IMG/VR virus record: IMGVR_UViG_2778261066_000005
Length of the DNA stretch: 12,377 nt
Source of the DNA: a virus
Taxonomy: Duplodnaviria > Heunggongvirae > Uroviricota > Caudoviricetes
Direction: 5' to 3' (one strand)
The notes beneath the pieces are model-generated. The model saw only the letters and a list, made by a program, of their open reading frames with translations, did no database searches and had not been told where the DNA came from. A program made the translations under genes and the position numbers. Within the stretch, counting starts at the first letter, position 1, and the number at the start of each line of letters is the position of its first letter. Shown one piece after another: positions 1 to 12,377 of the stretch.

Positions 1-1
1 G

Positions 2-30
2 TTGACAAAAATAGAAAAATGCGAAAATAT
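2..30 (+). promoter_or_regulatory. Candidate sigma70 promoter for the first ORF
   Basis: Perfect -35 hexamer TTGACA at 2-7; only weak -10 candidates about 17 bp downstream (AAATAT 25-30); GAAAA(T) direct repeats at 14-28. The window edge truncates upstream context. Confidence 0.3.
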
Positions 31-65
31 GTGGTTTACGAATTCTAAAAAAAGCGAAACTTGAA

Positions 66-716
66 ATGAATGAAAATCAGTTAGCTCCTTGTTGGGAATT
101 TCAACCTTATCTTGCTGAAAACTATGTTCGCCACTTGTTGGCGGAGATCGCTAACGTACTTGAGCAGCTGTACTATCATAAGCACGCATTAGACAGCAAC
201 TGGTCTGAAGGTGTAAGGGCTTATGATTGGGTCAGAAATCATCTTATTCAAAATGAAGATGCAATTCCTGGCCTTGAGATGATTTCCAAGGGGTTGGACT
301 ATGTAGTTGCTTTAAATAAAGTTCCGCTACAATTTACCAAAGATTGCATTAATAACCCCAAAAAGAAACATCGTCTGCGTCGAAATAAAGTAGAGTATGA
401 GCAGCTCTCATTGTTTGGTGATGTTGAGGCTGAGCAAGATATTACATGGCGAGTCATAGCTGAGCCTTTTTTATCCGAAGAGGGCGATGGTGAATTAGAG
501 TCCACACTGCCTCGTTGGGAGGTAGCTCTTGTTGGATTTAATACTTATGGTGCTCAGATTAGTATAGTTTCTCATCAATCTACAGCATCGATGCCGCTTA
601 TGCCTCTTGATTATAACACACTCCCTGACGAAGCGGAGATTAATAAGGTGCCTCTTCGTCGGCGTACGAAGGATAAAGATTTGGATGTGAGCAGTGATGG
701 AACATCAGGTGAATAA
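66..716 (+). CDS. Hypothetical protein, 216 aa, no family recognised; first gene of a two-gene module
   Basis: ATG-initiated 651-nt ORF; its 3' end overlaps the next gene by 20 nt (stop TAA 714-716 versus ATG 697), implying translational coupling. No strong Shine-Dalgarno and no motif recognised. Confidence 0.55.
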   Translation: MNENQLAPCWEFQPYLAENYVRHLLAEIANVLEQLYYHKHALDSNWSEGVRAYDWVRNHLIQNEDAIPGLEMISKGLDYVVALNKVPLQFTKDCINNPKKKHRLRRNKVEYEQLSLFGDVEAEQDITWRVIAEPFLSEEGDGELESTLPRWEVALVGFNTYGAQISIVSHQSTASMPLMPLDYNTLPDEAEINKVPLRRRTKDKDLDVSSDGTSGE

Positions 717-1800
717 CTTCACTGAGTATCGGGGTGATAAGCTCAAACTAGCGAGAATGGCTGTTGGGCTTTCTTGTGAAGAGTTAGCCGAAAAAATTGG
801 CAAGACAAAGCAATTCGTTAGCAAACTGGAGAAGGGGTGCAGGCCATCGGAGCAATGTCTTGAGTTAATATCTTCAGCGCTTATGATTAAGTCCAGTTTT
901 CTTTTTACTGAACGAAAATACGCTCTGGAAAGTGATGTCTGCCATTTTCGGAGTAAGAAGTCCAGGACTCAAACGCTGACTAATAGTGTATTGGCCAGGG
1001 CTGAGATTCTTAATATTATAATTTCTGCTGTTGAAGGTGAAATCGAATTTCCTGACGTTAACATACCGGAGCACCCAGGGGCTGAATTACTTACTCCGAA
1101 TGATATTGAGCGAGTGGCAGAAGATTGTCGCCGTGCCTGGAATTTAGGTCTTGGCCCTATATCATCAATGGTTAAATTGGCGGAGAGTTTAGGGGTAATC
1201 GTTGCGCATGTTACGGGAGTCGATGATCGTGTTGATGCTTTTACTGTTCACAATAACAGGCCTGTTATCATCAGGAACAATGTTAAAAAAAGCATATGTA
1301 GATTTCGCTCTGATTTAGGTCATGAATTAGGGCATTTAGTAATGCATGAGGGCATAACGACAGGTGATAAACTTACGGAATCACAAGCCGATCACTTTTC
1401 GAGCGCCTTATTAGTTCCCAGGTTATCTTTCATTAAAGAATTTCCACGAATACGAGGTAAGCAATTCGACTGGAATGCTCTGGTTGAATTTAAACTTAGA
1501 TGGAAAATCAGCCTTAAAATGTGTATTTATCGAGCCAGCGCATTAGGCTTATTGACCCAGGAACAGGCAAGAACTGGCTATATGCATCTTAATTCCAGAG
1601 GGTATACGAGAGTTGAACCTGGTGATGAACTTTTGCGCCCTGAAGAACCCGGCATGCTGGCCGAGGCGATTGAAATGCTGGATGATGCAACCTGGCTAAG
1701 AATTCTTATGAAAACTGGCTTGAGCCAAGATTTAATTCGTGAGTTGTTCTCCATCAACAGACCTATTACAAATCCAAGAAATATTTTCCAGATTGTTTGA
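697..1800 (+). CDS. Fused XRE-family HTH / ImmA-IrrE (M78, COG2856-type) zinc metallopeptidase, about 367 aa
   Basis: N-terminus (KLKLARMAVGLSCEELAEKIGKTKQFVSKLEKG) has the XRE helix-turn-helix pattern. HExxH zinc-binding motif HELGH is encoded at nt 1321-1335, in the context RSDLGHELGHLVMHEG typical of ImmA/IrrE peptidases. GTG at 694 is an alternative in-frame start. Confidence 0.85.
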   Translation: MEHQVNNFTEYRGDKLKLARMAVGLSCEELAEKIGKTKQFVSKLEKGCRPSEQCLELISSALMIKSSFLFTERKYALESDVCHFRSKKSRTQTLTNSVLARAEILNIIISAVEGEIEFPDVNIPEHPGAELLTPNDIERVAEDCRRAWNLGLGPISSMVKLAESLGVIVAHVTGVDDRVDAFTVHNNRPVIIRNNVKKSICRFRSDLGHELGHLVMHEGITTGDKLTESQADHFSSALLVPRLSFIKEFPRIRGKQFDWNALVEFKLRWKISLKMCIYRASALGLLTQEQARTGYMHLNSRGYTRVEPGDELLRPEEPGMLAEAIEMLDDATWLRILMKTGLSQDLIRELFSINRPITNPRNIFQIV

Positions 1801-1805
1801 GTATA

Positions 1806-1826
1806 CCCGCTTCGGCGGGTTTTTTG
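1806..1826 (+). terminator. Rho-independent terminator closing the two-gene module
   Basis: Stem CCCGC (1806-1810), loop TTCG, stem GCGGG (1815-1819), then TTTTTTGTTTTT, 6 nt after the stop at 1800. Confidence 0.7.
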
Positions 1827-1909
1827 TTTTTATTTTCAACGTGTTTGAAGTTTTGGACGGTGCCAGAATAGAATCAAAAATACTTAAGTAGCGCGCAGGG
1901 AGAAGAGGG

Positions 1910-2131
1910 ATGGACCCCGAACAGGGGGAGTGCTATTTATCTGGAAGGATTCTGTTGATGAAAATCGAAGAATTACGTGAAATTTTTAGTGAAGATGGCC
2001 TCTATGCTGTGCGCGTTGAGAATGGGGGTATTACCTACACAGCGTTAATTCCTGATGATCATGTAGTGTTATCTGTTGAGGCATTCATTGAATACTTGGA
2101 AAGACTCGGTTTCAAGGTAGTTCGGGAATAA
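1910..2131 (+). CDS. Small hypothetical protein, 73 aa (alternative start ATG 1958 gives 57 aa)
   Basis: ORF preceded by AGGGAG 7 nt upstream of ATG 1910; internal ATG 1958 has GGAAGGA upstream. No family recognised. Confidence 0.45.
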   Translation: MDPEQGECYLSGRILLMKIEELREIFSEDGLYAVRVENGGITYTALIPDDHVVLSVEAFIEYLERLGFKVVRE

Positions 2132-2190
2132 GTTATAATACGTGAGCCAGCCTGAACAACTGGCAACCTGCAGCGCCATTGGAGATGACA

Positions 2191-2463
2191 ATGGCGCATA
2201 ATTTCAAATTTCGCAATTCTGATTCTGCCTTTGCCAGCAGGCACGGGTGGCGTTCTCACGCATTCAAATATGACTGGTATCAGCACGATCCCTGTACTGA
2301 AGAACAGGCCGAATGGCTGATTCATAACTACCGCAGACGTGGATATGAGTTTAGGAAAGCCCTCACCCTCGATTATCGTCACTGGATAATCTACGTCAGA
2401 CTCCCTTATTCCGAACGCCCACCGCGTCCGTCCCGCACATTCCAGCAACGCATCTGGAGGTAA
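2191..2463 (+). CDS. Small hypothetical protein, about 90 aa
   Basis: ATG 2191 lies 6 nt after GGAG (2181-2184); the ORF track's longer version begins at TTG 2179. The stop TAA 2461-2463 abuts the GTG 2465 start of the next gene. Confidence 0.5.
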   Translation: MAHNFKFRNSDSAFASRHGWRSHAFKYDWYQHDPCTEEQAEWLIHNYRRRGYEFRKALTLDYRHWIIYVRLPYSERPPRPSRTFQQRIWR

Positions 2464-2464
2464 C

Positions 2465-3511
2465 GTGCGGGTATTACTTCGACCTGTTCTGGTACCGGAA
2501 CTCGGGCTGGTGATCGTTAAGCCGGGCCGTGAATCCATGCCGGTATTCCACAATACCCGGGTACTGGTGGAGCCGGAACCGAAAAGCATGCGTAATCTGC
2601 CGTCCGGGGTCGTTCCTGCCGTTCGCCAGCCGCTGGCGGAGGATAAATCATTACTGCCATTTTTCAGCGACGAACGAGTGATTCGTGCTGCTGGTGGCGC
2701 TGGCGCATTGTCTGATTGGTTACTGCGCCATGTTAAATCCTGCCAGTGGCCACACGGCGATTATCACCACAGTGAAACCGTCATTCACCGTTATGGTACC
2801 GGCGCAATGGTGTTGTGCTGGCACTGCGACAACCAGCTGCGCGACCAGACCTCCGAATCACTCGGGCAACTTGCTCACCAAAACCTGTCTGCATGGATGA
2901 TTGACGTCATACGCCATGCAATGAATGGCTCGCAGGAACGGGAATTATCGCTGGCTGAATTATCCTGGTGGGCGGTCCGCAATCAGGTGGCGGACGCGCT
3001 ACCGGAAGCGGTATTACGTCGTTCGCTGGGGTTGCGTGCGGAAAAAATCCGCTCAATGTACCGTGAAAGCGACATCGTACCGGGAGAGCAGACCGCCACC
3101 AGCATACTGAAGCAGCGCACAAAAAATCTTGCGCCGCTGCCTCACGTCCACCAGCAAAACCCGCCACAGGAAGAGACGGTGGTCAGCATTGCCGTTGATC
3201 CTGAGTCTCCGGAATCTTTCATGAAACGACCTAAACGTCGCCGCTGGGTTAACGAGAAATACACACGCTGGGTGAAGACACAGCCGTGTGCGTGTTGTGG
3301 TAAGCCAGCCGACGATCCCCATCACCTGATTGGTCATGGTCAGGGCGGAATGGGGACAAAATCTCACGATATTTTCACGCTACCGCTGTGTCGGGAGCAT
3401 CACAACGAGCTTCATGCGGATCCTCTGGCGTTCGAAGAAAAGCATGGTTCTCAGGTTGATTTAATTTTTCGTTTTCTTGATCACGCCTTTGCAACTGGCG
3501 TGCTTGGGTAA
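2465..3511 (+). CDS. YdfU-like DUF968 protein with C-terminal HNH-like Cys/His motif, 348 aa
   Basis: GTG-initiated 348-aa ORF; the size and the position upstream of rusA and Q match the ydfU slot of Qin-type lambdoid prophages (recalled from memory). C-terminus CACCGKPADDPHHLIGHGQGG...CREHHNELH resembles an HNH zinc-finger nuclease motif. Confidence 0.65.
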   Translation: MRVLLRPVLVPELGLVIVKPGRESMPVFHNTRVLVEPEPKSMRNLPSGVVPAVRQPLAEDKSLLPFFSDERVIRAAGGAGALSDWLLRHVKSCQWPHGDYHHSETVIHRYGTGAMVLCWHCDNQLRDQTSESLGQLAHQNLSAWMIDVIRHAMNGSQERELSLAELSWWAVRNQVADALPEAVLRRSLGLRAEKIRSMYRESDIVPGEQTATSILKQRTKNLAPLPHVHQQNPPQEETVVSIAVDPESPESFMKRPKRRRWVNEKYTRWVKTQPCACCGKPADDPHHLIGHGQGGMGTKSHDIFTLPLCREHHNELHADPLAFEEKHGSQVDLIFRFLDHAFATGVLG

Positions 3512-3523
3512 AAGAGGTGACTG

Positions 3524-3898
3524 ATGCTCATAGATTTGGTTTTACCTTACCCGCCGACGGTGAACACTTACTGGCGTCGTCGTGGCAGCACATATTTTGT
3601 ATCAAAAGCCGGGGAGCGTTATCGCCGGGCAGTGGCGCTTATTGTTCGCCAGCAGCGGCTGAAATTAAGCCTGTCCGGAAGGTTGGCAATAAAAATTATT
3701 GCAGAACCACCGGATAAGCGCCGCCGTGACCTGGACAATATTCTGAAAGCGCCGCTGGATGCGCTGACGCATGTGGGGTTGCTAATGGACGATGAGCAGT
3801 TTGATGAAATCAATATCGTTCGTGCTCAGCCAGTATCTGGTGGACGTCTGGGGGTGAAGATTTACCCCATAATGCTTGAAGGGCAGGTCAAAAAATGA
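3524..3898 (+). CDS. rusA: Holliday-junction resolvase RusA (crossover junction endodeoxyribonuclease)
   Basis: 124-aa protein with the RusA signature ...TYWRRRG...PDKRRRDLDNILKAPLDAL...; Shine-Dalgarno AAGAGGTGA at 3512-3520; its stop overlaps the next start as ATGA at 3895-3898. Confidence 0.9.
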   Translation: MLIDLVLPYPPTVNTYWRRRGSTYFVSKAGERYRRAVALIVRQQRLKLSLSGRLAIKIIAEPPDKRRRDLDNILKAPLDALTHVGLLMDDEQFDEINIVRAQPVSGGRLGVKIYPIMLEGQVKK

Positions 3899-4716
3899 AA
3901 CTGGAAGATTTACCGAAATACCACTCCCCAAAATCCCCCGGCCTGACTGATGCATCGGCCTCAACGTCGAAAGATGCGCTGAGTATCACTGATGTGATGG
4001 CCGCGCAGGGCATGACACAGAATCGGGCTGAGATGGGGTTTTCTGCGTTCCTTGGGAAAATGGGCATTAGTATGAATGACAGAGAGCGGGCAACAGAATT
4101 GCTGACAGAATATGCACTCAGTCGGTGTGATCGCGTGGCGGCGTTAAGAAAACTCCCGGCAGAAATAAAACCGGCAGTGATGCGTATTATGGCTTCGTAT
4201 GCGTTTGAAGATTATGCCCGCAGCGCGGCGAGCAAAAAACAGTGCTCCTGCTGTCACGGAAAAAAATTTATTGAAAGCGAGGTTTTTACAAACAAGATCC
4301 AGTATCCGGATGGTAAGCCGCCGGTATGGGCAAAGTGTACGAAAGGTGTGTATCCGTCTTACTGGGAAGAATGGAAAAAAGTCAGGGAGGTGGTAAAAGT
4401 TGCCTGTCCGGAGTGTGGCGGAAAGGGTGAGGTTTCCACCGCCTGTAAGGATTGCCGTGGGCGTGGTGTCGCCATTCATCGTGAAGAGTCGGTAAAACGT
4501 GGTATGCCTGTTATCAGAGACTGCCAGCGTTGTGGTGGTCGTGGCTGTGAAAGACTACCATCAACGGAGGCATTTAATGCCATATGCAAAGTGACGAGTG
4601 CTATCACGCTTGATACGTGGAAAAAATCAGTGAAACGCTTTTACGATACGTTGGTGGTTCGGTTTGACATTGAAGAGGCATGGGCGGAGCGGCAGTTAAA
4701 GAGGGTAACGCGATAG
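3895..4716 (+). CDS. Q-like late-gene antiterminator (QuuQ-type), 273 aa, with four CxxC motifs
   Basis: Sits immediately after rusA and immediately before a pR'-like promoter and tR'-like terminator, which is the canonical place for Q. Four CxxC pairs (CSCCHG, CPECGG, CKDCRG, CQRCGG) indicate zinc-ribbon repeats. The family call rests on context and recalled similarity. Confidence 0.65.
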   Translation: MKLEDLPKYHSPKSPGLTDASASTSKDALSITDVMAAQGMTQNRAEMGFSAFLGKMGISMNDRERATELLTEYALSRCDRVAALRKLPAEIKPAVMRIMASYAFEDYARSAASKKQCSCCHGKKFIESEVFTNKIQYPDGKPPVWAKCTKGVYPSYWEEWKKVREVVKVACPECGGKGEVSTACKDCRGRGVAIHREESVKRGMPVIRDCQRCGGRGCERLPSTEAFNAICKVTSAITLDTWKKSVKRFYDTLVVRFDIEEAWAERQLKRVTR

Positions 4717-4721
4717 TGTTG

Positions 4722-4749
4722 TTGATTTTTCCCGAATCTGTGGTAAATT
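4722..4749 (+). promoter_or_regulatory. Late promoter pR'-like (sigma70)
   Basis: -35 TTGATT (4722-4727), 16-nt spacer, TG at 4741-4742 and -10 TAAATT (4744-4749); TAAATT is the same -10 hexamer as lambda pR'. It starts 6 nt after the Q stop. Confidence 0.6.
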
Positions 4750-4795
4750 TGCTCTAACGATGGGCGTTTTATGCCTGACGTTAGAAGATTTTTTA

Positions 4796-4821
4796 CACCC
4801 CGCCGCCTGGCGGGTTTTTTA
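4796..4821 (+). terminator. tR'-like intrinsic terminator
   Basis: Stem CCCGCC (4799-4804), loop GCCT, stem GGCGGG (4809-4814), then TTTTTT (4815-4820), about 65 nt downstream of the candidate promoter. Confidence 0.7.
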
Positions 4822-4942
4822 TGACTGAAATCGCGTCAGTATAGTAAACGCGCTGGTGGCGGTGAATACCTGTCTTTCAGCTTGCTGGCTTTTTCGACAA
4901 GAGTTATTGGTGTGTCACGTTAACCGGAAAAGGGAAAAAGAC

Positions 4943-5140
4943 ATGCTAAAACAGCAGGATATGACAGAAACCGCCAGAGTGGTGTTTAATGAATTAAGCG
5001 TTACCGAACCGGCGACAGTCGGGGAGATAGCGCAGAATACTTACCTTTCACGCGAACGCTGCCAGTTAATACTGACCCAGCTGGTTATGGCGGATCTGGC
5101 AGACTATCAGTTCGGTTGTTACAGACGCCTTCCGCAGTGA
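4943..5140 (+). CDS. Small putative HTH / winged-helix DNA-binding protein, 65 aa
   Basis: ATG 4943 (the ORF track's longer version starts at GTG 4856). The segment VGEIAQNTYLSRERCQLILTQL looks like a helix-turn-helix. The stop is embedded in a terminator hairpin. Confidence 0.45.
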   Translation: MLKQQDMTETARVVFNELSVTEPATVGEIAQNTYLSRERCQLILTQLVMADLADYQFGCYRRLPQ

Positions 5141-5150
5141 AGGCTTTTTT
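5127..5150 (+). terminator. Intrinsic terminator overlapping the stop of the small HTH ORF
   Basis: Stem GCCTTC (5127-5132), loop CGCAGT, stem GAAGGC (5139-5144), then TTTTTT (5145-5150). Confidence 0.6.
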
Positions 5151-5167
5151 ATTTGTGGTAAATGGGC

Positions 5168-5198
5168 GGCTGGTGGGTGTTAGGGGCACCCACCAGCC
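5168..5198 (+). other. 12-bp perfect inverted repeat carrying a Chi octamer on each arm
   Basis: GGCTGGTGGGTG (5168-5179), 7-nt loop, CACCCACCAGCC (5187-5198). GCTGGTGG is at 5169-5176 and its complement at 5190-5197. No U-tract follows. Confidence 0.6.
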
Positions 5199-5290
5199 AT
5201 CTGCTCATGCGTTGGGTTCACAAGCAAACCTCAGGCCCACTGCTTTGCGCAAAAGCAGAATGAGCCTATCAGAGACAGGCTTAATGATCC

Positions 5291-6340
5291 ATGCTTAATA
5301 CTGTAAAAATATCCAGTTGTGAGTTAATCAACGCCGACTGCCTGGAATTTATCCGGTCGTTACCCGAAAATTCTGTTGACCTGATAGTCACGGACCCGCC
5401 GTACTTTAAAGTGAAGCCTGAGGGCTGGGATAACCAGTGGAAGGGCGACGATGATTACCTGAAGTGGCTGGACCAGTGTCTGGCGCAGTTCTGGCGGGTG
5501 CTGAAACCTGCCGGAAGTCTTTACCTGTTCTGTGGTCATCGCCTGGCATCTGATATCGAAATCATGATGCGTGAACGCTTCAGTGTGCTGAACCATATTA
5601 TCTGGGCGAAGCCGTCCGGACGCTGGAACGGATGCAACAAGGAAAGCCTGCGGGCGTATTTCCCCGCCACAGAGCGCATTCTGTTCGCGGAACATTATCA
5701 GGGGCCGTATCGTCCGAAAGATGCCGGGTATGCGGCGAAGGGCAGTGCACTGAAACAGCATGTGATGGCCCCGCTGATTTCTTACTTTCGTGATGCGCGC
5801 GCGGCCCTGGGGATAACGGCAAAACAGATTGCAGATGCCACAGGAAAGAAAAACATGGTGTCGCACTGGTTCAGTGCCAGTCAGTGGCAGCTACCGAACG
5901 AAAGCGATTATCTGAAATTACAGTCGCTGTTTGCCCGGGTGGCAGAAGAGAAACATCAGCGCGGTGAACTGGAAAAGCCCCACCACCAGCTGGTGGATAC
6001 GTATACGTCACTGAACCGGCAGTATGTGGAGCTGCAGAGTGAATATAAGCATCTGCGGCGGTATTTTGGTGTGACGGCGCAGGTGCCGTACACGGATGTG
6101 TGGACACATAAACCGGTGCAGTTCTATCCCGGGAAACATCCGTGCGAAAAACCGGCAGAAATGCTGCAGCAGATAATCAGCGCAAGCAGTCGTCCGGGTG
6201 ACCTGGTTGCAGATTTTTTTATGGGCTCAGGTTCAACGGTAAAAGCGGCACTGGCGCTCGGGCGTCGTGCGATTGGCGTTGAGCTGGAGACCGGACGTTT
6301 TGAGCAGACAGTCAGGGAAGTTCAGGATTTAATCGTTTGA
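5291..6340 (+). CDS. Orphan beta-class amino-DNA methyltransferase (N6-adenine or N4-cytosine), 349 aa
   Basis: Motif IV DPPY at nt 5393-5404 (SVDLIVTDPPYF) near the N-terminus and motif I FxGxG (DLVADFFMGSGST) near the C-terminus, the beta-class order. No adjacent restriction endonuclease gene. Confidence 0.85.
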   Translation: MLNTVKISSCELINADCLEFIRSLPENSVDLIVTDPPYFKVKPEGWDNQWKGDDDYLKWLDQCLAQFWRVLKPAGSLYLFCGHRLASDIEIMMRERFSVLNHIIWAKPSGRWNGCNKESLRAYFPATERILFAEHYQGPYRPKDAGYAAKGSALKQHVMAPLISYFRDARAALGITAKQIADATGKKNMVSHWFSASQWQLPNESDYLKLQSLFARVAEEKHQRGELEKPHHQLVDTYTSLNRQYVELQSEYKHLRRYFGVTAQVPYTDVWTHKPVQFYPGKHPCEKPAEMLQQIISASSRPGDLVADFFMGSGSTVKAALALGRRAIGVELETGRFEQTVREVQDLIV

Positions 6341-6389
6341 AACGGATGAGATTGCAGAATTAATTACGCACCATTATTATTCTGCTCCC

Positions 6390-6465
6390 GGCCCTTTAGC
6401 TCAGTGGTGAGAGCGAGCGACTCATAATCGCCAGGTCGCTGGTTCAAATCCAGCAAGGGCCACCA
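6390..6465 (+). tRNA. ileZ: tRNA-Ile2 (anticodon CAU; ileX/ileZ-like), 76 nt with encoded CCA
   Basis: Hand-folded cloverleaf: acceptor GGCCCTT/AAGGGCC, D-arm GCTC-AGTGGTGA-GAGC, anticodon CAT at 6423-6425, T-loop TTCAAAT, discriminator A plus CCA. Closely resembles E. coli tRNA-Ile2 from memory; an elongator tRNA-Met cannot be excluded by eye. Confidence 0.8.
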
Positions 6466-6474
6466 TATCACATA

Positions 6475-6551
6475 CCACCATTAGCTCATCGGGATAGAGC
6501 GCCAGCCTTCGAAGCTGGTTGCGCGGGGTTCGAGTTCTCGATGGCGGTCCA
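6475..6551 (+). tRNA. tRNA-Arg (anticodon UCG), 77 nt, with non-canonical pairs
   Basis: Acceptor CCACCAT/ATGGCGG (one A-C mismatch), D-arm GCTC...GAGC, anticodon loop CTTCGAA (TCG at 6509-6511), T-loop TTCGAGT, CCA at 6549-6551. The T-stem contains two G-U pairs, so it may be partly degenerate. Confidence 0.6.
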
Positions 6552-6565
6552 TTTATCGGTATTCT

Positions 6566-6609
6566 GCGTTGTTAGCTCAGCCGGACAGAGCAATTGCCTT
6601 CTAAGCAGC
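6566..6609 (+). pseudogene. Truncated tRNA-Arg (UCU): 5' half only
   Basis: GCGTTGT-TA-GCTC-AGCCGGACA-GAGC-A-ATTGC-CTTCTAA-GCAGC gives acceptor 5' strand, D-arm and anticodon arm (TCT at 6600-6602). No T-arm and no ACAACGC acceptor 3' strand follow; a GT-rich tract follows instead. Confidence 0.5.
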
Positions 6610-6807
6610 TGTGGTTGCACTCCTGTTGTTTCTGGTGGTGATGGTGGACTTCAGCAGCCGGATAATGTCGGTGCTGTCTGATGGTGTTTTGGTGGCGGGT
6701 GTGTGGTTGTTGCTTTCCCGTTGCTGAAAAAGAAAGCATCAGGCGATTAGCAGGGTATCAGTTACACGTTGAAATTTTTAAATACCTCACAATTCCACAG
6801 CTTGATG

Positions 6808-7005
6808 ATTGTCTGGCTGCCGGAGAATTTGTTAAAAATTACATCGCATGGTGAATCCCCCTCAGCGGCGGGGCATCTGGCAAAGTGTATGATCCAGAGA
6901 ACATGCAAATTCAGTAGACAGGCTGAATTTACCGGGAGGCCCCTGGCACCATGCGACAGACAGAAATTAGGCTATACTTCAGCCCCTCTCCGGAGGGGCT
7001 TTTCT
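6808..7005 (+). repeat. Structured non-coding element, copy 1 (about 198 bp), terminator-capped
   Basis: Paralogous to 7277-7470. Shared blocks: ATTGTCTGGC, TTTGTTAAAAA, TCGCATGGTGAATCCCCCT, GAATT(T/C)ACCGGGAGGC(C/A)CC(T/C)GGCACCATGC, and terminal palindrome AGCCCCTC-TCCG-GAGGGGCT plus T-run. Confidence 0.7.
6981..7005 (+). terminator. Intrinsic terminator ending element copy 1
   Basis: 8-bp GC-rich stem AGCCCCTC/GAGGGGCT with TCCG loop, followed by TTTTCT. Confidence 0.65.
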
Positions 7006-7194
7006 GTGCAGGATGTGTCACAGTTTCCTGAATTCTGAGTACTGTCCTGTTACTCAGGGTGCTATATTTTCTGACGTGATGAAAGTCTGCCGGAAGGCGG
7101 AACGTATCGGAAATGACCCAGTAGAGAAAACGTTGACTCAGATACCGATGCTGAGTTACCGGGAAACCGGCATCACATGACCGCTATCCTTCCA

Positions 7195-7217
7195 GGCTCG
7201 CTCCGGCGGGCCTTTTT
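7195..7217 (+). terminator. Intrinsic terminator of the unit between the two copies
   Basis: Stem GGCTCGC / GCGGGCC (one G-U pair), loop TCCG (the same loop as the flanking terminators), then TTTTT (7213-7217). Confidence 0.55.
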
Positions 7218-7276
7218 ACTGCAGAAAACAGTTTTCCCGTAAAATGCCACGTTGCTCATAATTCAGGCTGGCGATT

Positions 7277-7470
7277 ATTGTCTGGCCGGCGGGAAGTTTG
7301 TTAAAAAATTTCGCATGGTGAATCCCCCTGTGCGGAGGGGTAATCAGCGAGTAGGTATATGGGATAATCGCGGATTCAGGTGCTGGTACTGAATTCACCG
7401 GGAGGCACCCGGCACCATGCAATGGCACATAGCGCCACTCTCCAGCCCCTCTCCGGAGGGGCTGTTTATA
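7277..7470 (+). repeat. Structured non-coding element, copy 2 (about 194 bp), terminator-capped
   Basis: Paralogous to 6808-7005; the 19-nt block TCGCATGGTGAATCCCCCT is identical (7311-7329 versus 6844-6862); the same terminal palindrome sits at 7444-7463. Confidence 0.7.
7444..7470 (+). terminator. Intrinsic terminator ending element copy 2 (weak U-tract)
   Basis: AGCCCCTC-TCCG-GAGGGGCT followed by GTTTATATTG. Confidence 0.5.
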
Positions 7471-7498
7471 TTGATTTTGTCAGATGTGAGTAAACTCC

Positions 7499-7834
7499 TT
7501 ATGGACTTTGTTGTTTTAGCCCATAAGGACATATTTGCAGAGTGCAACGGTTATTAAAGCATTCATTCAATACGTTATCTGTATTTGTAGGGCATTCCTG
7601 GCTGTTTTTGATTAAATTCCAGAATGTTTTATTGAATGGTACTACGTTGTAAATGGTTACAGGTAGCACTTTGTTATTGAGCATGATGCCTGTGTGAGTC
7701 AGTGTAAATATACTTTCAGGAGGTAAGAAAGCATCCGATTGATACCAGATTATTAATTTTATTTTACTCCATATGACTGAAAAAGATATTCCGCATGATG
7801 GCTGGATAACTGTATCAATCACAATCCACTTCAT
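7499..7834 (-). CDS. Hypothetical protein, 111 aa, in an AT-rich island; the only candidate gene on the minus strand
   Basis: ORF with AAGGAAA about 6 nt upstream of its ATG on the minus strand. Base composition is much more AT-rich than the flanking phage genes. No motif recognised; it could be spurious. Confidence 0.3.
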
Positions 7835-8079
7835 TTAGTTTCCTTGTTTATGCCTTGCTGGTGATGTTCTGAAAAGTATAAATGATATTTTTGATTGTAA
7901 ACCATAGAGCAGAATTATTTTTCTGATGTTGTTTATTGTTTATTTAAATGCAGGGTGGTTTATATCTCGTCTTGTAGTTTATCCATGCATATCTGCTTGA
8001 TGATGAGGTTTTTATTTAAGGTATGGTTTTGTGTTTTTTCTGTATTACATGTCAGGTATTTTAAAGAATCATTTTTCAG

Positions 8080-9951
8080 ATGGTGGAAAGAACCATGGCA
8101 TTTAAACACTATGATGTTGTCAGGGCGGCGTCGCCGTCAGATCTTGCGGAAAAGCTGACACATAAACTGAAAGAGGGCTGGCAGCCGTTTGGTAGTCCGG
8201 TGGCCATAACCCCTTATACCCTGATGCAGGCGATTGCAGCAGAAGGTGATGTGGTCGTCAGTGGTGCAACTGAGCCGGAGTGGTACTACGTCATCGTACT
8301 GGCCGGGCAATCCAATGCCATGGCTTACGGTGAAGGGCTTCCGCTTCCGGATTCATACGATGCGCCCCATCCGCGCATTAAGCAACTGGCCCGGCGTAAC
8401 ACAGTGACTCCCGGTGGTGAAGTATGCGTATTTAACGACATCATTCCTGCTGACCATTGTCTGCATGATGTTCAGGATATGAGTACGATTAATCATCCCC
8501 GGGCTGACCTGAGCAAAGGGCAGTACGGCTGTGTCGGACAGGGCTTACATATTGCCAAAAAACTGCTTCCGTATATCCCTAATAACGCGGGGATCCTGCT
8601 GGTACCATGCTGTCGTGGTGGTTCGGCATTCACCCAGGGCACGGAGGGGACATTCAGCGAGTCCACGGGGGCCAGTCAGGATTCGGCTCGCTGGGGAGTG
8701 GGTAAGCCGTTATATCAGGATCTGCTTTTCCGCACGAAGGCAGCATTGCAGAAAAATCCGAAAAACGTTTTGCTGGCGATATGCTGGATGCAGGGGGAAT
8801 TCGATATGACGAATGCCAGTTACGCCCAGCAGCCAGCAGCATTTCTTGCAATGGTACAGCAGTTCCGTGCTGACCTTGCCGGGCTGGCGGCGCAGTGTCA
8901 CGGTGGAAGTCCGGCATCAGTCCCCTGGATTTGTGGCGACACGACATACGCGTGGAAACAAGAACACGGTACGCAATATGAAGTGGTATATGGTGCATAT
9001 AAAGGTAAAGAATCCCAGCAGATTTATTTTGTTCCCTTTATGACCGATGGTAGCGGAGTTAATACACCGACAAACAACCCGTCAGAAGATCCTGATATTG
9101 CCGGGTCTGGTTATTACGGTTCGGCATCCCGAACGAACAAAAACTGGGTATCATCAAATCGCCCGACGCATTTCAGCTCATGGGCGCGTCGTGGCATTAT
9201 TCCCGATCGTATGGCAACTGCTATTCTGAACGTAGCCGGTCGCACCTTAGCCTTCATTAGTGGTAAGGCACCGGAAATCAAACCCTCGCCCGGCGGCGAC
9301 ACTCCATCGGGGCCGTCTGATGGTGACACATCCGTTCGTACAGTCTCCCTGCTGCCGACAGCCGGAGAGGCTGCTGCGCAGGGCTGGACCATCACCGGCG
9401 GCAGTGTTGCGCTGGAAGATGGTGTGTTTAAGGTTACCAAGCAGAGCAATAAAACTTGGTCCCTGATGCATCCGGTGGATGACGCAGTCTCCCTGCTGAC
9501 ACGGGGTGGCAGACTGAGCTGTAAGTTTCGACTGTCAGGCGCACTGACCAACAACCAGTTCGGTCTGGGAATTTATCTGTATACCGATGTAGCGTTACCT
9601 GACGTCGTGGCGATGACCGGGACTGGTAACCCGTTCCTGATGTCGTTCTTCACCCAGACCACAGACGGCAAACTGAATCTGATGCATCACAGGAAAGCAG
9701 GAAACACAAAGTTGGGCGAGTTCGGGAATTACAGTAACGACTGGCAGACGCTGGAGCTGGTGTTCACCGCCGGCAGTGCCACGGTTACTCCGAAACTGAA
9801 TGGAGTGGCTGGCCCGGCATTCCAGGTCATAAAAGACAGTCTGACACTGGGGCTGAATGCGCTGACGCTGACGGATATTACCAAAAATGCAGCGTATGGC
9901 GTTGAGATAGAAAGTCTGGTGCTGGAGATAAATGCACCAGCATCATCATAA
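8080..9951 (+). CDS. nanS-p: NanS-p-like prophage sialate O-acetylesterase (DUF1737 N-terminus plus SASA/SGNH esterase domain), 623 aa
   Basis: VIVLAGQSNAMAYGEG carries the GQSN motif of the sialate O-acetylesterase family. The size and the position between the tRNA cluster and the lysis cassette match the nanS-p genes of Stx phages (recalled). Alternative start ATG 8095 has a better-spaced GGTGGAAAG upstream. Confidence 0.8.
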   Translation: MVERTMAFKHYDVVRAASPSDLAEKLTHKLKEGWQPFGSPVAITPYTLMQAIAAEGDVVVSGATEPEWYYVIVLAGQSNAMAYGEGLPLPDSYDAPHPRIKQLARRNTVTPGGEVCVFNDIIPADHCLHDVQDMSTINHPRADLSKGQYGCVGQGLHIAKKLLPYIPNNAGILLVPCCRGGSAFTQGTEGTFSESTGASQDSARWGVGKPLYQDLLFRTKAALQKNPKNVLLAICWMQGEFDMTNASYAQQPAAFLAMVQQFRADLAGLAAQCHGGSPASVPWICGDTTYAWKQEHGTQYEVVYGAYKGKESQQIYFVPFMTDGSGVNTPTNNPSEDPDIAGSGYYGSASRTNKNWVSSNRPTHFSSWARRGIIPDRMATAILNVAGRTLAFISGKAPEIKPSPGGDTPSGPSDGDTSVRTVSLLPTAGEAAAQGWTITGGSVALEDGVFKVTKQSNKTWSLMHPVDDAVSLLTRGGRLSCKFRLSGALTNNQFGLGIYLYTDVALPDVVAMTGTGNPFLMSFFTQTTDGKLNLMHHRKAGNTKLGEFGNYSNDWQTLELVFTAGSATVTPKLNGVAGPAFQVIKDSLTLGLNALTLTDITKNAAYGVEIESLVLEINAPASS

Positions 9952-10035
9952 AAAGTGAGCCAGTCAAATGGAAGGTATCGTTAAACTCACCGGTAGTGTC
10001 AGTGGGTCGTCTGAGATGCCTGCATGAGTTATCAG

Positions 10036-10067
10036 AGCCATCAGTACTTAACTGGTGGCTTTTTTTA
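10036..10067 (+). terminator. Intrinsic terminator between nanS-p and the lysis cassette
   Basis: Stem AGCCATCAG (10036-10044) / CTGGTGGCT (10052-10060) with one G-U pair, loop TACTTAA, then TTTTTTT (10061-10067). Confidence 0.6.
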
Positions 10068-10101
10068 TTGTTGTCAGCTTCCGGATAACGGGAGACGGGG
10101 T

Positions 10102-10317
10102 ATGTACCAGATGGAAAAAATCACAACAGGTGTGTCATACACCACGTCAGCGGTGGGAACGGGCTACTGGTTCCTGCAGTTGCTGGACAGGGTTTCCCCG
10201 TCTCAGTGGGCGGCAATAGGCGTGCTGGGGAGTCTGCTGTTTGGGCTGCTGACATATCTGACTAACCTGTATTTCAAAATCAGAGAGGACCGTCGTAAGG
10301 CTGCACGGGGAGAGTAA
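10102..10317 (+). CDS. S: Phage-21-type class II holin (pinholin S21-like), 71 aa, dual-start motif
   Basis: [28 protein letters not shown]...[36 protein letters not shown] matches S21 as recalled in length and near-identical C-terminus. Two hydrophobic segments; Met1 and Met4 give the S71/S68 antiholin/holin arrangement; GGAG lies 7 nt upstream. The ORF track's 10024 start adds an unsupported 26-aa extension. Confidence 0.85.
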
Positions 10318-10321
10318 TTCA

Positions 10322-10636
10322 ATGACTCAAAACTATGAACTGATTGTGAAAGGGATCCGCAATTTTGAGAATAAAGTTACGGTAACTTTAGCGTTACGGG
10401 ACAAAAAACGCTTTGACGGTGAAATTTTTGACCTGGACATCTCGCTGGACCGTGTTGAAGGTGCCGCGCTGGAGTTTTATGAGGCAGCAGCCAGAAGGAG
10501 CATCAGACAGGTCTTCATGGATGTTGCTGCCGGGTTATGTGAAGGGGACGAGCTGTTGCCAGAAACGCGCCCCTGTTCAGAGGCGCGGTATACCATAAAA
10601 ATTAACAGTTCTGATAACTCGATTACGGGTTGTTAG
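10322..10636 (+). CDS. DUF826 / YdfR-like small protein encoded between holin and endolysin, 104 aa
   Basis: ATG 10322 lies 4 nt after the holin stop, with GGGGAGAG 8 nt upstream. N-terminus MTQNYELIVKGIRNFENKVTV and the position between holin and lysozyme match Qin YdfR-type proteins (recalled). Confidence 0.6.
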   Translation: MTQNYELIVKGIRNFENKVTVTLALRDKKRFDGEIFDLDISLDRVEGAALEFYEAAARRSIRQVFMDVAAGLCEGDELLPETRPCSEARYTIKINSSDNSITGC

Positions 10637-10691
10637 CTTTTTGCAGTTGGCTTTCCAGTATCTTTCATTGGTAGCATCCTGATAAATATCC

Positions 10692-11225
10692 ATGAGCGCA
10701 AAAATCAAATACGGCCTGTCAGCTGCTGTTCTGGCGCTGATTGCTGCAGGCGCGTCTGCTCCTCAAATACTTGACCAGTTTCTGGATGAAAAAGAGGGTA
10801 ACCACACTACGGCATACCGCGATGGTTCCGGTATATGGACCATCTGTCGTGGTGCCACAATGGTGGATGGTAAGCCCGTCATACCGGGAATGAAGCTGTC
10901 GAAGGAAAAATGCGACCAGGTTAACGCTATTGAACGTGATAAGGCGCTGGCATGGGTGGAGCGCAATATTAAAGTACCACTGACCGAACCACAGAAAGCG
11001 GGTATAGCGTCATTCTGTCCCTATAACATTGGCCCCGGTAAGTGTTTCCCGTCGACGTTTTATAAGCGGCTGAATGCCGGTGATCGTAAGGGCGCATGCG
11101 AGGCGATTCGCTGGTGGATAAAAGATGGTGGGCGCGATTGCCGCATACGTTCAAATAACTGCTATGGACAGGTTATTCGTCGTGACCAGGAAAGCGCATT
11201 AGCCTGTTGGGGGATAGATCAGTGA
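10692..11225 (+). CDS. R: SAR endolysin (GH24 T4-type lysozyme with N-terminal signal-anchor-release domain), 177 aa
   Basis: Gly/Ala-rich weakly hydrophobic N-terminus ([16 protein letters not shown]) followed by the catalytic E...D...T pattern (EKEG...[15 protein letters not shown]), as in the R21 and P1 Lyz family. Confidence 0.9.
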
Positions 11226-11680
11226 GCAGAGTCGCAGCGATTATTTATACTCTGGTTATCTGCACCATCGTCTGCCTGTCATGGGCTGTTAATCATTACC
11301 GCGATAACGCCATTACCTACAAAGCCCAGCGCGACAAAAATGCCAGAGAACTGAAGCTGGCGAACGTGGTAATTACTGACATGCAGATGCGTCAGCGTGA
11401 TGTAGCAGAACTCGACGCCAGATACACAAAGGAGCTTGCTGATGCTAACGCGACTATCGAAAGTCTTCGTGCTGATGTTTCTGCTGGGCGTAAGCGCCTG
11501 CAAGTCGCCGCCACCTGTGCAAAGTCAACGACCGGAGCCAGCAGCATGGGCGATGGAGAAAGCCCAAGACTTACAGCAGATGCTGAACTCAATTATTACC
11601 GTCTCCGAAGTGGAATCGACAAGATAACCGCTCAGGTCAACTACCTGCAGGAGTACATCAGGACGCAGTGCTTAAAATAA
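11222..11680 (+). CDS. Rz: i-spanin Rz, 152 aa
   Basis: GTG 11222 overlaps the R stop (GTGA). Protein (M)[46 protein letters not shown]... is near-identical to lambda Rz as recalled; N-terminal transmembrane segment plus coiled-coil periplasmic domain. Confidence 0.9.
11442..11627 (+). CDS. Rz1: o-spanin Rz1, lipoprotein encoded in the +1 frame inside Rz, 61 aa
   Basis: ATG 11442 with AAAGGAG 7 nt upstream; signal peptide [19 protein letters not shown] followed by the lipobox Cys (VSAC), then a Pro-rich mature region ([12 protein letters not shown]); lies wholly within Rz. Confidence 0.8.
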
Positions 11681-11716
11681 TTTTAATTTCACTGAAATTT
11701 AATACGTGACTTTCAG

Positions 11717-11747
11717 GAAAATGCCTCGCAGATGCGGGGCATTTTTG
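11717..11747 (+). terminator. Intrinsic terminator after the lysis cassette
   Basis: Stem ATGCCTCGC(A) (11721-11730) / (T)GCGGGGCAT (11733-11742) with one G-U pair, then TTTTT (11742-11746), 40 nt after the Rz stop. Confidence 0.6.
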
Positions 11748-12062
11748 TACAGGTATTTCACCGCGCACCGCAGCGCACTCAACCACGTCGAACCAAACCC
11801 TTTGGAATGAGCCTTTGAGTAGTCAGTTAGTGCTGGTGAGCCTTGACGGGCTGATCTCCTATGCCGCAAAGGTTCATCTCAAAGTAAGACGAACGCTATG
11901 ACAAACCAAGATTCTATAGACCTATCTGATCTTCGTGGAATGGTCAGTTTTCCAGACAAAAGGTAATCACCATAGTCGTATGGCTATGAATCTTGTTGCT
12001 GCAGATAAGCATTTTGTGATTGAAGTGGTCAAATCTCTCAAATGCAGTAAAATGCAGTGCGC

Positions 12063-12068
12063 TATAAT
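12063..12068 (+). promoter_or_regulatory. Consensus -10 hexamer TATAAT upstream of the terminal ORF
   Basis: Perfect TATAAT at 12063-12068, 28 nt upstream of ATG 12097; no convincing -35 found. Confidence 0.35.
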
Positions 12069-12096
12069 TCAATAACGGAGGGAGTAAGGAGAAGTC

Positions 12097-12303
12097 ATGA
12101 AAGATCAAGATGTTAGGTTCGCGGTGCATCATAAGCTTTTGAAAGAATCGCATTTAGATCCAGACTGCCTTGTGGTCGATGAATTTTCCATATCCCTTGG
12201 CGCCAGTAGAGCAGACATTGCTGTAATAAATGGTGTTATACACGGGTACGAGCTCAAAAGTGAATATGACTCTTTGGAGCGTTTGCCTCTTCAAATCAAG
12301 TGA
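12097..12303 (+). CDS. Hypothetical protein with PD-(D/E)xK-like motif, 68 aa as read; probably an N-terminal fragment or frameshifted
   Basis: Very strong Shine-Dalgarno GGAGGGAGTAAGGAGAAG directly upstream of ATG 12097. D-x-E and E-x-K spacing (VVDEF ... GYELKSE) resembles a restriction-endonuclease-like fold. The stop is TGA 12301-12303, but the -1 frame stays open to the window end. Confidence 0.5.
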   Translation: MKDQDVRFAVHHKLLKESHLDPDCLVVDEFSISLGASRADIAVINGVIHGYELKSEYDSLERLPLQIK

Positions 12304-12377
12304 ACCGCCCCGGGTTTCCTGGAGAGTGTTTTATCTGTGAACTCAGGCTGCCAGATCATCGTTTCCGATGGAAGCAT

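What the first reader, a model, noticed from the sequence alone, without database searches (positions are those of the whole stretch)
1..1830. Self-contained two-gene accessory module: unknown 216-aa protein coupled to an XRE-HTH/ImmA-IrrE metallopeptidase fusion
Seen in sequence: a TTGACA -35 at the window start, a 216-aa ORF with no recognisable family, a 20-nt overlap into a 367-aa protein combining an XRE-type HTH with an HExxH (HELGH) M78-type peptidase core, and a strong terminator 6 nt after the stop. Established knowledge: HTH plus ImmA/IrrE-type peptidase pairs act as DNA-damage-triggered derepression switches (ImmR/ImmA of ICEBs1, DdrO/IrrE of Deinococcus, CapH/CapP of CBASS operons), and COG2856-Xre fusions have been predicted as antitoxin-like partners of diverse toxins. 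The module sits upstream of ydfU/rusA/Q, the slot where Qin carries hokD and relBE. Inference: gene 1 is a candidate effector or toxin (abortive infection, superinfection exclusion or addiction) held in check by the fused sensor-regulator. It is the strongest candidate here for an undescribed system.
Basis: partly seen in the sequence, partly recalled or inferred. Interest (0 to 1): 0.8.

Follow-up and report, generated by a model that had tools for sequence, protein, structure and literature searches.

The report
RosmerTA toxin–antitoxin module in prophage
The two genes are real and form a mobile cassette, but they belong to an already described toxin–antitoxin and anti-phage family (RosmerTA, vmi480/vmi470 branch), so this is a known kind of system whose toxin mechanism is still unknown.

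Summary
There is a 216-aa ORF (66-716), a 367-aa XRE-HTH/M78-peptidase ORF (697-1800) overlapping it by 20 nt, a TTGACA -35 at 2-7 and a terminator at 1805-1830.

The claim that the system is undescribed does not hold. PADLOC models name the genes RmrT (E 4.6e-25) and RmrA (E 6e-105), which is RosmerTA (Millman 2022). Gene 1 is a distant homolog of Vmi480, a Vibrio mimicus toxin shown to kill E. coli. Gene 2 is 47% identical to the partner of a 99%-identical Vmi480 copy, which matches the published antitoxin Vmi470.

The pair is strictly co-conserved (64/64 loci). It travels with its own promoter through different prophage slots and a Tn7-like element. In E. coli it is an 1835-bp insertion after hokD, flanked by a duplicated 20-bp terminator. 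It is present in 237 of 5426 genomes, and the empty site is present in 2774. Only the toxin gene is ever disrupted.

The toxin's predicted fold matches nothing solved. I noticed a conserved QLSLF at residues 113-117, an exact beta-clamp-binding consensus, in a flexible loop. Another Rosmer toxin, RipA, targets the clamp. This gives a testable but unproven mechanism.

Verdict: already known kind, low-to-moderate interest.

The parts
1..30 (+). Module promoter: -35 TTGACA (2-7), 17-nt spacer, weak -10 AAATAT (25-30)
   Evidence: Read from the sequence. Conservation among E. coli, Enterobacter, Serratia and Xenorhabdus begins exactly at TGGTTGACA, and the sequence upstream is unrelated. TTGAC lies 64 nt before the ATG in 57/59 loci. 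The consensus scan did not report it because the -10 matches only 3/6.
1..59 (+). Two imperfect direct repeats (about 1-26 and 32-59, TGGTTGACAAAAATAGAAAAATGCGAAA / TGGTTTACGAATTCTAAAAAAAGCGAAA, 33-nt period). They are candidate operator sites for the RmrA HTH (inferred).
   Evidence: the repeat finder on L001 11999-12026 and 12032-12059, 71% identity. GGTT.AC and GCGAAA are invariant in the four-genus alignment. Function was not tested.
66..716 (+). rmrT: 216-aa toxin of the Vmi480 family
   Evidence: PADLOC RmrT PDLC03929, E 4.6e-25, profile 5-195/198. PHROG 5786, E 8e-85. BLASTP to Vmi480 (P0132 = VMD_06480), E 1e-15, 26% identity over 176 aa. hhalign probability 97.8%. AF2 model pLDDT 82, pTM 0.72.
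402..416 (+). QLSLF (aa 113-117 of RmrT): exact match to the bacterial beta-clamp-binding motif consensus, in a predicted flexible loop
   Evidence: Read from the sequence. Family columns: Q 28/33, position 4 hydrophobic 33/33 (L 27), position 5 F 18 and L 5. Q[LM][ST]LFG is present in all 59 full-length Enterobacterales copies while the flanking residues vary. The region is coil, and the 111-120 block has pLDDT 66. The motif definition comes from PMC12309361. Binding was not tested.
697..1800 (+). rmrA: 367-aa antitoxin/regulator, with an N-terminal XRE HTH, an M78 (ImmA/IrrE-type) Zn-peptidase and a C-terminal region
   Evidence: PADLOC RmrA PDLC03943, E 6.2e-105. PHROG 2439, E 7.6e-123. 29% identity, E 2e-35 to the verified OLC-716 RmrA. 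47% identity, E 3e-124 to the Vmi470-type protein of L009.
733..909 (+). XRE-type helix-turn-helix domain (aa 13-71 of RmrA)
   Evidence: Pfam HTH_3 aa 16-62 and HTH_31. PDB sequence hits to SinR, the 434 repressor and CapH (7t5u).
1222..1539 (+). Peptidase_M78 domain (aa 176-281). HELGH is at nt 1321-1335. The putative third ligand E228 is at nt 1378-1380.
   Evidence: Pfam PF06114, E 6.5e-11. H209, E210, H213 and E228 are invariant in 7 RmrA sequences, including the verified one.
1805..1830 (+). Intrinsic terminator. Its first 20 nt (1805-1824, ACCCGCTTCGGCGGGTTTTT) repeat the hokD terminator that lies 31 nt upstream of window position 1.
   Evidence: Terminator scan. An exact 20-nt direct repeat is found at L001 11970-11989 and window 1805-1824. 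The empty site with a single copy is contiguous in 2774 genomes.

Best explanation
Positions 1-1830 are a RosmerTA-type toxin-antitoxin and anti-phage cassette of the vmi480/vmi470 branch, carried as a moron in a lambdoid (Qin-like) prophage.

Shown here:
- Both genes match the Rosmer models and the Vibrio TA pair.
- The pair is inseparable across contexts and moves with its own promoter.
- In E. coli it is an 1835-bp insertion after hokD, bracketed by a duplicated terminator.

Taken from experiments on homologs:
- Gene 1 (RmrT) is a growth-arresting or lethal toxin.
- Gene 2 (RmrA) neutralises it and cannot be lost alone.
- ClpX/ClpP help keep Rosmer toxins in check.

Inferred:
- RmrA also represses the operon through its HTH, at the two direct repeats that overlap the promoter.
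- Phage infection or another insult disables RmrA or the Clp-assisted control. The intact HExxH...E site suggests proteolysis is part of that switch.
- Freed RmrT then stops the cell and aborts the infection. This benefits the prophage by excluding competitors and by addiction.

My most likely guess for the toxic step is that RmrT occupies the hydrophobic cleft of the beta sliding clamp (DnaN) through its conserved QLSLF loop and blocks replication, as reported for the Rosmer toxin RipA. I hold this step at about 0.3-0.35 on its own.
For: Family assignment: PADLOC RmrT E 4.6e-25 and RmrA E 6.2e-105. RmrA is 29% identical, E 2e-35, to the experimentally verified E. coli OLC-716 RmrA (sequence from Millman 2022 Table S2).

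Vmi480 link: P0132 carries the name 671076.VMD_06480. BLASTP to it gives E 1e-15 and hhalign 97.8%. A 99%-identical copy, P0109, sits 5 bp upstream of a 362-aa HTH+M78 protein, exactly as published. That protein is 47% identical to gene 2. Luo 2015 (PMC4671572) showed that Vmi480 alone is lethal in E. coli, that Vmi470 rescues it, and that vmi470 cannot be deleted alone.

Co-conservation: 64/64 loci. Contexts include a methyltransferase neighbour, a Tn7-like element, the Serratia Q-holin slot and the Enterobacter nin region.

Mobility: conservation starts at the -35 and ends at the stop codon. There is a 20-nt flanking repeat. The empty site occurs in 2774 genomes against the module in 237. 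GC is 0.38-0.45 against 0.50-0.57 downstream.

Polarity: gene 2 is complete in all 237 genomes. Gene 1 is broken by IS5 in one and by a deletion in another, with rmrA intact in both. The antitoxin is always more conserved than the toxin.

Catalytic site: the HExxH+E site is invariant.

Clp link and clamp precedent: Rousset 2020, the RipAB paper and the Pectobacteriaceae Tn-seq study.

Clamp motif.
Against: - No experiment exists for this E. coli module. None of the searched papers mentions WP_001004956 or WP_000401168.
- Anti-phage activity has been shown only for Rosmer systems with unrelated toxins. [quoted passage not shown]
- Two S. thermophilus Rosmer homologs were largely ineffective against phages.
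- In the related PD-lambda-2 system the Xre-peptidase itself was the toxic part.
- The clamp idea rests on a short motif that could instead be structural or an RmrA contact.
- Several conserved charged residues (D43, D93, K100, E110, R129, E133) would also fit an enzyme.
- The promoter -10 is weak, and the operator assignment is a guess.
Confidence: 0.85

Rival explanations
1. The module is only an addiction or stabilisation element for the prophage (post-segregational killing) and has no role in phage defence.
For: It sits directly beside another addiction-type toxin gene, hokD. The vmi480/vmi470 pair was described purely as a TA system on a mobilisable island. Some Rosmer homologs gave little or no phage protection. 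rmrA is essential wherever the system is present, which is sufficient for addiction.
Against: Rosmer systems from E. coli OLC-716 and Gordonia phage Kita do protect against phages. The cassette occupies prophage moron slots typical of superinfection-exclusion genes, and one copy rides in a Tn7-like element. The two roles are not mutually exclusive.
Confidence: 0.25
2. RmrT is an enzyme, for example a divergent nuclease-like fold, that damages nucleic acids or another substrate. It is not a clamp-binding poison.
Confidence: 0.3
3. The polarity is reversed. The Xre-peptidase (gene 2) is the harmful component and gene 1 restrains it, as reported for PD-lambda-2.
For: Vassallo 2022 found that the Xre-peptidase PD-lambda-2B alone is toxic and is rescued by the upstream HigB-like protein.
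Against: In the closest tested relative, the first gene (Vmi480) is lethal and the peptidase gene is harmless and protective. In E. coli genomes only gene 1 is found disrupted and gene 2 is always complete. Delta-rmrA could not be transformed in Millman 2022. rmrA is essential in three Pectobacteriaceae.
Confidence: 0.04
4. Gene 2 is a fused ImmR/ImmA-like or CapH/CapP-like DNA-damage switch that regulates neighbouring prophage genes, and gene 1 is unrelated cargo.
For: The HTH plus M78 peptidase chemistry is the same as in ImmR/ImmA, DdrO/IrrE and CapH/CapP. PADLOC gives weaker hits to capP (E 1.6e-14) and capH (E 1.5e-4).
Against: The prophage has its own cI/Cro-like immunity region. Gene 2 is found next to a gene 1 relative in every context examined, including non-phage ones. 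The genes overlap by 20 nt and share one promoter and one terminator. The best matches by far are the RmrA models, at E 6e-105 against 1.6e-14 for capP.
Confidence: 0.04

Closest known systems
vmi480/vmi470 toxin-antitoxin pair of Vibrio mimicus VM573 island MGIVmi1 (Luo et al. 2015, PMC4671572)
   Same: The toxin family is the same (BLASTP E 1e-15, hhalign 97.8%). The antitoxin family is the same (47% identity over the full length). The order is toxin first, the sizes are similar (198/362 against 216/367 aa), the genes are tightly coupled, and the element is mobile.
   Different: The toxins share only 26% identity. The Vibrio genes have a 5-bp gap instead of a 20-nt overlap. The carrier is a genomic island rather than a lambdoid prophage. 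The E. coli version has not been tested.
RosmerTA, verified system of E. coli OLC-716 (Millman et al. 2022)
   Same: The RmrA architecture is HTH + Zn-peptidase, with 29% identity and E 2e-35. It is a two-gene operon with the toxin first. PADLOC files both window genes under Rosmer.
   Different: The verified RmrT (239 aa) shows no detectable sequence similarity to gene 1. Rosmer is defined by the antitoxin, and its toxins are diverse.
E. coli E101 prophage pair E101_02645/E101_02644 (Rousset et al., bioRxiv 10.1101/2020.05.25.114553)
   Same: It is a prophage-borne pair in E. coli, reported as 33%/42% identical to Vmi480/Vmi470, so it is presumably in the same toxin family. It makes clpP essential.
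   Different: The proteins are different (WP_001179380/WP_000481765 against WP_001004956/WP_000401168). I could not obtain their sequences to compare them directly.
RipAB (Spr1630/Spr1629) of Streptococcus pneumoniae (PMC12795458)
   Same: It is a Rosmer-type pair. NCBIfam's spr1629 antitoxin model hits gene 2 at E 1.5e-45, below its cut-off. The toxin acts on the hydrophobic pocket of DnaN and depends on ClpX. This parallels the QLSLF motif seen here.
   Different: It is from a Gram-positive host. Homology of the toxins was not tested because no sequence was available. Its described role is competence induction, not phage defence.
SocAB of Caulobacter crescentus (as described in PMC12795458; the ClpXP-adaptor role of SocA is from my own knowledge)
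   Same: The toxin binds the beta-clamp cleft. Toxin control depends on ClpXP rather than on antitoxin degradation.
   Different: There is no HTH/M78 antitoxin, no sequence relationship, and the system is chromosomal.
ImmR/ImmA (ICEBs1), DdrO/IrrE (Deinococcus), CapH/CapP (CBASS)
   Same: The chemistry is the same: an XRE HTH repressor plus an M78-type metallopeptidase with HExxH.
   Different: In those systems the two functions are separate proteins, and the protease cleaves the repressor after DNA damage to derepress other genes. Here they are fused in one protein that partners a toxin, and no CBASS or ICE genes lie adjacent.
PD-lambda-2 (Vassallo et al. 2022, PMC9519451)
   Same: It is an E. 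coli defence system that contains an Xre-peptidase fusion downstream of a toxin-like gene.
   Different: It has three genes, the first being HigB-like. The peptidase fusion itself was the toxic part.

Membership tests
RosmerTA | RmrA: a protein with an M78/ImmA-type Zn-peptidase domain, usually with an N-terminal XRE HTH | tested here: met
   PADLOC RmrA PDLC03943, E 6.2e-105, covering 11-350, plus 13 further RmrA models. Pfam Peptidase_M78 and HTH_3 are above their cut-offs. 29% identity, E 2e-35 to the verified RmrA.
RosmerTA | Intact metallopeptidase site (HExxH plus a downstream Glu) | tested here: met
   H209, E210, H213 and E228 are invariant in the alignment of 7 RmrA proteins, including the verified one.
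RosmerTA | An adjacent, co-oriented RmrT gene recognised by one of the family's toxin models | tested here: met
   PADLOC RmrT PDLC03929, E 4.6e-25, profile 5-195 of 198. There is a 20-nt overlap with rmrA. 64/64 loci keep the pair.
RosmerTA | RmrT is toxic and RmrA neutralises it | not testable with these tools
   This was shown for the homolog Vmi480/Vmi470. Indirect support here is that only gene 1 is found disrupted among 237 E. coli genomes.
RosmerTA | Protects the host against phage | not testable with these tools
   This was shown only for systems with unrelated toxins. No test of the Vmi480-type branch was found in the literature searched.
vmi480/vmi470 TA family | Toxin homologous to Vmi480 (VMD_06480) | tested here: met
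   BLASTP E 1e-15, 26% identity over 176 aa. hhalign probability 97.8%, E 1.3e-12. P0132 was identified as VMD_06480 by its source name.
vmi480/vmi470 TA family | Antitoxin homologous to Vmi470 (362 aa, HTH + Zn-peptidase), encoded immediately downstream | tested here: met
   Gene 2 is 47% identical, E 3e-124, to the 362-aa protein that lies 5 bp downstream of a 99%-identical Vmi480 copy. Vmi470 itself was not retrieved. The match in length and spacing to the paper makes the identification likely.
ImmR/ImmA-type derepression switch | A separate repressor and protease, with the protease cleaving the repressor to switch on element genes | tested here: not met
   The HTH and the peptidase are fused in one 367-aa protein. 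The partner is a toxin-family gene, not an integrase or excision operon. Cleavage itself was not testable.
CapH/CapP (CBASS regulator) | Located next to a CBASS operon that it regulates | tested here: not met
   No CD-NTase or effector genes lie in the window or in L001. The neighbours are hokD and ydfU/rusA/Q. The capP and capH hits are far weaker than the RmrA hits.
PD-(D/E)xK nucleases (for RmrT) | A conserved D on strand 2 and (D/E)xK on strand 3 of the core fold | tested here: not met
Beta-clamp-binding proteins (for RmrT) | An accessible QL[S/D]LF or QxxLF motif | tested here: met
   An exact QLSLF lies at aa 113-117, in coil with lower pLDDT. It is conserved as Q-x-x-hydrophobic-[FL] across the family. 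The presence of the motif is not proof of membership.
Beta-clamp-binding proteins (for RmrT) | Physical binding to the DnaN cleft | not testable with these tools
   No complex prediction or coordinates were available, so this needs an experiment.

The most novel reading that the evidence does not exclude
The Vmi480-type RmrT toxins, whose predicted fold has no significant match among solved structures, are beta-sliding-clamp poisons. Their conserved, exposed QLSLF loop plugs the polymerase-binding cleft of DnaN. RmrA together with ClpXP keeps the toxin away from the clamp until infection. If the QL-x-hydrophobic-x-hydrophobic element in the unrelated-looking OLC-716 RmrT is the same device, clamp targeting would be a common theme of Rosmer toxins. 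That would tie RipA, SocB and this family together, and it would suggest that these systems stop phage by freezing replication forks.
Probability: 0.3. Interest if true: 0.55.

Novelty: already known. Interest (0 to 1): 0.25.

Why it matters
As a system it adds little, because standard defence annotation (PADLOC or DefenseFinder models) already labels it RosmerTA and a relative was validated as a toxin-antitoxin pair in 2015.

Three things have some value:
- RefSeq still annotates the pair as "hypothetical protein" and "helix-turn-helix domain-containing protein" in the listed genomes, out of 237 complete E. coli genomes that carry it. These include the therapeutic strain ABU 83972 and EAEC 042. 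A correct label is therefore useful.
- The clean insertion footprint, with a duplicated terminator and abundant empty sites, is a tidy example of how defence morons enter prophages.
- The mechanism of Rosmer toxins and the reason they make ClpX/ClpP essential are open questions. The conserved clamp-binding motif gives a cheap, direct experiment.

Tried and rejected
- Pfam and NCBIfam give nothing for gene 1. The phage GenBank collection also gives nothing by tblastn.
- Gene 1 shows no similarity to the verified OLC-716 RmrT by direct BLASTP or by profile comparison. Rosmer membership therefore rests on a different RmrT model and on RmrA.
- I rejected the nuclease reading suggested by the weak NaeI, SwaI and NucC hits as a membership claim, because the catalytic motif is absent.
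- A genome-contig scan with the wide alignment failed because no block was conserved enough. With the narrow alignment it returned only one locus.
- Millman's Table S11 is truncated in the held copy, so I could not check whether this exact E. coli locus is listed there.
- I could not retrieve the E101_02645 or RipA sequences, so their homology to gene 1 is untested.
- The consensus promoter scan did not detect the module promoter. Its reality rests on cross-genus conservation instead.
Full report
**Observation**

- Gene 1 runs from ATG 66 to the stop at 716 (216 aa). Gene 2 runs from ATG 697 to 1800 (367 aa). They overlap by 20 nt. RefSeq annotates the same two ORFs in E. coli ABU 83972 as WP_001004956.1 "hypothetical protein" and WP_000401168.1 "helix-turn-helix domain-containing protein".
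- Gene 2 carries Pfam HTH_3 (aa 16-62) and Peptidase_M78 (aa 176-281), with HELGH at aa 209-213.
- TTGACA lies at 2-7. The only -10 candidate at 17-nt spacing is AAATAT (25-30), too weak for the consensus scan.
- A GC-rich hairpin plus T-run follows the stop at 1805-1830.
- Downstream lie DUF968/ydfU, RusA and the Q antiterminator.

**What it is**

Gene 1 has no Pfam or NCBIfam family, but it is not an orphan.
- It matches PHROG 5786 (E 8e-85) and the PADLOC model RmrT PDLC03929 over the model's whole length (E 4.6e-25).
- Gene 2 matches fourteen RmrA models, the best at E 6.2e-105.
- RmrT/RmrA is RosmerTA, one of the defence systems named by Millman et al. 2022. [quoted passage not shown]
- Gene 2 is 29% identical (E 2e-35) to the verified E. 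coli OLC-716 RmrA. Gene 1 has no detectable similarity to the verified RmrT. This fits the literature, in which one protease-type antitoxin pairs with many unrelated toxins (Ernits et al. 2023).

**A closer, experimentally tested relative**

- An exhaustive phmmer search of 1.84 billion cluster representatives found only 37 relatives of gene 1. All are about 200 aa and unannotated. The named members of the clusters I looked up are nearly all gammaproteobacterial (Enterobacterales, Aeromonas, Vibrio, Photobacterium, Pseudomonas), with one Pseudovibrio exception.
- One branch contains P0132, whose source names include 671076.VMD_06480 and Vibrio mimicus. This is Vmi480.
- Gene 1 aligns to it with E 1e-15 (26% identity over 176 residues) and hhalign probability 97.8%.
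- A 99%-identical copy lies 5 bp upstream of a 362-aa HTH+M78 protein, exactly the spacing and size published for vmi470. That protein is 47% identical to gene 2 over its full length (E 3e-124).
- Luo et al. 2015 showed that Vmi480 alone kills E. coli, that co-expressed Vmi470 rescues it, and that vmi470 cannot be deleted on its own. Millman et al. cite that work as a precedent for Rosmer.
- Rousset et al. described a further E. coli prophage pair, 33%/42% identical to Vmi480/Vmi470, that makes clpP essential.

**The module as a unit**

- Every one of 64 loci that encode a gene 1 relative encodes a gene 2 relative immediately downstream. The antitoxin is always the more conserved of the two: 92 against 84%, 73 against 63%, 65 against 52%, and 47 against 26%.
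- The contexts differ. They include directly after hokD in Qin-like E. coli prophages, between Q and the holin in Serratia, after DUF977 in Enterobacter, beside a DNA methyltransferase, and inside a Tn7-like element.
- In the one locus beside the methyltransferase (L003), the HTH and the peptidase are called as two separate genes.
- Conservation across four genera begins exactly at TGGTTGACA and is lost right after the stop codon. TTGAC lies 64 nt before the ATG in 57 of 59 loci, whereas hokD is upstream in only 35.
- In E. coli the cassette is an 1835-bp insertion flanked by an exact 20-nt direct repeat of the hokD terminator. The uninterrupted hokD-terminator-downstream junction is present in 2774 of 5426 complete genomes, and the module in 237.
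- Its GC content (0.38-0.45) is below that of the flanking prophage genes.

So "self-contained accessory module" is right.

**Which gene is the toxin**

Apart from the Vibrio experiments, E. coli genomes show asymmetric decay.
- Each gene is found in 237 genomes.
- Gene 2 is at least 80% covered in all 237.
- Gene 1 is split by an IS5 element in FDAARGOS_1249 and carries an internal deletion in PS1Thumoskin9. In both strains the rmrA product is unchanged.

This is the pattern expected if gene 1 is the harmful partner. It argues against the reversed polarity reported for PD-lambda-2.

**How it probably works**

Shown or taken from homologs:
- The toxin is encoded first and the antitoxin second, with translational coupling.
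- The antitoxin is essential.
- ClpX or ClpP is required to tolerate Rosmer toxins in S. pneumoniae, E. coli E101 and three Pectobacteriaceae.
- The metallopeptidase site (H209, E210, H213, E228) is invariant.

Inferred:
- The HTH represses the operon. Two conserved 28-nt direct repeats with a 33-nt period overlap the promoter and are the obvious candidate operators.
- Infection perturbs RmrA or the Clp-assisted control, and the toxin then arrests the cell.
- The trigger is unknown. The DNA-damage analogy with ImmA, IrrE and CapP is untested.

**The toxin**

- An AlphaFold2 model built on a 33-sequence alignment is confident (pLDDT 82, pTM 0.72). It has two long helices followed by a six-stranded sheet and a disordered C-terminal tail.
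- Residues 113-117 read QLSLF. This is the exact consensus of the bacterial beta-clamp-binding motif, QL[S/D]LF or QxxLF. As a peptide it binds E. coli DnaN with submicromolar affinity (PMC12309361).
- The motif lies in a coil segment of lower confidence, directly after the near-invariant E110. It is followed by a variable acidic stretch.
- Across the divergent family, Q is kept in 28/33 sequences, position 4 is always hydrophobic (L in 27) and position 5 is F or L in 23. In 59 Enterobacterales copies Q[LM][ST]LFG is invariant while its neighbours vary.
- With typical amino-acid frequencies, an exact QLSLF is expected about 2e-4 times in a protein of this size (my estimate).
- RipA, a Rosmer toxin of S. 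pneumoniae, was shown genetically and by interaction assays to act on the hydrophobic pocket of DnaN. SocB of Caulobacter does the same.
- I therefore propose clamp occupation as the most likely toxic step, at roughly 0.3-0.35. An enzymatic activity, suggested by conserved D43, D93, K100, E110, R129 and E133, is the main rival.
- The verified OLC-716 RmrT and three relatives keep QL-x-[LF]-x-[LF] (QLKLDL or QLNFGF) inside an otherwise variable segment. Four sequences are too few to count as more than a hint.

**Comparison and novelty**

- The module meets every sequence-level criterion for RosmerTA and for the vmi480/vmi470 family. The functional criteria (toxicity, neutralisation, phage protection) cannot be tested here.
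- It is not an ImmR/ImmA or CapH/CapP system. The two activities are fused, the partner is a toxin, and no CBASS or ICE genes are nearby.
- It is therefore an already known kind of system. Existing defence HMMs recognise it, and it has a validated relative, although this E. coli version has not itself been studied. No paper in the library mentions its accessions.

**Scores**

Interest is 0.25. The most novel reading that remains open is the clamp-poison mechanism, at probability about 0.3 and interest about 0.55 if true.

Noticed in passing
window 1805-1824, and 31 nt upstream of window position 1 (L001 11970-11989): An exact 20-nt direct repeat (ACCCGCTTCGGCGGGTTTTT, the hokD terminator) brackets the cassette. 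The single-copy empty site is contiguous in 2774 E. coli genomes. This looks like the footprint of insertion or recombination at a terminator hairpin.
   Followed up: yes
window 7499-7834 (- strand): A 111-aa ORF matches the anti-adapter protein IraM (NCBIfam PRK09919, E 4.7e-48, above the cut-off). IraM is an RssB antagonist that stabilises RpoS. The ORF sits in the slot between the prophage tRNA genes and the esterase gene.
   Followed up: partly
window 12097-12303 (+): A 68-aa ORF matches the first 68 positions of the 184-position sce7726-family model (NCBIfam NF033832, E 2.7e-22). It appears truncated by a stop codon and lies just after the lysis cassette.
   Followed up: partly
window 6390-6551 (+): There are two prophage tRNA genes. 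One is tRNA with anticodon CAT, called Met by ARAGORN. The corresponding gene in ABU 83972 is annotated tRNA-Ile, which is consistent with a lysidine-modified Ile2. The other is tRNA-Arg (TCG). They lie downstream of a DNA N6/N4 methyltransferase gene (5291-6340).
   Followed up: no
window 8080-9951 (+): A 623-aa protein with DUF1737, SASA (sialate O-acetylesterase) and DUF6645 domains, of the NanS-p type common in lambdoid and Stx prophages. It is followed by a P21-type holin, DUF1327, lysozyme and Rz.
   Followed up: no
L065-L067 and the OLC-716 RmrT sequence (Millman 2022 Table S2), about aa 143-148: The experimentally verified Rosmer toxin, which has no sequence similarity to gene 1, also carries a clamp-motif-like hexapeptide. 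It reads QLKLDL, or QLNFGF in a 65%-identical relative. Q and L are invariant inside an otherwise variable segment. Only four sequences were available.
   Followed up: partly
L003 2910-4036: In one metagenomic relative the antitoxin is called as two genes, an HTH protein of 152 aa and an M78 peptidase of 223 aa. This is either a natural split resembling ImmR/ImmA or a frameshift.
   Followed up: no
L010 (E. coli FDAARGOS_1249) and L011 (E. coli PS1Thumoskin9): There are two independent inactivations of the toxin gene, one by IS5 insertion and one by internal deletion. The antitoxin gene is unchanged in both. No genome was seen with the opposite pattern.
   Followed up: yes

What the first reader, a model, noticed from the sequence alone, without database searches (positions are those of the whole stretch)
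4943..6340. Small HTH-like protein, Chi-bearing hairpin and orphan beta-class methyltransferase placed under late (Q-dependent) control
Seen in sequence: downstream of the pR'/tR' pair come a 65-aa ORF with an HTH-like segment, its own terminator, a 12-bp perfect hairpin, then a 349-aa methyltransferase with DPPY followed by FxGxG and no partner endonuclease. Inference: the methyltransferase is expressed late to modify progeny phage DNA (anti-restriction or epigenetic marking). The small protein could be a controller; its helix pattern loosely recalls PapI/FaeA-type regulators, which act with adenine methylation, but that is a weak impression from memory.
Basis: partly seen in the sequence, partly recalled or inferred. 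Interest (0 to 1): 0.5.

Follow-up and report, generated by a model that had tools for sequence, protein, structure and literature searches.

The report
Phage methylase with structured RNA leader
This prophage stretch carries a close relative of M.EcoGII, the already characterised enzyme that methylates every adenine, in the phage's late operon; the "Chi hairpin" in front of it is one helix of a conserved folded RNA leader that is not in Rfam and probably helps keep this toxic enzyme switched off.

Summary
The 349-aa methyltransferase is about 95% identical to M.EcoGII, the characterised non-specific adenine methyltransferase of E. coli prophages. It sits between a lambda-like Q/pR'/tR' unit and the lysis genes, and the same DNA occurs in 2,521 of 5,426 complete E. 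coli genomes. That part is already known.

The 65-aa ORF is a real gene under purifying selection. It encodes a generic stand-alone winged-helix protein, not a PapI/FaeA or C-protein relative. It forms its own cassette (conserved upstream motif, ORF, terminator) and is absent from roughly 15-20% of otherwise equivalent loci, so a dedicated controller role is not supported.

The new result concerns the 12-bp "Chi hairpin". It is helix P2 of a roughly 140-nt leader (window 5155-5290) that lies directly upstream of this methyltransferase family across Enterobacterales. Compensatory changes support the helices. Chi is replaced by other sequences in Providencia, Proteus and others while the helix is kept. 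One-sided changes give G·U pairs only on the sense strand. Two mutually exclusive conserved pairings suggest a switch.

There is no Rfam match and no literature hit. The leader's function, probably control of translation, is inferred and not shown.

The parts
3895..4716 (+). Antiterminator Q (273 aa; context, upstream of the finding)
   Evidence: Pfam PF03589 E=1e-49, phrog_127; RefSeq annotates it as 'antitermination protein' on identical DNA.
4722..4764 (+). Late promoter pR': -35-like TTGATT 4722-4727, extended -10 TGgTAAATT 4741-4749, AACGATGGG element 4756-4764
   Evidence: The -10 and AACGATGGG align column for column with lambda pR' and with the SfV late promoter. Calling AACGAT the sigma-70-dependent pause element rests on my knowledge of lambda.
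4799..4824 (+). tR' intrinsic terminator (CCCGCCGCCTGGCGGG + TTTTTTATGA)
   Evidence: Terminator scan; the equivalent site is annotated as a terminator in SfV.
4881..4918 (+). Conserved motif CTTGCTG-N10-CAAGAGTTATTGGTGTGTCAC in front of the small ORF; candidate promoter/operator or 5'-UTR element, function unknown
   Evidence: Conserved from E. coli to Proteus and Xenorhabdus while the flanks vary. It precedes 298 of 308 small-ORF copies and occurs only once without one. Not flagged as sigma-70-like.
4943..5140 (+). 65-aa stand-alone winged-helix protein (phrog_331; named 'TrmB family' or 'DprA-like WH' by sources)
   Evidence: phrog_331 E=1e-36; 329 homologues; AF2 pLDDT 91 with H-H-H-beta-hairpin topology; pN far below pS (dN/dS 0.04 against SfV); invariant recognition helix RCQLxLTQ.
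5127..5154 (+). Intrinsic terminator closing the small-ORF cassette (stem 5127-5144, T run 5145-5154)
   Evidence: Terminator scan. A hairpin overlapping the stop codon is present in relatives.
5155..5290 (+). Conserved structured RNA leader of the methyltransferase (whole element)
   Evidence: Covariance model R1 scores 121.9 bits here, E=4e-28. It is found once per locus, always ending at the methyltransferase ATG: 55 loci and 76 of 80. 116 of 117 motif-only matches in IMG/VR precede a DPPY ORF. No Rfam family matches. No conserved ORF runs through it. Divergence is 0.25 against a synonymous 0.78.
5163..5167 (+). P1 5' strand UGGGC. It pairs either with GCCCA 5235-5239 (P1) or with GCUCA 5203-5207 (alternative P1).
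   Evidence: P1 is paired in 100% of 48 sequences, with a compensatory change in L019. The alternative is paired in 98%, with a compensatory change in L238. Single-sequence MFE folds choose the alternative.
5168..5198 (+).
   Evidence: 92.7-97.2% of cells are paired, and 5-8 of the 12 pairs show double-sided changes. At least nine different arm sequences each have a matching partner.
5200..5228 (+). P3 (5' arm UCUGCUCAU 5200-5208, 3' arm ACAAGCAAA 5220-5228; the loop carries GGUUCA)
   Evidence: 5-6 of 9 pairs show double-sided changes. Column pair 49/75 of A1 reads CG:23, AU:9, UA:7, UG:3.
5235..5239 (+). P1 3' strand GCCCA
5240..5258 (+). P4 hairpin (CUGCUUU / AAAGCAG)
   Evidence: 80.5-90.3% paired; mostly invariant, with some double changes in divergent members.
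5263..5281 (+). P5 hairpin (AGCCU / AGGCU) whose 3' arm holds the only SD-like AGG; the loop carries UAUCAGAG
   Evidence: The position of the hairpin is conserved but the register shifts between clades.
5285..5293 (+). Translation start region: conserved UGAUC (5285-5289) immediately 5' of the ATG (5291)
   Evidence: GATC is present in 46 of 48 aligned leaders. Its complementarity to the loop motifs GRUCA and UAUCA is read directly from the sequence and is not statistically testable.
5291..6340 (+). M.EcoGI/GII-family beta-class N6-adenine DNA methyltransferase, 349 aa (RefSeq WP_000935516.1)
   Evidence: PF01555 E=2e-44; 331/350 identical to the M.EcoGII sequence printed in PMC11551740 Table S1; PADLOC MTase_II E=4e-167; RefSeq annotation.
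6390..6551 (+). Two phage tRNA genes directly downstream (CAT anticodon 6390-6465; Arg-TCG 6475-6551)
   Evidence: ARAGORN, Rfam. RefSeq calls the first tRNA-Ile.

Best explanation
The region is a pair of accessory cassettes ("morons") in the late operon of a Qin-like lambdoid prophage, between Q/pR'/tR' and the lysis genes.

**Cassette 1: the small protein.** It consists of a conserved upstream motif, a 65-aa stand-alone winged-helix nucleic-acid-binding protein, and its own terminator. What the protein binds is unknown.

**Cassette 2: the methyltransferase and its leader.** It consists of a roughly 140-nt structured RNA leader fused to a methyltransferase of the M.EcoGI/GII family, the sequence-non-specific N6-adenine methyltransferases.

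**Likely mechanism.**
- In the lysogen the enzyme, which is toxic, stays off. The only promoter identified upstream on this strand is pR'. Transcripts from it stop at tR', and any read-through meets a second terminator and then the folded leader.
- After induction, Q-modified RNA polymerase reads through both terminators. The enzyme is then made with the late proteins and methylates replicating phage DNA broadly, which would blunt host restriction. This step is inferred from the published properties of M.EcoGII.
- The "Chi hairpin" is helix P2 of the leader.
- The leader can adopt two mutually exclusive folds: a three-way junction (P1/P2/P3), or a long hairpin (alternative P1 plus P2).
- Its 3' part (P5, and the UGAUC just before the ATG) is placed to occlude the ribosome-binding region.
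- I therefore think the leader limits or times translation of the methyltransferase. This last step is inference only.
For: **Identity of the enzyme**
- It is 349 aa with DPPY then FxGxG and hits PF01555.
- It is 95% identical to M.EcoGII.
- Phage 1720a-02, named in the M.EcoGII paper as carrying a very similar enzyme, matches this DNA at 94.8%.
- Reconstructed ancestors of the clade are also active in the non-site-specific DNA assay (Table S3 of PMC11551740).
- M.EcoGII is silent in the lysogen and deleterious when expressed.

**Late-operon placement**
- pR' aligns with lambda pR', and tR' plus a second terminator precede the gene.
- No promoter-like site lies on the + strand between 4600 and 6800.
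- The order Q - (small ORF) - methyltransferase - (tRNAs, stx) - lysis recurs in SfV, phiP27, mEp460, phiNP, a Morganella phage and Stx2 phages.

**The leader is a selected RNA structure**
- On an alignment made without structural information, 88% of cells are paired, against 29-40% when the partners are slid.
- On model-fitted alignments the figures are 90% against 32-41%, with 18 of 36 pairs changed on both sides, and 85% against 33-44%, with 112 double-changed cells against 7-24.
- At least nine different P2 arm sequences each have a matching partner.
- One-sided changes fall on the C/A-rich 3' arm and give G·U pairs, which works only for the sense-strand RNA.
- The leader diverges at 0.25, against a synonymous divergence of 0.78 in the adjacent gene.
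- No frame stays open across members.
- The link to the methyltransferase is near-obligate: 116 of 117 motif-only matches precede a DPPY ORF.

**Two states.** Both partners of UGGGC are conserved, and each shows one compensatory case.

**Separate cassettes**
- The leader abuts tR' directly where the small ORF is missing.
- The upstream motif travels with the small ORF: 298 of 308 copies, and only once alone.
Against: - No expression, methylation or structure-probing data exist for this locus. Late-only expression and anti-restriction are inferred from gene order and from work on M.EcoGII.
- The M.EcoGII sequence I compared with was machine-read from a PDF and carries some reading errors, so "95%" is approximate.
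- The leader alignment is phylogenetically shallow: Enterobacterales only, with an effective sequence number of 1.44.
- P1 and P4 are nearly invariant, so they are supported by few events.
- Two of the three pair counts were made on model-fitted alignments, which lean towards the structure.
- Single-sequence folding prefers the long-hairpin form over the three-way junction.
- The Xenorhabdus and Photorhabdus relatives have only a shorter hairpin-type leader.
- The occlusion of the start region rests on complementarity that barely varies and could not be tested.
- No trigger for a switch is known.
Confidence: 0.6

Rival explanations
1. The hairpin matters as DNA. It would be a double, bidirectional Chi site that protects or recombines phage DNA through RecBCD, and the surrounding conservation would be secondary.
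For: Chi is present on both strands of the hairpin, and a second palindromic double Chi lies at 5983-5996. The window holds 9 Chi sites in 12.4 kb, against about 1 per 4.6 kb in E. coli. Chi-rich lambdoid phages are documented (PMC12315714). Mosaic junctions in two relatives fall at or just after the hairpin.
Against: The complementary-strand Chi is absent from most relatives: the 3' arm reads CACCTGCCAGCC, CACCCGGCCAGCC and other variants. In Providencia, Proteus and several IMG/VR clades the 5' arm no longer contains Chi, yet the helix is kept by compensatory changes. The constancy of the G/U-rich 5' arm in enterics is what RNA wobble rules predict. The hairpin is embedded in further covarying helices.
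Confidence: 0.07
2. The leader is mainly a transcriptional insulator or attenuator. The long GC-rich hairpin (alternative P1 plus P2) would act as a further terminator or pause site that stops stray transcription from reaching the toxic gene, and Q-modified polymerase would ignore it.
For: The leader always begins a few bases after another terminator. MFE folds give a hairpin of about 17 bp. The Xenorhabdus and Photorhabdus versions reduce to one strong hairpin followed by a weakly U-rich stretch. The enzyme's toxicity makes layered insulation plausible.
Against: No proper U tract follows the hairpin in the E. coli-type leader, and the terminator scan did not call it. This reading does not explain the conservation and covariation of P3, P4 and P5, or of the region abutting the ATG.
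Confidence: 0.15
3. The leader is an RNA processing or stability element. It could be an RNase III or RNase E site, or a protective 5' structure, that cuts the methyltransferase message out of the long late transcript and sets its half-life. Translation would not be gated.
For: It is a long, stable, conserved set of helices inside a polycistronic late transcript that also carries tRNAs needing processing. Lambda uses RNase III sites in leaders, which I state from my own knowledge.
Against: There is no direct evidence. The two conserved alternative pairings, and the conserved sequence touching the start codon, fit a switch acting on initiation better.
Confidence: 0.12
4. The 65-aa winged-helix protein is the dedicated controller of the methyltransferase, by analogy with C proteins of restriction-modification systems or with PapI/FaeA. 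It would bind the leader or nearby DNA.
For: It lies directly upstream in 62 of 78 genome loci and in 93 of 109 IMG/VR loci. Its recognition helix is invariant across genera. Winged helices can bind RNA hairpins, and SelB is among the structural matches.
Confidence: 0.1

Closest known systems
M.EcoGII and M.EcoGI (E. coli O104:H4 C227-11; Murray et al. 2018, PMC5778455)
   Same: Same length (349 aa), about 95% identity, beta-class motif order, no partner endonuclease, and prophage location. This family is described as very large and resident in a well-defined E. coli prophage.
   Different: This allele has not been assayed. The published work does not describe the gene's native regulation, the leader, or the neighbouring small gene.
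Lambda late control (Q, pR', the short pR'-tR' transcript) and the accessory-gene slot downstream of it, where stx sits in Stx phages
   Same: The -10 and AACGATGGG elements of pR' align with lambda. A terminator lies about 45 nt after the AACGATGGG element (my estimate from the coordinates). Cargo genes sit between tR' and the lysis genes, and the methyltransferase, tRNAs and stx occupy this slot in phiP27 and Stx2 phages.
   Different: Q here is of the PF03589 type (273 aa with a zinc-finger-like CxxC region), not lambda Q. There is no stx in this prophage. Lambda orf-64, in the same position, is unrelated to the small ORF.
Structured 5' leaders that gate translation by sequestering the ribosome-binding site (riboswitch expression platforms, ribosomal-protein leaders, RNA thermometers)
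   Same: A multi-helix conserved leader lies immediately 5' of the start codon, with mutually exclusive conserved pairings and a hairpin covering the only SD-like bases.
   Different: It matches no described family. No ligand, protein partner or temperature dependence is known, and the regulatory output is not demonstrated.
Chi hotspots in Chi-rich lambdoid phages (PMC12315714; Bobay et al. 2013, as cited there)
   Same: Chi is over-represented in the window. Phage LLS from that study carries this same leader upstream of its methyltransferase region.
PapI/FaeA and R-M controller (C) proteins
   Same: Small size, and a helix-turn-helix type of DNA-binding fold next to a methyltransferase.
   Different: It gives no sequence match to FaeA (PF04703) or to Xre-type HTH. 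There is no fimbrial operon and no endonuclease. The protein is separable from the methyltransferase.

Membership tests
M.EcoGI/GII family of non-specific N6-adenine DNA methyltransferases | Beta-class architecture: catalytic DPPY N-terminal, central target-recognition region, FxGxG SAM-binding motif C-terminal; Pfam N6_N4_Mtase | tested here: met
   DPPY at residues 35-38, FMGSG near 311, PF01555 E=2.3e-44 over residues 29-340.
M.EcoGI/GII family of non-specific N6-adenine DNA methyltransferases | Close full-length sequence identity to M.EcoGII (for comparison, M.EcoGI and M.EcoGII share 333 of 349 residues) | tested here: met
   331/350 identical, end to end, to the sequence in PMC11551740 Table S1. 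That text is machine-read and has a few reading errors.
M.EcoGI/GII family of non-specific N6-adenine DNA methyltransferases | Orphan enzyme encoded on a lambdoid prophage | tested here: met
   It is flanked by Q, a small winged-helix gene and tRNAs, with no endonuclease. Relatives occur in SfV, phiP27, mEp460 and Stx2 phages.
M.EcoGI/GII family of non-specific N6-adenine DNA methyltransferases | Methylates adenine in any sequence context; silent in the lysogen | not testable with these tools
   Needs LC-MS or SMRT/nanopore data for this allele. Shown for M.EcoGII only.
Lambda-type Q-dependent late transcription unit | pR' with a TAAATT -10 and a promoter-proximal AACGAT element, followed by terminator tR', directly downstream of a Q gene | tested here: met
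   Alignment with lambda and SfV; terminator scan; Q matches PF03589. Q-dependent read-through itself was not tested.
PapI/FaeA regulators | Sequence membership in Pfam FaeA (PF04703) | tested here: not met
   No FaeA hit even at E<=1. The only weak hits are TrmB (E=0.02, below the cut-off) and DUF7342.
PapI/FaeA regulators | Association with a fimbrial (pap/fae-type) operon and its Lrp/Dam GATC switch | tested here: not met
   The context is a prophage late region in every locus examined.
PapI/FaeA regulators | Small winged-helix fold | tested here: met
R-M controller (C) proteins | Xre-type HTH protein with a C-box, controlling an adjacent endonuclease or methyltransferase pair | tested here: not met
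   No HTH_3/Xre match for the small protein, no endonuclease, and the protein is separable from the methyltransferase.
Any described RNA family (Rfam 15) | Covariance-model match to the leader at or near the gathering score | tested here: not met
   No gathering-level hit in 4650-5350. The best sub-threshold hit is P26 on the opposite strand (24 bits against a gathering score of 36). Nothing falls on the leader in eight divergent loci.
Chi recombination hotspot | 5'-GCTGGTGG-3' octamer | tested here: met
   Positions 5169-5176, with the complement at 5190-5197. The octamer is not conserved in relatives that keep the helix. Hotspot activity is not testable here.

The most novel reading that the evidence does not exclude
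The ~140-nt leader could be a new class of RNA switch that senses a signal of the late lytic cell. The signal might be a metabolite such as SAM or SAH, a phage or host protein, or the ribosome itself. The leader would flip between its two conserved folds to license translation of a promiscuous, self-toxic adenine methyltransferase only when phage DNA is there to be modified. The conserved winged-helix neighbour might be a trans-acting partner in most, but not all, phages.
Probability: 0.2. Interest if true: 0.7.

Novelty: new member of a known kind. Interest (0 to 1): 0.45.

Why it matters
- **A widely used enzyme with unstudied native control.** M.EcoGII is a standard reagent for chromatin and RNA footprinting. 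I found no paper on its native regulation or on its biological role in phage.
- **It is common.** The cassette is in nearly half of complete E. coli genomes, including Stx phages.
- **The leader gives an experimental handle.** A conserved leader with two alternative folds offers a concrete way to ask how a cell-toxic, sequence-blind methyltransferase is kept silent in lysogens and released at induction.
- **It is a candidate new RNA family.** The leader could be submitted to Rfam.
- **The Chi site needs no DNA-level explanation.** The eye-catching Chi site in the hairpin is explained by RNA pairing rules, without invoking recombination.
- **The rest is ordinary.** The methyltransferase itself and its late-operon position are already known.

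Tried and rejected
1. **Leader peptide.** The leader opens with ATG GGC GGC TGG TGG GTG TTG TAG (MGGWWVL), which recalls tandem-Trp attenuation. I rejected this: loop indels break the frame, stops fall at variable places, and the Trp codons disappear where the helix covaries.
2. **Second pR'-like promoter at the leader start.** Window TGTGGTAAAT at 5150-5160 resembles 4739-4749. The resemblance is not shared by relatives, whose pR' differs, and there is no -35.
3. **Translational coupling of the methyltransferase to an upstream ORF.** ATGA-type overlaps exist in some members, but the frames are not conserved.
4. **Homology of the small ORF to lambda orf-64,** which lies in the same position. 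None was found.
6. **The motif at 4881-4918 as an RNA hairpin, or as a sigma-70, sigma-54 or sigma-32 promoter.** By eye I saw no covarying stem and no acceptable -10 or -24/-12 element. It is left unexplained.
7. **Rfam P26.** The sub-threshold hit at 5167-5231 on the minus strand is treated as chance.
8. **Testing the loop-to-start-region pairings** (GRUCA or UAUCA with UGAUC). There is too little variation.
9. **Technical failures.** One structure string had the wrong length. One search pattern had too wide a gap.
10. **Supplementary Table S1 of the M.EcoGII paper** is not held. The enzyme sequence was therefore taken from another paper's supplement.
Full report
**1. What is in the window**

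The window is the late-regulatory and lysis region of a lambdoid, Qin-like prophage of E. coli.
- Bases 4700-6400 are 100% identical to many human and animal isolates. Some version is present in 2,521 of 5,426 complete E. coli genomes and in 41 phage records, mostly Stx2 phages.
- The gene order on the + strand is:
  - a DUF968 protein, RusA and Q (PF03589);
  - the small ORF and the methyltransferase;
  - two tRNAs;
  - a nanS-p-like esterase;
  - holin, lysozyme and Rz.

**2.

- The 65-aa ORF runs 4943-5140.
- Its terminator is a stem at 5127-5144 followed by a T run.
- The hairpin at 5168-5198 has perfect 12-bp arms. It carries Chi on one strand and Chi's complement on the other.
- The 349-aa methyltransferase ORF runs 5291-6340, with DPPY ahead of FxGxG.
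- All are exactly as described. The hairpin is the strongest inverted repeat in the window.
- The upstream pR'/tR' pair is also real. The -10 TAAATT and the AACGATGGG element align with lambda pR' and with the SfV late promoter. A GC-rich hairpin plus T run follows at 4799-4824.
- No promoter-like site lies on the + strand between 4600 and 6800.

**3. The methyltransferase is a known enzyme family**

- Its sequence is 331/350 identical, end to end, to M.EcoGII as printed in a supplement of PMC11551740. That text is machine-read and has a few evident reading errors.
- M.EcoGII has these published properties (PMC5778455):
  - It is the non-specific adenine methyltransferase of E. coli O104:H4.
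  - It is 349 aa, beta class, and 333/349 identical to its paralogue M.EcoGI.
  - It belongs to a very large family in a well-defined prophage.
  - It is not expressed in the lysogen and is harmful when expressed. Its authors propose that it switches on when the prophage is induced.
- That paper names phage 1720a-02 as carrying a very similar enzyme. The phage matches this DNA at 94.8%.
- Reconstructed ancestors of the clade are also active in the non-site-specific DNA assay (Table S3), so the property is probably family-wide.
The expected result of a methylome experiment is broad m6A, not a motif.
- I found no paper on the native regulation or phage biology of the family.

**4. The small ORF is a real gene, but its link to the methyltransferase is loose**

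- It belongs to phrog_331, of unknown function, and has 329 database relatives.
- Non-synonymous divergence is far below synonymous divergence. Against SfV, pN is 0.03 and pS is 0.46.
- AlphaFold gives a confident model (pLDDT 91) of three helices and a beta-hairpin wing.
- Pfam gives no FaeA or Xre match.
- It is present upstream of the methyltransferase in 62 of 78 evaluable genome loci and in 93 of 109 IMG/VR loci.
- Where it is missing, tR' abuts the leader directly.
- It also occurs without the methyltransferase.
- A conserved motif lies 55-65 nt upstream of its ATG (window 4881-4918). The motif precedes 298 of 308 copies and occurs only once alone.
- I read this as a separate cassette of motif, ORF and terminator. 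The motif fits no promoter consensus that I could apply, so its role is open.

**5. The hairpin is helix P2 of a conserved RNA leader**

- The 150 nt between the small ORF and the methyltransferase are conserved from E. coli to Citrobacter, Klebsiella, Kosakonia, Mixta, Buttiauxella, Erwinia, Morganella, Providencia and Proteus.
- Alignment folding found a long-range pairing, UGGGC with GCCCA, that encloses the hairpin.
- I then defined five helices (window coordinates in section 6).
- The table below gives the pair counts for this structure on three alignments.

| Alignment | Cells paired | Cells paired when partners are slid | Double-sided changes |
|---|---|---|---|
| A1, MAFFT only, no structural input | 88% | 29-40% | 12 pairs |
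| A4, fitted to the model, 54 distinct sequences | 90% | 32-41% | 18 of 36 pairs |
| A6, fitted, Morganellaceae-centred IMG/VR set | 85% | 33-44% | 112 cells, against 7-24 when slid |

- P2 occurs with at least nine different arm sequences, each with its own complement. Six of them are GGCUGGUGGGUG, GACUGUAAAAGUG, GACAGUGAGGAUG, GGCAGAAGAGUG, GACCGAUGAGUG and GGCGAUCAGGGUG.
- One-sided changes fall on the C/A-rich 3' arm and create G·U pairs. On the opposite strand these would be C·A mismatches, so the selected molecule is the sense-strand RNA.
- The same rule explains why the G/U-rich, Chi-containing arm looks frozen in enterics.
- The leader diverges at 0.25 on average, against a synonymous divergence of 0.78 and a non-synonymous divergence of 0.19 in the adjacent gene.
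- No reading frame is kept across members.
- The covariance model finds one copy per locus, always ending at the methyltransferase ATG.
- A scan of IMG/VR with a pattern taken from the RNA alone gave 116 of 117 evaluable matches directly in front of a DPPY ORF.
- Rfam 15 has no matching family. Distinctive strings from the leader occur in no held paper.

**6. How the leader may work (inferred)**

The helices lie at these window coordinates.

| Helix | 5' strand | 3' strand |
|---|---|---|
| P1 | 5163-5167 | 5235-5239 |
| Alternative P1 | 5163-5167 | 5203-5207 |
| P2 | 5168-5179 | 5187-5198 |
| P3 | 5200-5208 | 5220-5228 |
| P4 | 5240-5246 | 5252-5258 |
| P5 | 5263-5267 | 5277-5281 |

- The 5' strand UGGGC has two conserved partners.
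  - GCCCA gives a P1/P2/P3 three-way junction. It is paired in 100% of sequences and has a compensatory change in L019.
  - GCUCA (GCCCG in some clades), inside the P3 5' arm, gives one long hairpin and dissolves P3. It is paired in 98% and has a compensatory change in L238.
- Thermodynamic folding of single sequences picks the long hairpin.
- The methyltransferase ATG has no canonical Shine-Dalgarno sequence.
- The only SD-like bases lie in the 3' arm of P5.
- The conserved UGAUC just before the ATG is complementary to conserved loop sequences in P3 and P5, but it varies too little to test.
- My working model is a structured leader that limits or times translation of a toxic enzyme, on top of two upstream terminators that Q-modified polymerase overrides.
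- Rival readings are an attenuator or insulator hairpin, a processing or stability element, or a binding site for the winged-helix protein. These are listed with their weights under the rival explanations.

**7. Chi**

- The window has nine Chi octamers, about three times the E. coli average. Chi-rich lambdoid phages are documented (PMC12315714).
- The second double Chi, at 5983-5996, lies in codons for PHHQLV.
- Homology with two relatives ends at or just after P2. This is compatible with Chi-stimulated exchange but proves nothing.
- The evidence does not support Chi as the reason the hairpin exists.

**8. Verdict**

- The methyltransferase and its late placement are already known biology.
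- The controller/PapI idea is not supported.
- The hairpin leads to a conserved structured RNA leader that I could not find described anywhere. It has signs of two alternative states, and its function still has to be shown experimentally.

Noticed in passing
window 6816-7009 and 7285-7473 (+): Two copies of the prophage sRNA family STnc100 (RF02076; 138 and 132 bits) lie between the tRNAs and the esterase gene. A 2026 preprint relates STnc100 to PasD sRNAs and finds these sRNAs associated with PF03589-type Q genes and with esterase genes.
   Followed up: partly
window 6390-6620 (+): A phage tRNA cluster like that of Stx phages: a CAT-anticodon tRNA (ARAGORN calls it Met, RefSeq Ile), tRNA-Arg(TCG), and then a decayed third tRNA. 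The third is identical to the tRNA-Arg(TCT) of an Stx2k phage through the anticodon arm but has lost its T arm. No stx genes follow.
   Followed up: partly
window 4881-4918 (+): The motif TTGNNN-N10-13-[CA]AGAGTTAYNTGTRTGTCAY is conserved from E. coli to Xenorhabdus. It sits at a fixed distance upstream of 298 of 308 small winged-helix ORFs and occurs only once without one. It is neither a recognisable sigma-70 promoter nor a covarying hairpin, and its function is unknown.
   Followed up: partly
window 5983-5996: A second palindromic double Chi (CCACCAGCTGGTGG) lies inside the methyltransferase gene, in codons PHHQLV. In all, 5 + 4 Chi octamers occur in 12.4 kb, including one at 4852 that is conserved in SfV.
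   Followed up: partly
L005 (phage PhiR5_1) and L006 (phage phiSTEC1575-Stx2k), relative to window 5180-5214: Homology of these relatives to the window stops inside or just after the P2 hairpin, and different cargo follows: an esterase gene directly, or a 237-aa HTH protein. The hairpin and Chi region therefore marks mosaic junctions.
   Followed up: no
window 4756-4824 (+): pR' plus tR' should produce a short terminated transcript of about 60-65 nt in the lysogen, the counterpart of lambda 6S RNA and of the StxS sRNA of Stx phages. I recall StxS from memory. This was not examined.
   Followed up: no
window 4866-4838 (-): The only promoter-like site in 4600-6800 lies on the minus strand (TTCACC-17-TATACT). 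It points back through tR' and the 3' end of Q. About two such matches are expected by chance, so this is probably nothing.
   Followed up: no
window 66-1800 (+): A 368-aa ORF combines an Xre-type HTH with a Peptidase_M78 (ImmA/IrrE-like) domain. Its start is overlapped by a 216-aa ORF with no Pfam match. The pair looks like an anti-repressor or defence-type module upstream of the Q region.
   Followed up: no
window 7499-7834 (-): RefSeq annotates a 111-aa ORF on DNA of strain DA33133, the chromosome that matches window 4700-6400 at 100%, as the anti-adapter protein IraM. It has no Pfam hit. It is the only minus-strand gene in the late region.
   Followed up: no
L056-L090 (Xenorhabdus and Photorhabdus prophages), about 100 nt upstream of the methyltransferase: These relatives keep the winged-helix ORF and the methyltransferase, but the 140-nt leader is replaced by a shorter element built around a single strong hairpin. 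In Photorhabdus that hairpin still reads GGCUGGUG/CACCAGCC.
   Followed up: partly

Follow-up and report, generated by a model that had tools for sequence, protein, structure and literature searches.

An stx-negative lambdoid prophage of Escherichia coli probably carries three STnc100-family sRNA cassettes and iraL in the moron slot of its late operon

The 12,377-nt window, the whole stretch of DNA analyzed here, contains a late region with a Q antiterminator gene, a DNA methyltransferase gene, a tRNA cluster, a gene for a NanS-p-type esterase, and a P21-type lysis cassette (Table 1). The slot between the tRNAs and nanS-p holds an argO stump with a DUF3927 mini-ORF, three sRNA cassettes, and iraL on the minus strand. 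A preceding sequence-only reading had described a Q-like gene, a tRNA cluster, a NanS-p-like esterase, and an S21-type lysis cassette, assignments that are borne out by Pfam, ARAGORN, Rfam, and RefSeq, and all elements it listed are found at or near the positions it gave. The contents of the slot require some correction. The truncated tRNA is the 5' part of argO, while the "GT-rich DNA" is the DUF3927 ORF and not plain DNA. The structured repeats match STnc100 but number three instead of two, and the AT-rich island does show a low GC content but also encloses iraL, which had been missed.

Table 1. Features of the late region (positions are those of the window)
Feature	Position	Strand	Evidence
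Late antiterminator Q, 273 aa, quuQ type	3895..4716	+	PF03589 (Antiterm) 167 bits; RefSeq "antitermination protein"
Candidate late promoter pR'	~4723-4752	+	TTGATT-N16-TGgTAAATT; predicted, 8/12 score, unflagged by promoter scan
Candidate tR' hairpin and T7 run	hairpin 4799-4814 (pR'/tR' feature 4723..4820)	+	terminator-like site
DNA methyltransferase	5291..6340	+	PF01555 152 bits
tRNA, anticodon CAU, ileZ type (RefSeq tRNA-Ile)	6390..6465	+	ARAGORN; Rfam 72.5 bits; identical to 933W ileZ
tRNA-Arg (UCG), argN type	6475..6551	+	ARAGORN; Rfam 44.9 bits
argO remnant, tRNA-Arg (UCU) nt 1-42	6566..6607	+	identical to Stx2_EH1910 argO, unrelated past 6607
DUF3927 mini-ORF remnant, 38 aa, GTG start	6611..6727	+	PF13064 42.6 bits
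sRNA cassette 1	6787..7006; sRNA ~6846-7006; terminator 6981-7000	+	Rfam RF02076 138 bits (6816-7009)
sRNA cassette 2 (middle)	7014..7218; sRNA ~7074-7218; terminator 7194-7213	+	Rfam 30 bits (7045-7220)
sRNA cassette 3	7255..7469; sRNA ~7313-7469; terminator 7443-7464	+	promoter box; Rfam 132.5 bits (7285-7473)
iraL (IraM-family RssB anti-adaptor), 111 aa	7499..7834	-	NCBIfam NF007393 162 bits
AT-rich intergenic region between the divergent genes iraL (promoter side) and nanS-p (upstream side)	7835..8094	.	GC ~0.32
NanS-p-type SASA carbohydrate esterase	8095..9951 (ORF 8080-9951)	+	DUF1737, SASA, DUF6645; RefSeq start from L003
Class II (P21-type) holin	10102-10317	+	Pfam PF04971; RefSeq L003
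YdfR	10322-10636	+	Pfam PF07041; RefSeq L003
Lysozyme	10692-11225	+	Pfam PF00959; RefSeq L003
Rz	11222-11680	+	Pfam PF03245; RefSeq L003

The backbone shows extensive collinearity with the Stx2a phage Stx2_EH1910 (LC567834). Window positions 3194-6607 match phage positions 1995-5408 with 94.2% identity over 3416 aligned bases, a stretch covering ydfU, rusA, Q, a hypothetical gene, the methylase gene, ileZ, and argN. The match breaks off 42 nt into argO and returns at 7297; from there, positions 7297-9228 match phage positions 6861-8772 with an sRNA, an iraM-like gene, and nanS-p. In between, 689 bp in the window replace 1452 bp of the phage, comprising the rest of argO and stx2AB. The annotated order in Stx2_EH1910 is three tRNAs, stx2A, stx2B, iraM on the minus strand, and yjhS. 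The window shows the gene order and collinearity of an Stx-phage backbone, though with only a 42-nt stump of argO, and the proposed synteny with the late region of Stx phages is thereby upheld, at a level that far exceeds chance. Stx2_EH1910 also resembles the window in having an STnc100 copy, then an iraM-family gene on the minus strand, and then nanS-p, all at corresponding positions. It differs in its intact argO and stx2AB, where the window contains a stump of argO, the remnant of DUF3927, and two additional sRNA cassettes, and in its IraM-family protein, which is only 73% identical to IraL of the window.

Homology to phage 933W starts only at position 6239, because 933W has a different Q. 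Judged by sequence comparison, the frame is that of Stx2a phages with an 822-bp quuQ-type Q, such as Stx2_EH1910; the Stx-phage frame of the sequence-only reading is retained, but not a Q gene and late promoter of the 933W type. Q lies in the 94% collinear block, and its counterpart in Stx2_EH1910 bears the name quuQ. A short StxS/6S-like leader RNA is expected from the pR' region. The methyltransferase gene has the same position in Stx2_EH1910, a prophage of UTI89, and L003. Phage mEp460 has no tRNA/sRNA slot, and its holin gene directly follows the methylase gene; sRNA-17 of NMEC RS218, considered as a candidate counterpart of the middle sRNA unit described below, was reported to have no Rfam homologue and to lie in an mEp460-like prophage (PMC7719688).

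The tRNA cluster shows signs of damage. argN contains an A3.C70 acceptor-stem mismatch and reaches 44.9 bits in Rfam, compared to 54.8 bits for argN of 933W, with the substitutions visible in the alignment. This mismatch indicates that the region is undergoing some decay. argO is cut within the 3' strand of the anticodon stem, leaving a stump that lacks a complete cloverleaf and in which neither ARAGORN nor Rfam calls a tRNA. Homology to Stx2_EH1910, 933W, UTI89, and CFT073 has a common end at 6607. The adjoining mini-ORF exceeds the PF13064 cutoff of 25 bits, with a match limited to profile positions 11-39 of 53. Alignments to the full-length copies in PPyecE, E2348/69, and CFT073 reveal that it is truncated at the 5' end, with loss of the native start at the argO junction, and that a 1-nt deletion alters its C terminus. 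The junction of the argO stump and the DUF3927 fragment is very probably the scar of an illegitimate recombination that imported a DUF3927-STnc100 module from another prophage lineage. The earlier idea of a relic of cargo exchange is supported by this joining of the stump to a truncated and frameshifted gene.

The mini-ORF is followed by three tandem promoter-sRNA-terminator cassettes. Cassettes 1 and 3 belong to the STnc100 family (RF02076), matching the full-length model (positions 1-206) well above the gathering score of 47 bits. The middle unit lies below this score (30 bits; E value of 3e-4) and is a divergent relative, comparable to PasD2 (41 bits), not a curated STnc100 member. It retains the family scaffold through compensatory changes, is ∼86% conserved with the middle copy of UTI89, and is flanked by two canonical copies in both arrays examined, those of the window and UTI89. 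The consensus structure comprises 33 pairs, 13 of which show compensatory changes, including closing-stem changes specific to the middle paralog, and single-sequence folds adopt the same architecture (fold z scores of -2.6 for the middle unit and -3.2 for cassette 3). Each cassette carries a terminator at its 3' end; the scan returned 13 terminator-like sites, compared to 3.9 expected. Cassette 3 is 97% identical to the CFT073 copy and matches the position of the STnc100 copy downstream of stx2B in Stx2_EH1910. A RefSeq "hypothetical" pseudo-ORF (7303-7428) overlies its sRNA.

The mapped 5' end of PasD2 (741157) coincides with the G of the conserved GCATGGTG. This G lies 7 nt past a TAAAAA -10 element shared by all copies, and the 5' end of the cassette 1 sRNA is placed according to the mapped PasD2 end. 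Cassette 1 has the promoter box TTGTCT-N18-TAAAAA, and cassette 2 has an extended -10 promoter (TGcTATATT) with a weak -35 element. A generic sigma-70 scan found 5 promoter-like sites, compared to 4.6 in shuffled sequence, which is no excess; for this reason, promoters were assigned by their homology to the PasD2 start, which has been mapped, instead of by the scan.

Homologues of these sRNAs are known from several prophages. An Hfq-binding dyad composed of EcOnc27/sRNA103 and AsxR is encoded 3' of stx2AB, and at least eight prophages of strain Sakai have dyads of this kind in the region bounded by the late promoter and the lysis genes (PMC7873438). PasD is an STnc100-related sRNA encoded upstream of a sialate esterase (bioRxiv 10.64898/2026.05.13.724894). 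EcOnc27/sRNA103 was detected by Northern blotting and Hfq-CRAC, and PasD was detected by Northern blotting and RIL-seq (PMC7873438, PMC8550237). Targets of STnc100/EcOnc27 are poorly defined, with reported effects limited to fimZ and espA upon overexpression (PMC7873438, PMC12711010). By analogy with these homologues, each of the three cassettes probably encodes an Hfq-type trans-acting sRNA, with start sites and expression deduced from the relatives. All three units have a closed multihairpin scaffold in common, and what sets them apart is the single-stranded segment immediately before the terminator (∼6957-6980, ∼7177-7193, and ∼7421-7442). This segment occupies the seed position of PasD; hence, the sRNAs probably base-pair with different mRNA sets, if the seed position can be extrapolated from PasD.

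A rather unlikely alternative is that the structured repeats act mainly in cis, either as processing sites of the late transcript or as a stack of intrinsic terminators that, in the lysogen, shields nanS-p and the lysis genes from transcription starting at the constitutive tRNA promoter. A row of three strong terminators separating the tRNA promoter from nanS-p would suit such a role, as would the need to keep the lysis genes silent in the lysogen, and the terminator after argO in 933W and Stx2_EH1910 is nearly the same as that of the middle unit (23/26 nt). However, a promoter-like element lies upstream of every unit, placed as at the mapped PasD2 start, and each terminator is preceded by a scaffold of ∼110 nt, conserved with compensatory changes, that a plain terminator does not need. 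The homologues bind Hfq, are abundant, and have many partners in RIL-seq or CRAC data (PMC8550237, PMC7873438), and cis and trans roles can coexist.

Downstream of the third cassette, the GC content falls to 0.32 to 0.36 over positions 7500-8100, compared to ∼0.5 on each side, and this island contains iraL. The encoded protein scores well above the NF007393 cutoff of 121 bits, with residues 1-110 aligned to profile positions 1-113 of 114. Its identity is 100% to IraL of CFT073 (WP_000871291.1) and 62% to IraM of K-12. For the identical CFT073 protein, binding to RssB and stabilization of sigma-S (RpoS) have been demonstrated, and the transcription start site of the gene has been mapped in that strain (PMC4045071). 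In the window, iraL would be transcribed convergently from the minus strand, and its product would bind RssB and shield sigma-S from ClpXP. An alignment of the upstream regions of K-12 iraM and iraL for a shared promoter, e.g., a PhoP-dependent one, shows no meaningful conservation, in agreement with the published view that the two genes are regulated differently (PMC4045071).

The position of iraL is occupied by AsxR in 933W and by AgvB in another prophage. Within positions 6300-8200 of the window, neither anti-sRNA (RF02703 and RF02702) has an Rfam match at E values up to 1, compared to matches of 88 bits in 933W and 96.5 bits in PPyecE. The EHEC dyads EcOnc27-AsxR and EcOnc06-AgvB (Tree et al. 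2014; reviewed in PMC7873438) resemble the locus in that a plus-strand STnc100-family sRNA lies directly upstream of nanS-p, with a convergent minus-strand element, expressed in the lysogen, abutting the sRNA terminator. The window differs in having the protein gene iraL instead of an anti-sRNA as the minus-strand partner and three plus-strand sRNAs.

The putative NanS-p esterase carries DUF1737 (58.9 bits) and SASA (48.1 bits), besides DUF6645 (69.4 bits), and its gene lies upstream of the holin gene. It shows 84% identity with the esterase of prophage PP2 from EPEC E2348/69 and 83% with that of PPyecE. PP2 (PMC8550237; bioRxiv 10.64898/2026.05.13.724894) shares the order of a DUF3927 ORF, an STnc100-related sRNA with its 5' end mapped at the same conserved motif, and a SASA esterase. 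In contrast to the window, it has no tRNAs, its PasD2 is single copy, and PasA is located between the esterase and holin genes. The 438-bp interval holding PasA corresponds to ∼150 bp in the window, where no PasA homologue is found and a search for a PasA/PasC-type sRNA gave no Rfam match. On induction, RNA polymerase modified by Q would start from pR' and run past tR' and every tRNA and sRNA terminator, so that nanS-p and the lysis genes are expressed; read-through past the three extra terminators is assumed from lambdoid biology. The slot itself would carry self-contained units expressed in the lysogen.

The absence of a toxin cargo noted by the sequence-only reading is confirmed. The slot ORFs of at least 50 aa in positions 6552-8158 match no Pfam family besides DUF3927 and hence no toxin, and searches of the whole window with Stx2A and Stx2B (tblastn) and with the 933W stx cassette (blastn) gave nothing better than an E value of 0.6. 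The late region lacks the stxA and stxB genes of an Stx-converting phage. The proposal of a non-toxin, possibly RNA, cargo is right for the STnc100-family sRNAs but not for RNA as the only cargo, given the protein gene iraL. Neither does RNA stand in place of the toxin: STnc100 (EcOnc27/sRNA103) is also found ∼75 nt 3' of stx2B in 933W and Stx2_EH1910 (see also PMC12711010 and PMC12370729), making it a resident of the frame, to which only the extra STnc100-family copies are additional.

Two prophages show how this interval is filled elsewhere. The UTI89 prophage (NC_007946, 1.40 Mb) has a backbone 96.6% identical up to position 6607 and the same array in the order STnc100, divergent middle unit, and STnc100, so that the structured units do occur in the same slot of another prophage. 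It differs in that the array directly follows an intact argO, without the DUF3927 fragment and iraL, and in its truncated nanS-p. The iraL locus of the potB-island prophage of CFT073 (Hryckowian et al. 2014, PMC4045071) shares the Q type, the tRNA cluster, and the P21-type lysis genes with the window, and its STnc100 cassette, the identical iraL product, and the start of nanS-p lie in a segment 97% identical to that from cassette 3 onward. Its order is intact argO, DUF3927, one STnc100 cassette, iraL on the minus strand, and truncated nanS-p; apart from the intact argO, the single cassette, and the nanS-p truncation, it differs by ∼500 bp of unrelated sequence, a longer DUF3927 ORF (43 aa), and an IS200 element after Q.

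These comparisons make it improbable that the window derives from an Stx-converting prophage in which a deletion removed the toxin genes, leaving the slot content as debris. Such a loss would accord with the 94% identity of the backbone to a Stx2a phage, a left breakpoint inside argO directly upstream of the expected stx2A start, and the decayed DUF3927 fragment. However, unrelated sequence in place of the stx segment is not what a simple deletion leaves, and no stx remnant is found at the protein or DNA level. The slot sequence has intact homologues in stx-negative prophages elsewhere: the trio follows an undamaged argO in UTI89, and in PPyecE, CFT073, and E2348/69, DUF3927 is followed by a family sRNA (STnc100, or PasD2 in E2348/69). 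Among 5426 complete E. coli genomes, the junction of the argO and DUF3927 fragments is fixed in 327, and 1008 contain at least 80% of window positions 6300-8200. The comparisons do not give a direction, whether loss or gain of stx.

The window is best read as the late region of a common type of stx-negative lambdoid prophage of E. coli, with a backbone used by a subset of Stx2a phages that has its usual moron slot between the tRNAs and nanS-p; this reading as a whole has a probability of roughly 0.85. The observation of the sequence-only reading is correct but ordinary; the layout of the slot is widespread and already annotated, and nearly all of its contents have been described. Still more improbable than loss of stx is a slot of nonfunctional, hitchhiking prophage DNA with pseudogenes and dead sRNA copies, for which the truncated argO, the truncated and frameshifted DUF3927 gene, the argN mismatch, and the RefSeq pseudo-ORF over cassette 3 could be cited, but against which stand an intact IraL identical to a protein of demonstrated function (PMC4045071), the promoter, scaffold, and terminator retained in 3/3 sRNA units, a middle unit conserved between two lineages ∼14% apart, and the presence of the same segment in phage genome records, with the 689-bp segment 99.9% identical in phage vB_EcoS-640R1.

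Only the divergent middle paralog of the sRNAs has no previous description; it is present in 673 genomes (∼12% of the complete E. coli genomes). A tentative reading, given somewhat less than an even chance, takes this unit as an expressed, unnamed third branch of the STnc100/PasD group with its own promoter and seed, and the trio as a seed-diversified array at the stx position of ExPEC-type prophages.

The significance of the locus extends little beyond a tidy annotation. For annotation pipelines, the iraM-family gene at this position is IraL, the pseudo-ORF at 7303-7428 covers an sRNA, and a divergent STnc100/PasD paralog slips under the Rfam threshold. The locus is a concrete example of the stx position in lambdoid late operons serving as a general moron slot, which regulators expressed in lysogens can occupy instead: Hfq sRNAs, anti-sRNAs, or an RssB anti-adaptor. 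Several of these occupants converge on RpoS, since IraL stabilizes the protein and StxS of Stx phages activates rpoS translation (PMC7873438). If the tentative reading of the trio is true, the three sRNAs and the adjoining iraL would rewire posttranscriptional and RpoS control of the host in lysogens.

The source of the window is an E. coli lambdoid prophage, of which it spans the early-late junction and the late region. Several complete E. coli chromosomes match positions 6300-8200 with 100% identity, and at least 80% of this interval is present in 1008 of 5426 complete E. coli genomes, placing the architecture in about one-fifth of them. The gene order is based on the RefSeq annotation of an identical copy together with Pfam and NCBIfam scans.

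Features of the early-late junction and late region (window positions)
Feature	Position	Strand	Basis
DUF968/ydfU, then rusA	upstream of Q		RefSeq + Pfam/NCBIfam
Q	3895-4716		RefSeq + Pfam/NCBIfam
Small ORF	between Q and methyltransferase		RefSeq + Pfam/NCBIfam
DNA methyltransferase	5291-6340		RefSeq + Pfam/NCBIfam
tRNA-Ile(CAU)	6390-6465
tRNA-Arg(UCG)	6475-6551
DUF3927 mini-ORF	6611-6727
Predicted sRNA, cassette 1	6846-7006
Predicted sRNA, middle unit	7074-7218
Predicted sRNA, cassette 3	7313-7469
IraM-family gene	7499-7834	minus
DUF1737-SASA esterase	8095-9951
P21-type holin, YdfR, lysozyme, Rz	3' of esterase, in order named

At the left end, a 368-amino-acid ORF (694-1800) carries HTH and ImmA/IrrE peptidase domains. 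Positions 1-2147 lack homology to L003, an E. coli genome with an identical slot between the tRNAs and nanS-p, despite 99% identity in the late region; the prophage is thus mosaic upstream of ydfU. L003 has genes for a "sce7726 family protein" and a "beta family protein" 3' of Rz, between the lysis genes and terminase, and its homology to the window stops at 12300, within the former gene. Positions 11700-12377 look like a second variable cargo site. The spacer between nanS-p and the holin gene (9952-10101) is only ∼150 bp long, and the 438-bp interval encoding PasA on the minus strand in enteropathogenic strain E2348/69 (L006 8273-8710) has no counterpart in the window.

The nearest Stx relatives are Stx2a phages with an 822-bp quuQ-type Q, such as Stx2_EH1910 (LC567834). 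The window and Stx2_EH1910 align from 3194 to 6607 of the window (94.2%), ending 42 nt into argO; the alignment restarts at 7297, within the last structured repeat and 87 nt past the stx2B stop codon of Stx2_EH1910, and runs through the iraM-family gene and nanS-p. Phage 933W is more distant, with an unrelated Q and late promoter and homology from 6239 only, just 5' of the tRNAs. The Stx-phage-like frame described in the sequence-only reading is thereby confirmed: all of its elements are present, and the condition set to refute it, a lack of synteny with the Stx-phage late region, does not hold.

Within the slot, 689 bp (6608-7296) replace 1452 bp of Stx2_EH1910 comprising the 3' half of argO and stx2AB. 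The absence of an AB5-like ORF between tRNAs and esterase holds, as a Pfam scan of the slot ORFs revealed no resemblance to an AB5 subunit and direct searches with Stx2A, Stx2B, and the 933W stx cassette gave a best E value of 0.6. Simple loss of stx is an unlikely origin of the slot content, because homologues of the replacement segment are intact in stx-negative prophages and stx has left no trace.

The truncated tRNA (6566-6607) equals the first 42 nt of argO and diverges thereafter, and homology to four different prophages with intact argO ends at 6607 in every case. The sequence from 6608 is homologous to a DUF3927 gene, which lies just 5' of a family sRNA in PPyecE (the AgvB-bearing prophage of EH1910), CFT073, and E2348/69 (STnc100, or PasD2 in E2348/69). 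The copy in the window lacks the native start and first codons (nine relative to PPyecE and E2348/69), and a 1-nt deletion alters its C terminus. A junction-spanning probe is covered to at least 80% in 327 genomes; others match the argO half or the DUF3927 half alone. The junction is a relic of illegitimate recombination by which a DUF3927-STnc100 module was imported. The suggested relic of cargo exchange is borne out to this extent.

Two of the structured repeats match Rfam STnc100 (RF02076) strongly (6816-7009, 138 bits; 7285-7473, 132.5 bits), with a weak third match between them (7045-7220, 30 bits, E 3e-4). This family includes EcOnc27/sRNA103, an Hfq-binding sRNA ∼75 nt 3' of stx2B (PMC12711010, PMC12370729, PMC7873438). 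Such units do occur at the same slot elsewhere: downstream of stx2B in 933W (207.7 bits) and Stx2_EH1910 (153.8 bits), and as the same trio directly 3' of an intact argO in a UTI89 prophage. A 2026 preprint ties the enteropathogenic sRNAs PasD1 and PasD2 to STnc100 (bioRxiv 10.64898/2026.05.13.724894); PasD2 scores 41 bits. Its 5' end, based on RNA-seq and Northern data (NC_011601 741157), falls on the G of the conserved GCATGGTG, 7 nt after a TAAAAA -10 element with TTGNCT further 5' at 18-nt spacing. Cassettes 1 and 3 share this geometry, in place of which the middle unit has an extended -10 element, TGcTATATT. As all three units end in an intrinsic terminator, they form three tandem promoter-sRNA-terminator cassettes of ∼235 bp. 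Action of the repeats purely in cis as a terminator stack would leave the conserved scaffold and promoters unexplained; insulation is plausible as a secondary effect. A partial "hypothetical protein" pseudogene in RefSeq (7303-7428, minus strand) exactly overlies cassette 3, with equivalent calls in CFT073 and UTI89, and most likely reflects faulty annotation of an sRNA locus.

Ten aligned family members yield a consensus structure of 33 pairs, 13 with compensatory changes. Three closing-stem pairs carry two-sided changes specific to the middle paralogs (G-C to A-U, A-U to G-C, and G-C to A-U). When folded as single sequences, the middle unit and cassette 3 (z-scores, -2.6 and -3.2) show the same architecture of closing stem, internal hairpins, single-stranded linker of roughly 17 to 25 nt, and terminator. 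The linker is the most variable stretch of the alignment and holds the PasD seed (UGUGAG), which suggests target specificities that vary among the paralogs. In 673 of 5426 genomes the middle unit recurs, as two sequence types ∼14% apart; together with the UTI89 trio, this indicates a conserved array rather than a local accident. The terminator trailing argO in 933W (L004 4383-4408) and Stx2_EH1910 (L005 5454-5479), CCAGGCTCGCTTTTGCGGGCCTTTTT, equals the middle-unit terminator (7192-7217) at 23 of 26 nt, with mismatches limited to the loop, hinting at shared ancestry of the middle cassette and the segment upstream of stx.

The AT-rich island (GC 0.32 to 0.36 across 7500-8100) contains a 111-amino-acid minus-strand ORF matching the NCBIfam "anti-adapter protein IraM" (162 bits; cutoff, 121). 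The protein shows 62% identity to K-12 IraM, 73% to the product of the gene annotated iraM in Stx2_EH1910, and 100% to IraL, the CFT073 potB-island protein for which RssB binding and RpoS stabilization in log phase have been demonstrated by experiment (PMC4045071). The same place, on the minus strand between the STnc100 terminator and nanS-p, is taken by AsxR in 933W and by AgvB in PPyecE. These arrangements are described as sRNA "dyads" in the interval from the late promoter to the lysis genes of at least eight Sakai prophages (PMC7873438); in the window, by contrast, a protein gene takes the place of the minus-strand sRNA. The proposed non-toxin, possibly RNA, cargo is right in part: sRNAs are present, and the island adds protein-coding cargo.

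Some decay is evident in the argO stump, the DUF3927 remnant, and an A3.C70 acceptor-stem mismatch in argN, but pure decay does not fit an intact IraL and conserved sRNA units. The mismatch stems from a G3-to-A change relative to 933W and Stx2_EH1910; with a C-to-T change in the T stem, argN scores 44.9 bits in Rfam, compared to 54.8 bits in both phages, and may be in early decay.

In the lysogen, the slot would consist of units that work independently: the tRNAs, the three sRNAs, each with a promoter and terminator of its own, and iraL under its own promoter. The region 5' of the tRNAs shares 91% identity with the 933W stretch bearing the annotated promoter pT. Directly 3' of Q lie a candidate pR' (TTGATT-N16-TGgTAAATT, ∼4723-4752) and a strong tR' hairpin (4799-4814) with a T7 run, from which a short, ∼60-nt leader RNA comparable to lambda 6S RNA or StxS is predicted. 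After induction, by analogy with lambdoid biology, Q would act at pR', and polymerase would then pass tR' and every downstream terminator to reach nanS-p and the lysis genes.

No description was found of the three-cassette array with a divergent middle paralog below the Rfam threshold, the exact argO'::DUF3927' junction, or iraL at the anti-sRNA position. Earlier publications or annotation cover the backbone, sRNA family, dyad arrangement, and IraL in its genomic context, and the finding is correct but ordinary.

Follow-up and report, generated by a model that had tools for sequence, protein, structure and literature searches.

The third gene of a tRNA cluster in an Escherichia coli lambdoid prophage stops partway through its sequence, which raises the question of whether the fragment is an unusual tRNA, the trace of an integration event, the boundary of a swapped module, a sequence with a new role, or a dead remnant. 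The stretch of DNA analyzed (12,377 nucleotides, called the window here) is the late-regulatory and accessory region of the prophage, between the late antiterminator Q and the lysis genes. The fragment, a piece of argO, is very probably the dead remnant of one illegitimate deletion of about 654 bp, with no function of its own.

The argO fragment and its setting

It is textbook knowledge that lambdoid phages, Stx-converting ones among them, carry an ileZ-argN-argO cluster between Q and either the stx or the lysis genes, and database annotation agrees with this position. The cluster in the window resembles those of 933W, Sp5, Stx2a_F765, PA2, and mEp460 in its genes, their order, and their place between Q and the lysis cassette, and positions 6300 to 6607, which include ileZ, argN, and nucleotides 1 to 42 of argO, are 92.5% identical to Stx2a_F765. 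The slot downstream of argO is occupied by stx2AB in Stx phages and by tciAB in the lineage of the window. Unlike the clusters of Stx and other lambdoid phages, that of the window ends in a 42-nucleotide stump of its third gene, has two extra weakening substitutions in argN, and is not accompanied by toxin genes. Positions 6300 to 7100 are 100% identical to several finished chromosomes (e.g., NZ_CP147059). The features of the window are given in Table 1.

Table 1. Coordinates of the annotated features and of the lesions in the window
Feature	Position	Strand	Basis or remark
HTH-ImmA/IrrE fusion protein	694-1800	+	
DUF968 protein	2465-3511	+	
RusA	3524-3898	+	
Q-type antiterminator	3895-4716	+	
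N6/N4 DNA methyltransferase	5291-6340	+	
ileZ, tRNA with anticodon CAU, intact, first gene of the cluster	6390-6465	+	ARAGORN; Rfam, 72.5 bits
argN, tRNA-Arg(UCG)	6475-6551	+	ARAGORN; PGAP; Rfam, 44.9 bits
argO remnant, nucleotides 1-42 of the 77-nucleotide tRNA-Arg(UCU) gene	6566-6607	+	Alignment to intact argO
Deletion/recombination junction	6607..6608		BLAST end points and three-way anchored alignment
tciB (DUF3927) remnant, homologous to codons 8-54	6608-6750	+	Original stop codon at 6748-6750
1-base deletion in the tciB remnant	6703/6704	+	Alignment; one G lost, GGTGTGGTGG to GGTGTGTGG
STnc100, copy 1	6816-7009	+	RF02076, 138 bits
STnc100, copy 2	7285-7473	+	RF02076, 132.5 bits
iraM homologue	7499-7834	-	
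SASA-family esterase	8080-9951	+	Followed by holin, DUF1327 protein, lysozyme, and Rz

The gene at 694 to 1800 encodes a 368-amino-acid fusion of HTH_3 and Peptidase_M78 (ImmA/IrrE) domains, the start of which is overlapped by a 216-amino-acid open reading frame (66 to 716) with no Pfam match. Both lie between hokD/sok and the DUF968 gene. In prophage L001, which is otherwise near-identical, this slot holds a different cassette in which the HTH and ImmA/IrrE genes are separate, so the slot looks like a variable accessory one. On the other side of the tRNA cluster, the prophage carries its homologue of the anti-adaptor gene iraM, encoded on the minus strand and flanked by the STnc100 copies and the esterase gene.

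The sequence beginning at 6566, GCGTTGTTAGCTCAGCCGGACAGAGCAATTGCCTTCTAAGCA, matches argO at 42 of 42 positions in phage mEp460 and in the prophage of strain UPEC-774U (L007), where the gene is intact, and at 41 of 42 in Stx2a_F765. It retains the acceptor 5' strand (6566 to 6572), the D-arm, the 5' strand of the anticodon stem, and the anticodon loop with the anticodon TCT (6599 to 6601), plus three bases on the 3' side of that stem; up to nucleotide 42, the D-arm and anticodon loop do not differ from those of intact argO. What has been lost is the remainder of the anticodon stem together with the variable loop, T-arm, acceptor 3' strand, and CCA. The initial annotation had described a tRNA-Arg(UCU) that was intact up to 6609 and cut after the anticodon stem. 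Alignment to intact argO bears out the truncation and places the breakpoint somewhat earlier, after nucleotide 42 (6607), inside the 3' strand of the anticodon stem. Of the five bases of that strand three are native, that at 6608 forms a G-U pair by chance, and that at 6609 is mismatched.

The possibility that the remainder of the molecule is present in an unusual form, with odd arms folding a complete tRNA across 6566 to 6650, was considered and ruled out by tRNA calling, covariance models, and folding. ARAGORN called only ileZ and argN in the window and nothing from 6566 onward, and Rfam returned the same two tRNAs at the gathering score (29 bits for RF00005). In permissive mode, Rfam gave a partial match at 6575 to 6609 to positions 10 to 42 of the 71-position model (14.2 bits, E = 5), spanning the D-arm and anticodon arm only. 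The predicted fold of 6566 to 6650 contains no cloverleaf and is less stable than that of shuffled sequence (z = +1.5), with 191 of 200 shuffles folding at least as well. As the initial annotation had noted, neither a T-arm nor a complementary acceptor strand follows the stump: no partner for 6566 to 6572 was found within the window, and where a T-arm with a GTTCGAATC-type loop would be expected, the sequence after 6607 is tciB coding sequence. No copy of the 35-nucleotide argO 3' half, with up to 5 mismatches allowed, was found in the window or in the identical 14.8-kb locus L001, a result that also disposes of an insertion into argO with its 3' half displaced downstream. PGAP gives the stump no annotation. 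Because the tests that define a tRNA fail at this site, the stump is classed, on the strength of its sequence, as a pseudogene of argO.

The junction with tciB and the undeleted relative

The initial annotation had described the sequence to the right of the stump as a GT-rich tract, and the motif TGGTGGTGATGGTGG is indeed present at 6633 to 6647; however, the tract is coding sequence rather than filler, and its G+T richness results from the GTG, GTT, CTG, TTG, and GGT codons of a membrane segment rich in Val, Leu, and Gly. PGAP and RefSeq annotate within it a 38-amino-acid "DUF3927 family protein" with a GTG start (6611 to 6727; WP_000226111.1), which matches Pfam DUF3927 (PF13064) with 42.6 bits at profile positions 11 to 39 of 53, above the cutoff of 25 bits. 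The full-length, 54-amino-acid TciB of L007 matches the same profile with 71.7 bits at positions 4 to 50. Positions 6608 to 6954 are 83.9% identical to phage JLK-2012, starting exactly at tciB codon 8. A minus-strand open reading frame (6572 to 6739; 55 amino acids) that runs antisense to tciB and is rich in His, Gln, and Arg was treated as spurious.

The tciB sequence is damaged at both ends. It lacks codons 1 to 7 and with them the GTG start, which overlaps the stop codon of tciA, and the frame upstream of it is closed by a TAA (6602 to 6604) that is part of the argO anticodon loop. Near the 3' end, the single-base deletion shifts the frame by -1 and converts the TciB C terminus from ...VVVVAFPLLKKKASGD to ...VWLLLSRC. 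The remnant thus resembles the tciA/tciB operons of JLK-2012 and UPEC-774U in its tciB homology and DUF3927 match, and differs from them in the absence of tciA, the missing first seven codons, and the frameshift. Since the DUF3927 match is retained and a full-length protein of about 54 amino acids with native start and C terminus is not, the open reading frame is classed, from these lesions, as a predicted pseudogene of tciB, and WP_000226111.1 as doubly damaged. The tciB alleles are very diverse, with 28 distinct sequences among the loci collected (junction-bearing remnants included). In another lineage, comprising L146, L148, L111, L157, and others with an mEp460-like tciB, the N-terminal 21 codons have been replaced by unrelated sequence so that homology begins at nucleotide 66; these genes are still annotated as encoding a DUF3927 protein.

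The L007 prophage shows what an undeleted arrangement looks like. Its gene order is DNA methyltransferase, ileZ, argN, intact argO, a terminator-like hairpin, tciA (TerB family, 143 amino acids), and tciB (54 amino acids). Positions 1 to 6607 of the window align without gaps to L007 620 to 7226 at 97.85% identity, and the alignment resumes at window position 6608 with L007 7881, so that 654 bp (L007 7227 to 7880) are absent from the window. The missing interval holds the argO 3' half, the terminator-like hairpin after argO (7276 to 7293), tciA, and tciB codons 1 to 7. BLAST end points agree, with argO homology stopping at 6607 and homology to the tciB of JLK-2012 and L007 beginning at 6608. 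At the join, argO reads AAGCA|ATCGG, tciB reads GTCTG|GCTGTGG, and the window reads AAGCA|GCTGTGG; the junction is blunt, without microhomology. The absence of any base common to both ends points to illegitimate, homology-independent recombination. The earlier proposal that the tRNA had been cut by a recombination or deletion event is thereby borne out, with the undeleted relative in hand.

That proposal had also taken the cut as the boundary of a swapped module, which fits the data in one respect and not in another. The gene to the right is the usual collinear neighbor of argO, found about 650 bp downstream of it, and a deletion accounts for the join; on the other hand, the block from 6608 to about 7834 does travel between prophage backbones (see below). 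A true module swap would have been an illegitimate crossover between two co-resident lambdoid genomes, with one donor contributing sequence up to argO nucleotide 42 and a second contributing a diverged tciB-STnc100-iraM block from tciB codon 8. This origin is possible but distinctly less likely than a deletion within one genome. It is suggested by the change in identity to L007 across the junction: the 200 bp immediately to the left are 98 to 99% identical, the tciB remnant about 94%, and the sequence beyond it 70 to 85%. The tciB allele itself also fits a separate, once-functional allele: it differs from that of L007 by six synonymous changes and one replacement, and several of its synonymous states recur in other intact tciB alleles, which together suggest an unsampled, once-functional parent. 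In every collection searched, the allele was seen only in junction form; no undeleted copy was found in complete E. coli genomes (searched with a chimeric megablast query), IMG/VR, GTDB representative genomes, or JGI metagenomes. However, two partners sharing the same gene order would give the same product as a simple deletion, and homologous recombination after a deletion accounts equally well for the mosaic flanks, of which at least eight haplotypes exist on the left. A dip in identity to L007 also occurs away from the junction, at 6208 to 6407 (83 to 85%, versus 94 to 99% around it). This stretch takes in the methyltransferase gene at its 3' end and the spacer that precedes ileZ, and a small mosaic patch directly upstream of the tRNA cluster is a possible explanation.

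Integrases classically target tRNA genes in the anticodon loop or stem, and the break in argO falls in the anticodon stem. The stump might on that ground be read as half of an att site left by a tyrosine-integrase element that had entered the anticodon arm, an origin that is improbable in the extreme. Integration restores the tRNA gene and leaves a displaced 3' fragment, but the fragment here is the 5' part. The window and the identical 14.8-kb locus contain neither the argO 3' half nor a repeat of the junction sequence, no integrase gene occurs in the window or L001, and the stump is not accompanied by the duplicated tRNA 3' segment flanking an integrase-bearing element that marks att-site fragments. 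The right-hand side is the ordinary neighbor tciB, cut at codon 8, and the spacer at 7005 to 7266 is the normal STnc100 inter-copy spacer rather than displaced argO flank. The stump does resemble other tRNA fragments at mosaic joints of prophages in being a partial gene at a breakpoint that is missed by tRNA callers and unannotated by PGAP. Most described prophage-adjacent tRNA fragments are displaced 3' segments produced by integrase action at att sites, in contrast to the argO stump, a 5' segment from a homology-free deletion inside the phage genome.

A terminator-like motif at 7190 to 7217, similar to the terminator after argO, was also considered as a displaced terminator of argO and rejected because it is a recurrent motif in the normal STnc100 spacer, which L007 has as well, at 85% identity. 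The motif is about 26 nucleotides long (CAGGCTCGC-loop-GCGGGCC-TTTTT); besides its place between the STnc100 copies of the window, it is found after the tRNA clusters of three different phages (L007 7271 to 7298, L002 3353 to 3378, and L003 2394 to 2418). STnc100 has been described as a prophage small RNA related to PasD (bioRxiv 10.64898/2026.05.13.724894). The tandem copies of the window are about 73% identical to each other, and the spacer between them is also found in L007. Four junction carriers (L012, L016, L033, and L037) have a single copy, apparently through recombination between the two.

In the deletion model, the ancestor would have carried an ileZ-argN-argO cluster followed by a terminator hairpin and a small accessory operon of tciA (TerB-like) and tciB (DUF3927). 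A single homology-independent deletion of about 654 bp would then have fused argO nucleotide 42 to tciB codon 8, with loss of the 3' half of argO, the terminator, tciA, and the beginning of tciB. The junction would have arisen once, and homologous recombination in the flanks would have spread the block among prophage backbones. Decay would have continued afterward, with a 1-base deletion shifting the frame of the tciB remnant and, in the haplotype of the window, argN gaining G3A on top of C61U.

Distribution and descent of the junction

The junction is present in 325 of 5,426 complete E. coli genomes, counted where a 100-nucleotide query across the junction was covered to at least 80%; the count is probably inflated by oversampled clinical clones. 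The exact 23-mer spanning the junction, GCCTTCTAAGCAGCTGTGGTTGC, occurs in 30 IMG/VR contigs, and the junction is also found in records deposited as phages (vB_EcoS-640R1 and relatives). The junction pattern had no match in GTDB species-representative genomes. An identical junction in 325 independently finished genomes, 30 viral contigs, and deposited phage records leaves no room for a false join made by assembly or sequencing error. Literature searches on ileZ, argN, argO, and tciA/tciB found no published description of the argO/tciB junction.

A 32-mer from the 5' part of argO occurs 145 times in the loci collected, continuing into the full-length 3' half in 117 (2 of which end early at a contig end) and into exactly this junction in the other 28. 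A recurrent break hot spot in argO was rejected because these occurrences hold a single type of truncation; the only other argO lesion found was a 17-nucleotide deletion at the 5' end in L157. The same breakpoint in all backbones suggests that the junction probably arose once. The block from 6608 to 7834, through iraM, is 98.3 to 100% identical in all carriers, and the iraM homologue moves with it at 98.5 to 100% identity. The surroundings vary: the Q gene is 91 to 100% identical, the methyltransferase gene is found in some carriers only, argN is either intact or carries non-tRNA sequence in place of its middle, and the esterase gene is 85 to 100% identical or truncated. There are at least eight haplotypes of the left flank, with G3A in argN confined to one of them. 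A near-identical block in differing flanks indicates movement of the scar into various backbones by homologous recombination. Four viral contigs (L030, L031, L035, and L039) carry the junction without the tciB frameshift, which indicates that the junction came first and the frameshift second.

A junction that is common, in a block that is nearly invariant, with an open reading frame annotated by PGAP and the terminator after argO lost, might be thought to have gained a function, either as a stable small RNA or processing signal, as a 38-amino-acid peptide from the GTG at 6611, or by coupling the tRNA promoter to STnc100. Such a gain is very unlikely. Invariance spans the whole block of about 1.2 kb, which points to recent common descent and not to selection on the fragment. 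The open reading frame has no coupled start, its only Shine-Dalgarno-like sequence is AAGCAG at 2 nucleotides from the GTG, it was subsequently frameshifted, and in one genome it is interrupted by an IS21-family element. RNA structure is not above background.

Decay of the cluster and its meaning for the prophage

The reading of the stump as a dead remnant draws on structure and on continued decay, which together make the scar a putatively nonfunctional one. RNase P, CCA handling, and aminoacyl-tRNA synthetase all need the acceptor 3' strand and the T-arm; without an acceptor stem and T-arm, the stump would be neither processed nor charged as a tRNA. Genes in the window use AGA, AGG, and ATA at 8.3, 6.3, and 13.9 per 1,000 codons, respectively, several times the E. 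coli average, and the prophage would depend on host tRNA-Arg(UCU) for its AGA codons. TciA would likewise have been lost and TciB crippled.

The other tRNA genes of the cluster differ in condition. PGAP names ileZ a tRNA-Ile of the lysidine type, and tRNA-Ile is annotated in the identical record NZ_CP147059. For argN, the initial annotation had reported an A-C mismatch in the acceptor stem and two G-U pairs in the T-stem, all of which are present: A3 (6477) faces C70 (6545), and the pairs are G51 (6526)-U63 (6538) and G53 (6528)-U61 (6536). Two of the three weakened pairs are derived. G3-C70 is found in all relatives aligned, and A3 occurs only in the haplotype of the window (10 of 35 junction-bearing sequences). 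Residue 61 is C in L007, L002, and L009 and U in the window and the L030/L039 group, where G.U replaces the almost universal G53-C61 pair. L007 and L002 share the G51.U63 pair, which is older. Rfam scores for argN are 58.4 bits in L009, 56.1 in L007, 54.8 in the Stx2a phage L002, 50.3 in L031 and L039 (which have C61U only), and 44.9 in the window. The suggestion that argN may be decaying is plausible in view of these derived changes and the fall in score from 56.1 through 50.3 to 44.9 bits, although the gene still passes ARAGORN, PGAP, and the 29-bit Rfam threshold.

Other members of the family have been damaged in other ways. Among mEp460-like prophages (L004 2616 to 2715, L005, L008 7094 to 7175, L010, L014, and L037), unrelated sequence replaces the middle of argN, leaving both ends of the acceptor stem (CCGCCAT...ATGGCGG) in a gene that tRNA callers do not recognize; this is a second, independent route of cluster decay. 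The deletion in L157 (NZ_CP151161, 2490 to 2576) removes the first two bases of argO and fuses an argN-like remnant to argO nucleotide 3; tRNA-Arg(UCU) is still called there by ARAGORN and Rfam (59.1 bits) and lacks a PGAP annotation. In L158 (NZ_CP194957, from 2590), the IS21-family element ISEc12 (istA/istB) lies within the tciB remnant, 39 nucleotides past the junction. These independent lesions fit relaxed selection on this region in resident prophages.

Loss of the terminator after argO has one potential consequence for transcription. No terminator-like site was found on the + strand of the window between argN and 6981, and the terminator of the first STnc100 copy lies at 6981 to 7000; transcripts of the tRNA cluster would then be able to run on to that terminator. 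There is a slight chance that the promoter of the cluster drives a chimeric RNA (tRNA 5' half, tciB remnant, and first STnc100 copy) and that this explains the spread of the block. If so, STnc100 expression would be altered in lysogens, giving a possible reason for the presence of the junction in about 6% of finished E. coli genomes.

Within the well-known ileZ-argN-argO cluster, the scar is an ordinary, dead remnant rather than a new kind of element, and it has little significance beyond annotation and phage population genetics. For annotation, WP_000226111.1 should be treated as a pseudogene, and an argO pseudogene is unannotated in several hundred finished genomes. For population genetics, the 23-mer provides a precise, single-origin marker of the mosaic block (argO stump, tciB stump, two STnc100 copies, and iraM) with which that block may be followed between lambdoid prophage backbones. 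More generally, the locus illustrates the stepwise decay that phage-borne tRNA genes undergo in resident prophages.

What the first reader, a model, noticed from the sequence alone, without database searches (positions are those of the whole stretch)
6808..7470. Two paralogous ~195-bp structured, terminator-capped non-coding elements sit where Stx phages carry stxAB
Seen in sequence: copies at 6808-7005 and 7277-7470 share discrete conserved blocks separated by divergent sequence, which is the pattern expected for a structured RNA rather than a protein. The block GCATGGTG can pair with either downstream ATT(T/C)ACC or CACCATGC; the T/C difference is a G-U to G-C change that preserves pairing. 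The 3' block contains a GGGAGG plus ATG that the 5' block could sequester. Both copies end in the identical palindrome AGCCCCTC-TCCG-GAGGGGCT, and a third terminator with the same TCCG loop lies between them (7195-7217). The peptides downstream of the conserved ATG are not conserved (MRQTEIRLYF... versus MQWHIAPLSS...). Inference: a pair of sRNA genes or cis-regulatory switch units, arranged in tandem like type I toxin-antitoxin or anti-sRNA loci.
Basis: partly seen in the sequence, partly recalled or inferred. Interest (0 to 1): 0.75.

Follow-up and report, generated by a model that had tools for sequence, protein, structure and literature searches.

The report
Tandem STnc100 prophage small RNA genes

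Summary
Units at 6808-7005 and 7277-7470 are 74% identical (shuffled controls 49%), with conserved blocks, divergent spacers and identical terminators. Both are full-length, high-scoring matches to Rfam RF02076 (STnc100): 138 and 132 bits against a threshold of 47. STnc100 is a known prophage sRNA family. It is related to PasD1/PasD2 of EPEC and includes EcOnc27/sRNA103, which sits 75 nt downstream of stx2B in Stx2 phages.

The "third terminator" ends a third, diverged unit (about 7075-7217, 30 bits), so the locus is a three-gene tandem array.

The leftmost ~38 nt of each "copy" is a promoter, not RNA. The RNA probably starts at G of GCAUGGUG.

Across 43 diverse homologues the fold (closing helix P1, P2-P5) is strongly supported by covariation. 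A loop-loop pseudoknot also co-varies.

The variable ~25-nt stretch before the terminator corresponds to the mapped PasD seed and is swapped among homologues.

Most likely these are independently transcribed, Hfq-associated, trans-acting sRNAs with different seeds. They are not cis switches or type I toxin-antitoxin loci. Novelty is low, and the family's function remains unknown.

The parts
6809..6838 (+). Unit 1 promoter: -35 TTGTCT (6809-6814), 18-nt spacer including an extended -10 TG (6830-6831), and -10 TAAAAA (6833-6838).
   Evidence: Coordinates. The 5' end of the homologous PasD2 RNA maps to the G of GCAUGGUG. Promoter-like hexamers lie 3-10 nt upstream of P1 in 21 of 44 diverse units, against 3.6% of shuffled sequences. 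The promoter assignment is an inference.
6846..7004 (+). Unit 1 RNA (about 159 nt). Parts: P1 5' strand 6846-6853; P2 hairpin 6857-6873; S segment 6875-6881; P4 hairpin 6907-6930; P5 hairpin 6932-6946; P1 3' strand 6947-6954; variable tail (presumed seed) 6955-6980; terminator 6981-7003.
   Evidence: Rfam RF02076 match at 6816-7009, 138 bits, E 5e-31, model positions 1-206. Minimum free energy -62.5 kcal/mol, z -3.0, with the P1-closed multibranch fold. Coordinates.
7060..7068 (+). Middle unit candidate extended -10 promoter TGcTATATT. The -35 is poor.
   Evidence: Inference only.
7075..7217 (+). Middle unit RNA, a diverged family member (about 143 nt). Parts: P1 5' strand CGUGAUG 7075-7081; P2 7086-7101; S UAUCGG 7105-7110; P4 7135-7157 (loop ACCGAU 7144-7149); P5 with GAAA loop 7159-7170; P1 3' strand CAUCACA 7171-7177; tail 7178-7193; terminator 7194-7217.
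   Evidence: RF02076 match at 7045-7220, 30 bits, E 3e-4, below the threshold of 47. Aligns over its full length with units 1 and 2 and with PasD. Folds on its own into the same architecture, z -2.9. Relative to units 1 and 2 there are three compensatory changes in P1 and two in the terminator stem. A 90%-identical copy sits in a different array in strain CE10, with further compensatory changes in P2.
7278..7307 (+). Unit 2 promoter: -35 TTGTCT (7278-7283), extended -10 TG (7299-7300), and -10 TAAAAA (7302-7307).
   Evidence: Same reasoning as for unit 1.
7313..7469 (+). Unit 2 RNA (about 157 nt). Parts: P1 5' strand 7313-7320; P2 7324-7340; S AUCAGC 7343-7348; P4 7372-7396 (loop GCUGGU 7382-7387 pairs with S); P5 7398-7412; P1 3' strand 7413-7420; variable tail (presumed seed) 7421-7443; terminator 7444-7469.
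   Evidence: RF02076 match at 7285-7473, 132.5 bits, E 1e-29. Minimum free energy -69.8 kcal/mol, z -3.0. S:loop duplex of 7 bp, -8.6 kcal/mol. Coordinates.
6390..6607 (+). Upstream boundary of the slot: tRNA-Ile(CAU) 6390-6465, tRNA-Arg(UCG) 6475-6551, and a truncated third tRNA (argO remnant, about 6563-6607).
   Evidence: Repeat D3. Homology to 933W ends at 6607, inside argO.
6611..6727 (+). DUF3927 small ORF immediately upstream of unit 1. The same pairing of ORF and RNA is seen upstream of PasD1 and PasD2.
   Evidence: Pfam PF13064, E 6e-11. PGAP annotation. About 76% DNA identity to the E2348/69 loci.
7499..7834 (-). IraM-like anti-adapter gene, convergent with the sRNA array. It forms the downstream boundary of the slot, ahead of the SASA/NanS-p esterase gene.
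   Evidence: PGAP annotation of identical DNA. ORF list.

Best explanation
The locus is a tandem array of three genes of the STnc100/PasD family of prophage small RNAs. It lies in the 'moron' slot of a lambdoid E. coli prophage, between the late-region tRNA cluster and the esterase and lysis genes.

Shown:
- Family membership of units 1 and 2.
- Homology of the middle unit.
- The conserved fold: a 7-8 bp closing helix P1 that pairs the RNA's 5' end with a strand about 100 nt downstream, enclosing hairpins P2, P3 (with a variable insert), P4 and P5. This is followed by a roughly 25-nt variable tail and an intrinsic terminator.

Inferred:
- Each unit is its own transcription unit. A weak -35 plus an extended -10 promoter ends 5-7 nt before the G of GCAUGGUG, and a terminator follows about 155 nt later.
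- Each unit is expressed in the lysogen as a discrete, stable, Hfq-associated RNA.
- The structured 5' scaffold, further locked by a co-varying contact between the segment just 3' of P2 and the apical loop of P4, protects and presents the RNA.
- The variable tail just upstream of the terminator is the seed that base-pairs with target mRNAs in trans. The three units carry three different tails, so they would address different targets.
- The conserved blocks flanking the tail (P5/P1 3' strand, and the terminator) let recombination swap tails between prophages.
- The terminators also insulate downstream lysis genes until Q-modified polymerase reads through.
For: Family membership:
- Rfam RF02076 hits of 138 and 132.5 bits (threshold 47), full model length, plus a third hit of 30 bits.

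Same family in known phages and strains:
- In 933W the hit (208 bits) lies 75 nt after stxB2 and is convergent with AsxR.
- That copy is EcOnc27/sRNA103, an Hfq-crosslinked sRNA (PMC12711010; PMC4104026).
- EDL933 has 11 transcribed STnc100 copies, one confirmed by Northern blot (PMC5331693).
- RpoD binds STnc100 promoters in Salmonella LT2 (PMC10794520).
- PasD1/PasD2 of EPEC are discrete RNAs of 172-173 nt, seen by Northern blot and Hfq RIL-seq (PMC8550237). They score 38-41 bits on RF02076 and share the GCAUGGUGAAUCC and GGGAGGC blocks. Zhu et al. 2026 assign them a common origin with STnc100.

Fold:
- On 43 diverse homologues, 95.7% of cells are paired, against 42-47% when partners are slid.
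- 14 of 25 pairs have compensatory changes, against 6.9 +/- 1.3 in shuffles (0 of 500 reach the observed value).
- Permutation tests of cognate against non-cognate partners for P1 and P4 give p about 1e-4 to 2e-4.
- All three window units fold into this shape on their own, z about -3.

Loop contact:
- Cognate S:P4-loop duplexes average -10.3 kcal/mol, against -7.2 for non-cognate partners among 21 dissimilar types, p 5e-5. More than 12 distinct complementary pair types occur.

Promoter:
- The PasD2 5' end maps to the G of GCAUGGUG.
- Positional enrichment of -35/-10 hexamers upstream of P1.

Seed:
- The tail is the least conserved part of the two strong units (52% identity).
- At least 10 different tail cassettes occur among IMG/VR homologues. 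The same scaffold occurs with different tails and the reverse.
- The PasD seed UGUGAG, inferred from RIL-seq target motifs, lies in the equivalent position. PasD1 chimeras map to the last ~50 nt.

Arrays:
- Tandem arrays of 2-5 units above the Rfam threshold recur in other phage contigs and in strain CE10.
Against: - There are no expression data for this particular prophage. The transcription start, the stability and the Hfq binding of these three units are all extrapolated from homologues.
- The consensus promoter scan did not call the + strand promoters, because their -10 ends in A rather than T.
- Unit 2's U-tract is interrupted (UGUUUAUAUU), and unit 1 has only four U's.
- No target is known for any STnc100 tail of these types.
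- PasD levels change little in a delta-hfq RNA-seq comparison (log2 fold change 0.5 and -0.2).
- The scaffold has about 45 nearly invariant nucleotides, a five-way junction and a loop-loop contact. That is more elaborate than a typical Hfq sRNA needs, so it may have a function of its own.
- Unit 1 retains only a weak version of the loop contact (-3.3 kcal/mol).
Confidence: 0.7

Rival explanations
1. The conserved scaffold is the functional part. It would be a protein-binding, ligand-binding or enzyme-recruiting RNA module (a decoy, a sponge for a host factor, or a processing signal), and the variable tails would be secondary or neutral.
For: - Near-invariant GGUGAAUCCCCCU..GCGG.GGGGC and UCACCGGGAGGCACCCGGCAC persist across homologues whose P1, P3, P4 and loop-contact sequences have all changed.
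- The fold is a five-way junction with a co-varying loop-loop contact.
- P5 abuts P1 to give a 12-13 bp coaxial stack.
- The family's function is still unknown.
Against: - The PasD relatives form Hfq-dependent chimeras with many mRNAs through their 3' region, where a shared target motif maps.
- The middle unit and PasD have lost parts of the invariant blocks (GGGAAA; shortened P5) yet are conserved.
- No partner gene is consistently adjacent.
- ARAGORN finds no tRNA-likeness in the units on the + strand, even at 70% of its normal thresholds.
Confidence: 0.15
2. The 5' block would alternate between two partners (AUUYACC or CACCAUGC) to hide or expose GGGAGG and AUG, controlling translation of a small peptide or expression of downstream genes.
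For: - GGUGA can pair with either UCACC (junction of P4 and P5) or CACC (P1). In 43 homologues, 86% of cells in the alternative helix are pairable, against 17-44% when partners are slid.
- GGGAGG followed by AUG is present in units 1 and 2 and in PasD.
- Ribosome footprints on EDL933 copies vary from 0.04 to 3.2 in ribosomal coverage value.
Against: - The alternative helix has no compensatory change, and its counts equal the shuffled controls.
- Six unique scaffolds with GAUG compensate in P1 (CAUC) and not in the alternative partner.
- The T/C difference is compensated within P4.
- The AUG is missing in much of the family.
- The peptides are unrelated, and the ORFs run through the terminator, so the RNA would carry no stop codon.
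- The middle unit lacks the SD-like motif.
- Each unit ends in its own terminator, and the next gene differs between loci: another unit, iraM on the other strand, AsxR, the esterase gene or the holin gene.
Confidence: 0.06
3. The units are type I toxin-antitoxin loci, or anti-sRNA (sponge) genes like AsxR/AgvB.
For: - They lie at the same moron site where the anti-sRNAs AsxR and AgvB are encoded.
- They are arranged in tandem, and prophages are rich in hok/sok loci. One hokD gene is in this window.
- A sponge activity of the tails cannot be excluded.
Against: - There is no conserved or hydrophobic toxin ORF, and no overlapping ORF has a Pfam match.
- No antisense partner RNA is present.
- AsxR and AgvB models give no match with E up to 10 in 6540-8100. 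In 933W, AsxR is a separate 53-nt gene on the opposite strand, next to the STnc100 copy.
- PasD partners in RIL-seq are mostly mRNAs.
Confidence: 0.04
4. The units are decaying duplicated DNA (recombination scars) with no present function. Their only effect would be that of terminators in the late operon.
For: - The middle unit falls below the Rfam threshold, has a poor -35, and has lost the GGGAGG motif.
- Unit 1 has a weakened loop contact.
- Prophage moron regions are highly mosaic.
Against: - Differences between units, and between the two versions of the middle unit, are compensatory in P1, P2 and the terminator.
- Promoter, fold and terminator are all retained in each unit.
- The array is at least 99% identical in hundreds of genomes.
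- Family members elsewhere are abundantly transcribed.
Confidence: 0.05

Closest known systems
STnc100 (Rfam RF02076), including EcOnc27 / sRNA103 downstream of stx2B in Stx2 phages
   Same: - Units 1 and 2 match the whole 206-position model at about three times the gathering score.
- The fold, the terminator (AGCCCCUCUCCGGAGGGGCU), the strand and the genomic slot (after the late-region tRNAs, before the NanS-p esterase and lysis genes) are the same.
   Different: - The tails (presumed seeds) and the internal variable insert differ from the 933W copy. Only the conserved blocks align at 95-97%.
- Here there are three units in tandem and no stx.
- The convergent partner is an iraM-like gene rather than AsxR.
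PasD1 / PasD2 of EPEC E2348/69 (Pearl Mizrahi 2021; Zhu, Shabalina and Storz 2026)
   Same: - Same architecture: GCAUGGUGAAUCC start, P2, loop contact (AAUGAUC:GAUCAUU), GGGAGGC, tail and terminator.
- Same upstream DUF3927 ORF and Q-to-lysis context.
- PasD supplies the experimental 5' end, size, Hfq association and seed position that I extrapolate to the window.
   Different: - PasD scores only 38-41 bits on RF02076.
- It has a shortened P5, a longer tail with seed UGUGAG, and a different terminator.
- BLAST similarity to the window units is limited to about 35 nt.
AsxR / AgvB anti-sRNAs (Tree et al. 2014)
   Same: Encoded in the same moron slot of lambdoid prophages, Hfq-bound, with modular variable and conserved parts.
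   Different: - They are 51-60 nt, with the variable part at the 5' end.
- They are on the opposite strand, convergent with the STnc100 copy.
- They belong to different Rfam families, and there is no match in this window.
Type I toxin-antitoxin loci (hok/sok)
   Same: Short, structured, terminator-capped prophage RNAs with long-range 5'-3' pairing. A hokD gene lies elsewhere in this window.
   Different: There is no toxin ORF, no antisense RNA and no conserved peptide.
Riboswitch-like or attenuator cis-regulators
   Same: A multi-helix junction with a co-varying tertiary loop contact, followed by a terminator.
   Different: - Each unit has its own promoter.
- No expression platform competes with the terminator.
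- No conserved downstream gene is present.
- The RNA accumulates as a discrete species in homologues.

Membership tests
STnc100 (RF02076) | Covariance-model score at or above the curated gathering score (47 bits), over the full model | tested here: met
   Unit 1 scores 138 bits and unit 2 scores 132.5 bits, both over model positions 1-206.
STnc100 (RF02076) | The same criterion applied to the middle unit | tested here: not met
   30 bits, E 3e-4, over model positions 1-206. It is a diverged relative, like PasD at 38-41 bits, and does not pass the threshold.
STnc100 (RF02076) | Consensus secondary structure kept by compensatory substitutions | tested here: met
   There are 25 pairs, of which 14 have changes on both sides. 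95.7% of cells are paired, against 42-47% when partners are slid. None of 500 shuffles reaches the observed values.
STnc100 (RF02076) | Prophage late-region context (downstream of Q and the tRNA cluster, upstream of lysis genes) | tested here: met
   The order in the window is Q 3895-4716, tRNAs 6390-6551, the units, esterase, holin, lysozyme. The order is the same in 933W and CE10.
STnc100 (RF02076) | Expressed as a discrete, Hfq-associated small RNA | not testable with these tools
   This is known only for homologues: EcOnc27 by Hfq CRAC, PasD by Northern blot and RIL-seq, and STnc100_4 by Northern blot.
PasD | Nucleotide-level similarity to PasD1/PasD2, including the seed UGUGAG | tested here: not met
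   Only about 35 nt aligns, at 83% identity. The tails are unrelated.
Type I toxin-antitoxin | A small conserved (usually hydrophobic) toxin ORF with an overlapping or adjacent antisense RNA | tested here: not met
   The ORFs after the ATG are unrelated and run through the terminators. Five overlapping ORFs have no Pfam match. The ATG is not conserved in the family.
Anti-sRNA (AsxR/AgvB) | Match to RF02703 or RF02702; 51-60 nt; antisense to the late operon | tested here: not met
   No match with E up to 10 in 6540-8100. In 933W both models do match, on the opposite strand next to STnc100.
Cis-regulatory switch | Two mutually exclusive helices, each supported by covariation, and a regulated downstream gene | tested here: not met
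   The alternative helix has no compensatory change. P1 compensates when GGUG mutates and the alternative partner does not. Downstream neighbours vary between loci.

The most novel reading that the evidence does not exclude
STnc100 RNAs may be a programmable platform rather than plain Hfq sRNAs. An invariant, compact scaffold (a five-way junction locked by a co-varying loop-loop pseudoknot that I did not find described in the papers read here) would recruit or resist a specific host or phage factor. A roughly 25-nt seed cassette, bracketed by two conserved recombination anchors, would be exchanged among prophages and multiplied into arrays of up to five units. The middle unit would then represent a further, unnamed subfamily alongside PasD.
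Probability: 0.15. Interest if true: 0.6.

Novelty: already known. Interest (0 to 1): 0.25.

Why it matters
This matters little as a discovery. Any Rfam-based annotator would label units 1 and 2 as STnc100, and the family has been reported in EHEC, EPEC and Salmonella prophages.

It is still a useful correction to annotation. PGAP leaves the region blank or places a spurious pseudo-CDS on the opposite strand of unit 2.

The family is of current interest for three reasons:
- Its function is unknown.
- One copy sits next to stx2, and sequence variants in it were reported as predictors of HUS.
- PasD relatives contact virulence mRNAs.

Three features seen here give concrete handles for experiments on target specificity and scaffold function:
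- the co-varying loop contact;
- the conserved-scaffold, swappable-tail organisation;
- the diverged middle-unit subfamily.

Tried and rejected
1. A scan of genome contigs with CATGGTGAATCCNCC was wasted. The same pattern and a 3'-block pattern worked in viral contigs.
2. The loop-loop contact could not be counted with the count of structure pairs, because MAFFT does not keep the two strands in register. I used permutation of cognate against non-cognate partners instead.
3. tRNA-likeness. The topology recalls a class II cloverleaf and the units sit next to tRNA genes. ARAGORN finds nothing down to 90% of its normal thresholds. At 70-80% it reports only calls on the opposite strand, one between units (7000-7082) and an odd-anticodon tRNA-??? 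call inside unit 2 (7322-7409). The Rfam tRNA model has no hit there either. Rejected.
4. Coding potential. Pfam finds nothing for any ORF overlapping the units.
5. PasA- or AsxR-like RNAs elsewhere in the window. BLAST finds nothing meaningful.
6. The consensus promoter scan found only chance-level sites, and none on the + strand upstream of the units. The promoter assignment therefore rests on homology and positional enrichment.
7. I did not build a covariance model of my own, because the Rfam model and RNAalifold sufficed.
8. I made no target prediction for the tails, because no host genome can be scanned with these tools.
Full report
**1. What is in the window**

The window is the late regulatory and lysis region of a lambdoid E. 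coli prophage. It is 100% identical to chromosomal DNA of several sequenced strains. At least 80% of the stretch 6300-7900 is present in 742 of 5426 complete E. coli genomes.

PGAP annotation of identical DNA, together with the ORF and tRNA scans, gives this order:
- antiterminator Q, 3895-4716
- a DNA methyltransferase, 5291-6340
- tRNA-Ile(CAU), 6390-6465
- tRNA-Arg, 6475-6551
- a truncated third tRNA
- a 38-aa DUF3927 ORF, 6611-6727 (Pfam E 6e-11)
- the region of the finding
- an iraM-like gene on the minus strand, 7499-7834
- a SASA/NanS-p esterase, holin, lysozyme and spanin

**2.

- The two ~195-nt stretches are 74% identical overall, against 49 +/- 1.7% for shuffles. Conserved blocks are 79-91% identical. 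An internal segment is 56% and the pre-terminator tail 52%.
- The shared palindrome lies at 6981-7000 and 7444-7463, and the third terminator with the same TCCG loop at 7194-7213.
- The long-range complement TCGCATGGTG/CACCATGCGA is exact.

**3. What the units are**

Both units are full-length matches to Rfam RF02076, STnc100. Unit 1 scores 138 bits and unit 2 scores 132.5 bits, against a gathering score of 47.

A permissive scan finds a third full-length but weak match at 7045-7220 (30 bits, E 3e-4). It ends in the "third terminator". The middle unit aligns with the other two over its whole length and folds on its own into the same architecture. The locus is therefore a three-unit tandem array.

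**4. What is known about the family**

- In phage 933W the model hits at 208 bits, 75 nt after stxB2. It is convergent with the anti-sRNA AsxR and precedes the esterase gene.
- That copy overlaps EcOnc27/sRNA103, an Hfq-crosslinked sRNA. Sequence variants in it were reported as HUS-predictive (Tree et al.).
- EDL933 has 11 transcribed copies, one verified by Northern blot.
- RpoD occupies STnc100 promoters in Salmonella LT2.
- Zhu, Shabalina and Storz (2026 preprint) conclude that STnc100 shares an ancestor with PasD1/PasD2 of EPEC.
- PasD1/PasD2 are RNAs of 172-173 nt, seen by Northern blot and Hfq RIL-seq. I fetched both loci. They score 38-41 bits on RF02076 and share the GCAUGGUGAAUCC and GGGAGGC blocks and the upstream DUF3927 ORF.

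The family's function is still described as unknown.

**5. Anatomy**

The mapped 5' end of PasD2 (741157) is the G of GCAUGGUG. By homology the window RNAs would start at 6846 and 7313, and at about 7075 for the middle unit. They would end at the U-tracts near 7004, 7469 and 7217.

The conserved block upstream of each (TTGTCT, 18 nt, TG-n-TAAAAA) is then a promoter, not RNA. In 44 diverse family members, -35/-10 hexamers scoring at least 9 sit 3-10 nt upstream of the first paired base in 21 cases. Only 3.6% of shuffled sequences reach that score. This step is an inference, and the generic promoter scan did not call these sites.

**6. Structure**

I collected about 150 units (96 unique scaffolds) from IMG/VR using two different anchors. 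I aligned 43 dissimilar ones together with the window units and PasD2.

RNAalifold recovers five helices:
- P1, which closes the RNA's 5' end onto a strand about 100 nt downstream
- P2
- a 3-bp P3 that closes the variable insert
- P4
- P5

The counts are:

| Measure | Observed | Control |
|---|---|---|
| Cells paired | 95.7% | 42-47% with partners slid |
| Pairs with changes on both sides (of 25) | 14 | 6.9 +/- 1.3 in shuffles; 0 of 500 reach 14 |

Because my search patterns fixed parts of P1, P2 and P5, the informative evidence comes from elsewhere. It comes from the outer four pairs of P1 (p 1e-4), from P3, and from P4, which has 33 different 3' arms, nearly all with a matching 5' arm.

The middle unit adds three compensatory changes in P1 (GCAUGGUG/CACCAUGC becomes ACGUGAUG/CAUCACAU) and two in the terminator stem. 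Its 90%-identical counterpart in strain CE10 adds more in P2. That argues the middle unit is a maintained RNA gene rather than debris.

**7. A loop contact**

The six or so nucleotides just 3' of P2 are complementary to the apical loop of P4. The complementarity co-varies through more than a dozen different sequence pairs:
- AUCAGC:GCUGAU
- CUGGUG:CACCGG
- CCAGUC:GACUGG
- CUAGAC:GUCUAG
- AAUGAC:GUCAUU
- and others

Cognate partners are more stable than non-cognate ones. Means are -11.1 against -7.9 kcal/mol over 75 combinations (p 2e-4). Among 21 mutually dissimilar types they are -10.3 against -7.2 kcal/mol (p 5e-5).

The pairing crosses P3 and P4, so it is a pseudoknot or kissing contact. 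It is present in unit 2 (7343-7348 with 7382-7387), in the middle unit and in PasD. In unit 1 it is weak. I did not see it described in the papers I read. This is a computational inference.

**8.

- The alternative helix GGUGAAU:AUUYACC is pairable in 86% of cells. This is because both strands are nearly invariant. It has no compensatory change, and the counts equal the shuffled controls.
- Where GGUG has become GAUG (six unique scaffolds), the P1 partner is CAUC while the alternative partner stays CACC.
- The T/C difference between the two window units is matched by A/G in the opposite arm of P4.
- The ATG belongs to the P1 3' strand and is absent where that strand reads CACCACAA, CACCACAC, GCAG and so on.
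- The ORFs are unrelated and run through the terminators.

A conformational switch is not excluded, but nothing supports it.

**9. The tail**

The stretch between P1 and the terminator is where the units differ most. Among homologues it occurs as at least ten unrelated cassettes. The same scaffold occurs with different tails and the reverse.

In PasD the seed inferred from RIL-seq target motifs lies in this position, and PasD1 chimeras map to the last ~50 nt. This is the basis for proposing that the three window units are trans-acting sRNAs with three different specificities.

**10. Arrays are normal for the family**

Contigs with 2-5 units above the Rfam threshold, spaced about 230-470 nt apart, recur. 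Strain CE10 carries a unit 2-type, a middle-type and a third type in the same slot.

**11. Verdict**

The finding is real and correctly read as non-coding structured RNA genes. However, it is a known, Rfam-catalogued prophage sRNA family in its usual place.

The cis-switch, toxin-antitoxin and anti-sRNA readings are not supported.

The added value here is threefold: the third diverged unit, the promoter/RNA boundary, and the co-varying loop contact with a modular tail. These refine the picture of a family whose function is still open.

Noticed in passing
window 6563-6607: There is a truncated third tRNA (argO remnant). Positions 6572-6606 are 77% identical to the D-arm/anticodon-arm part of the neighbouring tRNA-Arg. 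Homology to phage 933W stops at 6607, inside argO, so the DUF3927-unit 1-middle unit segment begins at a breakpoint within a tRNA gene.
   Followed up: partly
window 6611-6727; L002 2959-3117; L003 2562-2720: A small DUF3927 ORF lies immediately upstream of unit 1 here, and of PasD1 and PasD2 in EPEC E2348/69 (about 76% DNA identity). The ORF and the sRNA may travel together as one module.
   Followed up: partly
window 7303-7428 (minus strand): RefSeq/PGAP annotates an 'incomplete hypothetical protein' pseudogene on the strand opposite unit 2, and similar ones over PasD2 and the first CE10 unit (an intact hypothetical-protein CDS lies opposite PasD1), while the sRNA genes themselves are not annotated. 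These are probably spurious CDS calls over RNA genes.
   Followed up: partly
window 7499-7834 (minus strand): An iraM-like anti-adapter gene (RssB inhibitor, RpoS stabiliser) is convergent with the sRNA array. It occupies the place where Stx2 phages carry the antisense anti-sRNA AsxR. It has no Pfam hit at E 0.1.
   Followed up: no
window about 514-669: By PGAP annotation of identical DNA, a hokD type I toxin gene lies in this window. No Sok RNA reached the Rfam gathering score.
   Followed up: no
L294 5220-5316; L266 8139-8235; L282 8665-8763: In other phage contigs, Rfam isrI (Salmonella Hfq-binding RNA) hits lie directly beside STnc100 arrays; in L294 the hit overlaps a ~69-aa ORF.
   Followed up: no
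L144 vs L220; L164 vs L223; L186 vs L140 (IMG/VR loci): Pairs of STnc100 units share an identical scaffold, including the variable insert, but carry unrelated tails. This points to recombination at the conserved P5/P1 block and the terminator.
   Followed up: partly
window 10035-10065: A terminator-like hairpin with a T7 run (CCATCAGT..ACTGGTGGCTTTTTTT) lies between the esterase and holin genes. This is where EPEC carries PasA, but there is no PasA similarity here.
   Followed up: partly

Follow-up and report, generated by a model that had tools for sequence, protein, structure and literature searches.

A 68-codon open reading frame at the end of a lambdoid prophage contig as the 5' fragment of a P4 cII-like gene cut by IS629/IS1203

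The gop-beta-cII system of phage P4 protects against lambda and P1, and its component gop is toxic when beta is lacking (PMC9122126). Toxicity of gop-beta-cII is triggered by the phage accessory gene orf184 (bioRxiv 10.1101/2023.04.06.535777). In P4, cII and beta are convergent and gop is oriented like beta (cII -> <- beta <- gop); the cII product goes by the RefSeq name 'sce7726 family protein'. A beta-like protein is also part of PD-lambda-2, whose component C is needed for defence against lambda-vir and has been described as related to a P4 antitoxin (PMC9519451, Vassallo et al. 2022). The partners of this beta-like protein in PD-lambda-2 are a HigB-like protein and an Xre-peptidase fusion instead of a cII-like nuclease. 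Here, we analysed a 12,377-nt stretch of Caudoviricetes DNA (contig PTRT01000130.1 of assembly GCA_002965745.1, hereafter the window), which ends shortly after a short open reading frame (ORF), and compared the gene from which this ORF appears to derive with the systems above. The product of the intact gene is of the same family as P4 cII, has the conserved E, D, E-x-K and Q residues and is encoded next to a convergent beta gene. It matches P4 cII over its full length with 26.8% identity (E 5e-12), whereas it is shorter (206 aa compared to 264 aa) and is encoded in the slot between Rz and Nu1 of a lambdoid prophage rather than in the P4 hotspot. The convergent beta gene, which lies outside the window, resembles component C of PD-lambda-2.

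The ORF under study starts with ATG at position 12097 of the plus strand and comprises 68 codons up to a TGA at 12301-12303, exactly as read in the first-pass annotation. Its product (MKDQDVRFAVHHKLLKESHLDPDCLVVDEFSISLGASRADIAVINGVIHGYELKSEYDSLERLPLQIK) displays the D...E-x-K spacing that had been remarked upon, formed by D40 and E52-L-K54, and additionally carries E29 and Q66, while everything from H69 on is absent. The strong Shine-Dalgarno sequence attributed to the ORF is likewise present (GGAGGGAGTAAGGAG at 12077-12091; TAAGGAG terminates 5 nt 5' of the ATG). The TATAAT motif at 12063-12068 also exists, but the weight given to it as a promoter did not stand: the motif occurs five times in the window as compared to 5.4 occurrences expected, it has no acceptable -35 partner and the promoter scan made no call at this position, and the promoter claim was dropped on these grounds. 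The 68-aa product scores 79.6 bits on the NCBIfam model NF033832 (sce7726 family; cut-off 70), covering model positions 1-68 of 184, and thus represents a truncated member of the family and not the full-length domain of about 184 model positions. It is further matched by the PADLOC 'cll' model (E 1.3e-15), and a precomputed annotation with PF26915 (Phage_P4_cII) exists for it; our local copy of Pfam returned no match for the cII-like protein.

The complete gene is found in Escherichia coli DA33133. Pairwise alignment of window positions 11681-12300 with this genome revealed 619 identical bases out of 620, followed by complete divergence from 12301 on. In DA33133, this ATG is the start of an intact 206-codon gene annotated as "sce7726 family protein" (P4 cII family), of which the window retains codons 1-68 at 12097-12300 (plus strand; PD-(D/E)xK nuclease-like), this segment being identical by alignment to positions 6198-6401 of locus L001. 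Behind codon 68, the intact gene continues with CAT TAT TCT, encoding H69, Y70 and S71 (intact allele past the break site: CATTATTC), whereas the window reads TGAACCGCCCCGGGTTTCCTGGAGA... instead. The intact allele scores 184.1 bits on NF033832 (cut-off 70) and is recognized by the PADLOC cII model of the gop-beta-cII system (E 3.8e-31). In total, 127 complete E. coli genomes contain the 401 bases at 11900-12300 with an identity of 99% or more (100% among the 40 listed), and wherever these bases match in complete E. coli genomes they lie beneath a gene annotated "sce7726 family protein". A DNA search of the phage collection with the gene region gave no match. In DA33133, the cII-like gene is convergent with a 355-codon gene annotated "beta family protein", which it overlaps by 59 nt, and the pair is located between an Rz-type lysis gene and the gene for the small terminase subunit (NZ_CP029574.1 3041341-3043167, counting the region upstream of the pair). 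The first-pass annotation had placed the ORF in an accessory slot following Rz, and this agrees with the position of the intact pair.

The sequence that replaces the remainder of the gene belongs to a mobile element. With an 80-nt query comprising positions 12298-12377, 4198 records were matched at an identity of 99% or more, the annotation being that of an IS3/IS1203 transposase on the minus strand; of 5426 complete E. coli genomes, 4068 contain this sequence, at a median of three places per genome. Positions 12301-12377 are the terminal 77 bases of an IS629/IS1203 element (IS3 family) in reverse orientation; the contig ends here. They begin with the 25-nt terminal inverted repeat (12301-12325; TGAACCGCCCCGGG...), the first three bases of which, TGA, read as an in-frame stop, and they include, at 12343-12377 on the minus strand, the 3' end of the transposase gene (orfB part), namely its last 11 codons and the stop codon at 12345-12343. 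This position was derived from the annotated coding sequence of L003, a further IS1203 copy in E. coli that contains the identical 80-nt match, and is in accordance with the gene call in the sibling assembly introduced below. Since the transposase is encoded on the strand opposite to the ORF and stops at 12345-12343, the TGA of the ORF represents the first bases of the inverted repeat, and the reading frame adjacent to it is antisense to the transposase gene.

These data bear directly on the earlier proposal that a frameshift at around position 12300, in a pseudogene or as a programmed event, ends the ORF, so that the protein would continue in the adjacent frame. This frame is indeed open from 12303 to the window edge at 12377 on the plus strand, which gave the proposal its appeal. 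The significance attached to it has to be withdrawn, as the open stretch amounts to 25 codons of IS sequence; by our own arithmetic, 25 open codons arise by chance with a probability of (61/64)^25, i.e. ~0.3, and the openness is thus not unusual. Moreover, the adjacent frame reads NRPGFPGECFICELRLPDHRFRWKH, does not resemble the intact protein over residues 69-206 and, as judged from the sibling contig, closes 27 codons past the window edge, whereas the true continuation of the gene follows 1310 bp further on and the DNA from 12301 on is the IS end present in most complete E. coli genomes. A frameshift was rejected based on the alignment with the intact gene and on the contig that reads through the junction, and we consider its probability close to nil; what is found instead is a 1310-bp IS629/IS1203 element inserted after codon 68.

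The far side of the element was read from this sibling assembly, GCA_022833075.1 (locus L004 in a 4.69-Mb contig), and not from the isolate of the window. The two assemblies are identical over the 1078 bases compared (window positions 11300-12377). In the sibling, the IS occupies positions 6205-7514 (1310 bp) and is flanked by AAG at 6202-6204 and 7515-7517. The trinucleotide occurs as a single copy in the intact gene and on both sides of the IS in the sibling, and the window contains the left copy only (12298-12300). Both 25-nt inverted repeats are present, start with TG and are 92% complementary, and the full 1310 bp are 97.4-97.8% identical over the whole length to annotated IS629 copies in Stx phages. 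The transposase gene was called at 6247-7460 on the minus strand, with a 404-aa product comprising HTH_Tnp_1 and rve domains; for the transposase of L003, RefSeq records a 'programmed frameshift'. TG-initial inverted repeats, a length of ~1.3 kb, a 3-bp duplication of the target site and a DDE (rve) transposase whose production involves an orfA-orfB frameshift are the hallmarks of IS3-family IS629/IS1203 elements, and all of them are seen here. Behind the IS, the reading frame corresponds to residues 69-206 of the intact protein (138 codons). The order of genes in the sibling is 68-aa ORF, transposase (minus strand), a 161-aa Phage_P4_cII fragment, Beta_protein (minus strand), Nu1 and large terminase, and the Beta_protein gene, which is located beyond the window edge, is intact. 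As an aside, the 161-aa product predicted at 7449-7934 of the sibling locus results from the gene caller fusing ~22 codons of the left IS end in frame to residues 69-206.

We therefore regard the ORF, with a probability of about 0.96, as the 5' fragment of a 206-codon prophage gene of the sce7726 / P4 cII family that was cut by IS629/IS1203. Transposition of the 1310-bp IS3-family element would have placed it behind codon 68, oriented against the gene, with the first three bases of its inverted repeat happening to provide an in-frame stop codon. On the far side of the ~1.3-kb IS, the sequence would then resume with AAG-CATTATTCTTCTG..., followed by the rest of the gene. The short-read contig presumably breaks 77 bases into this multi-copy IS, which would explain why the window lacks the remainder of the gene.

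A contig end inside a multi-copy IS is where short-read assemblies are least reliable, and the junction might in principle have been created in sequencing or assembly, for instance by a chimeric contig end joining unique sequence to a repeat. Sequencing error had also been raised in the first-pass annotation, and the absence of the junction from all 5426 complete E. coli genomes searched would fit such an origin. Against it stands the second assembly, in which the same junction is embedded in the 4.69-Mb contig together with the full IS, both IS ends and a clean duplication of AAG; a clean 3-bp duplication is a signature of real transposition and thus counts against an artefact, which we hold to be very improbable. 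The junction was also not found in viral contigs, GTDB representative genomes or JGI metagenome contigs. As it is missing from the complete-genome, viral, GTDB and JGI collections, the insertion is documented in two assemblies only. In this respect it differs from other IS629/IS1203 insertions in E. coli prophages, e.g. those in Stx phages, which it resembles in the length of 1310 bp, the 25-nt repeats and the 3-bp duplication. Five short, unrelated public contigs from short reads (L006-L010) encode the same 68-aa product and end at the AAG site or at most 2 nt from it, without the junction; in two cases the site is followed by C or CA, matching the intact allele. We set these contigs aside as evidence for the junction. 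Their ends could reflect a mixture of intact and IS-disrupted alleles or, alternatively, a selection effect of the look-up by exact product.

Regardless of its origin, the ORF could in theory encode a small protein in its own right that ends at a conserved stop, an idea to which its strong ribosome-binding site and its score above the NF033832 cut-off lend some colour. Yet the match ends at model position 68 of 184, the stop codon comes from IS sequence and the coding region is cut within a predicted helix, ahead of most of the beta-sheet. Furthermore, homologues with a consistent length of ~68 aa, which had been named in advance as the observation that would speak against truncation, were not seen: 314 homologues were retrieved at E <= 1e-5, and the best 120 of them are mostly 186-221 aa long with none near 68. 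The length comparison thus fails to refute truncation, and the chance that the ORF is a bona fide small protein appears minute.

To describe what the insertion removes, we turned to the intact protein. Residues E29, D40, E52, K54 and Q66 are invariant in 39 diverse members of the family and in P4 cII, and Y70 is nearly invariant, which yields a Q66-x-x-x-Y70 motif. An AlphaFold2 model of the intact protein, built from the alignment of the 39 diverse members, is confident (pLDDT 90, pTM 0.84) and displays a restriction-endonuclease-like alpha/beta core with the acidic residues and E-x-K on consecutive strands, as is typical for PD-(D/E)xK enzymes. According to this model, the intact protein has a PD-(D/E)xK fold and is predicted to be nuclease-like. 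The earlier suspicion that the ORF represents the beginning of a larger, interrupted gene for a protein with a restriction-endonuclease fold was thereby borne out, given that an intact 206-aa allele exists and models in this way. The closest minimal PD-(D/E)xK nucleases are the MmcB-like / SPO1766 protein (PDB 3dnx), the nuclease domain of Can2 and NucS; unlike these, the intact protein possesses an additional helical region at its C-terminus (residues ~126-182). A profile search of PDB sequences returned only chance-level matches, and a sequence relationship of the intact protein to any solved structure was not detectable. The insertion after K68 cuts the helix at residues 63-73 between Q66 and Y70, and as judged from the model the stub lacks strands 76-82, 98-104 and 110-116 as well as the C-terminal helical domain. 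With the cut inside this helix and the strands and C-terminal helices missing, the stub is presumably unable to form the fold and probably non-functional.

The region between Rz and the ORF, in which the first-pass annotation had seen short broken ORFs (11760-12060), turned out to be a non-coding stretch rather than a set of broken genes, consisting of P22-like intergenic DNA followed by the leader of the module. Positions 11681-11901 (plus strand) form a non-coding boundary in common with phage P22, reaching from the end of Rz to the start codon of rha, and are 86% identical to P22 39435-39647 (gene 15 (Rz) end to rha). They contain a terminator-like, conserved hairpin at 11717-11746, located between A and T runs (-20.2 kcal/mol, z = -5.2), for which a simple terminator scan made no call. 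Positions 11902-12096 (plus strand) are the module's own 5' untranslated region, comprising the TATAAT and Shine-Dalgarno sequences described above, and are identical to the sequence upstream of the intact gene in DA33133. The homology with P22 stops exactly at the ATG of rha, so the cII-like/beta module fills the slot held by rha in P22. Hence, comparison of the two sequences marks 11681-11901 as a mosaic boundary at which rha has given way to the cII-like/beta module.

Several further accessory genes were observed in the window. A Rosmer-type defence pair is encoded on the plus strand by two overlapping ORFs upstream of the DUF968, RusA and Q antiterminator genes: a 216-aa ORF at 66-716 (PADLOC RmrT, E 4.6e-25) and a 368-aa ORF at 694-1800 with Pfam HTH_3 and Peptidase_M78 domains (PADLOC RmrA, E 6e-105). 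An N6/N4 DNA methyltransferase gene at 5291-6340 (plus strand; Pfam N6_N4_Mtase, PADLOC MTase_II E 4e-167) has no adjacent restriction gene and looks like a prophage orphan methylase. It is followed on its 3' side by two prophage tRNA genes on the plus strand, one with anticodon CAT (6390-6465) and one for tRNA-Arg(TCG) (6475-6551). At the equivalent position of DA33133, which was located by its place 3' of the same methylase and was not aligned, RefSeq annotates a 76-nt tRNA-Ile, and on this basis the tRNA with anticodon CAT in the window may be an Ile tRNA of the lysidine type. Two full-length copies of the Rfam sRNA STnc100 are present at 6816-7009 and 7285-7473 (plus strand), with scores of 138 and 132.5 bits, respectively, at a gathering score of 47; they flank the region before an IraM/PmrD-like gene on the minus strand (7499-7834).

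The partner gene of the intact locus scores 190 bits on Pfam Beta_protein, is matched by the PADLOC models PD-Lambda-2_C (E 4.4e-32) and 'beta' (E 3.5e-10) and encodes a product with 22% identity to P4 beta. A convergent Beta_protein partner was seen in DA33133, in the sibling assembly, in P4, in phage Rac-SA53 and in loci of Enterobacteriaceae, Acinetobacter and Vibrio. The E. coli locus thus has the same convergent cII-like/beta arrangement as P4 but without gop: no gop-sized ORF is present upstream of beta in the intact locus, and gop is also absent from the other loci examined, i.e. Rac-SA53 and mobile elements of Enterobacteriaceae, Acinetobacter and Vibrio. Accordingly, two of the three genes that make up P4 gop-beta-cII have counterparts here. 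By analogy with the P4 system, the intact gop-less cII-like/beta pair is plausibly a defence or exclusion module related to gop-beta-cII, and the nuclease-like protein is likely the effector of the pair. A bolder and rather doubtful proposal is that the gop-less pair might be a self-contained anti-phage or exclusion module, in which the PD-(D/E)xK protein would serve as effector and beta as sensor or regulator, gop being an optional addition specific to P4.

Taken together, the cause of the early stop is ordinary: a known accessory gene is cut by a known insertion sequence at a contig end. For annotation, the case illustrates that a well-signalled short ORF at the end of a contig can mimic a frameshifted or novel gene where a multi-copy insertion sequence has merely cut a gene and caused the assembly to break. 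For the prophage, it means that a lambdoid element carried a P4 cII-like/beta module in the slot of P22 rha and that the nuclease-like half of this module was lost to IS629. If the stub is non-functional and the pair operates as a module, as we infer, the prophage has probably lost the function of this module. The two-gene form without gop, present in a variety of mobile elements, is a candidate for an autonomous defence system. Should the proposal of a self-contained module hold true, the latter would be spread over prophages and satellites of Enterobacteriaceae, Vibrio and Acinetobacter, and the IS629 insertion would represent a natural knock-out of the effector that is tolerated because beta alone is harmless.
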